From: an uncultured Staphylococcaceae bacterium
GTDB taxonomy: Bacteria > Bacillota_I > Bacilli_A > RFN20 > CAG-826
Assembly: GCA_964392865.1 (NCBI GenBank)
Contig: CAYMRJ010000001.1
Coordinates: 7,037 to 71,036, forward strand
DNA: 64,000 bases
Direction of reading: 5' to 3'
The position numbers and the translations under genes were made by a program. The notes below the pieces were generated by a model. That model did no database searches, had not been told where the DNA came from, and saw only the letters and a list, made by a program, of their open reading frames with translations. Shown here piece by piece: positions 1 to 64,000 of this stretch. Every line of letters begins with the position of its first letter. Position 1 is the stretch's first letter.

Positions 1-1115
1 CCGGTTTGCCTTAGGCTCAGCGATTCCCTTTCGGAATCGGGCCTTTCCTTGGCCGCTTGGATGTAGATCTTCTTCCCGGCCCTTTCGCCGACGAAGTCGA
101 TTTCCTTGTCCCCGACTTTCCCGACGTAGACCTCGTAGCCTCTTCTTTTCATCTCGAGATAGACGATGTTCTCGAGCATGGCGCTGACGCCGCTCGGGGA
201 ATAGCCGAAGAGGGCGTATTTAAGAGAAGGGTCGGCAAGGAAATACTTCTCCATCGTCTTCAGGACCTTCTTGCCTTTGACGTCGTAGCGCGGGCAGCGG
301 TAGACGATGTAGCTCTTCTCGAGATAGCCGATGAAGTCGTAGATGGTTTCAACCGCTACTTTCCTTCCTTCGGACTTTAGGAACTTGCTGACCGAATTGG
401 CCGAGAAGGTCTTGCCGAGGTTTTCGAAGAGGAAGCGGACGACCCTCTCGAATAAATCGAAATTTCTAATCCCTTTGCGGTTCACGATGTCGCTTAGGAC
501 GATCGATTGATAGATGTCCTTGACCGGAGGATAGAGCTCTTCTCCCCTAAGGGGCGAAAGGATGAGGCCCGGGAAGCCGCCTTCCTTGAGGTAGGAAGCA
601 AAGCAGCTTCCCAGATCGGCCGTGCTTTCCTCGATTCCCCGGAAAAGGAGATATTCCGCGAAGGAAAGGGTATAGAGGGGAATGGTGACGTAGCGGCCGC
701 TTAGATGGGTCGAGATTTCCCCCGAAAGAAGCCGGGAGTTCGATCCCGTCACATAGACATCGGCTCCTAGTTCCTGCACAAGGGAATTGACGAACTTCTC
801 CCATTCGGGGAGTTCCTGGATCTCGTCGAGGAAGAGATAGAGCTTTCCTTCCTGCGCTTCGGCCTTCTCCTTGATTTCGCGATAGAAAAGGGAAGCATCG
901 AGCCTTCCGGCGTATTCGATGCTGTCGAGTTTGTAGAAAAGGATCCTCTCCCTATGAATGCCGCGGCTTTCCAATAGATCGGCGACCATCGTCAAAACCG
1001 TCGACTTTCCCGAGCGCCTCACGCCGGTGAGGATCTTGACCAAGGGAAGGTCGATGTATTTTTCGACTGCTTGGAGATATGTCTTCCTCTCGATATACAT
1101 GTCCATGGTCATCAT
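1..1115 (-). CDS. AAA+ ATPase, AAA_14/DUF4143-type (partial; 3' end runs off left edge)
   Basis: Absent from the ORF track because it has no stop inside the window. My translation from ATG 1115..1113 stays open for 371 codons to position 1 (MMTMDMYIERKTYLQAVEKY...QAAKERPDSERESLSLRQT). Walker A GVRRSGKST, Walker B LYLFLDEIQ. Paralog of 1505..2782. Confidence 0.8.
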   Translation of the reverse strand, partial: MMTMDMYIERKTYLQAVEKYIDLPLVKILTGVRRSGKSTVLTMVADLLESRGIHRERILFYKLDSIEYAGRLDASLFYREIKEKAEAQEGKLYLFLDEIQELPEWEKFVNSLVQELGADVYVTGSNSRLLSGEISTHLSGRYVTIPLYTLSFAEYLLFRGIEESTADLGSCFASYLKEGGFPGLILSPLRGEELYPPVKDIYQSIVLSDIVNRKGIRNFDLFERVVRFLFENLGKTFSANSVSKFLKSEGRKVAVETIYDFIGYLEKSYIVYRCPRYDVKGKKVLKTMEKYFLADPSLKYALFGYSPSGVSAMLENIVYLEMKRRGYEVYVGKVGDKEIDFVGERAGKKIYIQAAKERPDSERESLSLRQT

Positions 1116-1504
1116 AGCTTATCTGCCTTCTCAATGAAAGTTTTTAGGTCTATGGACTTAATCTTTTAGTGTTTCTACAAGGTTTTTCGGTCTTTAGGCT
1201 GAAGGCTTTTATCTTCAGCCACCTCCGAAAATTTCTGGTTAGCAACAAGGAAATGCTAGGTTTTATCGATGATTTTTGGATTTTGATCCTCTATTGCCTC
1301 ACTTAATGCGTGTCCCCGCAAGGGGAGAATGCTCGAAGAGGGGCCTTTTTCTTTGGCTGGACGTTGTAACGAGATGGGCAAAAAATCTCCATTTCGTGGA
1401 CATAAGCCCATCTCCCACTAATAAGTAGGGCGAAAATCGCCGTTTGGTCCCTTATTTCTGAAAAAATCCGCCGGAATGTTGATCAAACCGCAGATAAGGA
1501 GCTG

Positions 1505-2782
1505 CTAAATCAGATCTTTCGTTTTGGATACGAGGTAGAGAGGGATGTTCGTAACTGCCCCGTCCATCTTGTAATGGCGCTTCGAATAGCGGATGGCCGC
1601 CTCGGGCTTTCTCTGACTCACGTAGCGCCTGAAGGAAGAGGCGGCCTTCCCTTCTCCGCTTTTGACTTCGACGGGAATGACCGATTCTTCTTTTTCCAAC
1701 AGGAAATCGATCTCGGTTTCTTTGTAGGCGTAGTAATGCAAGGGACCGTAGAGACCGTATAGCTGCTGCAAGACGAAGTTCTCGGTCAGCGCCCTCTTGA
1801 AGGGATATTCCTCCTTAAGGAGGATGTCGGAATTCTCGAGGCCGGCCATATGCTTCAAAAGGCCGGTGTCGAAGAAATACAGTTTGAAGATAGCGGGCCT
1901 CTCCTGCTCCTTGAGCGGATATATCGGCTCACTTACGTTTACGGCCTTCCGGACGATCCCGGCGCCCGAGAGCCAATCGATGGCTTCTTCGAAATCGCGG
2001 CCCCTCGCCCCTTCCTTGATCGCCCCGTACATGAACTTTTCGTTCGGCTTGGCCAATTGGGAAACGAGGCTATGGAAGACAAGGGACAGGCGTCCGCTAT
2101 CGAAGGAACCCCAATAGTATGAGAAATCATCTTGGATGATTCCGAGGATTTCGCTTTGTTTCTTGGAAATGAGGGCCGGATCCTTCTCGTTTTCCCAAGA
2201 AAGAACGCATTCCGGCATCCCGCCGATGATGAGGTATTCGTCGTAATAGCTTAGGAGCCTACGGTGATAGGACTCATCGATCCATTGATGCTTTTCTATC
2301 TGCTCGTAATAGAAACGGATCGAGGGATCCAAGGCCATGAGGAATTCATGGAAATCCAAAGGGCATAGTTCGAGGAATTCGACGTCGGAAAAGTCGGGCC
2401 TCCCGTCCAAAAGGCCGAGGTAGGATCCGGCGGCAATGATGTTCAATCCCTTCCAGGCGCTTCCAAAAGCCTTCAACGCTTCCAAGGCATCGGTGCATTC
2501 CTGGATATCGTCGAGAATTAGGAGAGTGTTCCCCGAAGATACCTTCTTCCCCGCAACCATCGAGAGCATTTCGATGATGCGGTCGGTGTCTTGGCTATGT
2601 TTGAAAACGACATTGAGGCTCGGGTCTTCCTTGAAATTGAAATAGCAGACCGATTTGTACCCCTTCCCGAACTCCTTTAGGAGCCAAGTCTTGCCGACCC
2701 GCCTCGGCCCATAGACCAAAAGGGGCTTATGATTCGGCTTCTCCTTCCAAATCCTTAGTTTTGCTAGGGCTTTCCGTTCCAT
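1505..2782 (-). CDS. AAA+ ATPase, AAA_14/DUF4143-type
   Basis: ORF track, 425 aa. Walker A GPRRVGKT, Walker B LLILDDIQ. Overall layout matches the widespread 'ATPase (AAA+ superfamily)' DUF4143 proteins. Confidence 0.85.
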   Translation of the reverse strand: MERKALAKLRIWKEKPNHKPLLVYGPRRVGKTWLLKEFGKGYKSVCYFNFKEDPSLNVVFKHSQDTDRIIEMLSMVAGKKVSSGNTLLILDDIQECTDALEALKAFGSAWKGLNIIAAGSYLGLLDGRPDFSDVEFLELCPLDFHEFLMALDPSIRFYYEQIEKHQWIDESYHRRLLSYYDEYLIIGGMPECVLSWENEKDPALISKKQSEILGIIQDDFSYYWGSFDSGRLSLVFHSLVSQLAKPNEKFMYGAIKEGARGRDFEEAIDWLSGAGIVRKAVNVSEPIYPLKEQERPAIFKLYFFDTGLLKHMAGLENSDILLKEEYPFKRALTENFVLQQLYGLYGPLHYYAYKETEIDFLLEKEESVIPVEVKSGEGKAASSFRRYVSQRKPEAAIRYSKRHYKMDGAVTNIPLYLVSKTKDLI

Positions 2783-2940
2783 TGCTCGGCTCCTTACGGG
2801 CCAACTCTATCACCTTTTTATTGGGTTTTCGAAAAGGTTTTCGCACATTTTTCCGCCTTTTCGATTTTGGTTTTTGGCTATCTTTCTAAATCTACCTCTA
2901 ATACTTAGCCTTTAGCCAAAAACCACTTGATCCCTTAGAT

Positions 2941-2973
2941 AAACAAAAAACCTATAACGGCTGGCGTTATAGG
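2941..2973 (-). terminator. Intrinsic terminator downstream of tRNA-Gln
   Basis: Stem CCTATAACG / CGTTATAGG (2951-2959 / 2965-2973), 5-nt loop, then TTTTTTGTTT on the minus strand (complement of 2941-2950). Confidence 0.65.
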
Positions 2974-2983
2974 CAGTTGGCTT

Positions 2984-3058
2984 TGGCTGGGGTGACTGGG
3001 ATCGAACCAGTGCATGTCGGATTCAGAGTCCGAAGCCTTACCGCTTGGCTACACCCCA
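2984..3058 (-). tRNA. tRNA-Gln (anticodon CUG)
   Basis: Reverse complement TGGGGTGTAGCCAAGCGGTAAGGCTTCGGACTCTGAATCCGACATGCACTGGTTCGATCCCAGTCACCCCAGCCA. Cloverleaf folds by hand: U1-A72 as in bacterial tRNA-Gln, anticodon loop CTCTGAA, T-loop TTCGATC, encoded CCA. Confidence 0.9.
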
Positions 3059-3132
3059 AAGCGCAAGCCATATTCTATACACCGAAACGCCCAAAACAAG
3101 ACTTTGCCCTTTATAAGGGCCTCCGTATCCTC

Positions 3133-3138
3133 TACAAT
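3133..3138 (+). promoter_or_regulatory. -10 hexamer TACAAT 8 nt upstream of the udk ATG (leaderless-type)
   Basis: ctcTACAATcccgcccgATG. No SD between the hexamer and the ATG. Confidence 0.45.
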
Positions 3139-3146
3139 CCCGCCCG

Positions 3147-3755
3147 ATGGCCAAGATCATCGGCGTGGCCGGGGGCTCCGGCTCCGGCAAGACCTATATC
3201 GCCAGGCTCCTCCATAGCTGCCTGAAAGACTCCGTCATCCTCCCGCTCGATTGCTATTACAAAGACCAAAGCCACCTTTCAATCGAGGAAAGGGAACTTC
3301 TCAACTACGACGATCCCGCCGTTTTGGACATCGATGCTTTCATGAATGACCTCGATGCTTTGAAGAGAGGCGAAAGCATCGAAGTCCCCCAATACGATTT
3401 CGTCACCCATACGAGGAAACCCGAAACCAGGACCCTCCATAGCGCTTCCTACATTTTGGCCGAGGGAATCCTAATCTACTGCCGTCCGGAATATCTCAGT
3501 CACTTCGATTACAAGATCTACGTCGAAAGCGACGGGGACGTGAGATTGGCCCGCCGCCTCCTTAGGGACGAGGCCGAAAGGGGACGCGAACCCTTCTCCA
3601 TCATCAGGCAATACCTCTCCAGCGTCCGCCCCATGCACGTGAAATACGTCCGTCCGACCAAGAAGCTGGCCGACCGGATGTTCTACAACAATGGCTTCGA
3701 CGGCCTCGACAAAGAAGACATCAAAGACATCCTCGCGGATATAAAGGCCCTTTAG
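3147..3755 (+). CDS. udk: Uridine kinase
   Basis: P-loop IGVAGGSGSGKT. Blocks LPLDCYYKD and VPQYDFVTHTR are typical of uridine/cytidine kinase. Confidence 0.9.
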   Translation: MAKIIGVAGGSGSGKTYIARLLHSCLKDSVILPLDCYYKDQSHLSIEERELLNYDDPAVLDIDAFMNDLDALKRGESIEVPQYDFVTHTRKPETRTLHSASYILAEGILIYCRPEYLSHFDYKIYVESDGDVRLARRLLRDEAERGREPFSIIRQYLSSVRPMHVKYVRPTKKLADRMFYNNGFDGLDKEDIKDILADIKAL

Positions 3756-3917
3756 GCCGCATCGTAGGAATCGCGGTAGGAAGTAGAACCGCTTTGGTAG
3801 TCCTCTTCCCTTCTCTTGCGCGATTCGCTGCTATCGCTACGGGGCTTATTGGCCCCTTTCTTTTTCTTTTCGTCCATCGGCCATAGAATGCTAAGGCAGA
3901 GCAAGGAGGTTAGAAAG

Positions 3918-4466
3918 ATGCCAAGAGGTTTGATCCTAGCGCCGAACGGCTGCGAAGATACGGAAATCGTCGCGACGAGGGATGTTCTTTTAAGGACCGG
4001 CCAAATCCAAATAGATATGGCCAGTCTGACCGATGAAAAGGAATTCAAAACGAGCCACGGTTTGGTCATCAGGGCCGAAACGACCATCGATGAAGTTGAT
4101 GAGAATGACTATGACTTCATCTACCTCCCTGGGGGGAAGGTGGGGGTCGATAACATTCTCGCCTCCGAAAAAGCCTTGGAACTCATCAAGGCCTTCAGGA
4201 AAGCCGATAAGGTTTTGGCCGCCATCTGCGCCGCCCCGTCCATCCTCGGCAAGCTCGGTCTATTGGAGGGCGTGACCTATACCTGCTTCCCGGGCTTCGA
4301 AACCGAAGGAGGCATCAAAGCCGATGCCCCGGCCGTCAGCGACCAGAAGATCGTCACGGGACGCTCGATGTATTACTCCGCCGACTTCGGGGAGCTCTTG
4401 GTCCAGGCACTCCTCGGCCAAGAAGCCGCCGATGCCTTGTATCGCCCGATCAGGGGCCTTAGATGA
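3918..4466 (+). CDS. DJ-1/PfpI (ThiJ) family protein
   Basis: Start moved to ATG 3918, preceded by AAGGAGG (3903-3909). The track start at 3816 adds an implausible Phe-rich extension. Nucleophile-elbow motif AAICAAPSILG. Confidence 0.85.
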   Translation: MPRGLILAPNGCEDTEIVATRDVLLRTGQIQIDMASLTDEKEFKTSHGLVIRAETTIDEVDENDYDFIYLPGGKVGVDNILASEKALELIKAFRKADKVLAAICAAPSILGKLGLLEGVTYTCFPGFETEGGIKADAPAVSDQKIVTGRSMYYSADFGELLVQALLGQEAADALYRPIRGLR

Positions 4467-5331
4467 ACAAGAAGGCATAGCCTAGGGCCAAAGAGACTAT
4501 CGTCAGGGCCGCGAGCATGATCGCGGCCTTTTTCATGTTCTCTTTACCGCCTGAGGAAAGGACGAGGATGCCTAGTCCGGAGTTGACCGAAAGGCCGCAT
4601 AAAAGGGCACCGAAAGGCAGAGCCCCTTGGATATACAAAGAGGAGAGCAAGACCGAGGAAGCGCAGTTCGGGATGAGGCCGATGACCAAGGCGTATAGAG
4701 GCGATAGATAGGTGCTGGAAGAAAGGAAATTGGTAATCGGCTCTTCGAAGTAAAGCATCAATAGGCCGAAGAGGAAGAAAACGGCGAAGCTGATGAGGAA
4801 CATCTTGAAGCTATGCCAAAGGGGATGGAGGAGGTGTTCCTTGAGGGCGCTTTCCTCTTCACCGATATGGTGCCCGCAGCAGCCGACGGCCTTCTCCTCT
4901 TCCCCATGGCAATGCTCCATATGCTCATGGACGCTATGGCGATTCTTGGTCAGGCATAAGTCGATCAGATAACCGAATACCAGGCCGGCCAGCATCTTGA
5001 TGAGAAGGACGGCAATGCCAGCAAGGATAGTGTCGCCGCTACTGAATAGAACGGGCAAGCCTTCGTCGCTCGTGGCCAAAAACAGCGCAAAAAGGGTCCC
5101 GAATGTCAGATGCCTCTTTTTGTAGAGGTCGGCCCCGACGACGGAAATGCCGCATTGGGGAATGGCGCCGAGTAGGGCCCCGGCCGCCGGGCCATAGGCC
5201 CCGGGCCTGCCTAAGAAAGAGGCGACCCTTCCTTCGAAGAAGGAGAGGATGAAGTAAAGGAAGAAAGCGACGGCGAAGACATAGAAACCTTCTTCCAAGG
5301 CTTCGACGAGAACGGAAATGACTTCGGCCAT
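4459..5331 (-). CDS. Polytopic membrane protein, putative heavy-metal/Mn exporter family (ArsP_2/DUF2899-like)
   Basis: About 10 predicted TM segments with duplicated IPQCG / IPNCASS motifs. Central His/Cys/Glu loop HSVHEHMEHCHGEEEKAVGCCGHHIGEEE. Family assignment is from memory and was not searched. Confidence 0.65.
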   Translation of the reverse strand: MAEVISVLVEALEEGFYVFAVAFFLYFILSFFEGRVASFLGRPGAYGPAAGALLGAIPQCGISVVGADLYKKRHLTFGTLFALFLATSDEGLPVLFSSGDTILAGIAVLLIKMLAGLVFGYLIDLCLTKNRHSVHEHMEHCHGEEEKAVGCCGHHIGEEESALKEHLLHPLWHSFKMFLISFAVFFLFGLLMLYFEEPITNFLSSSTYLSPLYALVIGLIPNCASSVLLSSLYIQGALPFGALLCGLSVNSGLGILVLSSGGKENMKKAAIMLAALTIVSLALGYAFLFI

Positions 5332-5355
5332 GGTGCAAGTATAAGACCAAAAAGA

Positions 5356-6201
5356 ATGGGCTTTGCTATACTTTTGCCCATGGAAAACGAGAAGACGGAA
5401 AATATCGGTAGAGGCACCAGAAAGGCCATGGGGAGCATCCCCAAATACGAGCCCAATCCCCTATCGAGCTTCAAGAAGACGATCGCCATCGTTAGCGGCA
5501 AGGGCGGAGTCGGGAAATCCTTGGTCAGCGACCTTCTAGCCGTTTATCTCAATAGAAAAGGCCATAAGGTCGCCTTGCTCGATGCCGATATCACCGGCCC
5601 GAGCCTTCCCAAGGCCTTTGGCCTAGGCAAGCAAAAGCCAACAGGCGACCAAAGCGCCATCTACGCCATCAAGAGCAAGGAAGGGATCGCCACCATGTCC
5701 TCGGCTTATCTCTTGGAAAAGGAAAGCGATCCCGTCATCTGGCGCGGCCCGATGATCGCCGGATTGCTCGGGAGTTTCTACAGGGAAACCGTCTACGGCG
5801 AAAATGACTTCCTCTTAATCGACATGCCGCCGGGAACCGGGGATATCCCTTTAACCGCCTTCCAAAGCATCCCCGTCGACGGGATCGTCGTCGTGGCCTC
5901 GCCCCAGGATCTTGTTTCCCTCATCGTCGAGAAGGCCGTCAACATGGCCAAGATGATGGACATCCCCATCATCGGCCTCGTCGAGAACATGTCCTACTTC
6001 CTCTGCCCAGATTGCGGCGAGAAGCACTATATCTACGGGGAAGGCAAGGCCAAGGCGGCCGCCGAGGAATACGGGATTCCCTTGCTAGATGAGATCCCCA
6101 TCATGCCCGAGCTGGCCGAACTGGTCGATCTCGGGAAGATCGAAGGCGCTCCGGATGGCCTCTTGCCTTTGACCCTAGCCGCCATCGAAGGGAAACTATA
6201 G
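5356..6201 (+). CDS. Mrp/NBP35 (ApbC) family P-loop ATPase, Fe-S cluster carrier
   Basis: Deviant Walker A SGKGGVGKS. CPDCG (CxxC) motif. Alternative start at ATG 5380, which sits 7 nt after TATACT (5367-5372). Confidence 0.85.
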   Translation: MGFAILLPMENEKTENIGRGTRKAMGSIPKYEPNPLSSFKKTIAIVSGKGGVGKSLVSDLLAVYLNRKGHKVALLDADITGPSLPKAFGLGKQKPTGDQSAIYAIKSKEGIATMSSAYLLEKESDPVIWRGPMIAGLLGSFYRETVYGENDFLLIDMPPGTGDIPLTAFQSIPVDGIVVVASPQDLVSLIVEKAVNMAKMMDIPIIGLVENMSYFLCPDCGEKHYIYGEGKAKAAAEEYGIPLLDEIPIMPELAELVDLGKIEGAPDGLLPLTLAAIEGKL

Positions 6202-6203
6202 GC

Positions 6204-6959
6204 ATGAAGAGACTCCTTGCTTCTTCCCTGCTCCTGCTTGGCTTGCTTTGCGCCTGCGGAGGCGAGGAAGAGATAACAAGCGAAAGCCAATCCTACCGGG
6301 AAACCGTCATCGCCAATATCGAAGCGATGCCTCTTCCCGACTATGCGGTGGCGACCGCATGGACGACCATCGACGAAATCCAAGGCGATGACGCAAACGG
6401 CTATCTCGATATCTATAGCGAAATCCTGACCACGGCTTATTTCGATCTAAAAGAAGGCACCGCCCATATCGATGCCGTCCTTACGGCTCAGATAGATACC
6501 CTCGATTCCGAAGGCAATGCCACCCTCAGTGCCGAAATGGTAGGCACCGAACTCATGTGGATCTTCAAAGATGAAACGAGGGGAACCTTGGAAGCCTATG
6601 ACGTAAGCCTAATAGGTCCCGGCGACTTCACCTACGAAGACAAATGGTACGCCTCCTCTGAGAGTAGCGCCGAAGAGCTCTACCGCTCGATTGCCTTGAC
6701 TCCCACCGAAGTCTTCGAAAGCGGCGGCGATTTCACCGTCACCCTCATCGACCACGATCCCTATTACCTCTACATCCGCCAAAGCGACGAGAACGGGAGC
6801 ATGTCGGCCTTATACGAAGATGGCTATCTCCGGAGAATCGTCATGGAAAGCGAGAGCCAAAGCATCACCTTCGCCTTCGATTATCCCGAAACCCTCGAAA
6901 TCGAATTGCCCGATATCGATGACGGAACCTGGAACGAAGGGATCTACGAAGAGTTCTAA
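6204..6959 (+). CDS. Lipoprotein, unknown function
   Basis: Signal peptide with lipobox LLCAC-GGEEE. ATG lies 2 nt after the mrp-like stop. Asp/Glu/Tyr/Thr-rich mature part. Confidence 0.8.
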   Translation: MKRLLASSLLLLGLLCACGGEEEITSESQSYRETVIANIEAMPLPDYAVATAWTTIDEIQGDDANGYLDIYSEILTTAYFDLKEGTAHIDAVLTAQIDTLDSEGNATLSAEMVGTELMWIFKDETRGTLEAYDVSLIGPGDFTYEDKWYASSESSAEELYRSIALTPTEVFESGGDFTVTLIDHDPYYLYIRQSDENGSMSALYEDGYLRRIVMESESQSITFAFDYPETLEIELPDIDDGTWNEGIYEEF

Positions 6960-6973
6960 AGAGCTTCCCTAAT

Positions 6974-7003
6974 AGAAAAGTCGGCCCGAAGGCCGACGTT
7001 TTC
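6974..7003. terminator. Bidirectional intrinsic terminator
   Basis: Stem GTCGGCC / GGCCGAC (6980-6986 / 6991-6997), loop CGAA. T-runs on both strands (GTTTTCA on plus, TTTTCTATT on minus). Sits between the convergent genes 6204..6959 and 7012..7173. Confidence 0.7.
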
Positions 7004-7011
7004 ATCGCTTG

Positions 7012-7173
7012 TTAGCGGGGTCCACCTCCGCCGCCAGGGCCTCCCCCTCCGGGTCCGCCGCCAGGGCCGCCCGGGCCTCCGCCCGGTCCGCCGGGTCCGC
7101 CGTGCCCATGGGGGCCGTGCATGTGTCCGGGGTGCGGATGATGGTGATGGTGATGACGATGCCAGAAGCACAT
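7012..7173 (-). CDS. 53-aa His-run / Gly-Pro-repeat microprotein (not in ORF track)
   Basis: Hand translation: MCFWHRHHHHHHPHPGHMHGPHGHGGPGGPGGGPGGPGGGPGGGGPGGGGGPR*. AAGGAGGG lies 7 nt upstream of ATG 7173. The ORF starts 36 nt downstream of the SDR stop. TAA at 7012-7014 is followed by the 6980-6997 terminator. Confidence 0.6.
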   Translation of the reverse strand: MCFWHRHHHHHHPHPGHMHGPHGHGGPGGPGGGPGGPGGGPGGGGPGGGGGPR

Positions 7174-7209
7174 ATTCAGTCCCTCCTTTTCACAATCCTT
7201 ATTATATCA

Positions 7210-8001
7210 TCAATTCAAAGCCGCGCCCCCATCGACGTTGAGGGATTGGCCGGTAATGTGGTTGGCGTATTCCGAGCATAGGAAAAGGACGGCATAGGCG
7301 ATGTCCTCGGGCCTTTGATCTCCCCTTTCGAGTGGGATGAAGGTCTTGAGGCTTTCCTTCCAAGCCTCTTCCCTATCTTTTCCGCCTTCTTCGTAGGCAT
7401 CGAGGATCTTCTCCCACATCGGCGTGCGGATGATGCCGGGGCAGACGGCATTGACGTTGATGTTATAAGGTGCGCCTGCAAGGGCGGCGGCCTGGGTCGT
7501 ATAGATAACGGCGGATTTGGTCATGCCGTAGTGAGCAAAGCCCTCCTTCAGGGCATGGCGGCCGGCAAAGGAAGAAATATTGACGATCTTCCCTTCTATC
7601 CCTAGTTCGATCATGTGCTTCATGGCGGCTTGGCAGCCGTTATTTACGCCCATGAGGTTCACATCGATAAGCTTGCGGATTTCCTCTCGGCTTGTTTCTA
7701 GGAAGGAGTTCAGGCCGACGATGCCGGCATTGTTAATGACGATATCGAGGCGACCGGTTTCTTTGATGGCTTTGAGGAAGACGGCGTCTACGGATTCGTA
7801 ATTTCCGACATCTGCAACGCACGGTTCGGCTTTGAGGCCGGCGGCTTTCAGGCCGTGACAAAACTCTTTGGCCTTCTCTTCCAATAGGTCGGCGACGTAG
7901 ACGGTAGCCCCGCCCTTGGCAAGTTCGGTGGCTATAGCTTGGCCGATGCCGCGGCCGGCACCGAAGACGACTGCTGTCTTTTTCGGGAAGGTTATATCCA
8001 T
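7210..8001 (-). CDS. Short-chain dehydrogenase/reductase (SDR) family oxidoreductase
   Basis: Cofactor motif GAGRGIG, NNAG, catalytic YGMTKSA (YxxxK). Confidence 0.9.
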   Translation of the reverse strand: MDITFPKKTAVVFGAGRGIGQAIATELAKGGATVYVADLLEEKAKEFCHGLKAAGLKAEPCVADVGNYESVDAVFLKAIKETGRLDIVINNAGIVGLNSFLETSREEIRKLIDVNLMGVNNGCQAAMKHMIELGIEGKIVNISSFAGRHALKEGFAHYGMTKSAVIYTTQAAALAGAPYNINVNAVCPGIIRTPMWEKILDAYEEGGKDREEAWKESLKTFIPLERGDQRPEDIAYAVLFLCSEYANHITGQSLNVDGGAALN

Positions 8002-8620
8002 AGGTCCAACATTCCTTTCCTTACAACTTGAGTATATAGAAAGTTAAAAGTTCGGTCTTTGATTACGCTCGGCGAGGATTTGGTGAAAGCGCCTTTGAAG
8101 GAGAATAAATGGCATAGTGAGATGAATTGATTGCTATCGAAATGCCATAAAATTCTTAGAGCCAATTTAACGGATTCTTGCCTTTAAAGACTGTCTGAAA
8201 CCAGATTTCTCCAACGAGGCAGTCTTCGATAACGAGTGGCCTTCATAGATAAAGTGCCGTGCCACTTAATCAAACAGTCCAGGACTATCCCTTCCATTCG
8301 TGGAGAAGCTTTCCATTCCAAAAAGATTTCCTTGTCGTATTTGGAAAAGGTAATTAAGGATCATTTATAGGTGTGTCTTTAAAGGAACTTTAATCCTATT
8401 TGTCCAATAGTATAGCCAGTGATGGATTCCATATCTGGTAACTGCTAGCCATGGGACTAGAAATTTATGGGGCCTTCATTACAAATGGCATTTCAAAACT
8501 GGCATGAGCTATGCCCAAGCGAGCTCCGGATGGCCGCCATTGTCGAGCCTCCAATTAGGTAAAGGGCAGCTTGCCTTTGGCCTAGCGAAGGACAACACCC
8601 CTACCGCCAGAACTGGAAGA

Positions 8621-8653
8621 TTTTAAAAAGCCGGCCTCTTCCGAAGACCGGCT
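8621..8653 (-). terminator. Intrinsic terminator after the CBS gene
   Basis: Stem AGCCGG...CCGGCT (8629-8653) with inner pairing, followed on the minus strand by TTTTTAAAA. Confidence 0.65.
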
Positions 8654-8680
8654 AAGGAATCTAATTCAACCCCTAAGCGT

Positions 8681-9115
8681 TTAGAGAGAATCGACGAGGC
8701 TGGAATTGATGGATTCAGCCAAGATAGCCTTAAGAACCTTGCGGCGGGTTACTAGGCCAATGAAGGTTCCGAGGTCATCGATGATAGGAACGAAGTTCTG
8801 CCCGATCGTGGCTATATACAATTCTTCTAGCGAGGTATCGATGCGTGCGGCCGCGACATCGCGGTGGCGTTTGATCTCGCTGATTCCGATTTTCTGGAAG
8901 TCGGCGTAGTTGAGCTTCTTGTCCTTGATGGTCCAAAGCAAGTCGCCTTCGGAAAGGGAGTAAAGGTATTTCCCGGTCTTCTTATCGAGGACGGGGATCG
9001 TGGCGTAGCGATGGTACTCCATCTTTTCCAACGCCTGGCGGACGGTGAAGTCGTCGAAAAGGTATTCGACCTCGGCCTTCGGGGTCAAAAGCGAAGCGAG
9101 ATTTGTCTTTTTCAT
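8681..9115 (-). CDS. CBS-domain pair protein (YkuL/CbpB-like architecture)
   Basis: ORF track 8681..9133 starts at a GTG. I prefer ATG 9115 (MKKTNLASLL...), which sits 8 nt after TACAAT. Two CBS repeats fill the whole protein. Confidence 0.85.
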   Translation of the reverse strand: MKKTNLASLLTPKAEVEYLFDDFTVRQALEKMEYHRYATIPVLDKKTGKYLYSLSEGDLLWTIKDKKLNYADFQKIGISEIKRHRDVAAARIDTSLEELYIATIGQNFVPIIDDLGTFIGLVTRRKVLKAILAESINSSLVDSL

Positions 9116-9123
9116 CGCGTTGA

Positions 9124-9129
9124 ATTGTA
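9124..9129 (-). promoter_or_regulatory. -10 hexamer TACAAT 8 nt upstream of the CBS ATG (leaderless-type)
   Basis: Minus strand reads gtgtTACAATtcaacgcgATGaaaaag. Confidence 0.45.
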
Positions 9130-9196
9130 ACACGGGCGCCCGCGCAAAATAAAACTTGCGAGAAGCAATTTAAAAACTCTTATAATTTAGGTATCG

Positions 9197-9211
9197 GTGT
9201 CCAAGAGACAC
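9197..9211 (+). promoter_or_regulatory. Inverted repeat GTGTC-N5-GACAC between TATAAT (9181-9186) and the TetR SD; candidate operator
   Basis: Seen directly. Its position between the -10 and the RBS is typical of autoregulated TetR genes. Only 5-bp arms. Confidence 0.35.
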
Positions 9212-9240
9212 TTTTAAATAGAATTTAAGGAGCGCCAATT

Positions 9241-9801
9241 ATGGCAAGAAGAACATTAAGGAACCTAGACGAACGGATCCTCAAAAAGACCGTCGCCTTC
9301 GGTGCCGCCAAGGGAGCAGCCCGCGTCAGCACCAAAAAGATCGCCAGTGTCCTAACGATCACTGAGCCGACCATCTACGTCCACTTCAAGACGAAGGTCA
9401 ACCTTCTCTATGAAGCCTACATCTACGCCGTCAAGGCCCTTTACACGGTCGAAGGCGAGACGATGAAGGAAAAGATCATCCAGATCCTCGATAACAGCCG
9501 CAACTATCCGGAAGCCGCCGCCTACATCTCGAGCTACCGCTTCTATGAAGACAACGGCATCGACGCCGAGCATCCGGATCCCATCCTCGAAGAGTGCCGC
9601 CGCACCATCGAAAACTACGATAACAAGACCGGCATCGACAAAGAGGACATCGCCCGCCTCTTGGCCGGCATCCTCACGAGCCTTTCGCTACTGGCTTCCC
9701 AGCCCACCAATTCCGGCCGCATCACCGACGAGTCGCTGAACTGGCTCCTCGTCTTCCTCGAAGCCGGCACCCACGCCGCCTTGGAAAAGGCCAACGGATG
9801 A
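9241..9801 (+). CDS. TetR/AcrR family transcriptional regulator
   Basis: N-terminal HTH (STKKIASVLTITEPTIYVHFKTKVNLL). AAGGAG lies 8 nt upstream of the ATG. Confidence 0.85.
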   Translation: MARRTLRNLDERILKKTVAFGAAKGAARVSTKKIASVLTITEPTIYVHFKTKVNLLYEAYIYAVKALYTVEGETMKEKIIQILDNSRNYPEAAAYISSYRFYEDNGIDAEHPDPILEECRRTIENYDNKTGIDKEDIARLLAGILTSLSLLASQPTNSGRITDESLNWLLVFLEAGTHAALEKANG

Positions 9802-10850
9802 AATTCGCCCTTCAGGGTCAAGACATCCAGAAGCTGAGGGTCCTTTTCGATTCCTTGGCCTGGAACATGGACGTCAGCGATTTCCTGAACGAAGAATTGC
9901 TTGGCGGGGCTCCTCTTGAGGAGGGGCCCTTTTTCGATTTCTTCGATTCGATCGAAGAGGGCCAAAGCAAAATCATTCCGGAGAAGCTGACCGGCTACGA
10001 GGAGCCGGGCCTCAAAGGCCATCTCCCGAAGGTCGAATGCTTCGATGTCGAACCCTTTGTGAATGACCCCGTCGGAAAGGCCTTGGGAAACCTTTCGGCT
10101 AATATCGGCGACTATGTCCTGAGCCAAAAGACCCTTCCGGCCTACCAGCCCTTCCTTTCTGGCGAAATCGTCGGAATTCCATCGCGGTTTTACGCCGAAA
10201 ACGCCCCGATCGGCTTCTTCAAAAGCGATTACGCATACCTCGATCTTTCCTACAAAGGCACGACTTGGATGAGCCTTTTGCCCCATGAAGTCATCACCAT
10301 GGGCAAAGCCATCGAAGGAGCCGAAGGCAAATGCCTGGTCTACGGGCTGGGCCTCGGCTACATGGCCGCCCTCCTCGCCCTTAAGGACGAGGTCACAGAG
10401 GTCACCGTAATCGAGAAGGAAAAGGCTGTCATCGATATATTCGAAGAGGCCATCAGACCCAAACTTTCAAATGTCGGGAAGATAAAAATCATCCAGGGAG
10501 ACGCTTTGGAATTCATAGCGCCCGAGGATACCGATTACCTCTTCATCGACCTCTGGCATAACGAAGAAGACGGTCTTCCTCTATATGCGGCCTTGGCCAA
10601 GAAGGAAAAAGGCCTAAAGCCCGTCTATTGGATCGAAGACTCCCTCATCACCTATTTCCGGCGCCTCGTCACCGAACTCTTGCTCGAAGAGATTGAAGAC
10701 GTGAACCCCATCGAAGACGAAGGGCACTATGCCCCGCTCTTCAAGTCCTTGAAGGAAACCCTCAAGGACAAGACATTCAAAACTTATTCCGAAATCGAGG
10801 CCTTCCTCTCAGACGAAAGCCTCAAAGCCCTTATTCGGTCTCTGCGCTAG
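9798..10850 (+). CDS. Hypothetical protein with C-terminal class-I SAM-MTase / spermidine-synthase-like fold
   Basis: ATGA overlap with the tetR stop. Gly-rich loop LVYGLGLGYMA followed by an acidic strand VTVIEKE and IDLW. The roughly 170-aa N-terminal part is unassigned. Confidence 0.6.
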   Translation: MKFALQGQDIQKLRVLFDSLAWNMDVSDFLNEELLGGAPLEEGPFFDFFDSIEEGQSKIIPEKLTGYEEPGLKGHLPKVECFDVEPFVNDPVGKALGNLSANIGDYVLSQKTLPAYQPFLSGEIVGIPSRFYAENAPIGFFKSDYAYLDLSYKGTTWMSLLPHEVITMGKAIEGAEGKCLVYGLGLGYMAALLALKDEVTEVTVIEKEKAVIDIFEEAIRPKLSNVGKIKIIQGDALEFIAPEDTDYLFIDLWHNEEDGLPLYAALAKKEKGLKPVYWIEDSLITYFRRLVTELLLEEIEDVNPIEDEGHYAPLFKSLKETLKDKTFKTYSEIEAFLSDESLKALIRSLR

Positions 10851-11598
10851 GTTCCGGAATCGGGAATAGCTCGAGATCGCTCGGGTAGGTTTTCCTATAC
10901 GACGAATTGGAGAAGGTGGCCATGAACGAGTCTTCCCCATAGGTGGCTTCGATGCTGGTCGGGAATTCGGCCTCGTAGCTGAAGTCGTATGAAAGTTCGC
11001 TATTGCCGATCAGATAGGAGAAAGCCCCGACGATGTTCCCTTCCTCGCGGCTGAAGAAGGAATAAGAGGAACCGCTGCTTGATTCGATGAGCTGCATGGC
11101 GGAAAGGACCTGAGTGGTAGCGGAGGCCACAGCTTCATTGAAAGTCGCGGCCAGTTCCCGGATGTAGGCATAGACAGCGCTAGCCGTCAATTCCTCGTAG
11201 AGGCTGGCCGTATAGATGTAGTCGCCCGATCCGTAGCAATGGAGTTCGTAGCCATATCCCTCGGAGATGTAATACCAGTATTCGTTGAGGTAGTAGCTCG
11301 CCTCGGCTTCTTCTTCGATTGAGACCCCGTCCTCATCCTCCGGATCCTCTTCGTAGGTAACCGCCTTCTGGTGGTAGTACATCCCGTCGACCGAGAAATT
11401 GATCTCGAAGGAATATAGTTCGGTGGTATAGAAATAACGGCCGGTTTCGTAATCGTTATCGGAGATAGCCTCGGAGATGGCGAGGTTGATGCGGCTAAGG
11501 GAAGTCAAAGCCTCACCGAGGCTAAGGTCATATCCCCTGGAGCAGGAAGCAACGAAGGGGATTATGGCGAGTAGCAACGCTTTCCTAGGAAGATGCAT
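10831..11598 (-). CDS. Lipoprotein, Tyr/Glu/Ser-rich, unknown function
   Basis: Lipobox FVASC. AAAGGAGGA upstream. The start overlaps the copA 3' end by 14 nt. Confidence 0.8.
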   Translation of the reverse strand: MHLPRKALLLAIIPFVASCSRGYDLSLGEALTSLSRINLAISEAISDNDYETGRYFYTTELYSFEINFSVDGMYYHQKAVTYEEDPEDEDGVSIEEEAEASYYLNEYWYYISEGYGYELHCYGSGDYIYTASLYEELTASAVYAYIRELAATFNEAVASATTQVLSAMQLIESSSGSSYSFFSREEGNIVGAFSYLIGNSELSYDFSYEAEFPTSIEATYGEDSFMATFSNSSYRKTYPSDLELFPIPEPSAETE

Positions 11599-13852
11599 GG
11601 CCTTGAGTATCCTCCTTTATAGAGAGTCCTTCAAGGCGCACGGCCTTGATGCGGAGGGCGTTGAGGATGACGAAGAGGGAGCTTAGGGCCATGGCCAGGG
11701 CCGCCCACATCGGGTCTAGCGTTACCCCAAGCGAAGAAAAAGCCCCGGCGGCGATCGGAATCAAAGCGATGTTGTAGATGAAGGCCCAGAAGAGATTCAT
11801 GAGGATGTTGTTGCGGACTTTCTTCGACAAGGAATAGGCGGTAAGAAGGCTTTCGATGCTGCCGTCCCTAAGAAGGATGTCGCTGCTATCGGTAGCAAGC
11901 TCGGTTCCGGTCCCGATGGCGATCCCAACATCGGCGGCCTTCAAGGCCGGAGCGTCGTTGACCCCGTCTCCGCACATGGCAACAATGGCTTCCTTCTTCC
12001 CTTGCCGACCCTCTTCTTTAAGGAGTTTGACTATCTCTTCTTTGTCTTTGGGCTTAACCTCACTGTAGTAACGCTTGATGCCCAGCGCTTCGGCCAAGGC
12101 CTTCACGCGAGGAGCGGAATCGCCGCTCGCCAAAACGACTTCGACGCCCGAAGCCTGAAGCCTTTCAATAGCTTCCTTCACTCCGTCCTTGAGGGTATCT
12201 TCGGCCGCGAAGTAGCCCGCGATTTTCTTTCCGATCGCGGCATAAGTGACCAATAGACCCTCTTCTTCCAGGGCCTTGGCTTCTATTGGCAGATCCTTGA
12301 TGCCCGCTTCTTTCATGAGGGAAGCATTCCCGACATAAACGGCTTTTCTCCCGACGTGGCCCTTGATGCCGGCGCCCGGGATATTTTCGAAATCCTTGAC
12401 CGGCTCTTTCTTGCACCCCTTCTTCTCGAGATAGAGGGCGATGGACCAGGCCAGCGGATGTTCGCTAAGGGATTCGAGCCCATAGACGATGTCCAAGTCT
12501 TCTTTTTTGAATCCGACTTCCTTGACGATTTCCAAGTGCCCGGATGTCAGGGTTCCCGTCTTATCGATAACCAAATACTTGGCCTTGGCAAAGGTCTCGA
12601 AGGCCTTGGCATCCTTATAAAGGATTCCTTCTTTGGAGCCGCGGCCCGCCCCGACCATGACGGCAACCGGAGTAGCCAATCCCAAGGCGCAGGGACAGGC
12701 CACGACCAATGTTGCGACGGCGTAGGTCAATGCCGTTTCGGCATCGGCCCCAACGGCGAACCAAACGACAAGAACTATCGCCGCGATCAAAATGATCGCC
12801 GGCACGAACCAAGCGCTGATGGTGTCGGCCAAGGCCGAAAGCTTTCCCTTGCTGGCCGCGGCCTCTTCGACCATCTTGGCGACCTTGGATAGATTGGTAT
12901 CTTCCCCGATGGCCTCGACCTTGGCTTTAAAGCTTCCGGTCAGGTTCATGGAGCCGCCCAAGACCTTATCCCCGACGCTTTTGTATACCGGGGCCGATTC
13001 GCCTGTAAGAGCGGCCTCTTCGATATTCCCATAGCCCTCGACAATGAGGGCATCGGCCGGGATCTTAGCCCCGGGTTTCACAAGGACCAAATCACCGACG
13101 CTCAAGGCATTTGCTTCGACTTCCTCTTGATCATCCCCGTTTAAGAGAATCGCCTTTTCAGGCATGAGAGCAAGAAGCGATTCGAGGCTGGAGGTCGACT
13201 GCGATTTGGCGATGGCTTCGAGCAATTTCCCAAGGCTCACGAAGAAGAGGATCATGGCCGCCGAATCGAAGTAGGTATGGGGATAGTGTTCCCCGTGCGC
13301 GCCCATTCCTCCGCCCATCAAGTAGGAAATATAGACATAGAGGCTATAGCCAAAGGATATGAGGGATCCGAGGCTCACGAGGCTCAGCATGTCGGGCTTC
13401 AAAGTGAACAAGCCTTTAAGGCCGCGATAGAAATAATCCAGGTAGAGGAGGATGCATAAGGCAGCCGATCCCAAAGCGATCGCTTGGTTGACGTCATAGG
13501 CCCAAGGACTTGGAGCCCCCATCATTTCGGCCATGCCGAAATACATGGAAATCACGCAAAGAACAAAAGCCGCAATTACGCGGTAAAGTTGCAAAAGAAT
13601 GCCTTTTTTGCGGGCTTTTCTCTTTTGGGAAATGGTTTCGCCGACATCGAGCGAGCACCCGTATCCCGCCGCCTCGACGGCCTCGATGACGACTTCGTCA
13701 TTGCTTTTTCCTTCGAAAGTGACGATGGCCGAATTGGTCAAAAGATTGACCTCGGCCATAGCGACCCCTTCGGCCTTGCCGATGGCCTTTTCGACCCGCG
13801 CCACGCAGGCGGCGCAGAACATGCCGGAGATGTGGTACTTCCTTTTCTCCAT
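11585..13852 (-). CDS. copA: Copper-translocating P1B-type ATPase
   Basis: N-terminal HMA domain GMFCAACV. TM CPC motif ACPCALGLATP. DKTGTLT, GDGVNDAP. Confidence 0.95.
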   Translation of the reverse strand: MEKRKYHISGMFCAACVARVEKAIGKAEGVAMAEVNLLTNSAIVTFEGKSNDEVVIEAVEAAGYGCSLDVGETISQKRKARKKGILLQLYRVIAAFVLCVISMYFGMAEMMGAPSPWAYDVNQAIALGSAALCILLYLDYFYRGLKGLFTLKPDMLSLVSLGSLISFGYSLYVYISYLMGGGMGAHGEHYPHTYFDSAAMILFFVSLGKLLEAIAKSQSTSSLESLLALMPEKAILLNGDDQEEVEANALSVGDLVLVKPGAKIPADALIVEGYGNIEEAALTGESAPVYKSVGDKVLGGSMNLTGSFKAKVEAIGEDTNLSKVAKMVEEAAASKGKLSALADTISAWFVPAIILIAAIVLVVWFAVGADAETALTYAVATLVVACPCALGLATPVAVMVGAGRGSKEGILYKDAKAFETFAKAKYLVIDKTGTLTSGHLEIVKEVGFKKEDLDIVYGLESLSEHPLAWSIALYLEKKGCKKEPVKDFENIPGAGIKGHVGRKAVYVGNASLMKEAGIKDLPIEAKALEEEGLLVTYAAIGKKIAGYFAAEDTLKDGVKEAIERLQASGVEVVLASGDSAPRVKALAEALGIKRYYSEVKPKDKEEIVKLLKEEGRQGKKEAIVAMCGDGVNDAPALKAADVGIAIGTGTELATDSSDILLRDGSIESLLTAYSLSKKVRNNILMNLFWAFIYNIALIPIAAGAFSSLGVTLDPMWAALAMALSSLFVILNALRIKAVRLEGLSIKEDTQGHASS

Positions 13853-13859
13853 CGCCTTA

Positions 13860-13865
13860 AGTCTA
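13860..13865 (-). promoter_or_regulatory. -10 hexamer TAGACT 7 nt upstream of the copA ATG, with TTCAAA 17 nt further upstream (leaderless-type)
   Basis: Minus strand reads TTCAAAggctaggctaagccgacTAGACTtaaggcgATG. Confidence 0.45.
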
Positions 13866-13910
13866 GTCGGCTTAGCCTAGCCTTTGAAACAATTTGCTAA
13901 AGCAAAGCCC

Positions 13911-14519
13911 TTACTTCTTAAGGAGCGAATCCTTCTTTGTCAAAGGCCTTATGACCCGGCAGGGATTGCCGGCGGCAAGGCTATTGGGCGGGATATCCCT
14001 CGTTACGACGGAGCCCGCTCCGATGACCGAGCCTTTGCCGATCGTGACGCCGCCGATGACGGTCACACCTGTTGCCAGCCATACGCCGTCTTCGATGACG
14101 ATGGGCTTGGCGTATTCGAGGTCGCTCATATTCCCCGCGGCGTTCCTGAATGACTTCCTTTCTTCGCTTAGGAAAGGATGGACCGGCGTTACCAAACTAA
14201 CGCCGGTGCCCATGAAGACGTCGTTCCCGATCTTCACGTCGGCGCAGTCCAAGATGACAAGATTGAAATTGGCGTAGCAATTGTCGCCGAAGGTCGTATT
14301 GATGCCGTAATCGAATTGGATCGGCCCTTGGAGGAAGAGGTTCTTCCCTTGGTTCGGGATTATTTGCCTGAGGATCTTCGCCCCCTTCTTCGGGTTCTTC
14401 AAAGCCACCTGATTGTACTTCTGGCAAAGCTTCCGGCAGCGGAGGGCGAAGGGATGGGTGCTCCCGTCGAGGTTGGGGTCATAAAGGAGACCGGCCTTCA
14501 TCTTCTCGAATTCCGTCAT
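13911..14519 (-). CDS. Maltose/galactoside O-acetyltransferase (hexapeptide-repeat)
   Basis: N-terminal Mac domain (MKAGLLYDPN). Left-handed beta-helix hexapeptide repeats. AAGGAGGGG SD. Confidence 0.9.
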   Translation of the reverse strand: MTEFEKMKAGLLYDPNLDGSTHPFALRCRKLCQKYNQVALKNPKKGAKILRQIIPNQGKNLFLQGPIQFDYGINTTFGDNCYANFNLVILDCADVKIGNDVFMGTGVSLVTPVHPFLSEERKSFRNAAGNMSDLEYAKPIVIEDGVWLATGVTVIGGVTIGKGSVIGAGSVVTRDIPPNSLAAGNPCRVIRPLTKKDSLLKK

Positions 14520-14538
14520 CTTCTCCCCTCCTTATGAA

Positions 14539-15507
14539 TCAAGAGCAAAAGGCTTTGTAGGCCAAGAGGGTCTTGGGATCGACTTTGGGGATGTAGCGGA
14601 GGCTTTCGCTGACCGCATACATGGCGTTCACGCTTACCTCTCCGCTAAGGGAAGGAACGGTGAAATAGAGGATGATGAGCAAAATGCCGAGGGCAATGCG
14701 GTAGATGCCGAAGCCGATGAAGGTGTGGCGCCTCACGAAGCGGGTGAGCCAGCTCACGGCCAAAAGGCTCACGAGGAAGGCAACGGCGCAGCCGATGGCG
14801 ATATAGCCCCACTGGGCCCCGCTGATGGAAACGCCTTCGATGGCGATGATCTTGACGCCTTTGACCAAGGAAGCCCCGGCCATCACGGGAATCGAAACGT
14901 AGAAGGAGAACTTGGCCGAGGTCTCGCGGTTAACGCCGATGAGCAGGGCGGCGATGATGGTGACGCCGGAGCGCGATGTCCCGGGGATCAAAGCCAAGAC
15001 CTGGGCGGCCCCGATGATCAAAGCCGTCTTCCAAGTGAAGTCCTTGAGGGAATTTATCTTCGGCTCCTTCCCCGTTTTCCTAAGCCACAGCTCCACGAGG
15101 ATGAAGGCGGCGCCGTAGACGATGAGGGTGATGGAGACGGTGATGAAGTTGTAGAGATAGCTATCGAGGAAATCGTCGAGCAAAAGGCCCAAGATAGCGG
15201 CCGGGACGCAGGCGATGAGGATATATAGCCAGGTCCAATAGATCTCTTTCCTTTCTTCCTTGCTCTTCTTCCTTTGCCAAGGCCAGAGTTCCTTGAAGAA
15301 GACGACCACGACGGCCAAGACGGCGAAAAGCTGGATGATGACGAGGAAGAATTCCCAGACCTCGGCCCCGTTTTCGCCCAAGGAGGTTTCGATATCCAAA
15401 AGGGATTCGAGGACGATCAAATGGCCGGTCGAGGAAACCGGAAGCCATTCGGTAATCCCCTCGACGATGGCGAGGAGGATGATCTTCAGTACGGTTAGGA
15501 AGTCCAT
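14539..15507 (-). CDS. uppP: Undecaprenyl-diphosphate phosphatase
   Basis: EGITEWLPVSSTGHL and PGTSRSG motifs of the BacA/UppP family. Has an inserted Lys/Glu-rich loop. Confidence 0.9.
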   Translation of the reverse strand: MDFLTVLKIILLAIVEGITEWLPVSSTGHLIVLESLLDIETSLGENGAEVWEFFLVIIQLFAVLAVVVVFFKELWPWQRKKSKEERKEIYWTWLYILIACVPAAILGLLLDDFLDSYLYNFITVSITLIVYGAAFILVELWLRKTGKEPKINSLKDFTWKTALIIGAAQVLALIPGTSRSGVTIIAALLIGVNRETSAKFSFYVSIPVMAGASLVKGVKIIAIEGVSISGAQWGYIAIGCAVAFLVSLLAVSWLTRFVRRHTFIGFGIYRIALGILLIILYFTVPSLSGEVSVNAMYAVSESLRYIPKVDPKTLLAYKAFCS

Positions 15508-15549
15508 GGCCTAGGCCTACGGGCGCTATTCTATGACGGCCGGGCCGAT

Positions 15550-15574
15550 TAAAAAAGAGGGGCAAAAGCCCCTC
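15550..15574 (-). terminator. Intrinsic terminator after the glycosyltransferase gene
   Basis: GAGGGGC-tttt-GCCCCTC followed by TTTTTTA on the minus strand. Confidence 0.7.
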
Positions 15575-15593
15575 CCGATAAATGGAGCAAAAC

Positions 15594-16634
15594 CTATTTT
15601 CCGTGCTTTTCGGGATACTTCTCGTAGACCCGGCGGTAGTACTCGCCCCAAAGGGCTTTGACGTGGGGCGCGCTATAGTAGTCGCGGATTTCCTTCGATT
15701 GCCGGACGCCTTGCTCATAGAACTCCTTATCGTCCTTGAAGCGCTTGATGAGTTCGCTGAACTCTTCGTTGCTCTTCCCGACCGTATAGGGGCTTAGGAA
15801 GATGTCCTTATAAAGATCGAGATCCCTGACCAAGAAGGGCTTTTCGGCGTTGATGCATTCGAGAAGCGTCATCGGGAAAAGCTCCTGATATGAAGGAAGG
15901 AAGAGGAGGTCGCAGAGATTGTAGACCTCGTTCATCTTTTTCCTGGGGATGATGCCGAGGAATTTCAGATTGGCGGGAGGATTGTCCATGAGGGCTTTGA
16001 TTTCCTGATAGCCCGAAGTGATCTTCCCGAAGGAAAAGCCGCCGGCCCAGACAAAGGAAATATCCGGATTGGCCTTGGCCACTTCGGCGAAATCCAAGAC
16101 CCCTTTGCGGGTCTGGGTCTGCCCGACCCCGAGGACGGTGAATTTATCGAGAGGAAGGCCATATTCCTTCTTCGTCTTCTCGGCCGCTTCCTTGCCTAGA
16201 GGCTTCCAGTCCTCGGCGCTAACGTAGTTCGGGATATAGGTAATCCTGTCTCTCGGAATGCCGATCTTTTCTAAGTCAGGGATGTAATAGGGATTCACGA
16301 CCACGACTTCGTCGGCCTTGTGGTAGAACTTCAGGACATACCACTTGTAAGGGCCGAACATGAAGCCCGGCATCTTAAGGGAACCGTCGTCCTTATCGGG
16401 AATGAAATGGACGTAGCAGACGTTGATCTTCTTCTTTCTGAACTTGAAGAAGAAAGTCGGATTGACGGTATGGAAATGGTTGATGTCGTACTTCTTCGGG
16501 TTGCGCCCGTTGATTGTGACATCAAGGGAATCGATCTGCTTGGCGAGCGCCACCTGCTCGAAGAAATTGGCGCCGACCCCTTGGCCCTCGATCTTGAGGC
16601 CGCCGGCGTACATGTTGACCTTTAGCTTATCCAT
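15594..16634 (-). CDS. Glycosyltransferase family 4 (GT-B), glycolipid-synthase-like
   Basis: C-terminal EX7E-type motif (SYQELFPMTLLECINAEKP). TAAAAT lies 7 nt upstream of the ATG. Confidence 0.8.
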   Translation of the reverse strand: MDKLKVNMYAGGLKIEGQGVGANFFEQVALAKQIDSLDVTINGRNPKKYDINHFHTVNPTFFFKFRKKKINVCYVHFIPDKDDGSLKMPGFMFGPYKWYVLKFYHKADEVVVVNPYYIPDLEKIGIPRDRITYIPNYVSAEDWKPLGKEAAEKTKKEYGLPLDKFTVLGVGQTQTRKGVLDFAEVAKANPDISFVWAGGFSFGKITSGYQEIKALMDNPPANLKFLGIIPRKKMNEVYNLCDLLFLPSYQELFPMTLLECINAEKPFLVRDLDLYKDIFLSPYTVGKSNEEFSELIKRFKDDKEFYEQGVRQSKEIRDYYSAPHVKALWGEYYRRVYEKYPEKHGK

Positions 16635-16716
16635 CGGGCCAATTTTAGCCCGTTTGCCTTACTTAATGAACGCAGGCAAAACAAAACGAAGGGCGATTAA
16701 TGCCAAGCGATTAGTT

Positions 16717-17874
16717 CTAATTGATGGCGATGAGAGGACCCTGCTTCACCTCTTTGTAGCTGGGAGCATAGCCTTCGACATAGGGCCAGCCGTCGCTGGT
16801 CCAGATGAGTTTGTCGAGCATCAGCTTCCTGACCGAGAAGTTGTCATCGGCGACATAGGAATGGTAGAGAAGCCAATAATCCCCGGCATCGTCTTCGAAG
16901 ACCGAGCAATGGCCGGGCCCGGCGATTTCCTGGGTCGCGCCGCTGGCCAAGGCCGGAGTCTCGACGACGAGGCTACCGCAGTAGTCGTTGTTCGTAATTG
17001 TTCGGCCGAGGTAATCCGTGTATGGTCCGGCAATCGAAGTGGAGCGGGCCACGACGACCCGGTAATCGGAATCGATGCCAGAACAGCAGAATCCTTGGCT
17101 ACCGAAGTAATAGTAATAGCCGCCTTTCTTGATGATATAGGAGCCTTCAAAGCCCCCGGCGTTCCAGCTGTTCACGTATTCCCCGGCGATGAGGATCTTG
17201 TTCTCCTTTTGGTATTCGACACCATTGAGGAGGGCCGTTCCCGTTTCGTCTAGTTCAATGAGGGCGACCCCCTGGTAAGAGCCGATGGCCATATAGACCC
17301 GTCCGTCCTCGATGAAGATGCAGGGATCGATGGCGTTTTGGACTCCGATTTCCTCGCAGGTGAAGAGCTTCCCTTGGTCCTTGAAGGTTCCGCTGATGCT
17401 GCTGGAAGTGGCATAGCCGACCCCGATCGGGTTGTCCCAGCCGCTGAGGGAGTAGTAATAGATCCATTGGTCGCCGATCTTCACGGCATCGGGAGCCCAG
17501 ACGTTCGGGGTTTCCCCATCGGAATAGTCATCGCCCCAGGTCGGACGGTAGATGACCGGCTCCTTGTAGATGCTCCAATTGACGCAGTCGGTGCTCCTAA
17601 AGCATTTCCCGCCTCCGCTACCCGTCGTGAAGACGTAGAAATAGCCATCGTCTCCTTTGACGAAGGAGGGGTCCGGGGCCTCGTCATCGTAGGTCCAGCC
17701 GTAGATGTTGGTGACGTTCAAAGGATTCGAATAGGTTTCGTAACGGTAATTCCCGATGACCCCGCCGGAAAGGCTTTCGGTTTCCGTTTCCTCGGGATCG
17801 GTTGCGGAGACGCAGCTATAGAGCCCGATGGCAATAAGGCCGGCCAAAGGTATGAAGAAGAAACGCTCTTTCAT
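16717..17874 (-). CDS. Glycoside hydrolase family 43 lipoprotein
   Basis: Start moved to ATG 17874 (MKERFFFIPLAGLIAIGLYSC...). The track start at 17991 adds an Arg/Ser/Thr-rich tail that overlaps the upstream gene. GH43 blocks WAPDAVKIGDQWIYYYS and GPGHCSVFEDDAGDYWLLYHSY. Confidence 0.85.
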   Translation of the reverse strand: MKERFFFIPLAGLIAIGLYSCVSATDPEETETESLSGGVIGNYRYETYSNPLNVTNIYGWTYDDEAPDPSFVKGDDGYFYVFTTGSGGGKCFRSTDCVNWSIYKEPVIYRPTWGDDYSDGETPNVWAPDAVKIGDQWIYYYSLSGWDNPIGVGYATSSSISGTFKDQGKLFTCEEIGVQNAIDPCIFIEDGRVYMAIGSYQGVALIELDETGTALLNGVEYQKENKILIAGEYVNSWNAGGFEGSYIIKKGGYYYYFGSQGFCCSGIDSDYRVVVARSTSIAGPYTDYLGRTITNNDYCGSLVVETPALASGATQEIAGPGHCSVFEDDAGDYWLLYHSYVADDNFSVRKLMLDKLIWTSDGWPYVEGYAPSYKEVKQGPLIAIN

Positions 17875-17878
17875 TGCT

Positions 17879-18955
17879 TTAGTCGTCGGCCCATTCGGTG
17901 ATGACGTTTGGCTCCGCGATGGCAGCGAGGATTTCATCGACCTCCGTCTCGTCTTGGGTCGCGTAGTAGTTCCCGAAGCGGGCCGTGGCATTGAATTGGA
18001 AGAAACCGACGTTGCTAAGGTCTTCTGCCGTCATCAGGGATTCCAGGATATCGAACTCGCAGGCATAGGCCCCGTCGATGAACATGTAGTGGCGGCTGCC
18101 GTTTCTGGCCATCCCCATCTTGAAGGTGTCGTGGTAGGTGATGCTTTCCGACAAGACATAGGCAGCGTCGTTATGCCTTGCGGTGTCGTTCGTGATGCCA
18201 CTATTCCAGGCCCAGTCGTGCTCGCCGTCGACTTCGACGATGCCGAAGTTCGTCCAGTTGTAATTCCCGTTGGCCGTATAGGCATCGATGAAGATGTAGA
18301 TGCGGTTCCAGCTATCAGCCAAGCGGGAGAAGATCCCGAACTTTGAATAGGATTCCGAGGAACTGATGCTTTGGATCGTGATTTCCGTTTCGGCATACCA
18401 CTTGGTCGCTTCGATGCCCCGGACCATGATGTTGCCGGTCAAACCACGGCTGGTGACGTAAGGATTTTCCTCGTCGTTTTCGTGGGTCAGATCGTAATAA
18501 CTGTAGTTATCGGTTCTGGCGAAGAAGGTATCGATGACCTCAATTTCGAAGGTGTCGTAGATCTCGGGGCGCTTGACCGAAGAGATGCGGAAAGTCGCTT
18601 CTCCAAGGGCGATGGCGGTAAAGCCGTCTTCCCCTTCTTCGAAGTATTCGGCTCCCTCGTCGATCGTGACTTCGATTTCCCTCTCTTCATCGGAAAGGCC
18701 GAAGAGGGGGTCTAGGGTGTACCAGCCGCTGGAAACGGCGACCACTTCCCCGATTCCGACGGTCTGCTCCTTGTATTCATCGTCGATGGTGATGCTTTGG
18801 AGAACGCGTTCGCTGCTGGTGGTGGTTGCAGTGGTTCCGCCGGCGGTGTCGCTTGTCTCGGCGGTGCCGCTATCATCGGCCTCGCCTCCGCACCCGGCGA
18901 GAATCAAGCCGAGCGCCGCGAGAAGGGCGAATCCGAATGCTGGTTTCCTTTTCAT
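17879..18955 (-). CDS. Lipoprotein with Ig-like (Big_2-like) N-domain and lectin/LamG-like C-domain (tentative)
   Basis: Perfect lipobox LILAGC. GGAGG SD. Stop lies 4 nt before the GH43 ATG. Domain guesses are by eye only. Confidence 0.75.
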   Translation of the reverse strand: MKRKPAFGFALLAALGLILAGCGGEADDSGTAETSDTAGGTTATTTSSERVLQSITIDDEYKEQTVGIGEVVAVSSGWYTLDPLFGLSDEEREIEVTIDEGAEYFEEGEDGFTAIALGEATFRISSVKRPEIYDTFEIEVIDTFFARTDNYSYYDLTHENDEENPYVTSRGLTGNIMVRGIEATKWYAETEITIQSISSSESYSKFGIFSRLADSWNRIYIFIDAYTANGNYNWTNFGIVEVDGEHDWAWNSGITNDTARHNDAAYVLSESITYHDTFKMGMARNGSRHYMFIDGAYACEFDILESLMTAEDLSNVGFFQFNATARFGNYYATQDETEVDEILAAIAEPNVITEWADD

Positions 18956-19302
18956 ATGCCTAAACCTCCAAAAGAGACCTGCTCGGTTTCCTAAGGTTCT
19001 TCAGATCCATATGCGGAAACCGGGGTCGCTGGTTTCTGATGGGTCTTCCATCAGTTCCATGTTAAGAAAACCAAAAGCCCTGCCAAATCATCGGGAGCCA
19101 CACATTCATCAGAAAAAGCAACCTGGACGCTAATAGGTAATGACGTCAAAACTATCACATCAGGCTTTATAGGAGCATCGGATACACAACGGATTAAGCC
19201 TCTTAAGCCAATTGTTCTAGGCAGGGTCAAAAGTCTCTTTTTGGCGCAAATCAGCCATGTGTGGCGTTGAAAACCCCTAATCGTGCGTAATCATTTGCTC
19301 TT

Positions 19303-19575
19303 TTAGGCAAGGTTATAGTCCTCGCTATAGAGTTCGAGGTAATTGGACTTATTCAGCTTCATGTAACAATGGAAGTATTTCTTATACGATTCATCTTCTC
19401 CGGGGCAGAAGACCTTGCTGGCTTACTCGATGTGTTCTTCCTTGTCGTAGCACCACCTCCAAAATGAGACCGGGTCGAGATTGTCCAGAAAATGGATCAT
19501 GGCATACAGGCCCTGTTCCTCATCGAAATGGATGATCTTCCCCCAATTCAACTCACTTACGGCACCATCCAAGAC
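19303..19575 (-). pseudogene. Decayed gene remnant (no ATG; in-frame TAA at 19423-19425)
   Basis: One minus-strand frame reads VLDGAVSELNWGKIIHFDEEQGLYAMIHFLDNLDPVSFWRWCYDKEEHIE*ASKVFCPGEDESYKKYFHCYMKLNKSNYLELYSEDYNLA*. It is bounded upstream by TAG (19576-19578). Protein-like but interrupted, and lower in GC. Confidence 0.4.
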
Positions 19576-19602
19576 CTAAAGCGCGGCTAAGGGTTCCGAG
19601 AT

Positions 19603-19629
19603 ACAAAAAACCGATGCACCCGCATCGGT
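19603..19629 (-). terminator. Intrinsic terminator after tRNA-His
   Basis: ACCGATGC-gggt-GCATCGGT followed by TTTTTTGT on the minus strand. Confidence 0.7.
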
Positions 19630-19641
19630 TATCGTTCAATC

Positions 19642-19719
19642 TGGGGCGAATGATGGGAATCGAACCCATGCGTCATCGGTTCACAGCCGATTGTGTTAAA
19701 CCTCTTCACCACATTCGCC
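19642..19719 (-). tRNA. tRNA-His (anticodon GUG)
   Basis: Reverse complement GGCGAATGTGGTGAAGAGGTTTAACACAATCGGCTGTGAACCGATGACGCATGGGTTCGATTCCCATCATTCGCCCCA. Extra G-1 pairs with C73, anticodon loop CTGTGAA, encoded CCA. Confidence 0.9.
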
Positions 19720-19751
19720 GGCCCGGTAAGTTTAGACTTTCGACAATCCTT

Positions 19752-20270
19752 CTACAAGGCCGAAAAGGGTCGCCCGAGGAGGCTTTTTAGAACCGGAAGT
19801 TCCCTTCTTCTCACGAGATTGCCGATCGGCGTATCTTCTTGCCCTTCGTAAAGGGCGAGGGCCTCTTCCAAAGTAACGAAGATGGTCCTTTCTATGAGGA
19901 GGTCTCCCCTAGAAGAAATATGCTTCTCCCCTGCTTCTTTGAGTTCGAATAGATAAAAGGAAATGCGGTTTTCCTGATGGATGAGGTTATAGGCATCCCA
20001 GACTTCATAGAACTTCTCGCCGACGGAACCTTTCATGCCGAGTTCTTCTTCTATTTCGCGGATGAGGGCGGCTTCATCGCTTTCGCCTTCCTTGACTCCG
20101 CCTCCCGGCAATTCGTAGTAGCGGGCCTTCCCGAAGATATCGTCCCTGCTTACGACATGGAGGGCGATCTTCCCGTCTTTCCCGAAGCAGATCCCGCGGA
20201 CGGTGCGCCTAAGGCGGGCGAGGTCGCTTTTGGGGTAAAAGACATCTTCATAAAGGAGCGTTTTGGCCAT
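19752..20270 (-). CDS. NUDIX hydrolase
   Basis: Nudix box GGGVKEGESDEAALIREIEEELG. Confidence 0.85.
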   Translation of the reverse strand: MAKTLLYEDVFYPKSDLARLRRTVRGICFGKDGKIALHVVSRDDIFGKARYYELPGGGVKEGESDEAALIREIEEELGMKGSVGEKFYEVWDAYNLIHQENRISFYLFELKEAGEKHISSRGDLLIERTIFVTLEEALALYEGQEDTPIGNLVRRRELPVLKSLLGRPFSAL

Positions 20271-20354
20271 GGCTGAATTTTCTAGAATGGCAAATCTATA
20301 GACAAGCGATTTTGCTTTGTTAATGGAAGGCCTTGCGCCTATCTTATAGGCGTC

Positions 20355-21044
20355 ATGTGCCTACGCGACCGCCTCATCAGCCTCATATACCGTTCGGTCG
20401 CCTTGCCGATCCTCTTGGCCGTCTATATCGCGGTCCTCTTAACCTATCCGCTGGCGAGCGACACCTTCTGGGTCTTTTCGATAGAGTCCGGGGCCCTCGT
20501 CATCTTCGCTTTGGGCGTCAATCTCTACCATAGCGCCCATGACCTTAAAAGGACCGGCCGCGTCGGCGTTACCGGCTCTTTGAACATGCCTTTTTCCCTG
20601 GCGATAATCGCCTTTTCCTTCTTGGGGCTGATTTCCTTCTTCGCCGAAGAAAAGGCAGTCAATCTCTTCTACCTGATTTGGCTTGCGCTTCTCAATGTCT
20701 TGGCCCCTCTCCTGTACTTACTCGATTACCTCCTTTTCCAAGAAAAAGGATCGGGCCGATATTCCCACCCGGTCTATTGGAGCCTTTATCCGGCCGCCTA
20801 TATCCTCATCATGGTCGTAAAACCTTATATAACAGGCTACGACTCCCTATCGGGCTTCCGCTTCTTCTCCCCCATGAATTACATGCTGGAAGATAGCTTC
20901 CTGGCCGGAAACGGCGGCTATAACGGCGTGGCCATCGCCATCGCCGTCAGCCTCGCCGTCTACTTCGTCCTTGCTTATCTCGTTGTAATATTCGACCGCT
21001 TCCTGGGCCAAAGATTCGCGAAGAAAGACAAGAAGGTCTATTGA
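20355..21044 (+). CDS. Integral membrane protein (about 6 TM), unknown function
   Basis: ORF track. Hydrophobic segments throughout. No assignable motif. Confidence 0.75.
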   Translation: MCLRDRLISLIYRSVALPILLAVYIAVLLTYPLASDTFWVFSIESGALVIFALGVNLYHSAHDLKRTGRVGVTGSLNMPFSLAIIAFSFLGLISFFAEEKAVNLFYLIWLALLNVLAPLLYLLDYLLFQEKGSGRYSHPVYWSLYPAAYILIMVVKPYITGYDSLSGFRFFSPMNYMLEDSFLAGNGGYNGVAIAIAVSLAVYFVLAYLVVIFDRFLGQRFAKKDKKVY

Positions 21045-21412
21045 ATCCCGACGAGGGGAATGCCCTCGTTTACGAGATCGAGATATTCCTTGTCCCCGAA
21101 AGGCCCGAAGGCTACATAGGAAAAACCTTCTTCTTTGATTCCGACCGACCAAAACCTCAGGCCCTTCTTGGTGATGAAGGATCTAATTAGGTAAATATTC
21201 CCACACTTGCTGTAGCCATATTGCGGCAAAGCGATGATTTCCTTCATCTTCTCGAGGGCCGAGAGGTATCTCTCCGGATAGTATTCGATGAGTTTCCTGA
21301 GCTTAGGCTCCGTGATGGTGACGCTCGTGGAGCCCGAATAGGCTTTCCCGAGGCTCTTTTCGATTCTTCGGTTTACGCGGCCCAGCCGCAAAGCTTCCAT
21401 TTCCATATACAA
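21038..21412 (-). CDS. Hypothetical 124-aa protein
   Basis: ORF track. The layout (ITEPKLRKLIEYYPERYL...EIIALPQYGYSK..NIYLIRSF) is loosely reminiscent of small Barnase/EndoU/RelE-like (PBECR-type) domains. No catalytic His is evident. Speculative. Confidence 0.55.
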   Translation of the reverse strand: MYMEMEALRLGRVNRRIEKSLGKAYSGSTSVTITEPKLRKLIEYYPERYLSALEKMKEIIALPQYGYSKCGNIYLIRSFITKKGLRFWSVGIKEEGFSYVAFGPFGDKEYLDLVNEGIPLVGIQ

Positions 21413-21457
21413 ATGTAGGGAGGAAATGGCGAGTTGGTCCCTTTTTTCTATCGAAAA

Positions 21458-21919
21458 TCAGAGACTATTTGCAAAATCGGCTAGGTTATTGCCCCTGATG
21501 AGGCGTCCTTTTCTCCAGTTGAGATCGGGATAAACGGCTTTCAGATGTTCTTCCGAGCTTTCGATGCCGGAACTTCCGGAAGTCGCGAAGGGGATCATGT
21601 TCTTCCCTGCGAAGTCATGGCGGTCGAGGAATGTATCTATGATGCGCGGCTCCTTGTACCACCAAACCGGGAAGCCGATGAGGATGTTCTCATAAGGAGC
21701 GACATCGACGTCTCCGACATATTCCGGGCGGCAGGCTTCATCCTGCATCTCGATGCTGCTTCTTGAATGATCATCCCTCCAGTCGAGGTCGGCTCTTGTA
21801 TAGGGAGTCGAAGGGGCGATTTCGAAAAGATCGGCATTGAGCAATTTCGCAAGTTGCTCGGCAACCTTGGCTGTAGTGCCTTCGGCGGAAAAGTAAGCGA
21901 TGAGAGTTTTGCCTTCCAT
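21458..21919 (-). CDS. Flavodoxin family protein
   Basis: N-terminal KTLIAYFSAEGTT phosphate-binding loop. GGAGG lies 7 nt upstream, with TAATAT about 20 nt upstream. Confidence 0.85.
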   Translation of the reverse strand: MEGKTLIAYFSAEGTTAKVAEQLAKLLNADLFEIAPSTPYTRADLDWRDDHSRSSIEMQDEACRPEYVGDVDVAPYENILIGFPVWWYKEPRIIDTFLDRHDFAGKNMIPFATSGSSGIESSEEHLKAVYPDLNWRKGRLIRGNNLADFANSL

Positions 21920-22404
21920 ATGTATTCCTCCGATTTTGATATTAAACGAAGAAAAGGAAATATATCTATTCCATATAACAGGAGCATCCGATGCGAAACG
22001 GGATTAGGAGCGTGGAACCGAAAGATTAAACTTCAACTTTATTTTTCTTTAGGCCAAAGCATTTAAAGACACGTACTTCTGTTCTATGAGATTGAACTCC
22101 TTCCCTGCGCTTTCTTTCCCGCCGTTAGCCAATGGTTTCTCTGCCACCTGCATATCAGGATCCATAGCTGAACGCGCCTCCTTGCCTAATCTTCTCTTAA
22201 GAAGACAAATCAGGAGCATAAACAGGGCAGATAGATCGGATTGGTTTCCACTGGGTAGGCCGCTTCAGGCCTTCTGTTTGACGAAGCTATGTTCTTATGC
22301 ACGTCAATAAGACTATCGCTAAGGGGCTTAGGAAGGGTTTTCTAAGAGGTTTTAAGCAAACCTGTTTTGCTAAATTATTGTTCAAGGCAATGGCACCAAA
22401 CAGT

Positions 22405-22436
22405 AATAAAAAATCCGATGTTCTTCGACATCGGAT
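22405..22436 (-). terminator. Intrinsic terminator after tRNA-Glu
   Basis: ATCCGATG-tcgaagaa-CATCGGAT followed by TTTTTTATT on the minus strand. Confidence 0.7.
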
Positions 22437-22447
22437 GCGGATTGCTT

Positions 22448-22522
22448 TGGTGACCCAGCCGGGAATCGAACCCGGGATTCAACCTTGAGAGGGTTGCGTC
22501 TTAGCCGCTTGACCACAGGGCC
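22448..22522 (-). tRNA. tRNA-Glu (anticodon CUC)
   Basis: Reverse complement GGCCCTGTGGTCAAGCGGCTAAGACGCAACCCTCTCAAGGTTGAATCCCGGGTTCGATTCCCGGCTGGGTCACCA. Glu-type GGCCC...GGGUCACCA acceptor with the G2-U71 wobble, anticodon loop CTCTCAA, one U6-U67 mismatch. Confidence 0.85.
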
Positions 22523-22551
22523 GCGGAGCAATTTAAGCACCTGCCCGAGCG

Positions 22552-24198
22552 TTAATCAAGATTTAGGCGGGCGATGGTTCTCTCTTTGCCGAGGATCGAG
22601 ATGACCTCGTGGAGATTGGGCGAATTGCGGCTCCCGGTAATGGCGACCCTGAGGATCCCAGCGGCGTCGGCCATATTTCCCTTGTAGGCATCGGGATTGG
22701 CCTTGTATTCCTTGTTGGCCAAGGCAAAGCCGTTCTTCCCGGCGATTTCCTTGATGGAAGAGAACCAAGCGGTCTCATCGCCTTCGTAATCCATGCCTTC
22801 GCATTCCTTGAGGAAGCCTTTGACGAAGGCCTTATCGTACTTTTCGTCGAAAGGAAGGCCGGCCGCTTTCATCTTTTCGAACTCGTCATCGTAGAAGAAG
22901 CGGATGCTATTCTCGATATCGCTATACTTGGCATAGTCCTTCCTCGGATTCTGCCTTTCCTTTTCGATATCGATGCAGCGCGAGAAATATTCCGGATCCC
23001 TTTCGATCTTCTCGAGAAGGGTCGGCGAATAGGCCTTGGCCCAGGCTTTGATTTCTTCGACAAGGGGCATGCCCTTTTCGCGGGCCAAGACCTCGCGGCT
23101 GAAGTAATTGAGCTTATCGATATCGAACAAGGCCCCGTCGAGGCTCATCTTTTCGAAACTGAAATCGAAATGAGAGGTATCGTAATCGCCAGACTCCATC
23201 GTCCATTCCTCGAAATTGGAATTGGCGATGCTCATGAGATAGACCATGACGGCCTTGGGCGAATAGCCCTGTTCCTGGAAATAGCCGACGCTGGCTTCGG
23301 GATCCTTCCTCTTGGAAAGCTTCCGCTTGTTCCCGTGGTCGAGCTTCATGATGACCGGAAGATGGGCGTAGCGCGGAGACTCCCAGCCCATATCCTTGAA
23401 AAGCTGGAGATGGACCGGGGTCGAAGGAATCCATTCCTCGCCCCTGGATACGACGGTCGTGCCCATCAGATGGTCATCGACGACGTGGGCGAAGTGATAG
23501 GTCGGAAGGCCATCGCGCTTGAGGATGACGATATCCATGTCGTTGTCCTGGAGTTCGATCTTCCCGCGGATCAAATCGACGAAACTGGTTTTCTGGTTGT
23601 GGTCGCCTTCGCTCCGATAGCGGATGACCCAAGGCTCGCCGGCCTTCATCCTTTCGGCGACTTCGTCGAGAGGCAGGTTCCTATCGCGCGCGTAAATACC
23701 GTAATAACCGGGGAGGACGCGGCTGGCCTCCTGGGCTTCCTTGATCTTGGCCAGATCTTCGGGAGTCGCGAAGTCGACATAGGCCTTGCCCCTAAGAAGC
23801 AAGGATTTGACGGCGGCCTTGTAGATATCGGCCCTCAAGGACTGCCGGTAAGGTCCGTAGATCCCTTTGTCCCCTTCGGGGAACCAGCCTTCGTCCGGGA
23901 CGATCCCGAAGTTTATAAGCTGATCCAATAGTTCCTTGTCGCTTCCGGCAATCGTCCTTTTGGTATCGGTATCTTCGACCCGGAAGATGTAGACCCCGCC
24001 CGATTGCTTGGCGAGGCGGTAGGCGATCATGGCCGTGAAAAGAGATCCGGTATGGAGGAACCCGGTCGGCGAAGGAGCAAAGCGCGTAACCTGCGCTCCT
24101 AAGGGCAATTCCCTCTTCGGGAAACGCGCTTCGAGTTTCGATAAATCCGGGTCGATGCCGGGCAGTGCGAGTTCGGCGATGTCAGTTAGGCCAGTCAT
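22552..24198 (-). CDS. gltX: Glutamyl-tRNA synthetase
   Basis: RFAPSPTGFLHTGS (HIGH-type) and KLSKRK (KMSKS-type). VEDTDTKR block typical of GluRS rather than GlnRS. Confidence 0.9.
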   Translation of the reverse strand: MTGLTDIAELALPGIDPDLSKLEARFPKRELPLGAQVTRFAPSPTGFLHTGSLFTAMIAYRLAKQSGGVYIFRVEDTDTKRTIAGSDKELLDQLINFGIVPDEGWFPEGDKGIYGPYRQSLRADIYKAAVKSLLLRGKAYVDFATPEDLAKIKEAQEASRVLPGYYGIYARDRNLPLDEVAERMKAGEPWVIRYRSEGDHNQKTSFVDLIRGKIELQDNDMDIVILKRDGLPTYHFAHVVDDHLMGTTVVSRGEEWIPSTPVHLQLFKDMGWESPRYAHLPVIMKLDHGNKRKLSKRKDPEASVGYFQEQGYSPKAVMVYLMSIANSNFEEWTMESGDYDTSHFDFSFEKMSLDGALFDIDKLNYFSREVLAREKGMPLVEEIKAWAKAYSPTLLEKIERDPEYFSRCIDIEKERQNPRKDYAKYSDIENSIRFFYDDEFEKMKAAGLPFDEKYDKAFVKGFLKECEGMDYEGDETAWFSSIKEIAGKNGFALANKEYKANPDAYKGNMADAAGILRVAITGSRNSPNLHEVISILGKERTIARLNLD

Positions 24199-24245
24199 AA
24201 AAACAATCCTGCGTTATAATAAGGCCGGGAGCACTCCTAATCCAC

Positions 24246-24274
24246 TTGAACCGGAGGTTTGCTTCCCCTATAAT
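24246..24274 (+). promoter_or_regulatory. Sigma-70-type promoter for tRNA-Gly
   Basis: TTGAAC (24246-24251), 17-nt spacer, TATAAT (24269-24274). The tRNA begins 20 nt later. Confidence 0.6.
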
Positions 24275-24294
24275 GGCCGAGCCCTCAGGGCAAT

Positions 24295-24368
24295 GCAGGT
24301 GTAGTTCAATGGTAGAACATTACCTTGCCAAGGTAAATACGCGGGTCCGATTCCCGTCACTTGCTCCA
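24295..24368 (+). tRNA. tRNA-Gly (anticodon GCC)
   Basis: GCAGGTGTAGTTCAATGGTAGAACATTACCTTGCCAAGGTAAATACGCGGGTCCGATTCCCGTCACTTGCTCCA. Anticodon loop TTGCCAA, encoded CCA. Confidence 0.9.
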
Positions 24369-24405
24369 GTCACCATCACCGCCCCCTCGAGGGGCTTTGC
24401 TTTAT

Positions 24406-24993
24406 ATGAAGAAGGAAATCGTCCTCGCTAGCAACAATCCCGGGAAGGTCCGGGAGTTTCGGGAAATCCTTTCCCCGTTGGGTTACATCGTCTATTCCCC
24501 GAGCGACCTGAACGTCGATTTCGACCCGATCGAAGACGGAAAAGACTATAAGGAGAATGCCCTCATCAAGGCCAAGGCTTTGGAAGGGAAAGTCCCTTTC
24601 GACATCATCGCCGACGACTCCGGCCTCGAGATCGAAGACCTCGACGGCTTCCCCGGCCTCATCACCGCCAGATACCTCAAAAGCCAAGGATCCTTGGATA
24701 ACGTCCTGAAGGACCTTGAAACGAAGCTACCGCCAGATAGCAAAAGGCGCGCAAAATTCGTCTGCGTCCTCTGCCTCTTACAAAAAGGCCTCGCAAAACC
24801 CCTCTTTTTTGAAGGAATCTGCCCAGGCCATCTTCTGAAGGAACAAAGAGGGAGCGTCGGCTTCGGCTACGATCCGATCTTCCATAGCGACGAGCGCGAT
24901 CTCGACTTCGGGACGGCCTCGAAAGTCCAAAAGAACCTCGTCTCCCACCGCGGCAAGGCCCTCTACAAACTCGCTTTGTACCTCTCGATCTGA
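24406..24993 (+). CDS. rdgB: Non-canonical purine NTP pyrophosphatase (RdgB/HAM1)
   Basis: Start moved to ATG 24406 (MKKEIVLASNNPGKVREF), because the track ORF starts with a TTG inside tRNA-Gly. C-terminal SHRGKAL motif. Confidence 0.9.
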   Translation: MKKEIVLASNNPGKVREFREILSPLGYIVYSPSDLNVDFDPIEDGKDYKENALIKAKALEGKVPFDIIADDSGLEIEDLDGFPGLITARYLKSQGSLDNVLKDLETKLPPDSKRRAKFVCVLCLLQKGLAKPLFFEGICPGHLLKEQRGSVGFGYDPIFHSDERDLDFGTASKVQKNLVSHRGKALYKLALYLSI

Positions 24994-25020
24994 TTTTCTT
25001 TGCTACCATAGTTTCGACCT

Positions 25021-26451
25021 ATGGAACAAACCAAAAAGAAGTGGGGCGCGAGGAACTGGCTTTCGCTTATCCTCATCGGCCTCGTCGGCCAGCTTTCCTG
25101 GGCGATAGAAAACAATTACATCAACCTCTGGGTCTATTCGCAGACCTACGATACGACCTACGTCACATGGATGACGATCACAAGCGCTCTCGCCGCAACC
25201 GTCACCACCCTTTTGATGGGCGCCCTCAGCGACCGCCTCGGGAAAAGGAAGATCTTCATCGCCGGCGGCTACATCGCCTGGGGCCTTTCGGTTTTCCTCT
25301 TCGGCCTCATCTCCTATCGGAACATGCTGAATCTCGTGGGGGCCGCCATGGCCGTCACGATGGTCGGGACCTTCATGGTCCTGGCCGATATCCTCATGAC
25401 CTTCTTCGGCAGCACGGCCAACGATGCCGCCTTCAACGCCTACATCACCGATAAGACCAATTCCGAAAACCGCGGGAAGATCGAGGCGGTGAATTCGGTC
25501 CTGCCTTTGGTCGGGAACATCGTCATCGTCTTGGTGGCCGGCATCATGGGCTGCGCCGCCTATCCGACCGGGGAAACGGGCCTAAGCCTCGAAGAAAACG
25601 CCACCGCCCTAGAATCCAATTGGTTCTACTTCTTCCTCATCTTCGGGATCATCATCCTCGTCATGGGCGTGGCCTCTTTCTTCCTGCTTCCCAAGGAAGA
25701 AATCAAGCCGAACAAGGAAACGGCCTACTTCAGGCAGATCGCCTACGGCTTCCGCCCTAGCGTCGCCAAGGAAAACAAATCGCTCTACCTGGCCCTTCTC
25801 TCCTTCATGGCCTATAACTGCGCCATCCAGTCCTTCATGCCTTACTGGATGATCTATTTCCAGACCGATACTTCGCTTGGGGGTGCCGGCATCGGAACCG
25901 GCATCGAATACTATCTGGTCGTCGGCTCCATCTTGGTCATCGCCTCGGCTCTGACCGTCGTCACCGGCCTCTTCATGGATAAGATCGGTCGACTCAAATT
26001 GATACTTCCCGCTTTAGGTTTGACCGTCCTCGGTTTCCTTTTCATCTTCTTCTCGGGCTCAGCTTGGAGCATCGCCCTTTCCGGCATCGTCATGATGTTC
26101 GGCTATCTCCTTTCGACCGCCGTCCTCGGGGCCGAAATCCGCGACCTGACCCCGCAAGATCGGGTCGGGGCCTTCCAAGGCGTCCGCATGGTCTTCGTGG
26201 TCCTCATCCCAATGATCGTCGGGCCCCTTTGCGCCCAGGCCACCTTCAGCACCAACGATTCCTATGTCGATAGCTACGGCAAGACCGGAGGGGCCGTCCC
26301 CAACCGCTACATGTTCCTCGTGGCCATGGGCTTTGCCTTGCTATCGGTAATACCCGTCTTATTCCTCCTCCGCCAAAGGAAGGCCGAAAAGGCTGCTTCG
26401 CTGGTCTCTATCGCCGCTACGGAAGAGCCGGAAGAGACCCTCGAGAAATAG
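25021..26451 (+). CDS. MFS transporter
   Basis: 476 aa with about 12 TM segments. MFS loop motif GALSDRLGKRK between TM2 and TM3. Confidence 0.85.
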   Translation: MEQTKKKWGARNWLSLILIGLVGQLSWAIENNYINLWVYSQTYDTTYVTWMTITSALAATVTTLLMGALSDRLGKRKIFIAGGYIAWGLSVFLFGLISYRNMLNLVGAAMAVTMVGTFMVLADILMTFFGSTANDAAFNAYITDKTNSENRGKIEAVNSVLPLVGNIVIVLVAGIMGCAAYPTGETGLSLEENATALESNWFYFFLIFGIIILVMGVASFFLLPKEEIKPNKETAYFRQIAYGFRPSVAKENKSLYLALLSFMAYNCAIQSFMPYWMIYFQTDTSLGGAGIGTGIEYYLVVGSILVIASALTVVTGLFMDKIGRLKLILPALGLTVLGFLFIFFSGSAWSIALSGIVMMFGYLLSTAVLGAEIRDLTPQDRVGAFQGVRMVFVVLIPMIVGPLCAQATFSTNDSYVDSYGKTGGAVPNRYMFLVAMGFALLSVIPVLFLLRQRKAEKAASLVSIAATEEPEETLEK

Positions 26452-26533
26452 ACCTCTTTTCTAGAGAAAAGCCCATTTGCTAGAGCGCTTGCACTGGCGT
26501 ATATTATGGAAGCGCTAAAGGAAGCGACCCCCT

Positions 26534-27013
26534 ATGAGAAAAAGCAACAACACGAAATTGATGATCGGCCTCTTGGCCTTCGTTTGCGGCCTTTTGGCCG
26601 TTTTGTTCTGGTTCGGCCGGGCCTTCGACGACGAAGGCGAAGGCAATAACCTCCTGCAGATCGCCTTCTGCATCGAAGACCATGGCTATGTGACCGTCTG
26701 GGCCCTTGTCGCGGCCTTCGTCCTCCTCGGCGTCGGGACCATCCTGACGCTCGTCGTCCCCTTCTTCAACAAGAAGGGCGGGAAGATCGGGGCCCTCATC
26801 GCCTTCGCCTGCCTGCTTGCCGGCGGGATCATGACCCTCCTCACCAAGCAGTTCTTCCTCTCGGCCAACATGCCGGCAACCGGGGAACAGTGGAACGACT
26901 TCGGCCTCGGCTACGGGACCATCGTCTCCGGTATCTTCGCCTTCATCGCCGCCTTGCTCTGCCTCTTGCTCATGAGGCAGGCCAGCGACAACGTCAACGA
27001 TTACGACGACTAA
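26534..27013 (+). CDS. Small integral membrane protein (4 TM), unknown function
   Basis: ORF track. AAAGGAAG lies 9 nt upstream. Confidence 0.7.
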   Translation: MRKSNNTKLMIGLLAFVCGLLAVLFWFGRAFDDEGEGNNLLQIAFCIEDHGYVTVWALVAAFVLLGVGTILTLVVPFFNKKGGKIGALIAFACLLAGGIMTLLTKQFFLSANMPATGEQWNDFGLGYGTIVSGIFAFIAALLCLLLMRQASDNVNDYDD

Positions 27014-27022
27014 GCTCTCGGA

Positions 27023-27475
27023 TCAATGACCATCAAGCCCCTTAGGGGCTTTTTTGTTCCAACCGTTTCTAATATAGGCCAACTCTATTTCCTTCACGCA
27101 GGTCGCTAGATCCTTTTCGATCATCCGGCCCCAGAAGCGGAGGACGGTGTAGCCTTTCTTCTTGAGTTCCATATCGACTTCGAGATCTCGTTCGATGTTC
27201 CGCTTTATCTTTGGAATCCAATATTCCCGGTTCCATTTGATCTTCTTCTCGTTGATATTGAAGAGATAGCCATGCCAGAACTCGGAGTCGCAGAAGACGG
27301 CGACTTTGTATTTCTGGCTCGATAGATCGGGGTGCCCCGGTACCTTCTTGCTATAAAGGCGATAGGGAATCCCGGCCTCGTAACAGGCCTTCCTAAGTTT
27401 CATTTCGAGCCCGGTGTCTTTGCCTTTGATGCGGCTCATGGTCTTGGACACGCTAGCGGGATCGAGATGGTTCAT
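27023..27475 (-). CDS. vsr: Very-short-patch repair endonuclease
   Basis: SRIKGKDTGLEMKLRK, PGHPDL and VFCDSEFWHG blocks match the Vsr family. Confidence 0.85.
   Translation of the reverse strand: MNHLDPASVSKTMSRIKGKDTGLEMKLRKACYEAGIPYRLYSKKVPGHPDLSSQKYKVAVFCDSEFWHGYLFNINEKKIKWNREYWIPKIKRNIERDLEVDMELKKKGYTVLRFWGRMIEKDLATCVKEIELAYIRNGWNKKAPKGLDGH
27035..27056 (+). terminator. Intrinsic terminator for 26534..27013, embedded in the vsr 3' coding end
   Basis: AAGCCCC-tta-GGGGCTT followed by TTTTTG. Confidence 0.6.
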
Positions 27476-27515
27476 GCTTTTTAACCTTGTGTAATTTCAT
27501 ATAAGATACGTCCCG

Positions 27516-28055
27516 ATGGTTTCGATACGCAAAGGAATGCCGCAAGACCTAGAGGGCGTCATGAAGCTTTTCCGGCGGGGCCTCGTCTCCCTCCACGAAG
27601 AGGGAAACGATATGTATGACTACGGCTACCCGACCGAAGAAGACTATAAGACCGATCTCGAGGAAGGCCGCGCCTTCCTCATCAAGGAAAAGGGGCGGAT
27701 CGTCGCCTACGTTTCTTATGACAGAAACCTCAAGGGATCCTTCTTCCCCAATAGCCCGGACGAAAAGGGCGTCTACGAAATGCTCGACGAAATCGGCTAC
27801 AAGGGGGAGGAAGAGGTCATTATCCTCCACCGCCTATTGGTCGATCCTTCCTGCCGAAGGAGCGGTTACGCCCACATGCTCATGATGGATTTCATGGCAA
27901 GGTTCAAAGGGAAATTGCTTGTCTTGGCCGTCTACCATAAATCGAAGGCAGCCATGAGGTTCTACGAAAAGCTGAACCTCAAAAACCACGGGACCTGGGA
28001 TTTCGATTACGGCCTCTCCATCGGGCCTTTCTATCTCTTCAGCAAATACCTTTAG
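27516..28055 (+). CDS. GNAT family N-acetyltransferase
   Basis: Acetyl-CoA-binding region LLVDPSCRRSGYAHMLM and C-terminal AMRFYEKLNL. Confidence 0.8.
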   Translation: MVSIRKGMPQDLEGVMKLFRRGLVSLHEEGNDMYDYGYPTEEDYKTDLEEGRAFLIKEKGRIVAYVSYDRNLKGSFFPNSPDEKGVYEMLDEIGYKGEEEVIILHRLLVDPSCRRSGYAHMLMMDFMARFKGKLLVLAVYHKSKAAMRFYEKLNLKNHGTWDFDYGLSIGPFYLFSKYL

Positions 28056-29779
28056 GCGAACTGGGCGCTATAGAGTTCGTAGTAGAAGCCCTTCTTGGCC
28101 ATAAGCTGCTTGTGGTTCCCTTGCTCCACGATCTTGCCCTTTTTCATGACGACGATGAGGTCGCTATGGACGATGGTCGAAAGGCGGTGGGCCACGACCA
28201 CCGAAGTCCGGCCTTCCATGAAGGCATCGAAGCCTTTCTTGAGGAGCGATTCGGTATGGAGGTCGATGTTGCTGGTGGCTTCGTCAAGAATGACGATATC
28301 GGGCGAAATCAGCATGGCCCTGGCCAAGCAGATGAGCTGCTTTTCGCCGACCGATAAGGAAGAGGCCCGGCCGATTTCCGTATCGTAGCCATGCTCGAGG
28401 CGGCGGATGAACCCGTCGGCCAAAGCCAGCTTGGCGGCCGCTTCGATTTCTTCCCTCGTCGCTTCGGGCCGGCCGTAGGCGATATTCTCGGCCACCGTCC
28501 CTTCGAAGATCCAGGGTTCCTGGAGGACGGCGCTGACCTTCTTCCTAAGAGCCTTCTTCGGGACTTCGGTCGCATCGACATCATCGAATTTGATGGAACC
28601 GCTTTGGGGATCGTAGAAACGGAGCAATAGATTGATGAGGGTCGTCTTCCCGCAGCCGGTCGGCCCGACTAGAGCGATCCTATGCCGCGGATATACTTCG
28701 AGATTGAAGTCTTCCAGGACCTTCTGCCCTTCGACGTAGCCGAAATCGAGGTGCTCGAAATTGATGGTTTCGATGGAGGCCGGGAGTTCCTTCTTCCCTT
28801 CGTCGGTGTCCTTGGGGAGATTGAGCAAATAGCGGACGCGCTTGATGCTGGCCGTAGCCGTCGAGATCTCGCTTCTTACCTCGGCGATTTCGTTGAAGGG
28901 CGTCATGTAGGAATGGGCGTATGTAAGGAAGGAGGAGAGGCCGCCGATGGTGAAGACGATGCCGAAATCGCGCTGGCTTAATAGCATAGCGACCCCGGCC
29001 ATGATGACGACACCGTAGATGATATTGTTGACCAGACGCGTCGCCGGATTGATGAAGGAGGCCATAAGCATCGACTTGAAGCCCGAATCCCTTTGCTTCT
29101 CGGCGATCTCGAGGAAGCCTTCTTCCCTTTGCTTCTGGGCCCCGAGGCTTTTGATCGAGGCGCTTAGATACATGTCTTCTTCGATATAGCCACCGAGATC
29201 GCTGGCATTGGCGGCCTGGGCCTTGAAGTACTTGGAATTCCTCTTCGAGATGGAGCGGCTAACGAAAACCGATAGGGGCGTCAGGATGATGACGATGATG
29301 GTCAGAACGTAGTTCACGCTCAGCATGAAGCCGAGGGTGAAGAGAAGGCAGACAATCCCGTCATAGAGGGTAGCCAATCCTTGGACCAAGCCGGTTTTGA
29401 CGTTTTCGACATCGACGTCGAGGGTATGGATGATCTGGCCTTTTTCGAGCTTATCGAGATCGGAGATCTTGGCGTGCAGCAAATGCTTGTAAGTGAGGTC
29501 TCTCATCGAATGGGTGACGTATTCCCCTAGCCTCATCGTCAATTGGTCAAAGAAGTAGCGGAACACCGATCCGACGAGGACGAGCGACACCATGATGGTC
29601 AGGTAAAATCCCATCACTTCGACGTTGAAGCCTTCGTCGATGATGTAGTCGATGGCAACGCCGGCAATATAGGGGACGGAAAGGCGGCAGCCGGCCGAAA
29701 CGAAAGCGCAGACCAAAGAGAGGATGACGAAGTTCTTCTTTTCCTTCAAAAAGGGCCAGATGACCTTGAACGCTTTCAT
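28052..29779 (-). CDS. ABC exporter, fused permease/ATPase (subunit with consensus NBD and degenerate signature)
   Basis: Start moved to ATG 29779 (MKAFKVIWPF), an ATGA overlap with the upstream stop, AAGGAGG upstream. Walker A GPTGCGKTT, Walker B IVILDEATS, switch AHRLST, but the signature is LSVGEKQ. Confidence 0.9.
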   Translation of the reverse strand: MKAFKVIWPFLKEKKNFVILSLVCAFVSAGCRLSVPYIAGVAIDYIIDEGFNVEVMGFYLTIMVSLVLVGSVFRYFFDQLTMRLGEYVTHSMRDLTYKHLLHAKISDLDKLEKGQIIHTLDVDVENVKTGLVQGLATLYDGIVCLLFTLGFMLSVNYVLTIIVIILTPLSVFVSRSISKRNSKYFKAQAANASDLGGYIEEDMYLSASIKSLGAQKQREEGFLEIAEKQRDSGFKSMLMASFINPATRLVNNIIYGVVIMAGVAMLLSQRDFGIVFTIGGLSSFLTYAHSYMTPFNEIAEVRSEISTATASIKRVRYLLNLPKDTDEGKKELPASIETINFEHLDFGYVEGQKVLEDFNLEVYPRHRIALVGPTGCGKTTLINLLLRFYDPQSGSIKFDDVDATEVPKKALRKKVSAVLQEPWIFEGTVAENIAYGRPEATREEIEAAAKLALADGFIRRLEHGYDTEIGRASSLSVGEKQLICLARAMLISPDIVILDEATSNIDLHTESLLKKGFDAFMEGRTSVVVAHRLSTIVHSDLIVVMKKGKIVEQGNHKQLMAKKGFYYELYSAQFA

Positions 29780-31485
29780 GAGGCCTCCTTCTGCGTCTTG
29801 TCGATTTCCGCGTAAAGCGGGCATGTTTTCATCAAATCGCCGTGTTTTCCGCGCCCAATGATGCGTCCGTGGTCGAGAACGAGAATCTCATCGCAATTAA
29901 CCAAGGACGAGGTCCTCTGCGAAATGGTGATGATGGAAGAATCTACCAGGGAATCGAGGTTTTCCCGGACGGTCTTTTCGCTAAGGTAATCGAGGGCCGA
30001 AAGGCAGTCGTCGAGGATGATGACCTTGGGTCGTCCGAGGAAGGCACGGGCCAAGGAAAGCCTCTGCCTTTGGCCGCCCGATAGATCGGTGCCGCCTTCG
30101 GTCACGACGTGGTCGAGGTCGTCTTCGAATTCGCTCACGAATTCATAGGCCAAGGATTTCTTCAAGGCTTCGATCATCTCTTCATCCCCGGCATCGGGAT
30201 GGCCGTAGGCCAGGTTCTGCCTGATCGTTCCGCGGAAGATGGCGGGCTTCTGGGTAATGAGGGTCACGTCTTTCCTAAGGGTCTCTTCCCCGTAGTCTTT
30301 CAAAGAGACGCCCCCGAGTCTGATTTCGCCCTCATTGGTTTCCAAGGAACGAGCCAAGAGATTGGCCAAGGTCGATTTGCCCGAACCGGTCCCGCCGATG
30401 ATGCCGAGGCGATCGCCCTGCTTAAGATTGAAGGAGATGCCTTCCAAGGCATTTTCGCCACCATAGGTGAAGGCAAGGTTATCGACTTCCAGAGTCCCGT
30501 GTTCTTCGCCGGTCCCCGTCCCTTCGTGGACATAGGAAGGTTTGAGACTAAGGAAGGCATCGAGGCGCCTTTTGGAACCGCCGGCCTTGTTCAGGCTTTC
30601 GATGAGGCGGGCGAACATCGTAAGGCTGGCGAGGGAGGATGTGAGATAGCCGACGAGCGAAACGATGTTCCCGGTCGTCATGATGGCGTCTTCCCCGGTC
30701 GAGTAGAAGCCGCCAAGATAGACGATGAAGGCCAAGGCAAGATAGACGAAGGCGAAGGTCAGGGGGTTGACCAAGGCGTTGATGTTCCCGAGGGAAATGC
30801 TCTTCTTCTTGTATTCGCTGGCGACCTCGTCGTACTTCTTCTCTTCCTCTTTGACTTTCCCGTAGGCATAGACGCTTCTGATGCCGGTAAGAGCATCGCC
30901 GGAAACGACGGCCATCTGGTCGAGGCTATTCTGGATCCGGACGTAGCGCCTCGGCGAATGATGGAGGACCAAAAGGATGACGATGGAAGATAAACCGAGG
31001 GCCGCAAGGAAGATGAGGCCGGACTGCCAGTTGATGTAGAAGGAAAGGATGAGGGAACCGAGGATGATAAGCGGCGATCTAACAAAGAGGCGCATATACA
31101 TCGCCACCCCGCTTTGGAGGTTTTGGGCATCGCTCCCGAAGAGGTTGATGATCTTCCCTTTGCCGTAGCGGTCCAGATCGCCTTCGGATAGCTCTTCGGT
31201 TTTCTTGTAGAGCCCTCTTCTTAGGTCATAGCCGAAATCGGCGCTCACGCGACTGGCTAGATACTGGGTCACCATCGTCGTAAGGAAGCCGAGGACGGCG
31301 AAAATCAGGATGACGCCGGCTAGGGTATAGGCCAAAGCGGCATCGCCTAGGGCAATGCCGTAGTCGATGATGTAGGCGACCAGAAACGGCGTCATCAATT
31401 CGAAAACGACTTCGAAGGCCTTCATGCAAGGAGCCAGGATGGCCTTGGCCCTATAAGGCTTGATGTAGCTTAGGGATGGGCCCAT
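29776..31485 (-). CDS. ABC exporter, fused permease/ATPase (subunit with degenerate NBD and canonical signature)
   Basis: Walker A GGTGSGKST, signature LSGGQRQR. Walker B is VIILDDC (catalytic Glu replaced by Asp) and the switch region is ISQRTSS (His replaced by Gln). Confidence 0.9.
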   Translation of the reverse strand: MGPSLSYIKPYRAKAILAPCMKAFEVVFELMTPFLVAYIIDYGIALGDAALAYTLAGVILIFAVLGFLTTMVTQYLASRVSADFGYDLRRGLYKKTEELSEGDLDRYGKGKIINLFGSDAQNLQSGVAMYMRLFVRSPLIILGSLILSFYINWQSGLIFLAALGLSSIVILLVLHHSPRRYVRIQNSLDQMAVVSGDALTGIRSVYAYGKVKEEEKKYDEVASEYKKKSISLGNINALVNPLTFAFVYLALAFIVYLGGFYSTGEDAIMTTGNIVSLVGYLTSSLASLTMFARLIESLNKAGGSKRRLDAFLSLKPSYVHEGTGTGEEHGTLEVDNLAFTYGGENALEGISFNLKQGDRLGIIGGTGSGKSTLANLLARSLETNEGEIRLGGVSLKDYGEETLRKDVTLITQKPAIFRGTIRQNLAYGHPDAGDEEMIEALKKSLAYEFVSEFEDDLDHVVTEGGTDLSGGQRQRLSLARAFLGRPKVIILDDCLSALDYLSEKTVRENLDSLVDSSIITISQRTSSLVNCDEILVLDHGRIIGRGKHGDLMKTCPLYAEIDKTQKEAS

Positions 31486-31486
31486 A

Positions 31487-32893
31487 TCAGGCAGCCGAGC
31501 CTCTCTTCTTCTCGGCTTTGCTAGGAATGGGAGGTTCTTCTTCGAACTTCAATTCGCAGACGATTTCCGGTTCGCCTTGTTGGCCATAGGCGTAGAAGCG
31601 AAGTTCCAAGGGACGCCACTCGACAAAGTCGAAATGGGTGGCCTTCGTGAACTTGGCCGAAGAGACGTGTTCGAAGTCCCAGCGGATCGGGCCTTCGACG
31701 AAATCGGAAAAGACCGATTCGATGTCGATGATGATGAAAGGAAGACGCCCGTTCCCGATCTCGACGCTGAAGGTCTTGGATTCATTGTCGTAGGTCGGAT
31801 TCATGAAAGTGCTCTTCCCACGAAGGATGGCCAAAGCCTCTTCCCCATCGGGTTCGGCGCTATCTTCGTAGGTCCTGAAATCATAGACCGGTTCGGCCCT
31901 CCCGAAGCCTTCCTCGGAAGCGAGATCGTCGATGCTTAGAAGGGTCGCTCCGAATTCCCCGAAGATCGAATAGCATTCCTTGTCGTCCAGCTCTTCGTAG
32001 CGGAAAGCCAGATCGGCCAAGAGATAGAAGCGGAGGGCGGCATCGGGATTCTTCTCCATGGCGAGGCCATAGCGGTACATGTTGGCGAGACGGTAGCAAA
32101 GGTGTCCGAAGATGCCGTAATAGGCGCCTTTGGAAACATAGAAGGAAGAATAGGCATCGCTATATAGCGACTCGATGATACTATAGGCGAATTCGACGTC
32201 CTTCTTGACCCCGAATCCGTAGAGGTACATGTCACTGATGAAGAGGGCAGCCATCTTGCTCCCGAGAGCCATGGCCTTGGAAAAGCATTCGAAGGCTTTC
32301 TTGTAATTGGCCGGTCCTTTTATGAGGCCATGGAGATAGATGTATCCGAGATGGACATGGGCGGCCGGATCGGTCAAAAGCGCATCGCTGGAGAAGTATT
32401 TTGCGGCTTTTTCGAAGTCGGTGAAGTGGAATTCGTTGGGGATCATCATCTCGGTTGCGAGCCTAAAGCAGCAATCGGCATCGCCCATATCGGCCCGCAT
32501 CTCGAGGTAATGGAGATAGAGGGCATCGTTGGCTTTCTTCCTGGTGATCTCCCCCGATTCGTAGCGGTCCAAATACTTGTCGATGGCCTCGGGGTTGTTC
32601 TTCATGTACTTGTCGTCGTAAAGGGCCTTGTTCACTTCTCTAAGGCGATCGTGGGTGATATCGAGCTCCGAAGCATCGCCGATGACGCTGGCCATCCCGC
32701 ACTCCGGGCAGATGGCCGTCACCCCTTCTTCTTCGCTATGCCAGTCCTTGATGTCCCTGGCCGAAAAGTGGCTGCGGCAGAAAAGGCACGCGGCATCCTT
32801 GCTTTGGAGGATCTCGATTTCGTTGTCCTTGCTATGTTTGGCGTAGGCTTCGAGTGCTTTCTTATCCATAAGAGGCGGGCTGAATTTTACCAT
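31487..32893 (-). CDS. Zn-ribbon + Sel1-like repeat protein, unknown function
   Basis: N-terminal CLFC...CPEC (4-Cys ribbon). Central Sel1/TPR-like repeats (HLGYIYLHGLIKGPANYKKAFECFSKA, DMYLYGFGVKKDVEFAY). Unassigned beta-rich C-domain. Stop lies 1 nt before the ABC ATG. Confidence 0.7.
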   Translation of the reverse strand: MVKFSPPLMDKKALEAYAKHSKDNEIEILQSKDAACLFCRSHFSARDIKDWHSEEEGVTAICPECGMASVIGDASELDITHDRLREVNKALYDDKYMKNNPEAIDKYLDRYESGEITRKKANDALYLHYLEMRADMGDADCCFRLATEMMIPNEFHFTDFEKAAKYFSSDALLTDPAAHVHLGYIYLHGLIKGPANYKKAFECFSKAMALGSKMAALFISDMYLYGFGVKKDVEFAYSIIESLYSDAYSSFYVSKGAYYGIFGHLCYRLANMYRYGLAMEKNPDAALRFYLLADLAFRYEELDDKECYSIFGEFGATLLSIDDLASEEGFGRAEPVYDFRTYEDSAEPDGEEALAILRGKSTFMNPTYDNESKTFSVEIGNGRLPFIIIDIESVFSDFVEGPIRWDFEHVSSAKFTKATHFDFVEWRPLELRFYAYGQQGEPEIVCELKFEEEPPIPSKAEKKRGSAA

Positions 32894-32896
32894 TGC

Positions 32897-33526
32897 CTAG
32901 AGAAATAGGAAGACGATAGGGCATAGCCCTAAGAGAACCGGCAGGAGATAGCCGATGCTCACCCGATAGGCGATGTTCTTGCCTTTCGGCCAATCGTTCA
33001 GGAAGTAGATGAGGGTGGCGGCCGCGACCGGGATGAAGAGCAAAGTCGCCGCCCCTTGGAAGCCCGTATCGTAGCTAAGGATCGAGCAGCAGATGACGAT
33101 GAAAAGAAGGAGCAAGGCCATCCCTGCGTTCCTGATGGCGCGCCAGCTCTTGGTGGCCCCATCGTCTTTCCAGGCATTCTCTTTGAAGAAGGGGATGACG
33201 ACACCGTAGCAGATGACGAAGATGGCGAGCCCGAGATAGAAGCTATAAGGTTCCCCGTAGCCGTAGCCGATGATCCCTAGGCATAGGTAGAGGAAGCAAT
33301 AAAGGGCGATATGGAAGATCAGGCCCCTAATGGCCATGAGCTTCGGGACGAAGGCCCCGAGGAAGCGGATGAAAGAGGCAAGGAACAAGACGAAGCAGGC
33401 GGCGGCAGCCACATACCTATCGACGGCCCCTTGGTAGGAACAAAGAACGATGCCAACGGCAAGGCTCAGCAAAGAGAGAAGCAGATAGAGCAGGCTTAGG
33501 GCCTTAGAATCCCCTGAGACATCCAT
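32897..33526 (-). CDS. Integral membrane protein (about 6 TM), unknown function
   Basis: ORF track. TATAGT lies 8 nt upstream of the ATG. Stop lies 3 nt before the Sel1 gene start. Confidence 0.7.
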   Translation of the reverse strand: MDVSGDSKALSLLYLLLSLLSLAVGIVLCSYQGAVDRYVAAAACFVLFLASFIRFLGAFVPKLMAIRGLIFHIALYCFLYLCLGIIGYGYGEPYSFYLGLAIFVICYGVVIPFFKENAWKDDGATKSWRAIRNAGMALLLLFIVICCSILSYDTGFQGAATLLFIPVAAATLIYFLNDWPKGKNIAYRVSIGYLLPVLLGLCPIVFLFL

Positions 33527-33603
33527 CGGCGATTACTATAATATTTAGCGTGCCGGCGAGAAAGCCGATTTCTCTATAAGAGAAGAGGCGCCGGCAAAGC
33601 ACG

Positions 33604-34470
33604 ATGAGTACATCCATTGCATTCGGGGTTTCCCGCGCCGGGATTCCGGTCAGGGAGAGGGTCGCCGAAATAGACTTCCTAAGGGGCTTCGCCATCTTTT
33701 TGATGATCTTCGACCACTTGGCCTACGACTTCACCCAGTGGGGAAGCGTCATGACTATGCTCGGGGACATGACCCTCGAAGCGAATAGAAGCGTCCTTTC
33801 CTCGATCCAAATATGGATTGACCTGGGCGAATACGTCCTCAATTCCGATTGGCGGACCTATCTCCACTGCATCTTCGTCGGGGTCTTCTTCCTGCTTTCC
33901 GGGATTTCCGCGACCTTCAGCAAGAAACATTGGGAAAGGACCGGATGGCTCTTCGCGATCGGCTATGGCCTTAGCACCATCTTGGCGGCCTATTCCTCCT
34001 ATTCGGGAGATGTCTCCTACAACATCTTCTGCGGACTTCTCAACACCATGGCCATCGCCCACTTGGTCTACGCCGTCAAAACGCAATTCCTGAAAGATAA
34101 ATGGAGCGATCTCTATTTCTTCGGGATATTCCTGGTTTTGACTATCGCCTTCACTTCGGCCAATCCGAGTTACCCGGGAAGGACCCTCGGCGATTGGTAT
34201 TCGAATTACTGGAAGATAATTTCCGGACAGATGGCGGGAGGCCTCGATTACATCAGGCCCCTTCCCTGCACCGCCATCTTGTTTTTAGGCTCCTTCATCG
34301 GAAAGACCCTCTACAAAAACAAAAAGTCCTATATCCCCCAGCTCAAATACGCCCAGCCCTTCGTCTTCTTCGGCCAGCATAGCTTCGCCGTCTACGTCAT
34401 CCATCAATTCGTCTTGGTCGCCATCTTGGCCATCTGTACCTTATCATTGGGATTCGTAATAGAAATATGA
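33604..34470 (+). CDS. DUF1624 / heparan-alpha-glucosaminide N-acetyltransferase-like membrane protein
   Basis: N-terminal RVAEIDFLRGFAIFLMIFDH signature and multiple TM segments. Confidence 0.75.
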   Translation: MSTSIAFGVSRAGIPVRERVAEIDFLRGFAIFLMIFDHLAYDFTQWGSVMTMLGDMTLEANRSVLSSIQIWIDLGEYVLNSDWRTYLHCIFVGVFFLLSGISATFSKKHWERTGWLFAIGYGLSTILAAYSSYSGDVSYNIFCGLLNTMAIAHLVYAVKTQFLKDKWSDLYFFGIFLVLTIAFTSANPSYPGRTLGDWYSNYWKIISGQMAGGLDYIRPLPCTAILFLGSFIGKTLYKNKKSYIPQLKYAQPFVFFGQHSFAVYVIHQFVLVAILAICTLSLGFVIEI

Positions 34471-36065
34471 AAACTCTTTACGAACTCTTCCTCGAGGCCA
34501 AAGGCAAATACCCGAAGGTCACCGCGGTCCGCTACGAGACCAAGACTTTGACCTACCTGGAACTCGACGAAGAAATCAAAAAGGTCGCCGGGAAACTCAA
34601 GGCCCTCGGGGTCAAAAAGGGCGATCTCGTTGCCTACAACCTCCCGAACTGCATCCCCTCCGTGACTTTGCTATATGCCTTAAACGCCATCGGGGCGATT
34701 GCATACCTGATCCATCCTTTGACTCCGGCCAAGCAGCTTTCTTCTTTTCTAAAGAAAACCAATTGCCGGCTTCTTTTTGCTCTTAGCATCAATGCCAAGG
34801 AATACGCAGCCGAAATCGCCGATGACGTAACCATCGTCGCGGTCAATCTCTATAAGGGTGCCCGGCCCATCAAGGCAATCGCTGTCTCCTTGATGTCGAG
34901 GGGCTTGCCGGATCGAGTCATTCGCTTCGAAAAGATCAAACCCCAACCAGTCGAGGTTCCGGTTTCCTATGCGAACCACGCCCCCTGCGTCTACCTCAAC
35001 TCCGGCGGCACCAACGGCGAGCCGAAGGTCATCATGCTTTCGAACGAAGCCATCGGCTACCTAGGGGTTGAAGGGTTGGCTGTCATCGGAAGCGACTATC
35101 CTCCCGAAATCAAAATGCTGACCGTCATCCCCCTCTTCCACGGATTCGGATTGGCCATGGGTGTCGTAGCGCCTCTCACCAATGGGGCCACGACGGTTTT
35201 GATGACAAAATTCCACACCAAGGAAACTTGCCATCTTCTTAAAAATAATCTCGCAAATACAGTTATCGGTGTTCCTGCGCTTTACAACGCATTGCTCCAC
35301 TCCCCCAAGTTCGTGGGCAAAGCTTGCCGGAACCTCCTCGTTTGCTACGTTGGCGGGGATTCCGTAACCGAGTCCTTGCTTGATCGTTTCGATGCCCATA
35401 TCGCCTCGGAGGGCGGTACCTGCCACTTATTCGAAGGCTACGGGCTGACGGAAACGGTTACCGTGTCCAACGTTAATCGCCCCGGCTTCGTCAAACGGGG
35501 ATCCGTCGGAAAACCCCTCAATGGCATCAAAGAGAAAATCATCGATGTGGATACGGGCGAAGTCCTGCCTGCGGGCAAGGAAGGTGAAATTGCCATCGGC
35601 GGACCTTCCCTGATGGAGGGCTATTACGAAGATCCCGAACTCACGAAAAAGACCATCAAGACCATTGATGGGGAACCTTATGTTTTAACTAAAGACATGG
35701 GGTACATTGACGATGATGGCTTCCTTTTCTTCCGCCAAAGGTTAAGACGGATGGCTAAAGTGAACGGCGTTCCGGTCTGCCCTGGAGACATCGAAAAACT
35801 AGCCATCCAAGACAAGGCCGTTTACGAGTGCTATGCCTACCCGATCAAAAACGAAAAACTCGGTTCGGTTTTGGAAGTGGCCTTGGTGAAGCATCGCGAG
35901 TCGGATGATTCCGAGGAAGAAATCATCAATCGCCTAACCTCTTCCATAAAAGAGAATCTGCCTGTCTACTACCTTCCGAAGCGCATCTATTTCATCGAGA
36001 AGCTTCCCCGGACCCCGGTCGGCAAGATCGATACGACCAAGTTCCCGAATGAGCAGCCCCTTTAG
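34467..36065 (+). CDS. AMP-binding (adenylate-forming) acyl-CoA ligase family enzyme
   Basis: ATGA overlap with the DUF1624 stop. Motifs NSGGTNGEPKV, EGYGLTET, GEIAIGGPSLMEGYY, and KDMGYIDDDGFLFFRQRLRRMAKVNG. Confidence 0.85.
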   Translation: MKTLYELFLEAKGKYPKVTAVRYETKTLTYLELDEEIKKVAGKLKALGVKKGDLVAYNLPNCIPSVTLLYALNAIGAIAYLIHPLTPAKQLSSFLKKTNCRLLFALSINAKEYAAEIADDVTIVAVNLYKGARPIKAIAVSLMSRGLPDRVIRFEKIKPQPVEVPVSYANHAPCVYLNSGGTNGEPKVIMLSNEAIGYLGVEGLAVIGSDYPPEIKMLTVIPLFHGFGLAMGVVAPLTNGATTVLMTKFHTKETCHLLKNNLANTVIGVPALYNALLHSPKFVGKACRNLLVCYVGGDSVTESLLDRFDAHIASEGGTCHLFEGYGLTETVTVSNVNRPGFVKRGSVGKPLNGIKEKIIDVDTGEVLPAGKEGEIAIGGPSLMEGYYEDPELTKKTIKTIDGEPYVLTKDMGYIDDDGFLFFRQRLRRMAKVNGVPVCPGDIEKLAIQDKAVYECYAYPIKNEKLGSVLEVALVKHRESDDSEEEIINRLTSSIKENLPVYYLPKRIYFIEKLPRTPVGKIDTTKFPNEQPL

Positions 36066-36146
36066 TGTGCTAGACTTTTAAGGCCGTCCGACCTGATGGT
36101 CGGGCCCGACAATGATCAAAAGGCCGTATGGCCTTGCTTTGCATAA

Positions 36147-37727
36147 ATGGACATCGCTCTATCCCGGAAATACATAGAAAGCCTTTGCCTTATCGAAGGC
36201 GGCTGGCCCTCGAAGAAAAGGGCTTTGTTCGATGCCTATAAGGTTTTGCTCATGCTTCCGGGCTATGACGCGAAAACCCGCGAGCTTTCAGGCGGGTATG
36301 TACTTTACGAAACTCCCGGCGGCTACTCGCTTTTGGCATACAGCCATCCCGAGAAGAGAATCATCCTCGACATCATCAAAGATGAAGACCTGCCAGATAT
36401 CGAAGCGTACAAAGACGCCGCGATGGCTGCCAATGGTGCAATCCGGGACCTCATCGCCGACTTCCTTCCGAAGAGGCGGGACAAACTGCTCTCCGACCTA
36501 ATCACCTCTTCCTTTTCCCCTTCTTTCTGTATGCTGCTCGACCAGCTGGAACAAGAGACGAGGGACAAGATCCGCGGCATTGCCTTCAAGCCTTTCTTCG
36601 AGGACCGAACAATCGAAAAGGCCAAGGACGAAAACAAGCACATCGTCTCGCAGGTTTTCGCCAGACTCGGAATCCAGCAAAAGGAAGATGCTTTGGCTAG
36701 GGCGCTAGCCAAACTCGAAGAGGACGAGGAAGTCGAAATCGACATCGATGTCGAGGAAACGGCCCCAGCCGAGCTGGAACCTGAGGCAAAAGCGGAACCT
36801 GAGACCGAAGCCCCTGCTCCCGTTGAAGAAACGAAACCCGAGCCTGAAATAGAGGCCAAACCTCGAGAAAAAGAGCCTTACGTCCGCTTGGTCCAATCCA
36901 AAACCAAGGAATTTGAGCCCGTCTTCGAAATCCCGGTCAAACAGAAGACTGAGGAAAAGAAGCCGGTATCGAAGCCTGAGCCGAGCCCTGCTCCCACCGA
37001 ACCCCAGAAGAGGCGGAAAGTCCGGACCATCCGCGTTGATCCGGCCGACCTCGAAAGGGCCATCCTCGCCAGCCTTGCCGAGAACTACCGGCAGCTCATC
37101 GAAAAGCGCAAGGAAACCGCTAAGACGAATAAGCCCCTGAAACATGTCACTTTGGCTGCCCGAGAAGACGTAATAGCCAACAACGACATCGACGAGATCC
37201 TCAAGATCCTCGATCGGAGGATCAGGAAGAACGGCCTCAAATCCTCCGGAGAGCGCTGGCTAATTCTTTTGGCCACGACCGTCGACGAAAGGACGGCCGA
37301 TATCATCGATAGGCATTACCCGGGCAAGGTCTATTACACGGATGAACCAGAAAAGGGCAAACCGGACTTCGCCTTCATCGTGAAGCCGAACAAGAATCCG
37401 GAAGCCGAAAAGGAGGAAGAAATCAGCCTTGTCAAAGACAAGCGCGCTTCATTCGATGCCCCGGTAGAAAAGAATGCCTACGACCAGGATTTCGTTGACG
37501 AATTCGGCTACTATCCCTTCGACGAAGAAGAGGAAATCCAAGAGGAAGAAGATTTCGAGAGTAATCCCAACCTCCCATATGAGGAAGAGGAACCCGCTTA
37601 TCCCAAGATCTGGCGCTGCTACCTCTGCGGAAACAAAAAGACCCACACCGGAACCCCGGCGAAGGTCATCAAACTATCCAATGGCAAGACGGCCTACGTC
37701 TGCCAGAAGCACAAGAACAAGATCTAA
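36147..37727 (+). CDS. Hypothetical 526-aa protein with Pro/Glu/Lys-rich linker and C-terminal Zn-ribbon
   Basis: ORF track. Low-complexity segment PAELEPEAKAEPETEAPAPVEETKPEPEIEAKPREKEP. C-terminus WRCYLCGN...YVCQKHKNKI. Confidence 0.7.
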   Translation: MDIALSRKYIESLCLIEGGWPSKKRALFDAYKVLLMLPGYDAKTRELSGGYVLYETPGGYSLLAYSHPEKRIILDIIKDEDLPDIEAYKDAAMAANGAIRDLIADFLPKRRDKLLSDLITSSFSPSFCMLLDQLEQETRDKIRGIAFKPFFEDRTIEKAKDENKHIVSQVFARLGIQQKEDALARALAKLEEDEEVEIDIDVEETAPAELEPEAKAEPETEAPAPVEETKPEPEIEAKPREKEPYVRLVQSKTKEFEPVFEIPVKQKTEEKKPVSKPEPSPAPTEPQKRRKVRTIRVDPADLERAILASLAENYRQLIEKRKETAKTNKPLKHVTLAAREDVIANNDIDEILKILDRRIRKNGLKSSGERWLILLATTVDERTADIIDRHYPGKVYYTDEPEKGKPDFAFIVKPNKNPEAEKEEEISLVKDKRASFDAPVEKNAYDQDFVDEFGYYPFDEEEEIQEEEDFESNPNLPYEEEEPAYPKIWRCYLCGNKKTHTGTPAKVIKLSNGKTAYVCQKHKNKI

Positions 37728-38437
37728 ATGACCTTCCGGGGATCGAACCCCTCGAAGGTATACATATCGGTAAGGCCGATCTTTTCCTTGAGCAAGGCCT
37801 CGTCCCGATAGGTCCAAGAATTGACGAGGCCGCCTTTTTCCCGGTATTTCAAAACCCTCGGGTCATCGAGGAGCGATGTCTCCAAATCAAGGCTTTCGAA
37901 GCGGTTGATGAGGCGCATGAATCCGGGACGGTCCTTGGTCACGAGGAAGCTCCTCGGGAACCTTCCTTTCCCGAAGGCCCAAAGGACCCGCGGATCGAAG
38001 GAAATGATCATCGCCTCGCTATAGGGGATGGACCTTTCGATAAGGGCCTCATATACCAAAGAGGCCAGTTTCTTGTAGCGCTTCCCGGTCTTCAGTTCGA
38101 TGACCATCGGGACCTTGAGGGCGAAATTGAGAAGCAATACTTCCTGAAGGGTCGGGATGGTCTCGCCGTTGGGAAGCCGGAGCTTCTCGATATCTTCATA
38201 AAGGCAATCTTCGACGACGCCATCGACTCCGGTCATACGGTACAAATCCCCATCGTGGATGACGACGAGTTTATCGTCCTTCGTCAGATGGACGTCCAAC
38301 TCGAAGGCAAAGCCTTCCTCGATGGCCTTTCCGAAGGCCGGAAGGGAGTTTTCGCTTATAAGCGGTCCGTGGAGTCCCCGATGGGCGATGCCCCGGAAGA
38401 ACTTCGGATCGAGATCTTCCTTTTTGACTTTCTGCAT
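37724..38437 (-). CDS. Glycerophosphodiester phosphodiesterase
   Basis: IAHRGLHG...ENSLPAF...ELDVHLTKDDKLVVIHD motifs of the GDPD family. Confidence 0.85.
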   Translation of the reverse strand: MQKVKKEDLDPKFFRGIAHRGLHGPLISENSLPAFGKAIEEGFAFELDVHLTKDDKLVVIHDGDLYRMTGVDGVVEDCLYEDIEKLRLPNGETIPTLQEVLLLNFALKVPMVIELKTGKRYKKLASLVYEALIERSIPYSEAMIISFDPRVLWAFGKGRFPRSFLVTKDRPGFMRLINRFESLDLETSLLDDPRVLKYREKGGLVNSWTYRDEALLKEKIGLTDMYTFEGFDPRKVI

Positions 38438-38457
38438 CGTTTGAAGGATATCACCTT

Positions 38458-38481
38458 TTAGAAAAGCCCGCCGAAGCGGGC
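38458..38481 (-). terminator. Intrinsic terminator after adhE
   Basis: GCCCGC-ttcg-GCGGGC followed by TTTTCTAA on the minus strand. Confidence 0.65.
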
Positions 38482-38486
38482 CTCCC

Positions 38487-41105
38487 TTAGTTGCCTTTAT
38501 AGGCTTTCTTCATGATGTCGATGAGGTCGGTGATCAGGGGCTCCCGCGGATTGGCCGGCGTGCACTGGTCTTCGTAGGCGAGGTAGGCCATTTCTTCCAG
38601 TTTGCTCTCCCAAGCCTTCTCGTCCGGGATGATGGATTGCAGATTCATATCGACCCCGATTTCCTTACCGAGATCGAGGACGGCCTTGGCCAAGGATTCG
38701 ACGCCTTCTTCGGGGGTGCTGCAAGGTAGCCCGAGGACTTTGGCAATCGCCTGGTACTTGCGGTCGGCGCAGTATTCCTCGTACTTCGGCCATAGGGCGA
38801 GCTTGGTCGGCATCGTCCCGTTATAGCGGATGACATGGGGGAGCAAGATCCCGCAGGTCCTCCCATGGACCGTATGGAATCCGGCCCCGATCTTATGGGC
38901 AAGGCTATGGGTGATGCCGAGGAAGGCATTGGCGAAGGCCATCCCGGCGATCGTCGCGGCATTGTGCATCTTTTCCCGGGCCTTCAGGTCATTCGCCCCA
39001 TTCTTCACAGCACGGGGCAAATATTCGAAGACCATGCTAATAGCTTGGAGGGCCAAGCCGTCCGTATAGTCGCTGGCCATGACGGAGACATAGGACTCGA
39101 TGGCGTGGGTCAGGACATCCAAACCGGTTTCCGCCGTCGACTTGGCCGGAAGGTTGGTCGTGAATTCCGGATCGACGATGGCGATGGTCGGGGTCAAGGA
39201 GTAATCGGTCAGCGGGTATTTCTTGCTATTGGCCTTGTCGCTGATGACGGCGAAGGGCGTGACTTCGCTCCCGGTTCCCGAGGTCGTCGGGATGCAGATG
39301 AGCTTCGATTTCCGGCCGAGTTCCGGGTACTTGAAGGCCCTTTTCCTGATATCGATGAACTTCTGCTTCAGGTCATCGAAATTGACTTCGGGGTGCTCAT
39401 AGAAGATCCACATGCCTTTGGCGGCGTCCATGACCGAGCCCCCGCCCAAGGCGATGATGGTATCGGGCTGGAACTGCTGCATGAGGGAGACCCCGCGCTT
39501 GACGGTCGTGATATCGGGATCGGGTTCGACTTCGCTGAAAAGCTGATAGGTAACGGGATTTAGCCTCTGGTCCAAGATGCCGATGATCTTGTTCAGGAAT
39601 CCGAGTTCGACCATCGAGCGGTCGGTGACGATGAAGACCTTGCCGACTTCCTTGCAGGAGCGCAGGTACTGGATCGAATTGCGTTCGAAATAGATCTTCT
39701 GGGGGACTTTGAACCACTGCATGTTGTTTCTCCTTTTGCCGATCTGCTTGATGTTGAGCAGGTTGACGGCGCTGATATTGCCGGCCACTGAGTTATGGCC
39801 GTAGGATCCGCATCCCAGGGTGAGCGAGGGAAGGAAGGAATTGTAGACGTTGCCGATGCCGCCGAAGGTCGAGGGCGAATTCCAGACGATCCTGATGGCC
39901 TTGCAGTAATCGCCGTAGCGATCGGCCATCTCCTGGGCGGCGCAATGGATGGCGGCCGTATGTCCGAGTCCGCCGAATTCGAGCATCTTTTCGGACATGG
40001 CCATCCCTTCTTCGAAGTCCTTGACCTTATAGACGGCCAAAACCGGAGAGAGCTTTTCGCGGCTCATGGCCTCCTTGGGCCCGACTTCCTTGCATTCGAC
40101 GCAAATCAGGGACGTATCTTTCGGGATTTCGAAACCGGCATGCTTGGCGATCTCGTAGGATCCCATGCCGGCCACCTCGGAATTGAGCCTCGCGTTTTCG
40201 TAGCCTTCTTCGCCTTTGGTTAGGCCGAACATGTATTTCTCGAGGAGGGCCGTTTCCTTGGCGCTAGCGAAGTAGCAACGGAATTTCTTCAGCTGCTCGA
40301 CGGTATGCTCGTAGACCGTCTCATCGACGAAGATCGCCGATTCGGAAGCGCAGATCATGCCATTGTCGAAGGCTTTGGAAAGGACGACGTCATTGACGGC
40401 CCGGTCGACATCGGCCGAGCGGTCGATGTAGCAGGGGACGTTCCCGGCCCCGACGCCCAAGGCCGGCTTCCCGCAGCTATAGGCGGCCTTGACCATCGAA
40501 TTCCCGCCGGTGGCCAAAATGGTGGCGACCCCCGGATGCTTCATCAAAGCTGTCGTGGCATCCATGCTCGGATGCTCGATCCACTGGATGCAGTCTTCCG
40601 GGGCTCCGGCGGCGACTGCCGCTTCCTTCATGACGATGGCCGCGGCCTTCGAGCATTCTTGGGCCTTCGGATGGAAGGCAAAGACGATGGGGTTCCTCGT
40701 CTTCATGGAAATGAGGCACTTGAACATGACAGTCGAAGTCGGATTGGTCACCGGGGTGATGCCGCAGATGACGCCGACGGGCTCGGCGATCTTCGTGATC
40801 CCGGTCACGGGGTCGCTTTCGATGATGCCGACGGTCTTCAGGCGCCTCATGTTGTTCACGACGTACTCGCAGGCGAAGAGGTTCTTCGTCGCCTTGTCTT
40901 CGAAGACCCCGCGCTTGGTTTCGTCGATGGCCTTCTTGGCCAAAATGCCGTGGTGGTCAAGGCCGGCCACCGACATCTTGGCGACGATGTAGTCGATCTT
41001 TTCCTGGTCGAAGCTAGCAAACTCGTCTAGGGCCTTAAGGCCTTTCTTGACGAGGGCATCGACTTCCTCTTGGGCGGCCAACGCCGCCTTTTCCTTTTCG
41101 TCCAT
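38487..41105 (-). CDS. adhE: Bifunctional acetaldehyde-CoA/alcohol dehydrogenase
   Basis: 872 aa. N-terminal ALDH domain plus C-terminal Fe-ADH domain (GGGSVMDAAK). AAAGGAGG SD. Confidence 0.95.
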   Translation of the reverse strand: MDEKEKAALAAQEEVDALVKKGLKALDEFASFDQEKIDYIVAKMSVAGLDHHGILAKKAIDETKRGVFEDKATKNLFACEYVVNNMRRLKTVGIIESDPVTGITKIAEPVGVICGITPVTNPTSTVMFKCLISMKTRNPIVFAFHPKAQECSKAAAIVMKEAAVAAGAPEDCIQWIEHPSMDATTALMKHPGVATILATGGNSMVKAAYSCGKPALGVGAGNVPCYIDRSADVDRAVNDVVLSKAFDNGMICASESAIFVDETVYEHTVEQLKKFRCYFASAKETALLEKYMFGLTKGEEGYENARLNSEVAGMGSYEIAKHAGFEIPKDTSLICVECKEVGPKEAMSREKLSPVLAVYKVKDFEEGMAMSEKMLEFGGLGHTAAIHCAAQEMADRYGDYCKAIRIVWNSPSTFGGIGNVYNSFLPSLTLGCGSYGHNSVAGNISAVNLLNIKQIGKRRNNMQWFKVPQKIYFERNSIQYLRSCKEVGKVFIVTDRSMVELGFLNKIIGILDQRLNPVTYQLFSEVEPDPDITTVKRGVSLMQQFQPDTIIALGGGSVMDAAKGMWIFYEHPEVNFDDLKQKFIDIRKRAFKYPELGRKSKLICIPTTSGTGSEVTPFAVISDKANSKKYPLTDYSLTPTIAIVDPEFTTNLPAKSTAETGLDVLTHAIESYVSVMASDYTDGLALQAISMVFEYLPRAVKNGANDLKAREKMHNAATIAGMAFANAFLGITHSLAHKIGAGFHTVHGRTCGILLPHVIRYNGTMPTKLALWPKYEEYCADRKYQAIAKVLGLPCSTPEEGVESLAKAVLDLGKEIGVDMNLQSIIPDEKAWESKLEEMAYLAYEDQCTPANPREPLITDLIDIMKKAYKGN

Positions 41106-41117
41106 ACTTGCCTCCTT

Positions 41118-41744
41118 TTATCGGGCTACCTTCATGCGGTGGTTCAAGACCGCGAGCGAACTTGCGAGATTGACGTTTTCGACGCTTACCGGTTCAGGGA
41201 CGTAAAGGGGAACCGGAGCGAAATTCCAAATGCCTTTGATCCCGGCCTTTACGGCCAAGTCGGCGATTTCCTGGGCCGCCGCAGCCGGCACCGTCAGAAC
41301 CGCGATATCGGCCTTGACGTCCTTTTGGACCTCGATGAGGTCCTTGATGTCGTTGATATAGAAACCGCCAATCGAGGTACCGATCTTATTCGGGTCGCTA
41401 TCGAAAGCGGCCACGATGTCGAAATTGATCTTCTTGAAGCCTTGGTAATCAAGCAGGGCCTGGCCGAGCCGGCCGACACCGATGAGGACGGCCTTGAAGC
41501 GTCCCCGGTAGCCGAGGAAATCCTCGAGTTCGGAAATAAGCGCGGCGATTTTGCGCCCTTTTCCGGGAACCCCGCCTTCCGAAGTAACGGCGGCAATATC
41601 CTTTTTGACCTGCTCTTCCGAATTGCCGACGGCAAGCGAAAGCTCCTTCGAAGTTACATAGGCCTTCCCTTCATTTTCCATGGCCTGCAAGACCCGGAGA
41701 TATAAGGGGTAGCGCCTTATCTGATTGGGGCTATATTCCTTCAT
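41118..41744 (-). CDS. rex: Redox-sensing transcriptional repressor Rex
   Basis: Winged-helix N-domain (RRYPLYLRVL) and Rossmann GVGRLGQALL. Stop lies 12 nt before the adhE ATG. Confidence 0.9.
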   Translation of the reverse strand: MKEYSPNQIRRYPLYLRVLQAMENEGKAYVTSKELSLAVGNSEEQVKKDIAAVTSEGGVPGKGRKIAALISELEDFLGYRGRFKAVLIGVGRLGQALLDYQGFKKINFDIVAAFDSDPNKIGTSIGGFYINDIKDLIEVQKDVKADIAVLTVPAAAAQEIADLAVKAGIKGIWNFAPVPLYVPEPVSVENVNLASSLAVLNHRMKVAR

Positions 41745-41753
41745 CTTTCCGTC

Positions 41754-41805
41754 TCGGTAAACTTTTACCGAAGCGCAATATATACCCCTATTGCAGGGTA
41801 TGCAA
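41754..41805 (-). promoter_or_regulatory. rex promoter (TTGCAT-17-TATATT) with a downstream 8-2-8 palindrome TCGGTAAA-ag-TTTACCGA
   Basis: -35 at 41800-41805, -10 at 41777-41782, palindrome at 41754-41771. All read directly on the minus strand. Confidence 0.45.
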
Positions 41806-41834
41806 GAAATTCGGTAATTAAATCCCGAGATTAT

Positions 41835-41855
41835 CGAAAAAAGGCGATACCGCCT
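41835..41855 (-). terminator. Intrinsic terminator after the YitT-family gene
   Basis: AGGCG-gtat-CGCCT followed by TTTTTTCG on the minus strand. The stem overlaps the stop codon. Confidence 0.55.
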
Positions 41856-42894
41856 ACTTGACCGGCTTGATGAAGAAACGGCCGTAGACCTGCATCAAAG
41901 GCGAGACCTGGACGAAGGCTTTGGGGTCGGTTTCCTGGATGACGGCGACCGTATCCTTGACCTCGAAGGAAGTGACGACCATGGTGATGATCCACTTCTC
42001 CTGTCCCGTGAAGGCGCCTTTGCCGTCGATGATGGTGGCCCCGTGGGGCAAGGAATCGATCAAGACATCGGAAAGGTTCGGGACGCTGGTGACGACTTCG
42101 ACCTTGTACTTCTTGTTCCGGATGTTGATGGAATCGATAACCAATTTGGAAACGAAGATGTAGAGGGCCGTGAAGAACATCGAGGCCAGGCTTACGGTAA
42201 CCGAAGAGGCCTCCCAGCCGACCTCCGTCGCCGAAAGCAGGAAGAAGGCAATGGCCACGATGGCGTTTAGGCCCATCATGTACTTCCCCGTCGATGTCGA
42301 TTTCTTGAGTGCGATGTAATAACTGATGACGTCCAAGCCTCCGGTCGAGCTATCGGCCTTGAAGGCGATGGCGCTCGATAACCCGGTGCAGACGCCGGCG
42401 AAAAGAGCCCGGCAAAGCATCCCCCCGTTCCCGTTCATCGTTTCGACAAGGCCGGCCAAAAGGCTTTCGGAAGTCGAAGCGAGCTGGAATAGCGAAGTGA
42501 AGACCGAAACAAGGGCGACATTCAAAAGGGTATAGGCCGTGAACCTCTTCCCGATGCTCCTATAGGCCAAGACGATGACCGGGACGTTGCAGACGAAATA
42601 AAGGATCGAGAAGGCGAGGCTTTCGTTGACTTCGATGCTTGGGAATATGACTTCGAAAGCAAGGGTAAGGACTTGGCTAACGCCCGACATCCCGCCCGAG
42701 ACGATACGGGTCAAGGTCGTTCCGTCGGACAAGGTGACTTCGGGCGCCAGGAAGACGACGTAGCCGAAGGCGAAGAAAGCGGCTGACAAAATCGTCATCA
42801 TCAGGGTATAGCCATGGTCGCAGACGGCCGAGGCCGTCGGATGGCCGCGGAGCCAGTTCTCGGCCTTATCGCGGAACGACTTATGGCGGGTCAT
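41854..42894 (-). CDS. YitT family membrane protein (DUF2179 C-domain)
   Basis: Polytopic N-terminal part plus a soluble C-domain (VVTSVPNLSDV...ATIIDGKGAFTGQEKWII). Confidence 0.85.
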   Translation of the reverse strand: MTRHKSFRDKAENWLRGHPTASAVCDHGYTLMMTILSAAFFAFGYVVFLAPEVTLSDGTTLTRIVSGGMSGVSQVLTLAFEVIFPSIEVNESLAFSILYFVCNVPVIVLAYRSIGKRFTAYTLLNVALVSVFTSLFQLASTSESLLAGLVETMNGNGGMLCRALFAGVCTGLSSAIAFKADSSTGGLDVISYYIALKKSTSTGKYMMGLNAIVAIAFFLLSATEVGWEASSVTVSLASMFFTALYIFVSKLVIDSINIRNKKYKVEVVTSVPNLSDVLIDSLPHGATIIDGKGAFTGQEKWIITMVVTSFEVKDTVAVIQETDPKAFVQVSPLMQVYGRFFIKPVK

Positions 42895-43048
42895 AAAAGC
42901 GAGGCAATTATAGCAACTGCCCTAGGCCCATCAAGGGGCTATGATGGGCCCTCGAAAAGGCCTTCAATATCTCGTTGCCACCTATGGTGGCCGATGCTAT
43001 GATAACGGCGCTGTTTGCGAAAACAGGCTACTTTCCCGGAGAAATTCT

Positions 43049-43963
43049 ATGGTTATTGTTAAGTCGATAGGCGCCTTCTTCGTAAGAATCTGGCGTTGGA
43101 TCAAGGAGACCGCTTGGGTCCAGCCCTTGCTTATCGTCGGGGCGGTATTCGCCATCATCTTCTCGATCCCTTCGTTGACCTCCTTGGTCGATTCCTGGGC
43201 CGGCTCGGGCGACGGCACCTTCTACGAGCGCTACTCCCGTAGCTTAGAGGGCGAAGTCCTCTTCTCCGACGGCGATACCTACATGACGGCGGCCGATACC
43301 ATCACCGCCGATTTGGCCGCGGCCATCGACGACCTCGGCGACGAAAGCGCCATCCAGAACATCCGCGATACCTACGGCGAGAAGTTCTTCTTCTCCTACG
43401 TCGGAAGCGACTGCGATGCCTGCCTCGATGACGAAGGCGGCTTCGAGCGCCTCGAGGAGTACTGGAACGAGTACTACATCCCCAGCGACGGACGCGATTT
43501 CAACTTCTACACCATCGATAGCGACCAGACCTCGACCAACGACGACGATTACGAGAACCGCGATTGGGATACCGCCTTCAGGCGCTACCTCCTCAACTAC
43601 GGCGACGATTTCTTCCAGCCGCTCGCCGATCTCCTCTACAACACCACCTATTACTGGAGCAACCTCGACCTCGACGAAGACGACTTCCAGATCTTCGGCG
43701 ATGCCGCCATCAGCGGCGAGGATACCTTCACCGTTCCCGTCACCATCCTCTTCGACTTCTCGGAAGAAGCCGTCGAAGCCGGCCGCGTCTGCGAGGCCGT
43801 CCTTACCTCCCTTACCGGCAGCAACGACAGCACCAAGTCCTACTTCCTCATGAACATGTGGAACCACCTCGATAGCGACCGCAGCAACCCCTTCAGCAGC
43901 GACTACTGGAGCGAGGCCACGTCGAGCAGCGATACCACCGACGACGATACCGACGAAGAATAG
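43049..43963 (+). CDS. Membrane-anchored, highly acidic extracytoplasmic protein with a CxxC motif
   Basis: Start moved to ATG 43049 (GGAG 8 nt upstream). One N-terminal TM segment. FFFSYVGSDCDAC resembles a thioredoxin-fold strand plus CxxC (unverified). Asp/Tyr-rich tail. Confidence 0.65.
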   Translation: MVIVKSIGAFFVRIWRWIKETAWVQPLLIVGAVFAIIFSIPSLTSLVDSWAGSGDGTFYERYSRSLEGEVLFSDGDTYMTAADTITADLAAAIDDLGDESAIQNIRDTYGEKFFFSYVGSDCDACLDDEGGFERLEEYWNEYYIPSDGRDFNFYTIDSDQTSTNDDDYENRDWDTAFRRYLLNYGDDFFQPLADLLYNTTYYWSNLDLDEDDFQIFGDAAISGEDTFTVPVTILFDFSEEAVEAGRVCEAVLTSLTGSNDSTKSYFLMNMWNHLDSDRSNPFSSDYWSEATSSSDTTDDDTDEE

Positions 43964-43967
43964 GAAA

Positions 43968-44510
43968 ATGCCGGGCCCGTTTGACTGCGAACTGGGATCC
44001 TTCCGCCTAAAAGTAAGCGGAAGGGAACAGAGCGCGCCCTTAAAGCGGGCCTTTTCTTATACCAAAGAAGATAGCTTCACCGTCTACGCCCAAGAGGAAT
44101 GCGTGGTCCTGATCGGCACCGAGGACTTCCTCGGAGGCGGCGCCTTCACGAAAGAAGAAGGCCTATCCGGAAAGCTCTCCCTCGATCTCGCCCGCTTCTT
44201 CCATAGCGAGGCCAAGTGCGATCCAAGCGAGGCCTTTGCGTTCGTCTTCGCGGGCAAGACCTTCCAGAACATCGAGGCCGAGGAAGGGGATTTCACCCTC
44301 CTCGATAAGCTCGGCCACCTGGAGGCCGGCAAGATCAGCCAAGGCGTCAGCTACGTCGATCTTCCCTTATTGGCCTTCCTTGCCCTTAGAAAGCTCGGCC
44401 TCAAGGTCGAGAACATCGAAATGCTCCGCTACGACATCGCCGAATATAAAGATAGGTTCTATATAGAAGGCGATGATTCAGCCAATGCCTTCTCGATAGA
44501 GAGAAAGTAA
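43968..44510 (+). CDS. Hypothetical 180-aa protein
   Basis: ORF track. Starts 4 nt after the upstream stop. No motif recognised. Confidence 0.6.
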   Translation: MPGPFDCELGSFRLKVSGREQSAPLKRAFSYTKEDSFTVYAQEECVVLIGTEDFLGGGAFTKEEGLSGKLSLDLARFFHSEAKCDPSEAFAFVFAGKTFQNIEAEEGDFTLLDKLGHLEAGKISQGVSYVDLPLLAFLALRKLGLKVENIEMLRYDIAEYKDRFYIEGDDSANAFSIERK

Positions 44511-44520
44511 CCCCTTATAT

Positions 44521-44553
44521 GAAACAAGGCCCTCAGTTGAGGGCCTTTATTTA
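44521..44553. terminator. Bidirectional intrinsic terminator
   Basis: AAGGCCCTC-agtt-GAGGGCCTT, flanked by T-runs on both strands. Sits between the convergent genes 43968..44510 and coaD. Confidence 0.65.
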
Positions 44554-44565
44554 TATATGGATAGG

Positions 44566-45036
44566 CTACTTGTTCTTTATGGCTTCGTATACCGCCGGCG
44601 GAACCAAAGAGGAAACGTCGACCCCGGATTTATATAGGGAAATAACGTTGCTAGAAGAAATGAAGGATTCCCGCTTATGGGCCATGAAGAAGACCATGTC
44701 GACGCTATCGTCGATGAACTCGTTGGTCAAAGCCAGGGCATGTTCGTATTCGAAGTCGGTCACGGCCCTTAGTCCCCTGATGATGTGGCGGCTACCGACG
44801 CTTTTGCAGTAATCGACGGTGAGGCCCGGGGTATAGTCGACCCTGACCCCTTTTATGCCCTCGGTCGCCTTCTTCATCATCTCGAGGCGCTCCTCGACCG
44901 AGAAATGTGAGGACTTCTCGGGATTGACGGCCAAAAGAAGGATGACTTCGTCGAAAATCCCGAGGGCTCTTTTTAGAACCTCGAGGTGCCCGTTGGTAAG
45001 GGGGTCGTAGCTTCCTGGATAAACGCCGATGGCCAT
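44566..45036 (-). CDS. coaD: Phosphopantetheine adenylyltransferase
   Basis: YPGSYDPLTNGHLEV signature. Confidence 0.95.
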   Translation of the reverse strand: MAIGVYPGSYDPLTNGHLEVLKRALGIFDEVILLLAVNPEKSSHFSVEERLEMMKKATEGIKGVRVDYTPGLTVDYCKSVGSRHIIRGLRAVTDFEYEHALALTNEFIDDSVDMVFFMAHKRESFISSSNVISLYKSGVDVSSLVPPAVYEAIKNK

Positions 45037-45575
45037 TATTCTTCGTCCTTGATGAGGGCCAGATAGGTCCGCCCGTAATGATAAACCCTAAAGGGCTTCA
45101 AATCTTCCACGAGGGAAGGATCCCCTTCCCCTTCGATGACGATGCGGTAGCCTGGATTTAATAATCCCTTTTCCTTAAGAAAAGAGACGGCGACATGATA
45201 GAGCCAGGCGCTTTTGTAGGGAGGATCGAGGAAGACGATATCGAACTTGGTCCCTTCCTTTTCGAATTGCTCCAAGGCTTCCCTGAAATCGAGATTGAGG
45301 ACATGGCCGCCTTCGATGCCTTTGAGGTTGGCAGCGATTATCTTGGTAGCCTCTTTGGCCTTATCGACGAAATAGGCGGCGTCCGCCCCTTGGCTCAGAG
45401 CCTCGATCCCGACCGCGCCGCTTCCGGCGAATAGGTCGAGGAATATAAGTCCTTTTAGATTATGGCCGAGGATATCGAAAAGGGCTTCCCGGACCCTATT
45501 CTTGGTCGGGACGGTCCCTTCTTCGGGAACATTCAGTTTCTTCCCTTTGTATTTCCCGCCGAAGACCTCAAGCAT
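45036..45575 (-). CDS. rsmD: 16S rRNA (guanine966-N2)-methyltransferase
   Basis: Start moved to ATG 45575 (MLEVFGGKYKGKKL). LDLFAGSGAVGIEA and FLDPPYK motifs. The track start at 45761 adds an Arg-rich extension overlapping the upstream gene. Confidence 0.85.
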   Translation of the reverse strand: MLEVFGGKYKGKKLNVPEEGTVPTKNRVREALFDILGHNLKGLIFLDLFAGSGAVGIEALSQGADAAYFVDKAKEATKIIAANLKGIEGGHVLNLDFREALEQFEKEGTKFDIVFLDPPYKSAWLYHVAVSFLKEKGLLNPGYRIVIEGEGDPSLVEDLKPFRVYHYGRTYLALIKDEE

Positions 45576-45876
45576 CCTTAAGTCCCTTGTAGGCTCCGAA
45601 TAGTATGAGGTCGATTTCCCTAAGTAGATCCTGCTTCTCGCCATAGGCCAAGGCGTATTCCCTGGCTGCCGCATTTTGCAGCAATTCCTTGCGGAGGGCC
45701 TTCGCTTCCGGGGAATCGGGATTCCTATCGAGCGCTTCCTGGAGTTTGGTTCGGAGTTCATTCGCTTCCTTATCCGAAAGCATCTTCCCTTCGGCCTCTT
45801 CCAAGGCGAGGCTTCTAGGGTCTTCCTTGATGGCTTGGGCCAGGGATTCCAACTCTTCCCGCGTCTTTTCCCTCAT
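45568..45876 (-). CDS. Small helical protein, YlbF/YmcA-like (tentative)
   Basis: 102 aa, all-helical composition. Sits upstream of rsmD-coaD, as ylbF does upstream of ylbH-ylbI in Bacillus. Assignment rests on gene context and overall pattern only. Confidence 0.5.
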   Translation of the reverse strand: MREKTREELESLAQAIKEDPRSLALEEAEGKMLSDKEANELRTKLQEALDRNPDSPEAKALRKELLQNAAAREYALAYGEKQDLLREIDLILFGAYKGLKDA

Positions 45877-45911
45877 CGGCGCTTATTTTAGTCGGGCCCA
45901 ATGCCAGGTGC

Positions 45912-45917
45912 TAGAAT
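45912..45917 (+). promoter_or_regulatory. -10 hexamer TAGAAT 7 nt upstream of the def ATG (leaderless-type)
   Basis: gtgcTAGAATagtgccgATGcta. Confidence 0.45.
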
Positions 45918-45924
45918 AGTGCCG

Positions 45925-46488
45925 ATGCTAAAGATCACCAAGGACAACGCCACGAGCCTCAGAGGCAAAAGCAAGCCCATCGACATTCCGATGCCGGAGA
46001 AACTAAGGAATCTCCTTTTGGAAATGCTCGATTACCTAAGGCTTACCCAAGACGATGCCTTCAGGGAAAAGCATCCTTCCGTCCGCGAAGGGGTCGGCTT
46101 GGCCGCTCCCCAGGTCGGAAAGAACGTCCGGATGCTCGTCATTTCCTACGATAAGGAACCCGAAGAGGAAGGCGGAGAACCGATCAAAGTCGAATACGCC
46201 TTGGTCAATCCAGTCATCACGGAAGCCTCTGAAAAGCTTTGCTACCTCAGCGGCGGCGAAGGCTGCCTCTCGGTCGATAAGCCCCACGAAGGAAGGGTCT
46301 ACCGCCATAACAAGGTGACCGTCAAAGCCTACGATCTCCTCCAAGACAAGGACATCGTCATCAAGGCCGAAGGCTACGATGCCATCGTCCTCCAGCACGA
46401 GATCGACCATCTGGAAGGCATTCTCTTCTACGATAGGATCGATAGGGAAAATCCCTTCAAGGACATCCCCGGGAGCATCGCTATCTAA
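45925..46488 (+). CDS. def: Peptide deformylase
   Basis: GVGLAAPQVG, EGCLS and HEIDHLEG motifs. Start chosen at ATG 45925 (the track start 45901 is also possible). Confidence 0.9.
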   Translation: MLKITKDNATSLRGKSKPIDIPMPEKLRNLLLEMLDYLRLTQDDAFREKHPSVREGVGLAAPQVGKNVRMLVISYDKEPEEEGGEPIKVEYALVNPVITEASEKLCYLSGGEGCLSVDKPHEGRVYRHNKVTVKAYDLLQDKDIVIKAEGYDAIVLQHEIDHLEGILFYDRIDRENPFKDIPGSIAI

Positions 46489-46498
46489 TAGATAGATA

Positions 46499-46534
46499 GG
46501 GAAGGCGGATTTCTTATCCATCTTCCCTTTTTTC
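46499..46534 (+). terminator. Intrinsic terminator after def
   Basis: GGGAAG..GGAT-ttctt-ATCC..CTTCCC followed by TTTTTT. Confidence 0.6.
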
Positions 46535-46587
46535 GTGTATGATTGGGCAGACAAAGAACCAAAGAAGTTTGGCAAAACCCGTTTAAC

Positions 46588-48249
46588 ATGCCTATCAATT
46601 CACCAGTCAATATCTTTGCCCTTGGGGGCCTAGGCGAGGTCGGCAAGAACACCTACGCCTTCGAAACCGGCGATTCCATCGTCTTGGTCGACGCCGGCGT
46701 CCGCTTCCCCGAAGCCAACCTCCCGGGCGTCGATTACGTCATTCCCGATTACACATACCTGAAAAGCAATAGGGCACGTCTCAAAGCCCTCATCATCACC
46801 CATGGCCACGAAGACCATATCGGGGGCATCCCCTTCTTGGTCCGCTCGGTCCATGTGCCCGTCATCTACGCCCCGCGCCTCGCGGCGGCTTTGATCCGCC
46901 ATAAGCTCGATGACGCCAGGATCAAAGAACCGGTCAAGATCGTCGAAATCGATAGCAACACCAAGATCAATATCGGCGATGACTTCAAGATCAGTTTCTT
47001 CCGCGTCACCCATAGCATCCCCGACGCTTTCGGGGTCTGCCTCGATACCAAGCAAGGCCGCATCATCGAAACCGGGGACTTCAAGATCGACCTGACCCCG
47101 GTCGGCCCGCGCTTCGAAATCGACAAAATCGCCGCCCTAGGGAGCGAAGGCGTCGATCTTTTGATGGCCGATAGCACCAACGCCGAAATCGAAGGCTATA
47201 CCCCGAGCGAAACGGCGGTCCGTAGCGGCGTCGAGGAAATCTTCGCCAAGGCCCCGGCCAGGGTCATCGTTTCGACCTTCTCTAGCAACATCAACCGCAT
47301 CCAGCAGGTCGTGGAAGTCGCCATCGAGCACGGGCGCAAGATCTGCATCCTCGGCCGCTCGATGGAAAACGTCGTCAGGATCGCCCGCGAATACGGCTAC
47401 ATCAAGATCCCCGATGCCTCGCTTATCGGCGATGACCAGATCAAGAACCTCAAGCCCAACGAGATCTGCATTCTCTGCACCGGGAGCCAAGGCGAATCGA
47501 TGGCGGCCCTTAGCCGCATCAGCCGCGGGGACCATAAGGTCAAGATCGTCCCCGGGGATACCATCGTCTTCTCTAGCAACCCCATTCCCGGAAACGGGGC
47601 CTTGGTCGACCGCTTGGTCAATGACCTCGTCAAGCAAGGCGCCGATGTTAAACAAAACAGCATCGCCTTCTCGCTCCACTCCTCGGGCCACCCTTCGAGG
47701 CAGGAGCTAAGGCTCATGCTTTCATTGGCCAAGCCCAAGAACTTCATGCCGGTCCACGGGGAATACAGGATGCTCCGCCTCCATGGCGATATCGCCAAGG
47801 AATTAGGGCTCAAGGAAGAGAACATCTTCATCTGCAATAACGGCGATATCCTTACCCTTGATAACCACAAGGTCACAAGAGGGGGCCACGTCCCGGCCGA
47901 AGACGTCTATATCGACGGGAACGATCTCGACGGCGTAAGCGCCGGCACCATCCATGACCGCGACATCCTCAAGAACGAAGGGATGGTCGCCATCTTGCTC
48001 ACGCTAAGCAAAAAGAACGAAGTCATCGTGCCGCCCATCATCTATGCCCGCGGCTTCTCCGCTTCGGCCGATACCCATATCGTGAGGCACGCCCAGATGC
48101 ATGCCCAGGAAGCTTTGAATGAGGCCCTTAGGGAAAAGGCCTCGGTGGCCGAAATCAAAGGGGCCGTAAGAAACGCCGTCGGCAAATACATCTTCCGCAA
48201 GACCGAGCGCTCCCCGATGATCGTCCCCGTCGTCATGGGCGGGAAATAA
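46588..48249 (+). CDS. rnj: Ribonuclease J
   Basis: Start at ATG 46588 (MPINSPVNIFALGGLGEVGKN); the track ORF begins at a TTG. Metallo-beta-lactamase motif ITHGHEDHIGG and a beta-CASP region. Confidence 0.9.
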   Translation: MPINSPVNIFALGGLGEVGKNTYAFETGDSIVLVDAGVRFPEANLPGVDYVIPDYTYLKSNRARLKALIITHGHEDHIGGIPFLVRSVHVPVIYAPRLAAALIRHKLDDARIKEPVKIVEIDSNTKINIGDDFKISFFRVTHSIPDAFGVCLDTKQGRIIETGDFKIDLTPVGPRFEIDKIAALGSEGVDLLMADSTNAEIEGYTPSETAVRSGVEEIFAKAPARVIVSTFSSNINRIQQVVEVAIEHGRKICILGRSMENVVRIAREYGYIKIPDASLIGDDQIKNLKPNEICILCTGSQGESMAALSRISRGDHKVKIVPGDTIVFSSNPIPGNGALVDRLVNDLVKQGADVKQNSIAFSLHSSGHPSRQELRLMLSLAKPKNFMPVHGEYRMLRLHGDIAKELGLKEENIFICNNGDILTLDNHKVTRGGHVPAEDVYIDGNDLDGVSAGTIHDRDILKNEGMVAILLTLSKKNEVIVPPIIYARGFSASADTHIVRHAQMHAQEALNEALREKASVAEIKGAVRNAVGKYIFRKTERSPMIVPVVMGGK

Positions 48250-48797
48250 TGCTCATCCTCGCCAGCGCCTCTCCGAGAAGGAGGGAACTCCTTAAGAAGC
48301 TAGTCCCCGATTTTTCAGTCAAGCCCGCCGAAATCGACGAGCGGATCCTAGACGAGGAAGTCGATCCGGCCAATCTCGCCAAGGAAGAATGCCGGACCAA
48401 GGCCTATGCCCTCTTTTCCCAATATCCCGAGGACGAGATCCTGGCTGCCGATACCATCGTCATCCTGGACGGCAAGGTCTACGGGAAGCCGAAGGACGAA
48501 GAAGATGCCGTCAGGATGCTCCTCGAAGAGCAAGGAAAGAAACAGATCGTTCTCACGGCTTATTGCTACCTATCCAAGGACAAAGAAATCAACCGGACAG
48601 TCAGGACCGAAGTAATCTTCAGGCCCATGAGCGAAAAAGAAGTCCGCGAATACGTAAGAAAAGCCCGGCCGCTCGATAAGGCCGGGGCTTATGGGATTCA
48701 GGACGAAGGAACACCCGTCGATGGGATCATCGGATCCTACGACAACGTCATGGGCCTTCCGACCGAGGATCTAGCCCTCCACGTCTTCGGCAAATAA
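48249..48797 (+). CDS. maf: Maf-like nucleoside triphosphate pyrophosphatase
   Basis: LILASASPRRRELL N-terminus. TAATG overlap with the rnj stop. Confidence 0.9.
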   Translation: MLILASASPRRRELLKKLVPDFSVKPAEIDERILDEEVDPANLAKEECRTKAYALFSQYPEDEILAADTIVILDGKVYGKPKDEEDAVRMLLEEQGKKQIVLTAYCYLSKDKEINRTVRTEVIFRPMSEKEVREYVRKARPLDKAGAYGIQDEGTPVDGIIGSYDNVMGLPTEDLALHVFGK

Positions 48798-49175
48798 AGA
48801 ATCTTCGAGAGCCTTCGCTCCCCCGTCTATCACAAGGGTGATCTTCCCTTTCCCGAGAATATAGGAAGGGAAGCCTTTTTCTTTCAGGCCTTCCCCATCA
48901 ACCAAGGAAGAATCCTTGAGGTTGATGGTCAATCTCGAGCCCATGGAAGCATGGGAAACGATGTTTTCCTTGCCTCCCAATAAAGGTATCAAAGCGTCTT
49001 CTTCCCCTTTGGGTTTCGCCGCTTCTTTCTTCTTCGCCGGGGTTTCCTTCAGGCGCCGGACAATGAGCAAAACAAGCGGCAAGATGACGACGATGGCGAT
49101 GAGGACGCCGAGGATGGCGTAGAAGGCCCAATTCGGGATTCCATCTATGATGGTTGAGGCAAGTAGTTTCGGCAT
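48771..49175 (-). CDS. Membrane-anchored PTS EIIB-like domain protein lacking the catalytic Cys
   Basis: One N-terminal TM segment, a Lys-rich linker, then LIPLLGGKENIVSHASMGSRLTINLKD. This aligns with the PTS_EIIB consensus (..GGKENI..hCaTRLRl.vkD), with Met/Ser where the phospho-Cys should be. Confidence 0.6.
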   Translation of the reverse strand: MPKLLASTIIDGIPNWAFYAILGVLIAIVVILPLVLLIVRRLKETPAKKKEAAKPKGEEDALIPLLGGKENIVSHASMGSRLTINLKDSSLVDGEGLKEKGFPSYILGKGKITLVIDGGAKALEDSLFAEDVEG

Positions 49176-49208
49176 GGCGTTGCTATAATACAGGCCGAGG
49201 TCAAGAAG

Positions 49209-49778
49209 ATGTCAAATGCCATCGAAATAGAAGCCAAGGCCCTGCTAGACGAAAAGGGCTATCGGAAAATCGTTTCCAAGTTCCCGGAACATACGCCCTA
49301 CGAGCAGACGAACTACTACATCGATGACGATGCTTCTTTGCTGAAGAAAGAAGGCATTTCGCTACGGATCCGTCATAAGGAAGGGGTCTACACCATGACC
49401 CTCAAGACGCCTCTAAGCCAAGGTCTTCTCGAGAAGAACGAACCCTTGACCCTCGCCCAATTCGAAGACTTCAAGAAAGGCATCTTCCCCGATAACGACC
49501 TCAAGCGCTTCCTCACGATGCTCGATGTCGATGTCGATACCTTGAAGATCGTCACCTCGCTTACCACCAAGCGCATCGACGTTTCCTATAAGGAAGGCCT
49601 TCTCTCCATCGACGAGAACCATTACTCCGAGAAGACCGATTACGAAATCGAGTTCGAATACAATAACGAAAGGGATGCCGAAGCGATCCTAAAGGAACTG
49701 CTCGAGGAAACGAATGTCCCCTATACCCTAAGCAAAAAGACGAAAGTCAGCCGGGCTCTGGAAGCCGTCGGGCGCTAA
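49209..49778 (+). CDS. CYTH-domain protein (YjbK-like triphosphate tunnel enzyme)
   Basis: N-terminal EIEAK (ExExK) motif and a C-terminal EIEFE strand. Confidence 0.8.
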   Translation: MSNAIEIEAKALLDEKGYRKIVSKFPEHTPYEQTNYYIDDDASLLKKEGISLRIRHKEGVYTMTLKTPLSQGLLEKNEPLTLAQFEDFKKGIFPDNDLKRFLTMLDVDVDTLKIVTSLTTKRIDVSYKEGLLSIDENHYSEKTDYEIEFEYNNERDAEAILKELLEETNVPYTLSKKTKVSRALEAVGR

Positions 49779-50227
49779 TCTTCCTTCTTAAGTAAGCCGA
49801 GCTCGTCTCGGCTTTTCAAACAGGTCCCGTAAGAAGGGCAGTTTTCGGGACTGCACATGTTTTCGGCGATCTGGTAGGCCCGGCTTTTGAAGGTCGAGAT
49901 CTCTTCTTCGTTATAGCCGGTCTGGATCCGGTGGTCGTCCATGATGATCGGGCGCTTCAAAACCGAAGGGTTCTTCTTGATGAAGGCGACCAGTTCGCTG
50001 ACCTTCATGTCTTCGACGTCGATCTTCGACTCGCTCATGACCTTCGAGCGGTTCGAGATGATGTCGTCGGTCCCGTTTTCGGACTTCTGGATGAGTTCCA
50101 TGATGTCCTCATCGGAAAGGGTTCCCGAAAAGATGTCCTTGGCCTCGTAGGGGATCTTCTGCTCGTCGAACCACTTCCTGACCTTCCGGCAGGAGGAGCA
50201 CGACTGCGATACGTAGATGGTAATCAC
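49775..50227 (-). CDS. spx: Spx/ArsC-family redox regulator with Cys-rich C-terminal extension
   Basis: ITIYVSQSCSSCRKVRKWF (CxxC) and KRPIIMDDHRIQTGYNEEEI match Spx. I prefer GTG 50227, 6 nt after TATCAT, over the track start TTG 50260. Extra tail ENMCSPENCPSYGTC. Confidence 0.8.
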   Translation of the reverse strand: MITIYVSQSCSSCRKVRKWFDEQKIPYEAKDIFSGTLSDEDIMELIQKSENGTDDIISNRSKVMSESKIDVEDMKVSELVAFIKKNPSVLKRPIIMDDHRIQTGYNEEEISTFKSRAYQIAENMCSPENCPSYGTCLKSRDELGLLKKED

Positions 50228-50340
50228 GCCGCAATGATAGCACGTCCCCCGCTTTATCAATCATTTTTGCTCATGGAAGCGGGTTTTGCGGTGATTAAGA
50301 GAGAAAGCACGGAGAGGCAATTCGAAGGGTCTTTGCAATT

Positions 50341-50368
50341 GAGGATTGGATCTTAAGATCCTATCCTC
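50341..50368 (+). other. 28-nt near-perfect palindrome (13-bp stem) followed by a T-run; orphan terminator-like hairpin or operator
   Basis: GAGGATtGGATCTTAAGATCCtATCCTC followed by TTTTCCCTTT. No plus-strand gene lies upstream of it. Confidence 0.4.
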
Positions 50369-50413
50369 TTTTCCCTTTAAAAGGCCCTGTTTTCGGGCTA
50401 TGATACGGCGCTT

Positions 50414-60278: not shown

Positions 60279-61978
60279 CTTAGATATTCCTTGAGTTCGA
60301 GATAGAGGCCCTTGGCCTTTTCTTCGAGGCCTTCGGCCATATCGCCCAAAGCCTCGACGTAGAACTTGATCTTCGGCTCGGTCCCCGAGGGACGGATGGC
60401 GATCCAGGAGCCGTTTTCCAAGAAAAGCTTCACGACTTCCGATTTCGGAAGGGTAAGTTCGCCTTTCTTGCCATGGTCGATATAAGTCCTCTTCCCGTAG
60501 TCTTCGATGCGATAGATGGGACTATCGCTAAGGATGCTCGGCGGATTCTCGTGGAGTTTATTCATCATGGCCTGCATGGTGGCGTGGCCGGTCGGGCCTT
60601 CGAATTCGAGCGAATAGGCCAAGGCCTTGTGGTAGCGGTACTTCTTCAGAAGATTATCGAAAGCGACGTCTAACCTTTCGCCTTTTAGAAGATGCCAAAG
60701 GGCCATTTCGCAATAGAGCAAGATGGCCTGGGTCCCGTCCTTATCGCGGACGAAGTCGGCGAGGAGGCACCCGTATGACTCTTCGTATCCGAAGATGAAG
60801 GTATAAGGGATGTGGGCTTCTTCCTTCTTGGCAATCGCATTCCCGATGAACTTGAAGCCGGTCAGGAAGGTTTCGGTACTGACCCCATAGCTATGGGCGA
60901 TCTTCCGCCCGAGGTCGCTGGTGACGACGGTGTCGTAGACGACCGCATCCTTAGGAAGCCTTCCCTGCTCCTTCCTTTGTGAAAGGACGTATTCGAGAAG
61001 GAGGGCCGCCGATTCGTTTCCGGTCAGCAGGCGGTAATCGCCTTGGCTCGAGAGATAGGCAAGTCCGACCCTGTCCCCATCGGGATCGGTCATGACGATG
61101 AGATCGGCCCCGATTTCCTTGGCCAGTTTCAACGGTTCGATGTAAGCGTCCGGATTCTCGGGGTTCGGCGATAGGGTCGCCCCGAAAGCCGGATCATGCT
61201 CGCATTGGGCCTTGACCGGATGGACGTCATAGCCAAGGTCACCGAAGACCCGCATGGCCGTCTCATAGGAAGCCCCGTGTTGCGGAGTATAGACGACCTT
61301 GAAGTTCTTCTTATCGAGATCGGGATTGAGTTGGATCCCTTCGCAGAGGCGGACATATTCGTCATCGACTTCTTTGCCGATGATCTCGGTGAGGCCGGGT
61401 TTATCGACCTTTTCGACTTCGATATTCAAAAGGTCGGGGTATTCGCCGATGAGTTCGGTGACGCGGGAGATCTTCTCGGGCACCAATTGGCAGCCCGTTT
61501 CGTCATAGACCTTGTAGCCGTTGTAGCGCTTGTCGTTGTGGCTGGCCGTCATCATGACGCCGCCGATGCAGTGTAGATAGCGGACCGCGAAACTGAGTTC
61601 CGGAGTCGGCCTAAGATCATCGAAGAGATAGGCCTTGAGGCCCATCTCGTTGAAGATCTTAGCAGAGAGTTCGCTGTACTCACGGCTATGGAAACGGTTA
61701 TCGTGGCTGATGGCGATGCCCCTAACCTTGGCTTCTTCCCCAAACTTTTCGATGAGGTAGCGGGCAAAGGCGACGGAAGCCCTCTTTACGGTCAGGGAAT
61801 TCAGGCGGTTGGTGCCGGGGCCCATGAGCCCCCTCATCCCGGCCGTCCCGAATTCGATGTCCTTATAGAAAGCATCGTCCAATTCTTCCTTGGACATCTT
61901 CCTGATGGCGGCCTTTTCTTCCTCGGTTACGGAATTGGAAAGGAGCCACTTTTCCGATAACTCTGCGATATTGCGCAT
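60275..61978 (-). CDS. Phosphoglucomutase/phosphomannomutase family (alpha-D-phosphohexomutase)
   Basis: Phosphoserine loop MTASHNDKRYNGYKVY and Mg loop MTDPDGDRVG. Confidence 0.9.
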   Translation of the reverse strand: MRNIAELSEKWLLSNSVTEEEKAAIRKMSKEELDDAFYKDIEFGTAGMRGLMGPGTNRLNSLTVKRASVAFARYLIEKFGEEAKVRGIAISHDNRFHSREYSELSAKIFNEMGLKAYLFDDLRPTPELSFAVRYLHCIGGVMMTASHNDKRYNGYKVYDETGCQLVPEKISRVTELIGEYPDLLNIEVEKVDKPGLTEIIGKEVDDEYVRLCEGIQLNPDLDKKNFKVVYTPQHGASYETAMRVFGDLGYDVHPVKAQCEHDPAFGATLSPNPENPDAYIEPLKLAKEIGADLIVMTDPDGDRVGLAYLSSQGDYRLLTGNESAALLLEYVLSQRKEQGRLPKDAVVYDTVVTSDLGRKIAHSYGVSTETFLTGFKFIGNAIAKKEEAHIPYTFIFGYEESYGCLLADFVRDKDGTQAILLYCEMALWHLLKGERLDVAFDNLLKKYRYHKALAYSLEFEGPTGHATMQAMMNKLHENPPSILSDSPIYRIEDYGKRTYIDHGKKGELTLPKSEVVKLFLENGSWIAIRPSGTEPKIKFYVEALGDMAEGLEEKAKGLYLELKEYLS

Positions 61979-61996
61979 ATACGCCGGAATTATATA

Positions 61997-62956
61997 TCAA
62001 AGGGAAGCCAGTAGACGCTTTAAAGCGTCTGGAATTTCGGCTTCGATCTTCTTACCATTCAGATAGCCAAGAGGCTCCTCCATCCCCTTGAAGGATAGGG
62101 AGTGGGCCAAGAGCCACTGGTAAGAGAGGCCGAACCTCTCCCTTATTTCCCGATTGAGGGCAAAATCCCCGTATTTCGGATCCCCGACGATCGGGTGCCC
62201 GATGCTACTTAGATGGACCCTGATCTGGTGGGTCCTTCCGGTCAATAAGCCGACCTCCAGCAAGGTATAGCCACCATATTGCTTGATGGGTTTATAGATA
62301 GTGAGGGCGCTTTGGCCGCCTTCGTTTATCGGAGTTACTTTCACGAGGCCGCTAGCGGCATCCTTCTTCAAGGGAAGGTCGATCTTCCCTTCTTCTTTGA
62401 CATAGCCTTTGACCAAGGCCAGATAGGTTTTGGAGATGCCCTTTCTTTCCTTGAAGGCTTCTTCGAGGCATTTGAGGGAAGCATCGTTCTTGCCATAGAC
62501 GACGAGGCCCCCGGTATTGCGGTCCAGCCTATGGGCCGGCGAAGGGACGAAGGAAGCCGATTTCGGATCGAACTCCCCTTTGAACGAAAGATATGAAAGG
62601 ACGGCCTCGGTCAAAGTCTTCCGCTTCTCCTTGCTATCGCCGTAGACGAGAAGGCCTTGGGGCTTATCGGCCACGAGGATGTTTTCGTCTTCGTAGGCAA
62701 GGCGGTAAGGGAAGGCCTTGGGTTCGATGGGCTTTGGTTTCTTGAAGTCAGATAGCTGCTCGTCGGTCACGTAGATCCGGACCGTATCGCCTTCGTGGAG
62801 GACATGGTCCTTGGCCACCCAGTGGCCGTTGACCTTGACGTCCTTCTTCCTGAAGGCCTTGTAGATATAGGAAAGAGGGGCGTCGCTAAGGAAGCGCCGG
62901 ACGAACTTCTCGGCCTTCATCCCCTCTTCTATGGCAGTGATCTTCTTCTCGACCAT
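61997..62956 (-). CDS. RluA-family 23S rRNA pseudouridine synthase (RluD-like, S4 N-domain)
   Basis: HRLDRNTGGLVVYGKN catalytic Asp motif and GRTHQIRVHL. Confidence 0.9.
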   Translation of the reverse strand: MVEKKITAIEEGMKAEKFVRRFLSDAPLSYIYKAFRKKDVKVNGHWVAKDHVLHEGDTVRIYVTDEQLSDFKKPKPIEPKAFPYRLAYEDENILVADKPQGLLVYGDSKEKRKTLTEAVLSYLSFKGEFDPKSASFVPSPAHRLDRNTGGLVVYGKNDASLKCLEEAFKERKGISKTYLALVKGYVKEEGKIDLPLKKDAASGLVKVTPINEGGQSALTIYKPIKQYGGYTLLEVGLLTGRTHQIRVHLSSIGHPIVGDPKYGDFALNREIRERFGLSYQWLLAHSLSFKGMEEPLGYLNGKKIEAEIPDALKRLLASL

Positions 62957-62963
62957 CGGGCAG

Positions 62964-62969
62964 ATTATA
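62964..62969 (-). promoter_or_regulatory. -10 hexamer TATAAT 7 nt upstream of the pseudouridine synthase ATG (leaderless-type)
   Basis: Minus strand reads gctcTATAATctgcccgATGgtc. Confidence 0.5.
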
Positions 62970-63062
62970 GAGCAAGCGAAAGGAAAGATGGCCTCCGGAG
63001 GCCTTCTCCGTTCCGAAAGGCGCCGCTTTGTAAGGATTTATTACGCCAAATGAAATTTTAAT

Positions 63063-63176
63063 GCGCCAACTTTGGCGCTTTAAAACCAAGAAGAGTACAA
63101 AGTACTCTTTCACCTTTTTGAAATTGCGAAAGGCCTAGAAGAAAAGAGGAGGGAGAGATAAGTGCCTCCCTTCCTC
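63063..63176 (-). terminator. Three consecutive hairpins with minus-strand T-runs (tandem terminators or a small RNA)
   Basis: GCGCCA-actt-TGGCGC (63063-63078). AGAGTAC-aaa-GTACTCT (63092-63108). GAGGAGGGAG...CTCCCTTCCTC (63146-63176), followed on the minus strand by TTTTCTTCT. Confidence 0.45.
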
Positions 63177-63186
63177 TTCTATCCGA

Positions 63187-63215
63187 TTGAAAAGCCTCTT
63201 GGGCCCTCCTATAAT
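63187..63215 (+). promoter_or_regulatory. Sigma-70-type promoter for tRNA-Ser
   Basis: TTGAAA (63187-63192), 17-nt spacer, TATAAT (63210-63215). The tRNA starts 10 nt later. Confidence 0.6.
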
Positions 63216-63225
63216 CGACACGCGC

Positions 63226-63316
63226 GGAGGAATACCCAAGAGGCTTAAGGGGCGGGCTTGGAAAGCTCGTAGGCTCTTAACCGGGCGCGAGGGTTCGAAT
63301 CCCTCTTCCTCCGCCA
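63226..63316 (+). tRNA. tRNA-Ser (anticodon GGA)
   Basis: GGAGGAATACCCAAGAGGCTTAAGGGGCGGGCTTGGAAAGCTCG...GAGGGTTCGAATCCCTCTTCCTCCGCCA. Anticodon loop TTGGAAA, long variable arm, encoded CCA. Confidence 0.9.
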
Positions 63317-63326
63317 GATTGGATTT

Positions 63327-63350
63327 AGCGCCTGCGGGCGTTTTCTTTTT
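63327..63350 (+). terminator. Intrinsic terminator after tRNA-Ser
   Basis: AGCGCC-tgcg-GGCGTT followed by TTTTCTTTTT. Confidence 0.5.
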
Positions 63351-63353
63351 GCC

Positions 63354-64000
63354 TTAGGCCACCGTGGTGATGATCAACGAGGTGATTTCGGCTTCTTCGT
63401 CCGCCAGGACCCAGAAGGTGTAGCTGCCGGCATCGAGGTAGACTTCGCTATAGGTGCGGCCTTCGCTAAGCGTGACCTTGCCGAAGCGATCGTAGACGGT
63501 GATGTATTCGTTGCGCCAACGGCTGACCTCGCCTTGCTCTTCCCCGTCGATGACGGTGGTGAGGAAGAGCTCCGTTTCGTAACTGGTCGTGATGCTGGCG
63601 TAGAAGGCTCTCCCCGTATAAGAAGGATCCATGATCTTCCTATAGGCGGCGGTGTAATCGCTTAGGGCGCTTTCGGTGTGGAGGTAGCTATAGTCGCCGT
63701 ATCCGTAGATATCGGCATAGAGGGCATAGCGGATGGAGTAACTCGAATTCTGGCTATCGTCATAGACCAGAGTCCCGTTGGCCCATTCCTGGTGGACGGT
63801 AGGCTCGCCGTAATAGAAGACGCTATTCTGGGTCAGCGAATCGATGACGATGGCATTCTCTAAGATATTGCCTTCGAAGTCGACGGCGATCCTGCTTTCG
63901 TAGACGTAATCGACGGCGGCCAATACATAGCCGTAATAGGAATCGAAGTCATAGCGGAACTGGTATTCCGTCACCGTGACGGTCGGGACCGACTTCGTCG
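63354..64000 (-). CDS. Tyr-rich hypothetical (probably secreted) protein, partial (5' end beyond right edge)
   Basis: The track ORF 63354..63974 begins at an internal GTG. The same frame stays open to position 64000 (..TKSVPTVTVTEYQF..). The C-terminal GSYTFWVLADEEAEITSLIITTV resembles a pre-peptidase C-terminal beta-sandwich (guess). Confidence 0.7.
   Translation of the reverse strand, partial: TKSVPTVTVTEYQFRYDFDSYYGYVLAAVDYVYESRIAVDFEGNILENAIVIDSLTQNSVFYYGEPTVHQEWANGTLVYDDSQNSSYSIRYALYADIYGYGDYSYLHTESALSDYTAAYRKIMDPSYTGRAFYASITTSYETELFLTTVIDGEEQGEVSRWRNEYITVYDRFGKVTLSEGRTYSEVYLDAGSYTFWVLADEEAEITSLIITTVA

Follow-up and report, generated by a model that had tools for sequence, protein, structure and literature searches.

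An orphan small ORF for a probable His-rich microprotein with a Gly/Pro tail in accessory DNA of an uncultured Staphylococcaceae bacterium

The window analysed here, a stretch of 64,000 nucleotides from an uncultured Staphylococcaceae bacterium, carries on its minus strand an ORF of 53 codons that, together with its TAA stop, occupies positions 7012..7173 (ATG at 7173, TAA at 7014-7012). When the coordinates of this ORF, put forward in an earlier sequence-only reading of the window, were re-read, all of them proved correct. The encoded peptide, MCFWHRHHHHHHPHPGHMHGPHGHGGPGGPGGGPGGPGGGPGGGGPGGGGGPR, has a mass of 5.0 kDa and a calculated pI of 10.4, and its 53 residues include 24 Gly, 12 His, 10 Pro and one Cys, with no acidic residue; Lys is also absent, and Arg occurs only as R6 and R53. 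Codons 5-24 (7102..7161) form a His-rich segment, HRHHHHHHPHPGHMHGPHGH, that holds all 12 His (23% of the peptide), encoded by six CAT and six CAC codons. Codons 25-53 (7015..7101) form a Gly/Pro tail of 21 Gly, 7 Pro and 1 Arg with the form (G2-5 P)x7 then R, encoded by degenerate 9- and 21-nt repeats. The count on the translation bore out the earlier description, which placed 12 His among the first 24 residues and GnP repeats after them. Runs of five or more His, searched for in any frame of the whole genome, were found in this ORF only, and the same was true for (GnP)x3 repeats. AlphaFold2 predicted no secondary structure for the peptide (pTM 0.16). The product is probably an intrinsically disordered His-rich peptide that is lineage-specific and expressed.

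The ORF lies within a compact set of putative expression signals, which in order of reading are TGATATAAT, 11 nt, AAAGGAGGG, 7 nt, the ATG, 53 codons, the TAA, 14 nt and a terminator. The box TGATATAAT (7201..7209, minus strand) resembles an extended -10 promoter, a signal additional to those of the sequence-only reading, and overlaps the second of two tandem TGA stops that close the upstream gene, an SDR oxidoreductase gene; the sequence directly after the SDR stop reads TGA-TGATATAAT, in such a way that the TG of the second in-frame stop and the following TATAAT make up a perfect extended -10. The predicted transcription start falls at about 7192-7195, leaving a leader of about 20 nt. The Shine-Dalgarno sequence (SD) is the 9-nt AAAGGAGGG (7181..7189, minus strand), 7 nt upstream of the ATG, and it includes the strong SD AAGGAGGG (7188-7181) that had been claimed at that spacing. 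Past the TAA, a bidirectional intrinsic terminator with a 7-bp stem, a UUCG loop and a T-run was found at 6971..6997 (minus strand), its hairpin at 6997-6980 reading GTCGGCC-UUCG-GGCCGAC before the T-run. The ORF does have a terminator of its own, as had been proposed, at a distance of 14 nt, and the same hairpin also ends a convergent lipoprotein gene (6204-6959) on the opposite strand. Co-transcription with the SDR gene, held to be probable in the sequence-only reading, is plausible, the two genes not being separated by a terminator; to this must be added that the ORF has a promoter-like box of its own. The RNA fold of the ORF region was not unusual (z = -1.25), with the one terminator hairpin, and a search of this region against Rfam gave no match.

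The predictive value of these signals was assayed on the 1.03-Mb genome. On both strands, 11 TGNTATAAT sites were found, eight of them intergenic, and all eight of the latter precede genes (this ORF counted), several of them leaderless. The arrangement TATAAT, 8-40 nt, GGAGG, 4-10 nt, ATG occurs eight times genome-wide, and six of the seven sites other than the present one start ORFs of 117-484 aa, among them the glyceraldehyde-3-phosphate dehydrogenase gene. An SD plus ATG is by itself weaker evidence for a gene, since 48 of the 144 AGGAGG+ATG sites in the genome, about a third, head ORFs of <60 aa. Elsewhere in this genome (G000), TGNTATAAT boxes stand only 12-19 nt before start codons, for example at C1:56216(+), C1:103615(-), C16:7929(+) and C32:735(-), and many of its mRNAs therefore appear to be leaderless or nearly so. 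At C27:1229(+), a TGNTATAAT box is not followed by an ORF and may mark an RNA gene.

The codon pattern was then compared between frames. In the 87-nt tail, all 11 A/T bases fall at codon position 3, and each of the 29 codons has G or C at its first two positions; the chance of all tail A/T bases falling in any one phase is about 2e-5, a figure that is less extreme if the repeat units are not independent. Synonymous codons are mixed (two for His, four for Gly, three for Pro), the differences among repeat copies being synonymous changes or whole-codon indels only, and GGA is over-used in the ORF compared to the genome (~36% vs. 14%). As the tract is composed of degenerate repeats with periods of 6, 9 and 21 nt, its 3-nt periodicity may be partly inherited from these units rather than selected. 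Other frames of the GC-rich stretch are also open. Those of the same repeat shown in the ORF track are, as had been pointed out, two in number; they are Arg/Ala-rich and without SDs, and one of them crosses the terminator. On the antisense strand, the frame of equal periodicity lacks a start codon and meets stops within the His region. Only the 53-codon frame combines third-position periodicity with both a start and a stop codon, and the sequence evidence supports this His/Gly/Pro frame as the correct one, well signalled for expression. An alternative genetic code was also considered and rejected, as the three stop codons are used about equally, which indicates the standard code.

The SDR gene upstream (7210..8001, minus strand; Pfam adh_short_C2, 1.2e-56) is in the same frame as the ORF, the ATG of which lies ~36-39 nt past the SDR stop with the tandem TGA TGA between them; the 36 nt given before for this distance was confirmed. 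Both genes are part of a block of ~1.65 kb (6998..8625, boundaries approximate) placed between the lipoprotein gene and a CBS-domain gene that has its own terminator in the window. The remainder of the block is an AT-rich, ORF-free spacer of 576 nt (8045-8620; 37-41% GC) between the CBS terminator and the SDR promoter. In the genus relative G009, the order is lipoprotein gene, one hairpin, CBS gene and TetR gene, with 48 nt between the lipoprotein and CBS genes. Judged by this synteny, the block is an accessory insertion that the corresponding locus in G009 lacks. No convincing att-like repeats flank the insertion, and blastn-short against the genome itself gave no match that could be the source of the ORF. 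A stretch of the His region (7128-7143, CATCATCCGCACCCCG in the sense direction) matches the SDR gene at 7420-7435, where the reading frame differs, in 15 of 16 nt; chance alone would give ~0.02 matches of this quality per 2 kb, and the match is too short to interpret.

The SDR gene has no close orthologue in the genus genomes. The nearest orthologues examined, at 74-79% identity, were found in other MAGs in six different neighbourhoods, a distribution by which the SDR gene is classed as horizontally mobile single-gene cargo. At all six loci the likeness to the window ends precisely with the stop codon of the SDR gene, and a His or Gly-Pro ORF is absent from the DNA that follows; a called 50-aa gene after one of these orthologues, tried as a counterpart of the ORF, was unrelated and variable. 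Because the similarity ends at that stop codon and such an ORF is absent there, the ORF is assigned to the accessory DNA and not to the conserved SDR module. In one of the six neighbourhoods, the SDR orthologue (76% identity) has a phage-type integrase and an AAA ATPase with DUF4143 next to it; the ENA metagenome contigs concerned (L069-L071) diverge abruptly ~60 nt past the SDR stop, a pattern that points to a recombination hotspot or a cargo junction. DUF4143 genes are also present in the window, at 1-2782.

Relatives of the peptide were searched for at several levels. The exact peptide sequence was absent from a collection of 15 billion proteins, a word-indexed search of 5.8 billion proteins (E<=0.1) gave no match, phmmer returned 0 matches among 1.84 billion representative proteins (E<=0.001), Pfam and NCBIfam gave no match even at E<=10, and none was found in the PDB. 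A six-frame (tblastn-type) search of 77 other genomes of the genus gave only two off-frame chance matches, over ribosomal-protein and ClpB genes, and blastn against plasmids and phages gave no match. As low complexity blinds alignment programs, codon-degenerate patterns were added to the alignment searches for this low-complexity peptide. The pattern H5..GPGGP was found in none of 400 other genomes of the order, and CFWHRH6 with free third positions in none of the JGI metagenome contigs, in which the pattern SD..H6..GPGGP gave six matches, all of them off-frame collagen-like repeats. Among ~186,000 species representatives, H5..GPGGPG occurs at 27 places, none of them a small free-standing ORF, and a search for related loci in species-representative genomes matched 600 pattern stretches, none of which was confirmed. 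The ORF is accordingly best described as an orphan, with no relative at any level searched. The sequence-only reading had proposed to judge the ORF by conservation of its frame in relatives, but none of the searches turned up a relative.

Another genome of the same genus (G051) contains a second orphan small ORF, of 56 aa (L043:1489-1659), that begins with the His-run MFFCHHHHHHFHHHHFPFFF and continues with a hydrophobic helix. It is preceded by the SD AAGGAGG at 7 nt and is surrounded by AT-rich accessory DNA, with a Phd/YefM-like ORF close by. Searches gave no homologue of this His-run/transmembrane ORF, and a relationship with the present microprotein was rejected, the likeness being at the level of composition only (z = 0.35). 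Other His-runs of the genus are located in the linkers of 400-440-aa proteins that look by eye like COG0523-type GTPases, at the N-termini of ~530-aa membrane proteins (MTEEKEHHHHHHH...) and in one LarC-like protein (L044, L050-L054; L040-L042, L046; L048); none of these is present in G000.

The Gly-Pro tail had been thought to have no precedent, which was wrong, as a His-run followed by GPGGPGG recurs as an appendage in three protein settings. In the first of them, it follows the transmembrane helix in a conserved group of small mycobacterial and other actinobacterial proteins; in the others, it forms the N-terminus of a Massilia PadR regulator, or belongs to the post-membrane tails of TPM_phosphatase-domain proteins in a Faecalibacterium MAG and a horse-gut Clostridia MAG. 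The order H5-10, scattered HxH, GPGGPGG repeats is common to all of them and to the microprotein, but all of those proteins carry the module joined to a folded domain or a transmembrane helix, whereas the microprotein is free-standing behind its own start codon. Alignment of the microprotein to the module proteins gave z = 2.4-3.2 against block shuffles, values that are biased because the comparators were chosen by the shared pattern. As these scores are only modestly above shuffles and the comparators were so selected, the module-bearing proteins are read as analogues of the microprotein and not as its relatives. The recurrence of such modules in unrelated proteins indicates that the combination of a His-run and GPGG is tolerated and reused in cells.

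The mycobacterial group (L016-L019, L021-L023, L026, L028-L034, L038 and L039, from Mycobacterium and other Actinomycetota) consists of conserved proteins of ~120-150 aa with one transmembrane helix, then GHHGGHHHHHKH...MGGPGGPGG and a Pro/Ala-rich tail; the one member tested against Pfam (L023) gave no match. The Massilia proteins (L014 and L035) are PadR-family regulators extended at the N-terminus by 10-13 His in a row and then HGPGGPGGHHGRGRGPGG, and this extension may be a metal-sensing appendage.

Short His-rich proteins such as Helicobacter Hpn bind and buffer Ni, Zn and Cu, and a His-rich N-terminus of the kind found here should, on chemical grounds, chelate Ni, Zn, Cu or Co. It is the composition of the peptide that suggests a metal-binding role. 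The metal genes that had been noted nearby were confirmed (they encode an exporter-like protein of the ArsP_2 type, an ATPase of the Mrp/NUBPL type and, as copA, an HMA P-type ATPase), but the tie drawn to them did not hold: since the ORF lies in the accessory insertion absent from the G009 locus and the exporter, Mrp and copA genes are conserved, the closeness is probably accidental. The inserted block itself contains no metal genes. The Ni-handling families PF02492 (CobW/HypB/UreG-type), PF01969 (LarC) and PF01891 (CbiM/NikM) were not found in G000 (93.8% complete), which makes a role in nickel storage like that of Hpn unlikely; this genome has one CDF exporter. Of the metal-binding or storage peptide proposed before, chelation is thus supported on chemical grounds, while the case for Hpn-like nickel storage is weakened. 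Buffering of Zn or Cu is the better guess, made from chemistry only.

The explanation that we prefer, tentatively and at a little short of an even chance, is that the ORF is an orphan gene making a disordered peptide, the His head of which chelates divalent metals, with cytosolic buffering or sequestration as the outcome, and the Gly/Pro tail of which is a flexible spacer. Transcription would proceed from the extended -10 promoter of the ORF, with read-through from the SDR gene in addition, translation would start from the strong SD, and the transcript would end at the shared hairpin. Chelation would be the work of the N-terminal 24 residues (12 His and one Cys), with Zn, Cu or Ni as the most plausible of the divalent transition metals, and the Gly/Pro tail would remain flexible and unfolded. 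The likeliest effect in the cell would be cytosolic metal buffering or sequestration, Hpn-like in its working and unrelated by descent. Hpn and Hpn-2 offer a precedent for small His-rich metal proteins that are confined to one lineage. Points against this reading are that no homologue was found at any level, that the periodicity may be partly inherited from the repeats, that other frames are open, that GGA is over-used, that the inserted block has no metal gene and that Ni-handling genes were not found in the genome. The anatomy of the ORF, the rarity and predictive value of its signals, its codon periodicity and its uniqueness are observed, whereas translation, binding of metal in vivo and a benefit to the cell are inferred.

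The same ORF could instead be a neutral proto-gene or junk ORF, to which we give a substantial chance, well short of even. Triplet-type slippage (CAYCAY, GGNGGNCCN) in the 3' flank of the horizontally acquired SDR gene would have produced an ORF that is maybe transcribed and translated, that has no selected function and that will decay. Such an origin agrees with an ORF that is a strict orphan, unique in the genome, the genus and the order, with its location in accessory DNA, with tandem repeats that are short and degenerate and have periods divisible by 3, and with the several frames open in the GC-rich tract, and the third of AGGAGG+ATG sites that head ORFs of <60 aa points in the same direction. 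It is harder to reconcile with the perfect extended -10, the 9-nt SD and the ATG at correct spacings, which are very unlikely together by chance (the -10 alone is expected ~3e-4 times per 60 nt), with repeat copies that differ only synonymously or by whole codons, and with the absence of nonsense or frameshift damage. It is also conceivable, and we think unlikely, that the ORF is a recent de novo gene, in which codon-sized repeat expansion beside a newly acquired gene gave rise to a free-standing "natural His-tag plus elastomeric Gly-Pro tail" that recruited a promoter, an SD and a terminator and would have a metal-dependent phenotype (e.g. metal-triggered self-assembly or buffering).

That the ORF is a relic of the low-complexity appendage of a larger donor gene, having arrived with the SDR gene and been cut off from its domain, is quite unlikely. 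It could derive from a membrane protein with a TPM domain, by way of the cytoplasmic tail, or from the N-terminal extension of a PadR regulator, as the order H6, HxH, GPGGPG is common to the Clostridia and Faecalibacterium TPM tails and the Massilia PadR (z = 2.4-3.2, scores biased by the selection of comparators on the shared pattern). The 3' end of the ORF also resembles the tail of a Cthe_2159 protein of the genus relative G002 over 40 nt at 88% identity, but this match is no better than composition predicts (z = 0.5). The TPM domain is absent from G000 and rare in the genus, where a few weak TPM-like matches are without such tails, and a native relic of a TPM, PadR or Cthe_2159 tail was rejected as unsupported. 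Nor is there a coding remnant upstream, where the SDR stop is ~36-39 nt away, the far side of the SDR gene being AT-rich and ORF-free, and a promoter, an SD and an ATG are unexpected inside a gene. Highly improbable, finally, is a cis-acting element, be it an attenuator or leader peptide that senses His, a structured 3' UTR belonging to the SDR mRNA or a His-tail added to the SDR enzyme by read-through. In having 12 His codons within a short frame and a terminator after it, the ORF recalls the hisL attenuator, but there is nothing downstream to regulate except the antisense strand of the convergent lipoprotein gene, and the fold (z = -1.25) and the Rfam search speak against a structured element. 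Read-through would be favoured by the shared frame and the short distance from the SDR stop, but it would have to pass two consecutive TGA stops, and the SDR orthologues end at the same residue.

If the preferred reading is right, and the peptide is made and binds metal, it would be an independent, non-homologous addition to the small class of His-rich bacterial metal buffers, and it would imply that such proteins can arise as single-genome orphans skipped by annotation pipelines. The His-run with a Gly/Pro linker stands alone here and is an appendage in no fewer than three protein types that are unrelated to one another; it may be a metal-binding module that can be reused. Should the de novo reading be true, a bacterial gene birth would have been caught at the orphan stage, and if the ORF is only a neutral proto-gene, it would be a clean case of complete expression signals gathering around a repeat-derived ORF. 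Either way, a single uncultured genome is concerned, so the reach of the finding is limited.

Several known classes were compared with the microprotein. A bacterial metallothionein (SmtA/BmtA) or another curated small metal-binding family was rejected, as there was no Pfam or NCBIfam match at E<=10 and the peptide has one Cys, and so was a collagen-like (Gly-X-Y) protein, as the Gly residues stand in runs of 2-5 between single Pro and not strictly at every third residue. A RiPP precursor was discarded as well: the only partner is the SDR gene, and the six orthologous SDR loci are without such an ORF. Membership among the TPM tails or PadR extensions is at odds with a stand-alone ORF bounded by stops in a genome that lacks the TPM domain. 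Like the ORF, hisL is short, with several His codons in direct succession and an intrinsic terminator behind them. However, the enterobacterial hisL precedes the his biosynthesis genes and forms alternative RNA hairpins, whereas the present ORF is the last unit ahead of a convergent gene and shows no conspicuous alternative structure; with only the lipoprotein gene following, the fold at z = -1.25 and no Rfam match, it was not assigned to the hisL-type attenuators.

A chemical parallel is found in the prion octarepeat (PHGGGWGQ) and in histatin-type His-rich peptides, in which His followed by Gly lets the imidazole and backbone amides coordinate Cu(II). The HGHGG and HGP motifs of the microprotein would permit coordination of Cu(II) like that of the prion octarepeat, the analogy being chemical only. 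The prion and histatin proteins are eukaryotic, extracellular or membrane-anchored, and unrelated to the microprotein.

The closest comparison is with Hpn and Hpn-2 (Hpn-like), which buffer and store Ni (PMC4671568, PMC8704837) and were acquired only by gastric Helicobacter (PMC4671568). The microprotein was not placed among them, as it has no detectable similarity to them (no sequence relationship, with 0 phmmer matches among 1.84 billion proteins), its His are confined to residues 5-24, and no Ni uptake or maturation genes were found. Hpn contains ~47% His, with Cys pairs and Glu/Gln, whereas the microprotein, at 23% His, has a single Cys, lacks acidic residues and ends in a Gly/Pro tail of 29 residues. 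Hpn and Hpn-2 serve Ni enzymes, whereas the urease and hydrogenase maturation and Ni-uptake genes were not found in the genome of the microprotein. In other respects they are alike, as all of them are small (60-72 aa for Hpn and Hpn-2), cytosolic (presumably so in the case of the microprotein), restricted to a lineage and very rich in His, which form runs of six or seven, and all are unstructured without metal and missed or left unnamed by family libraries.
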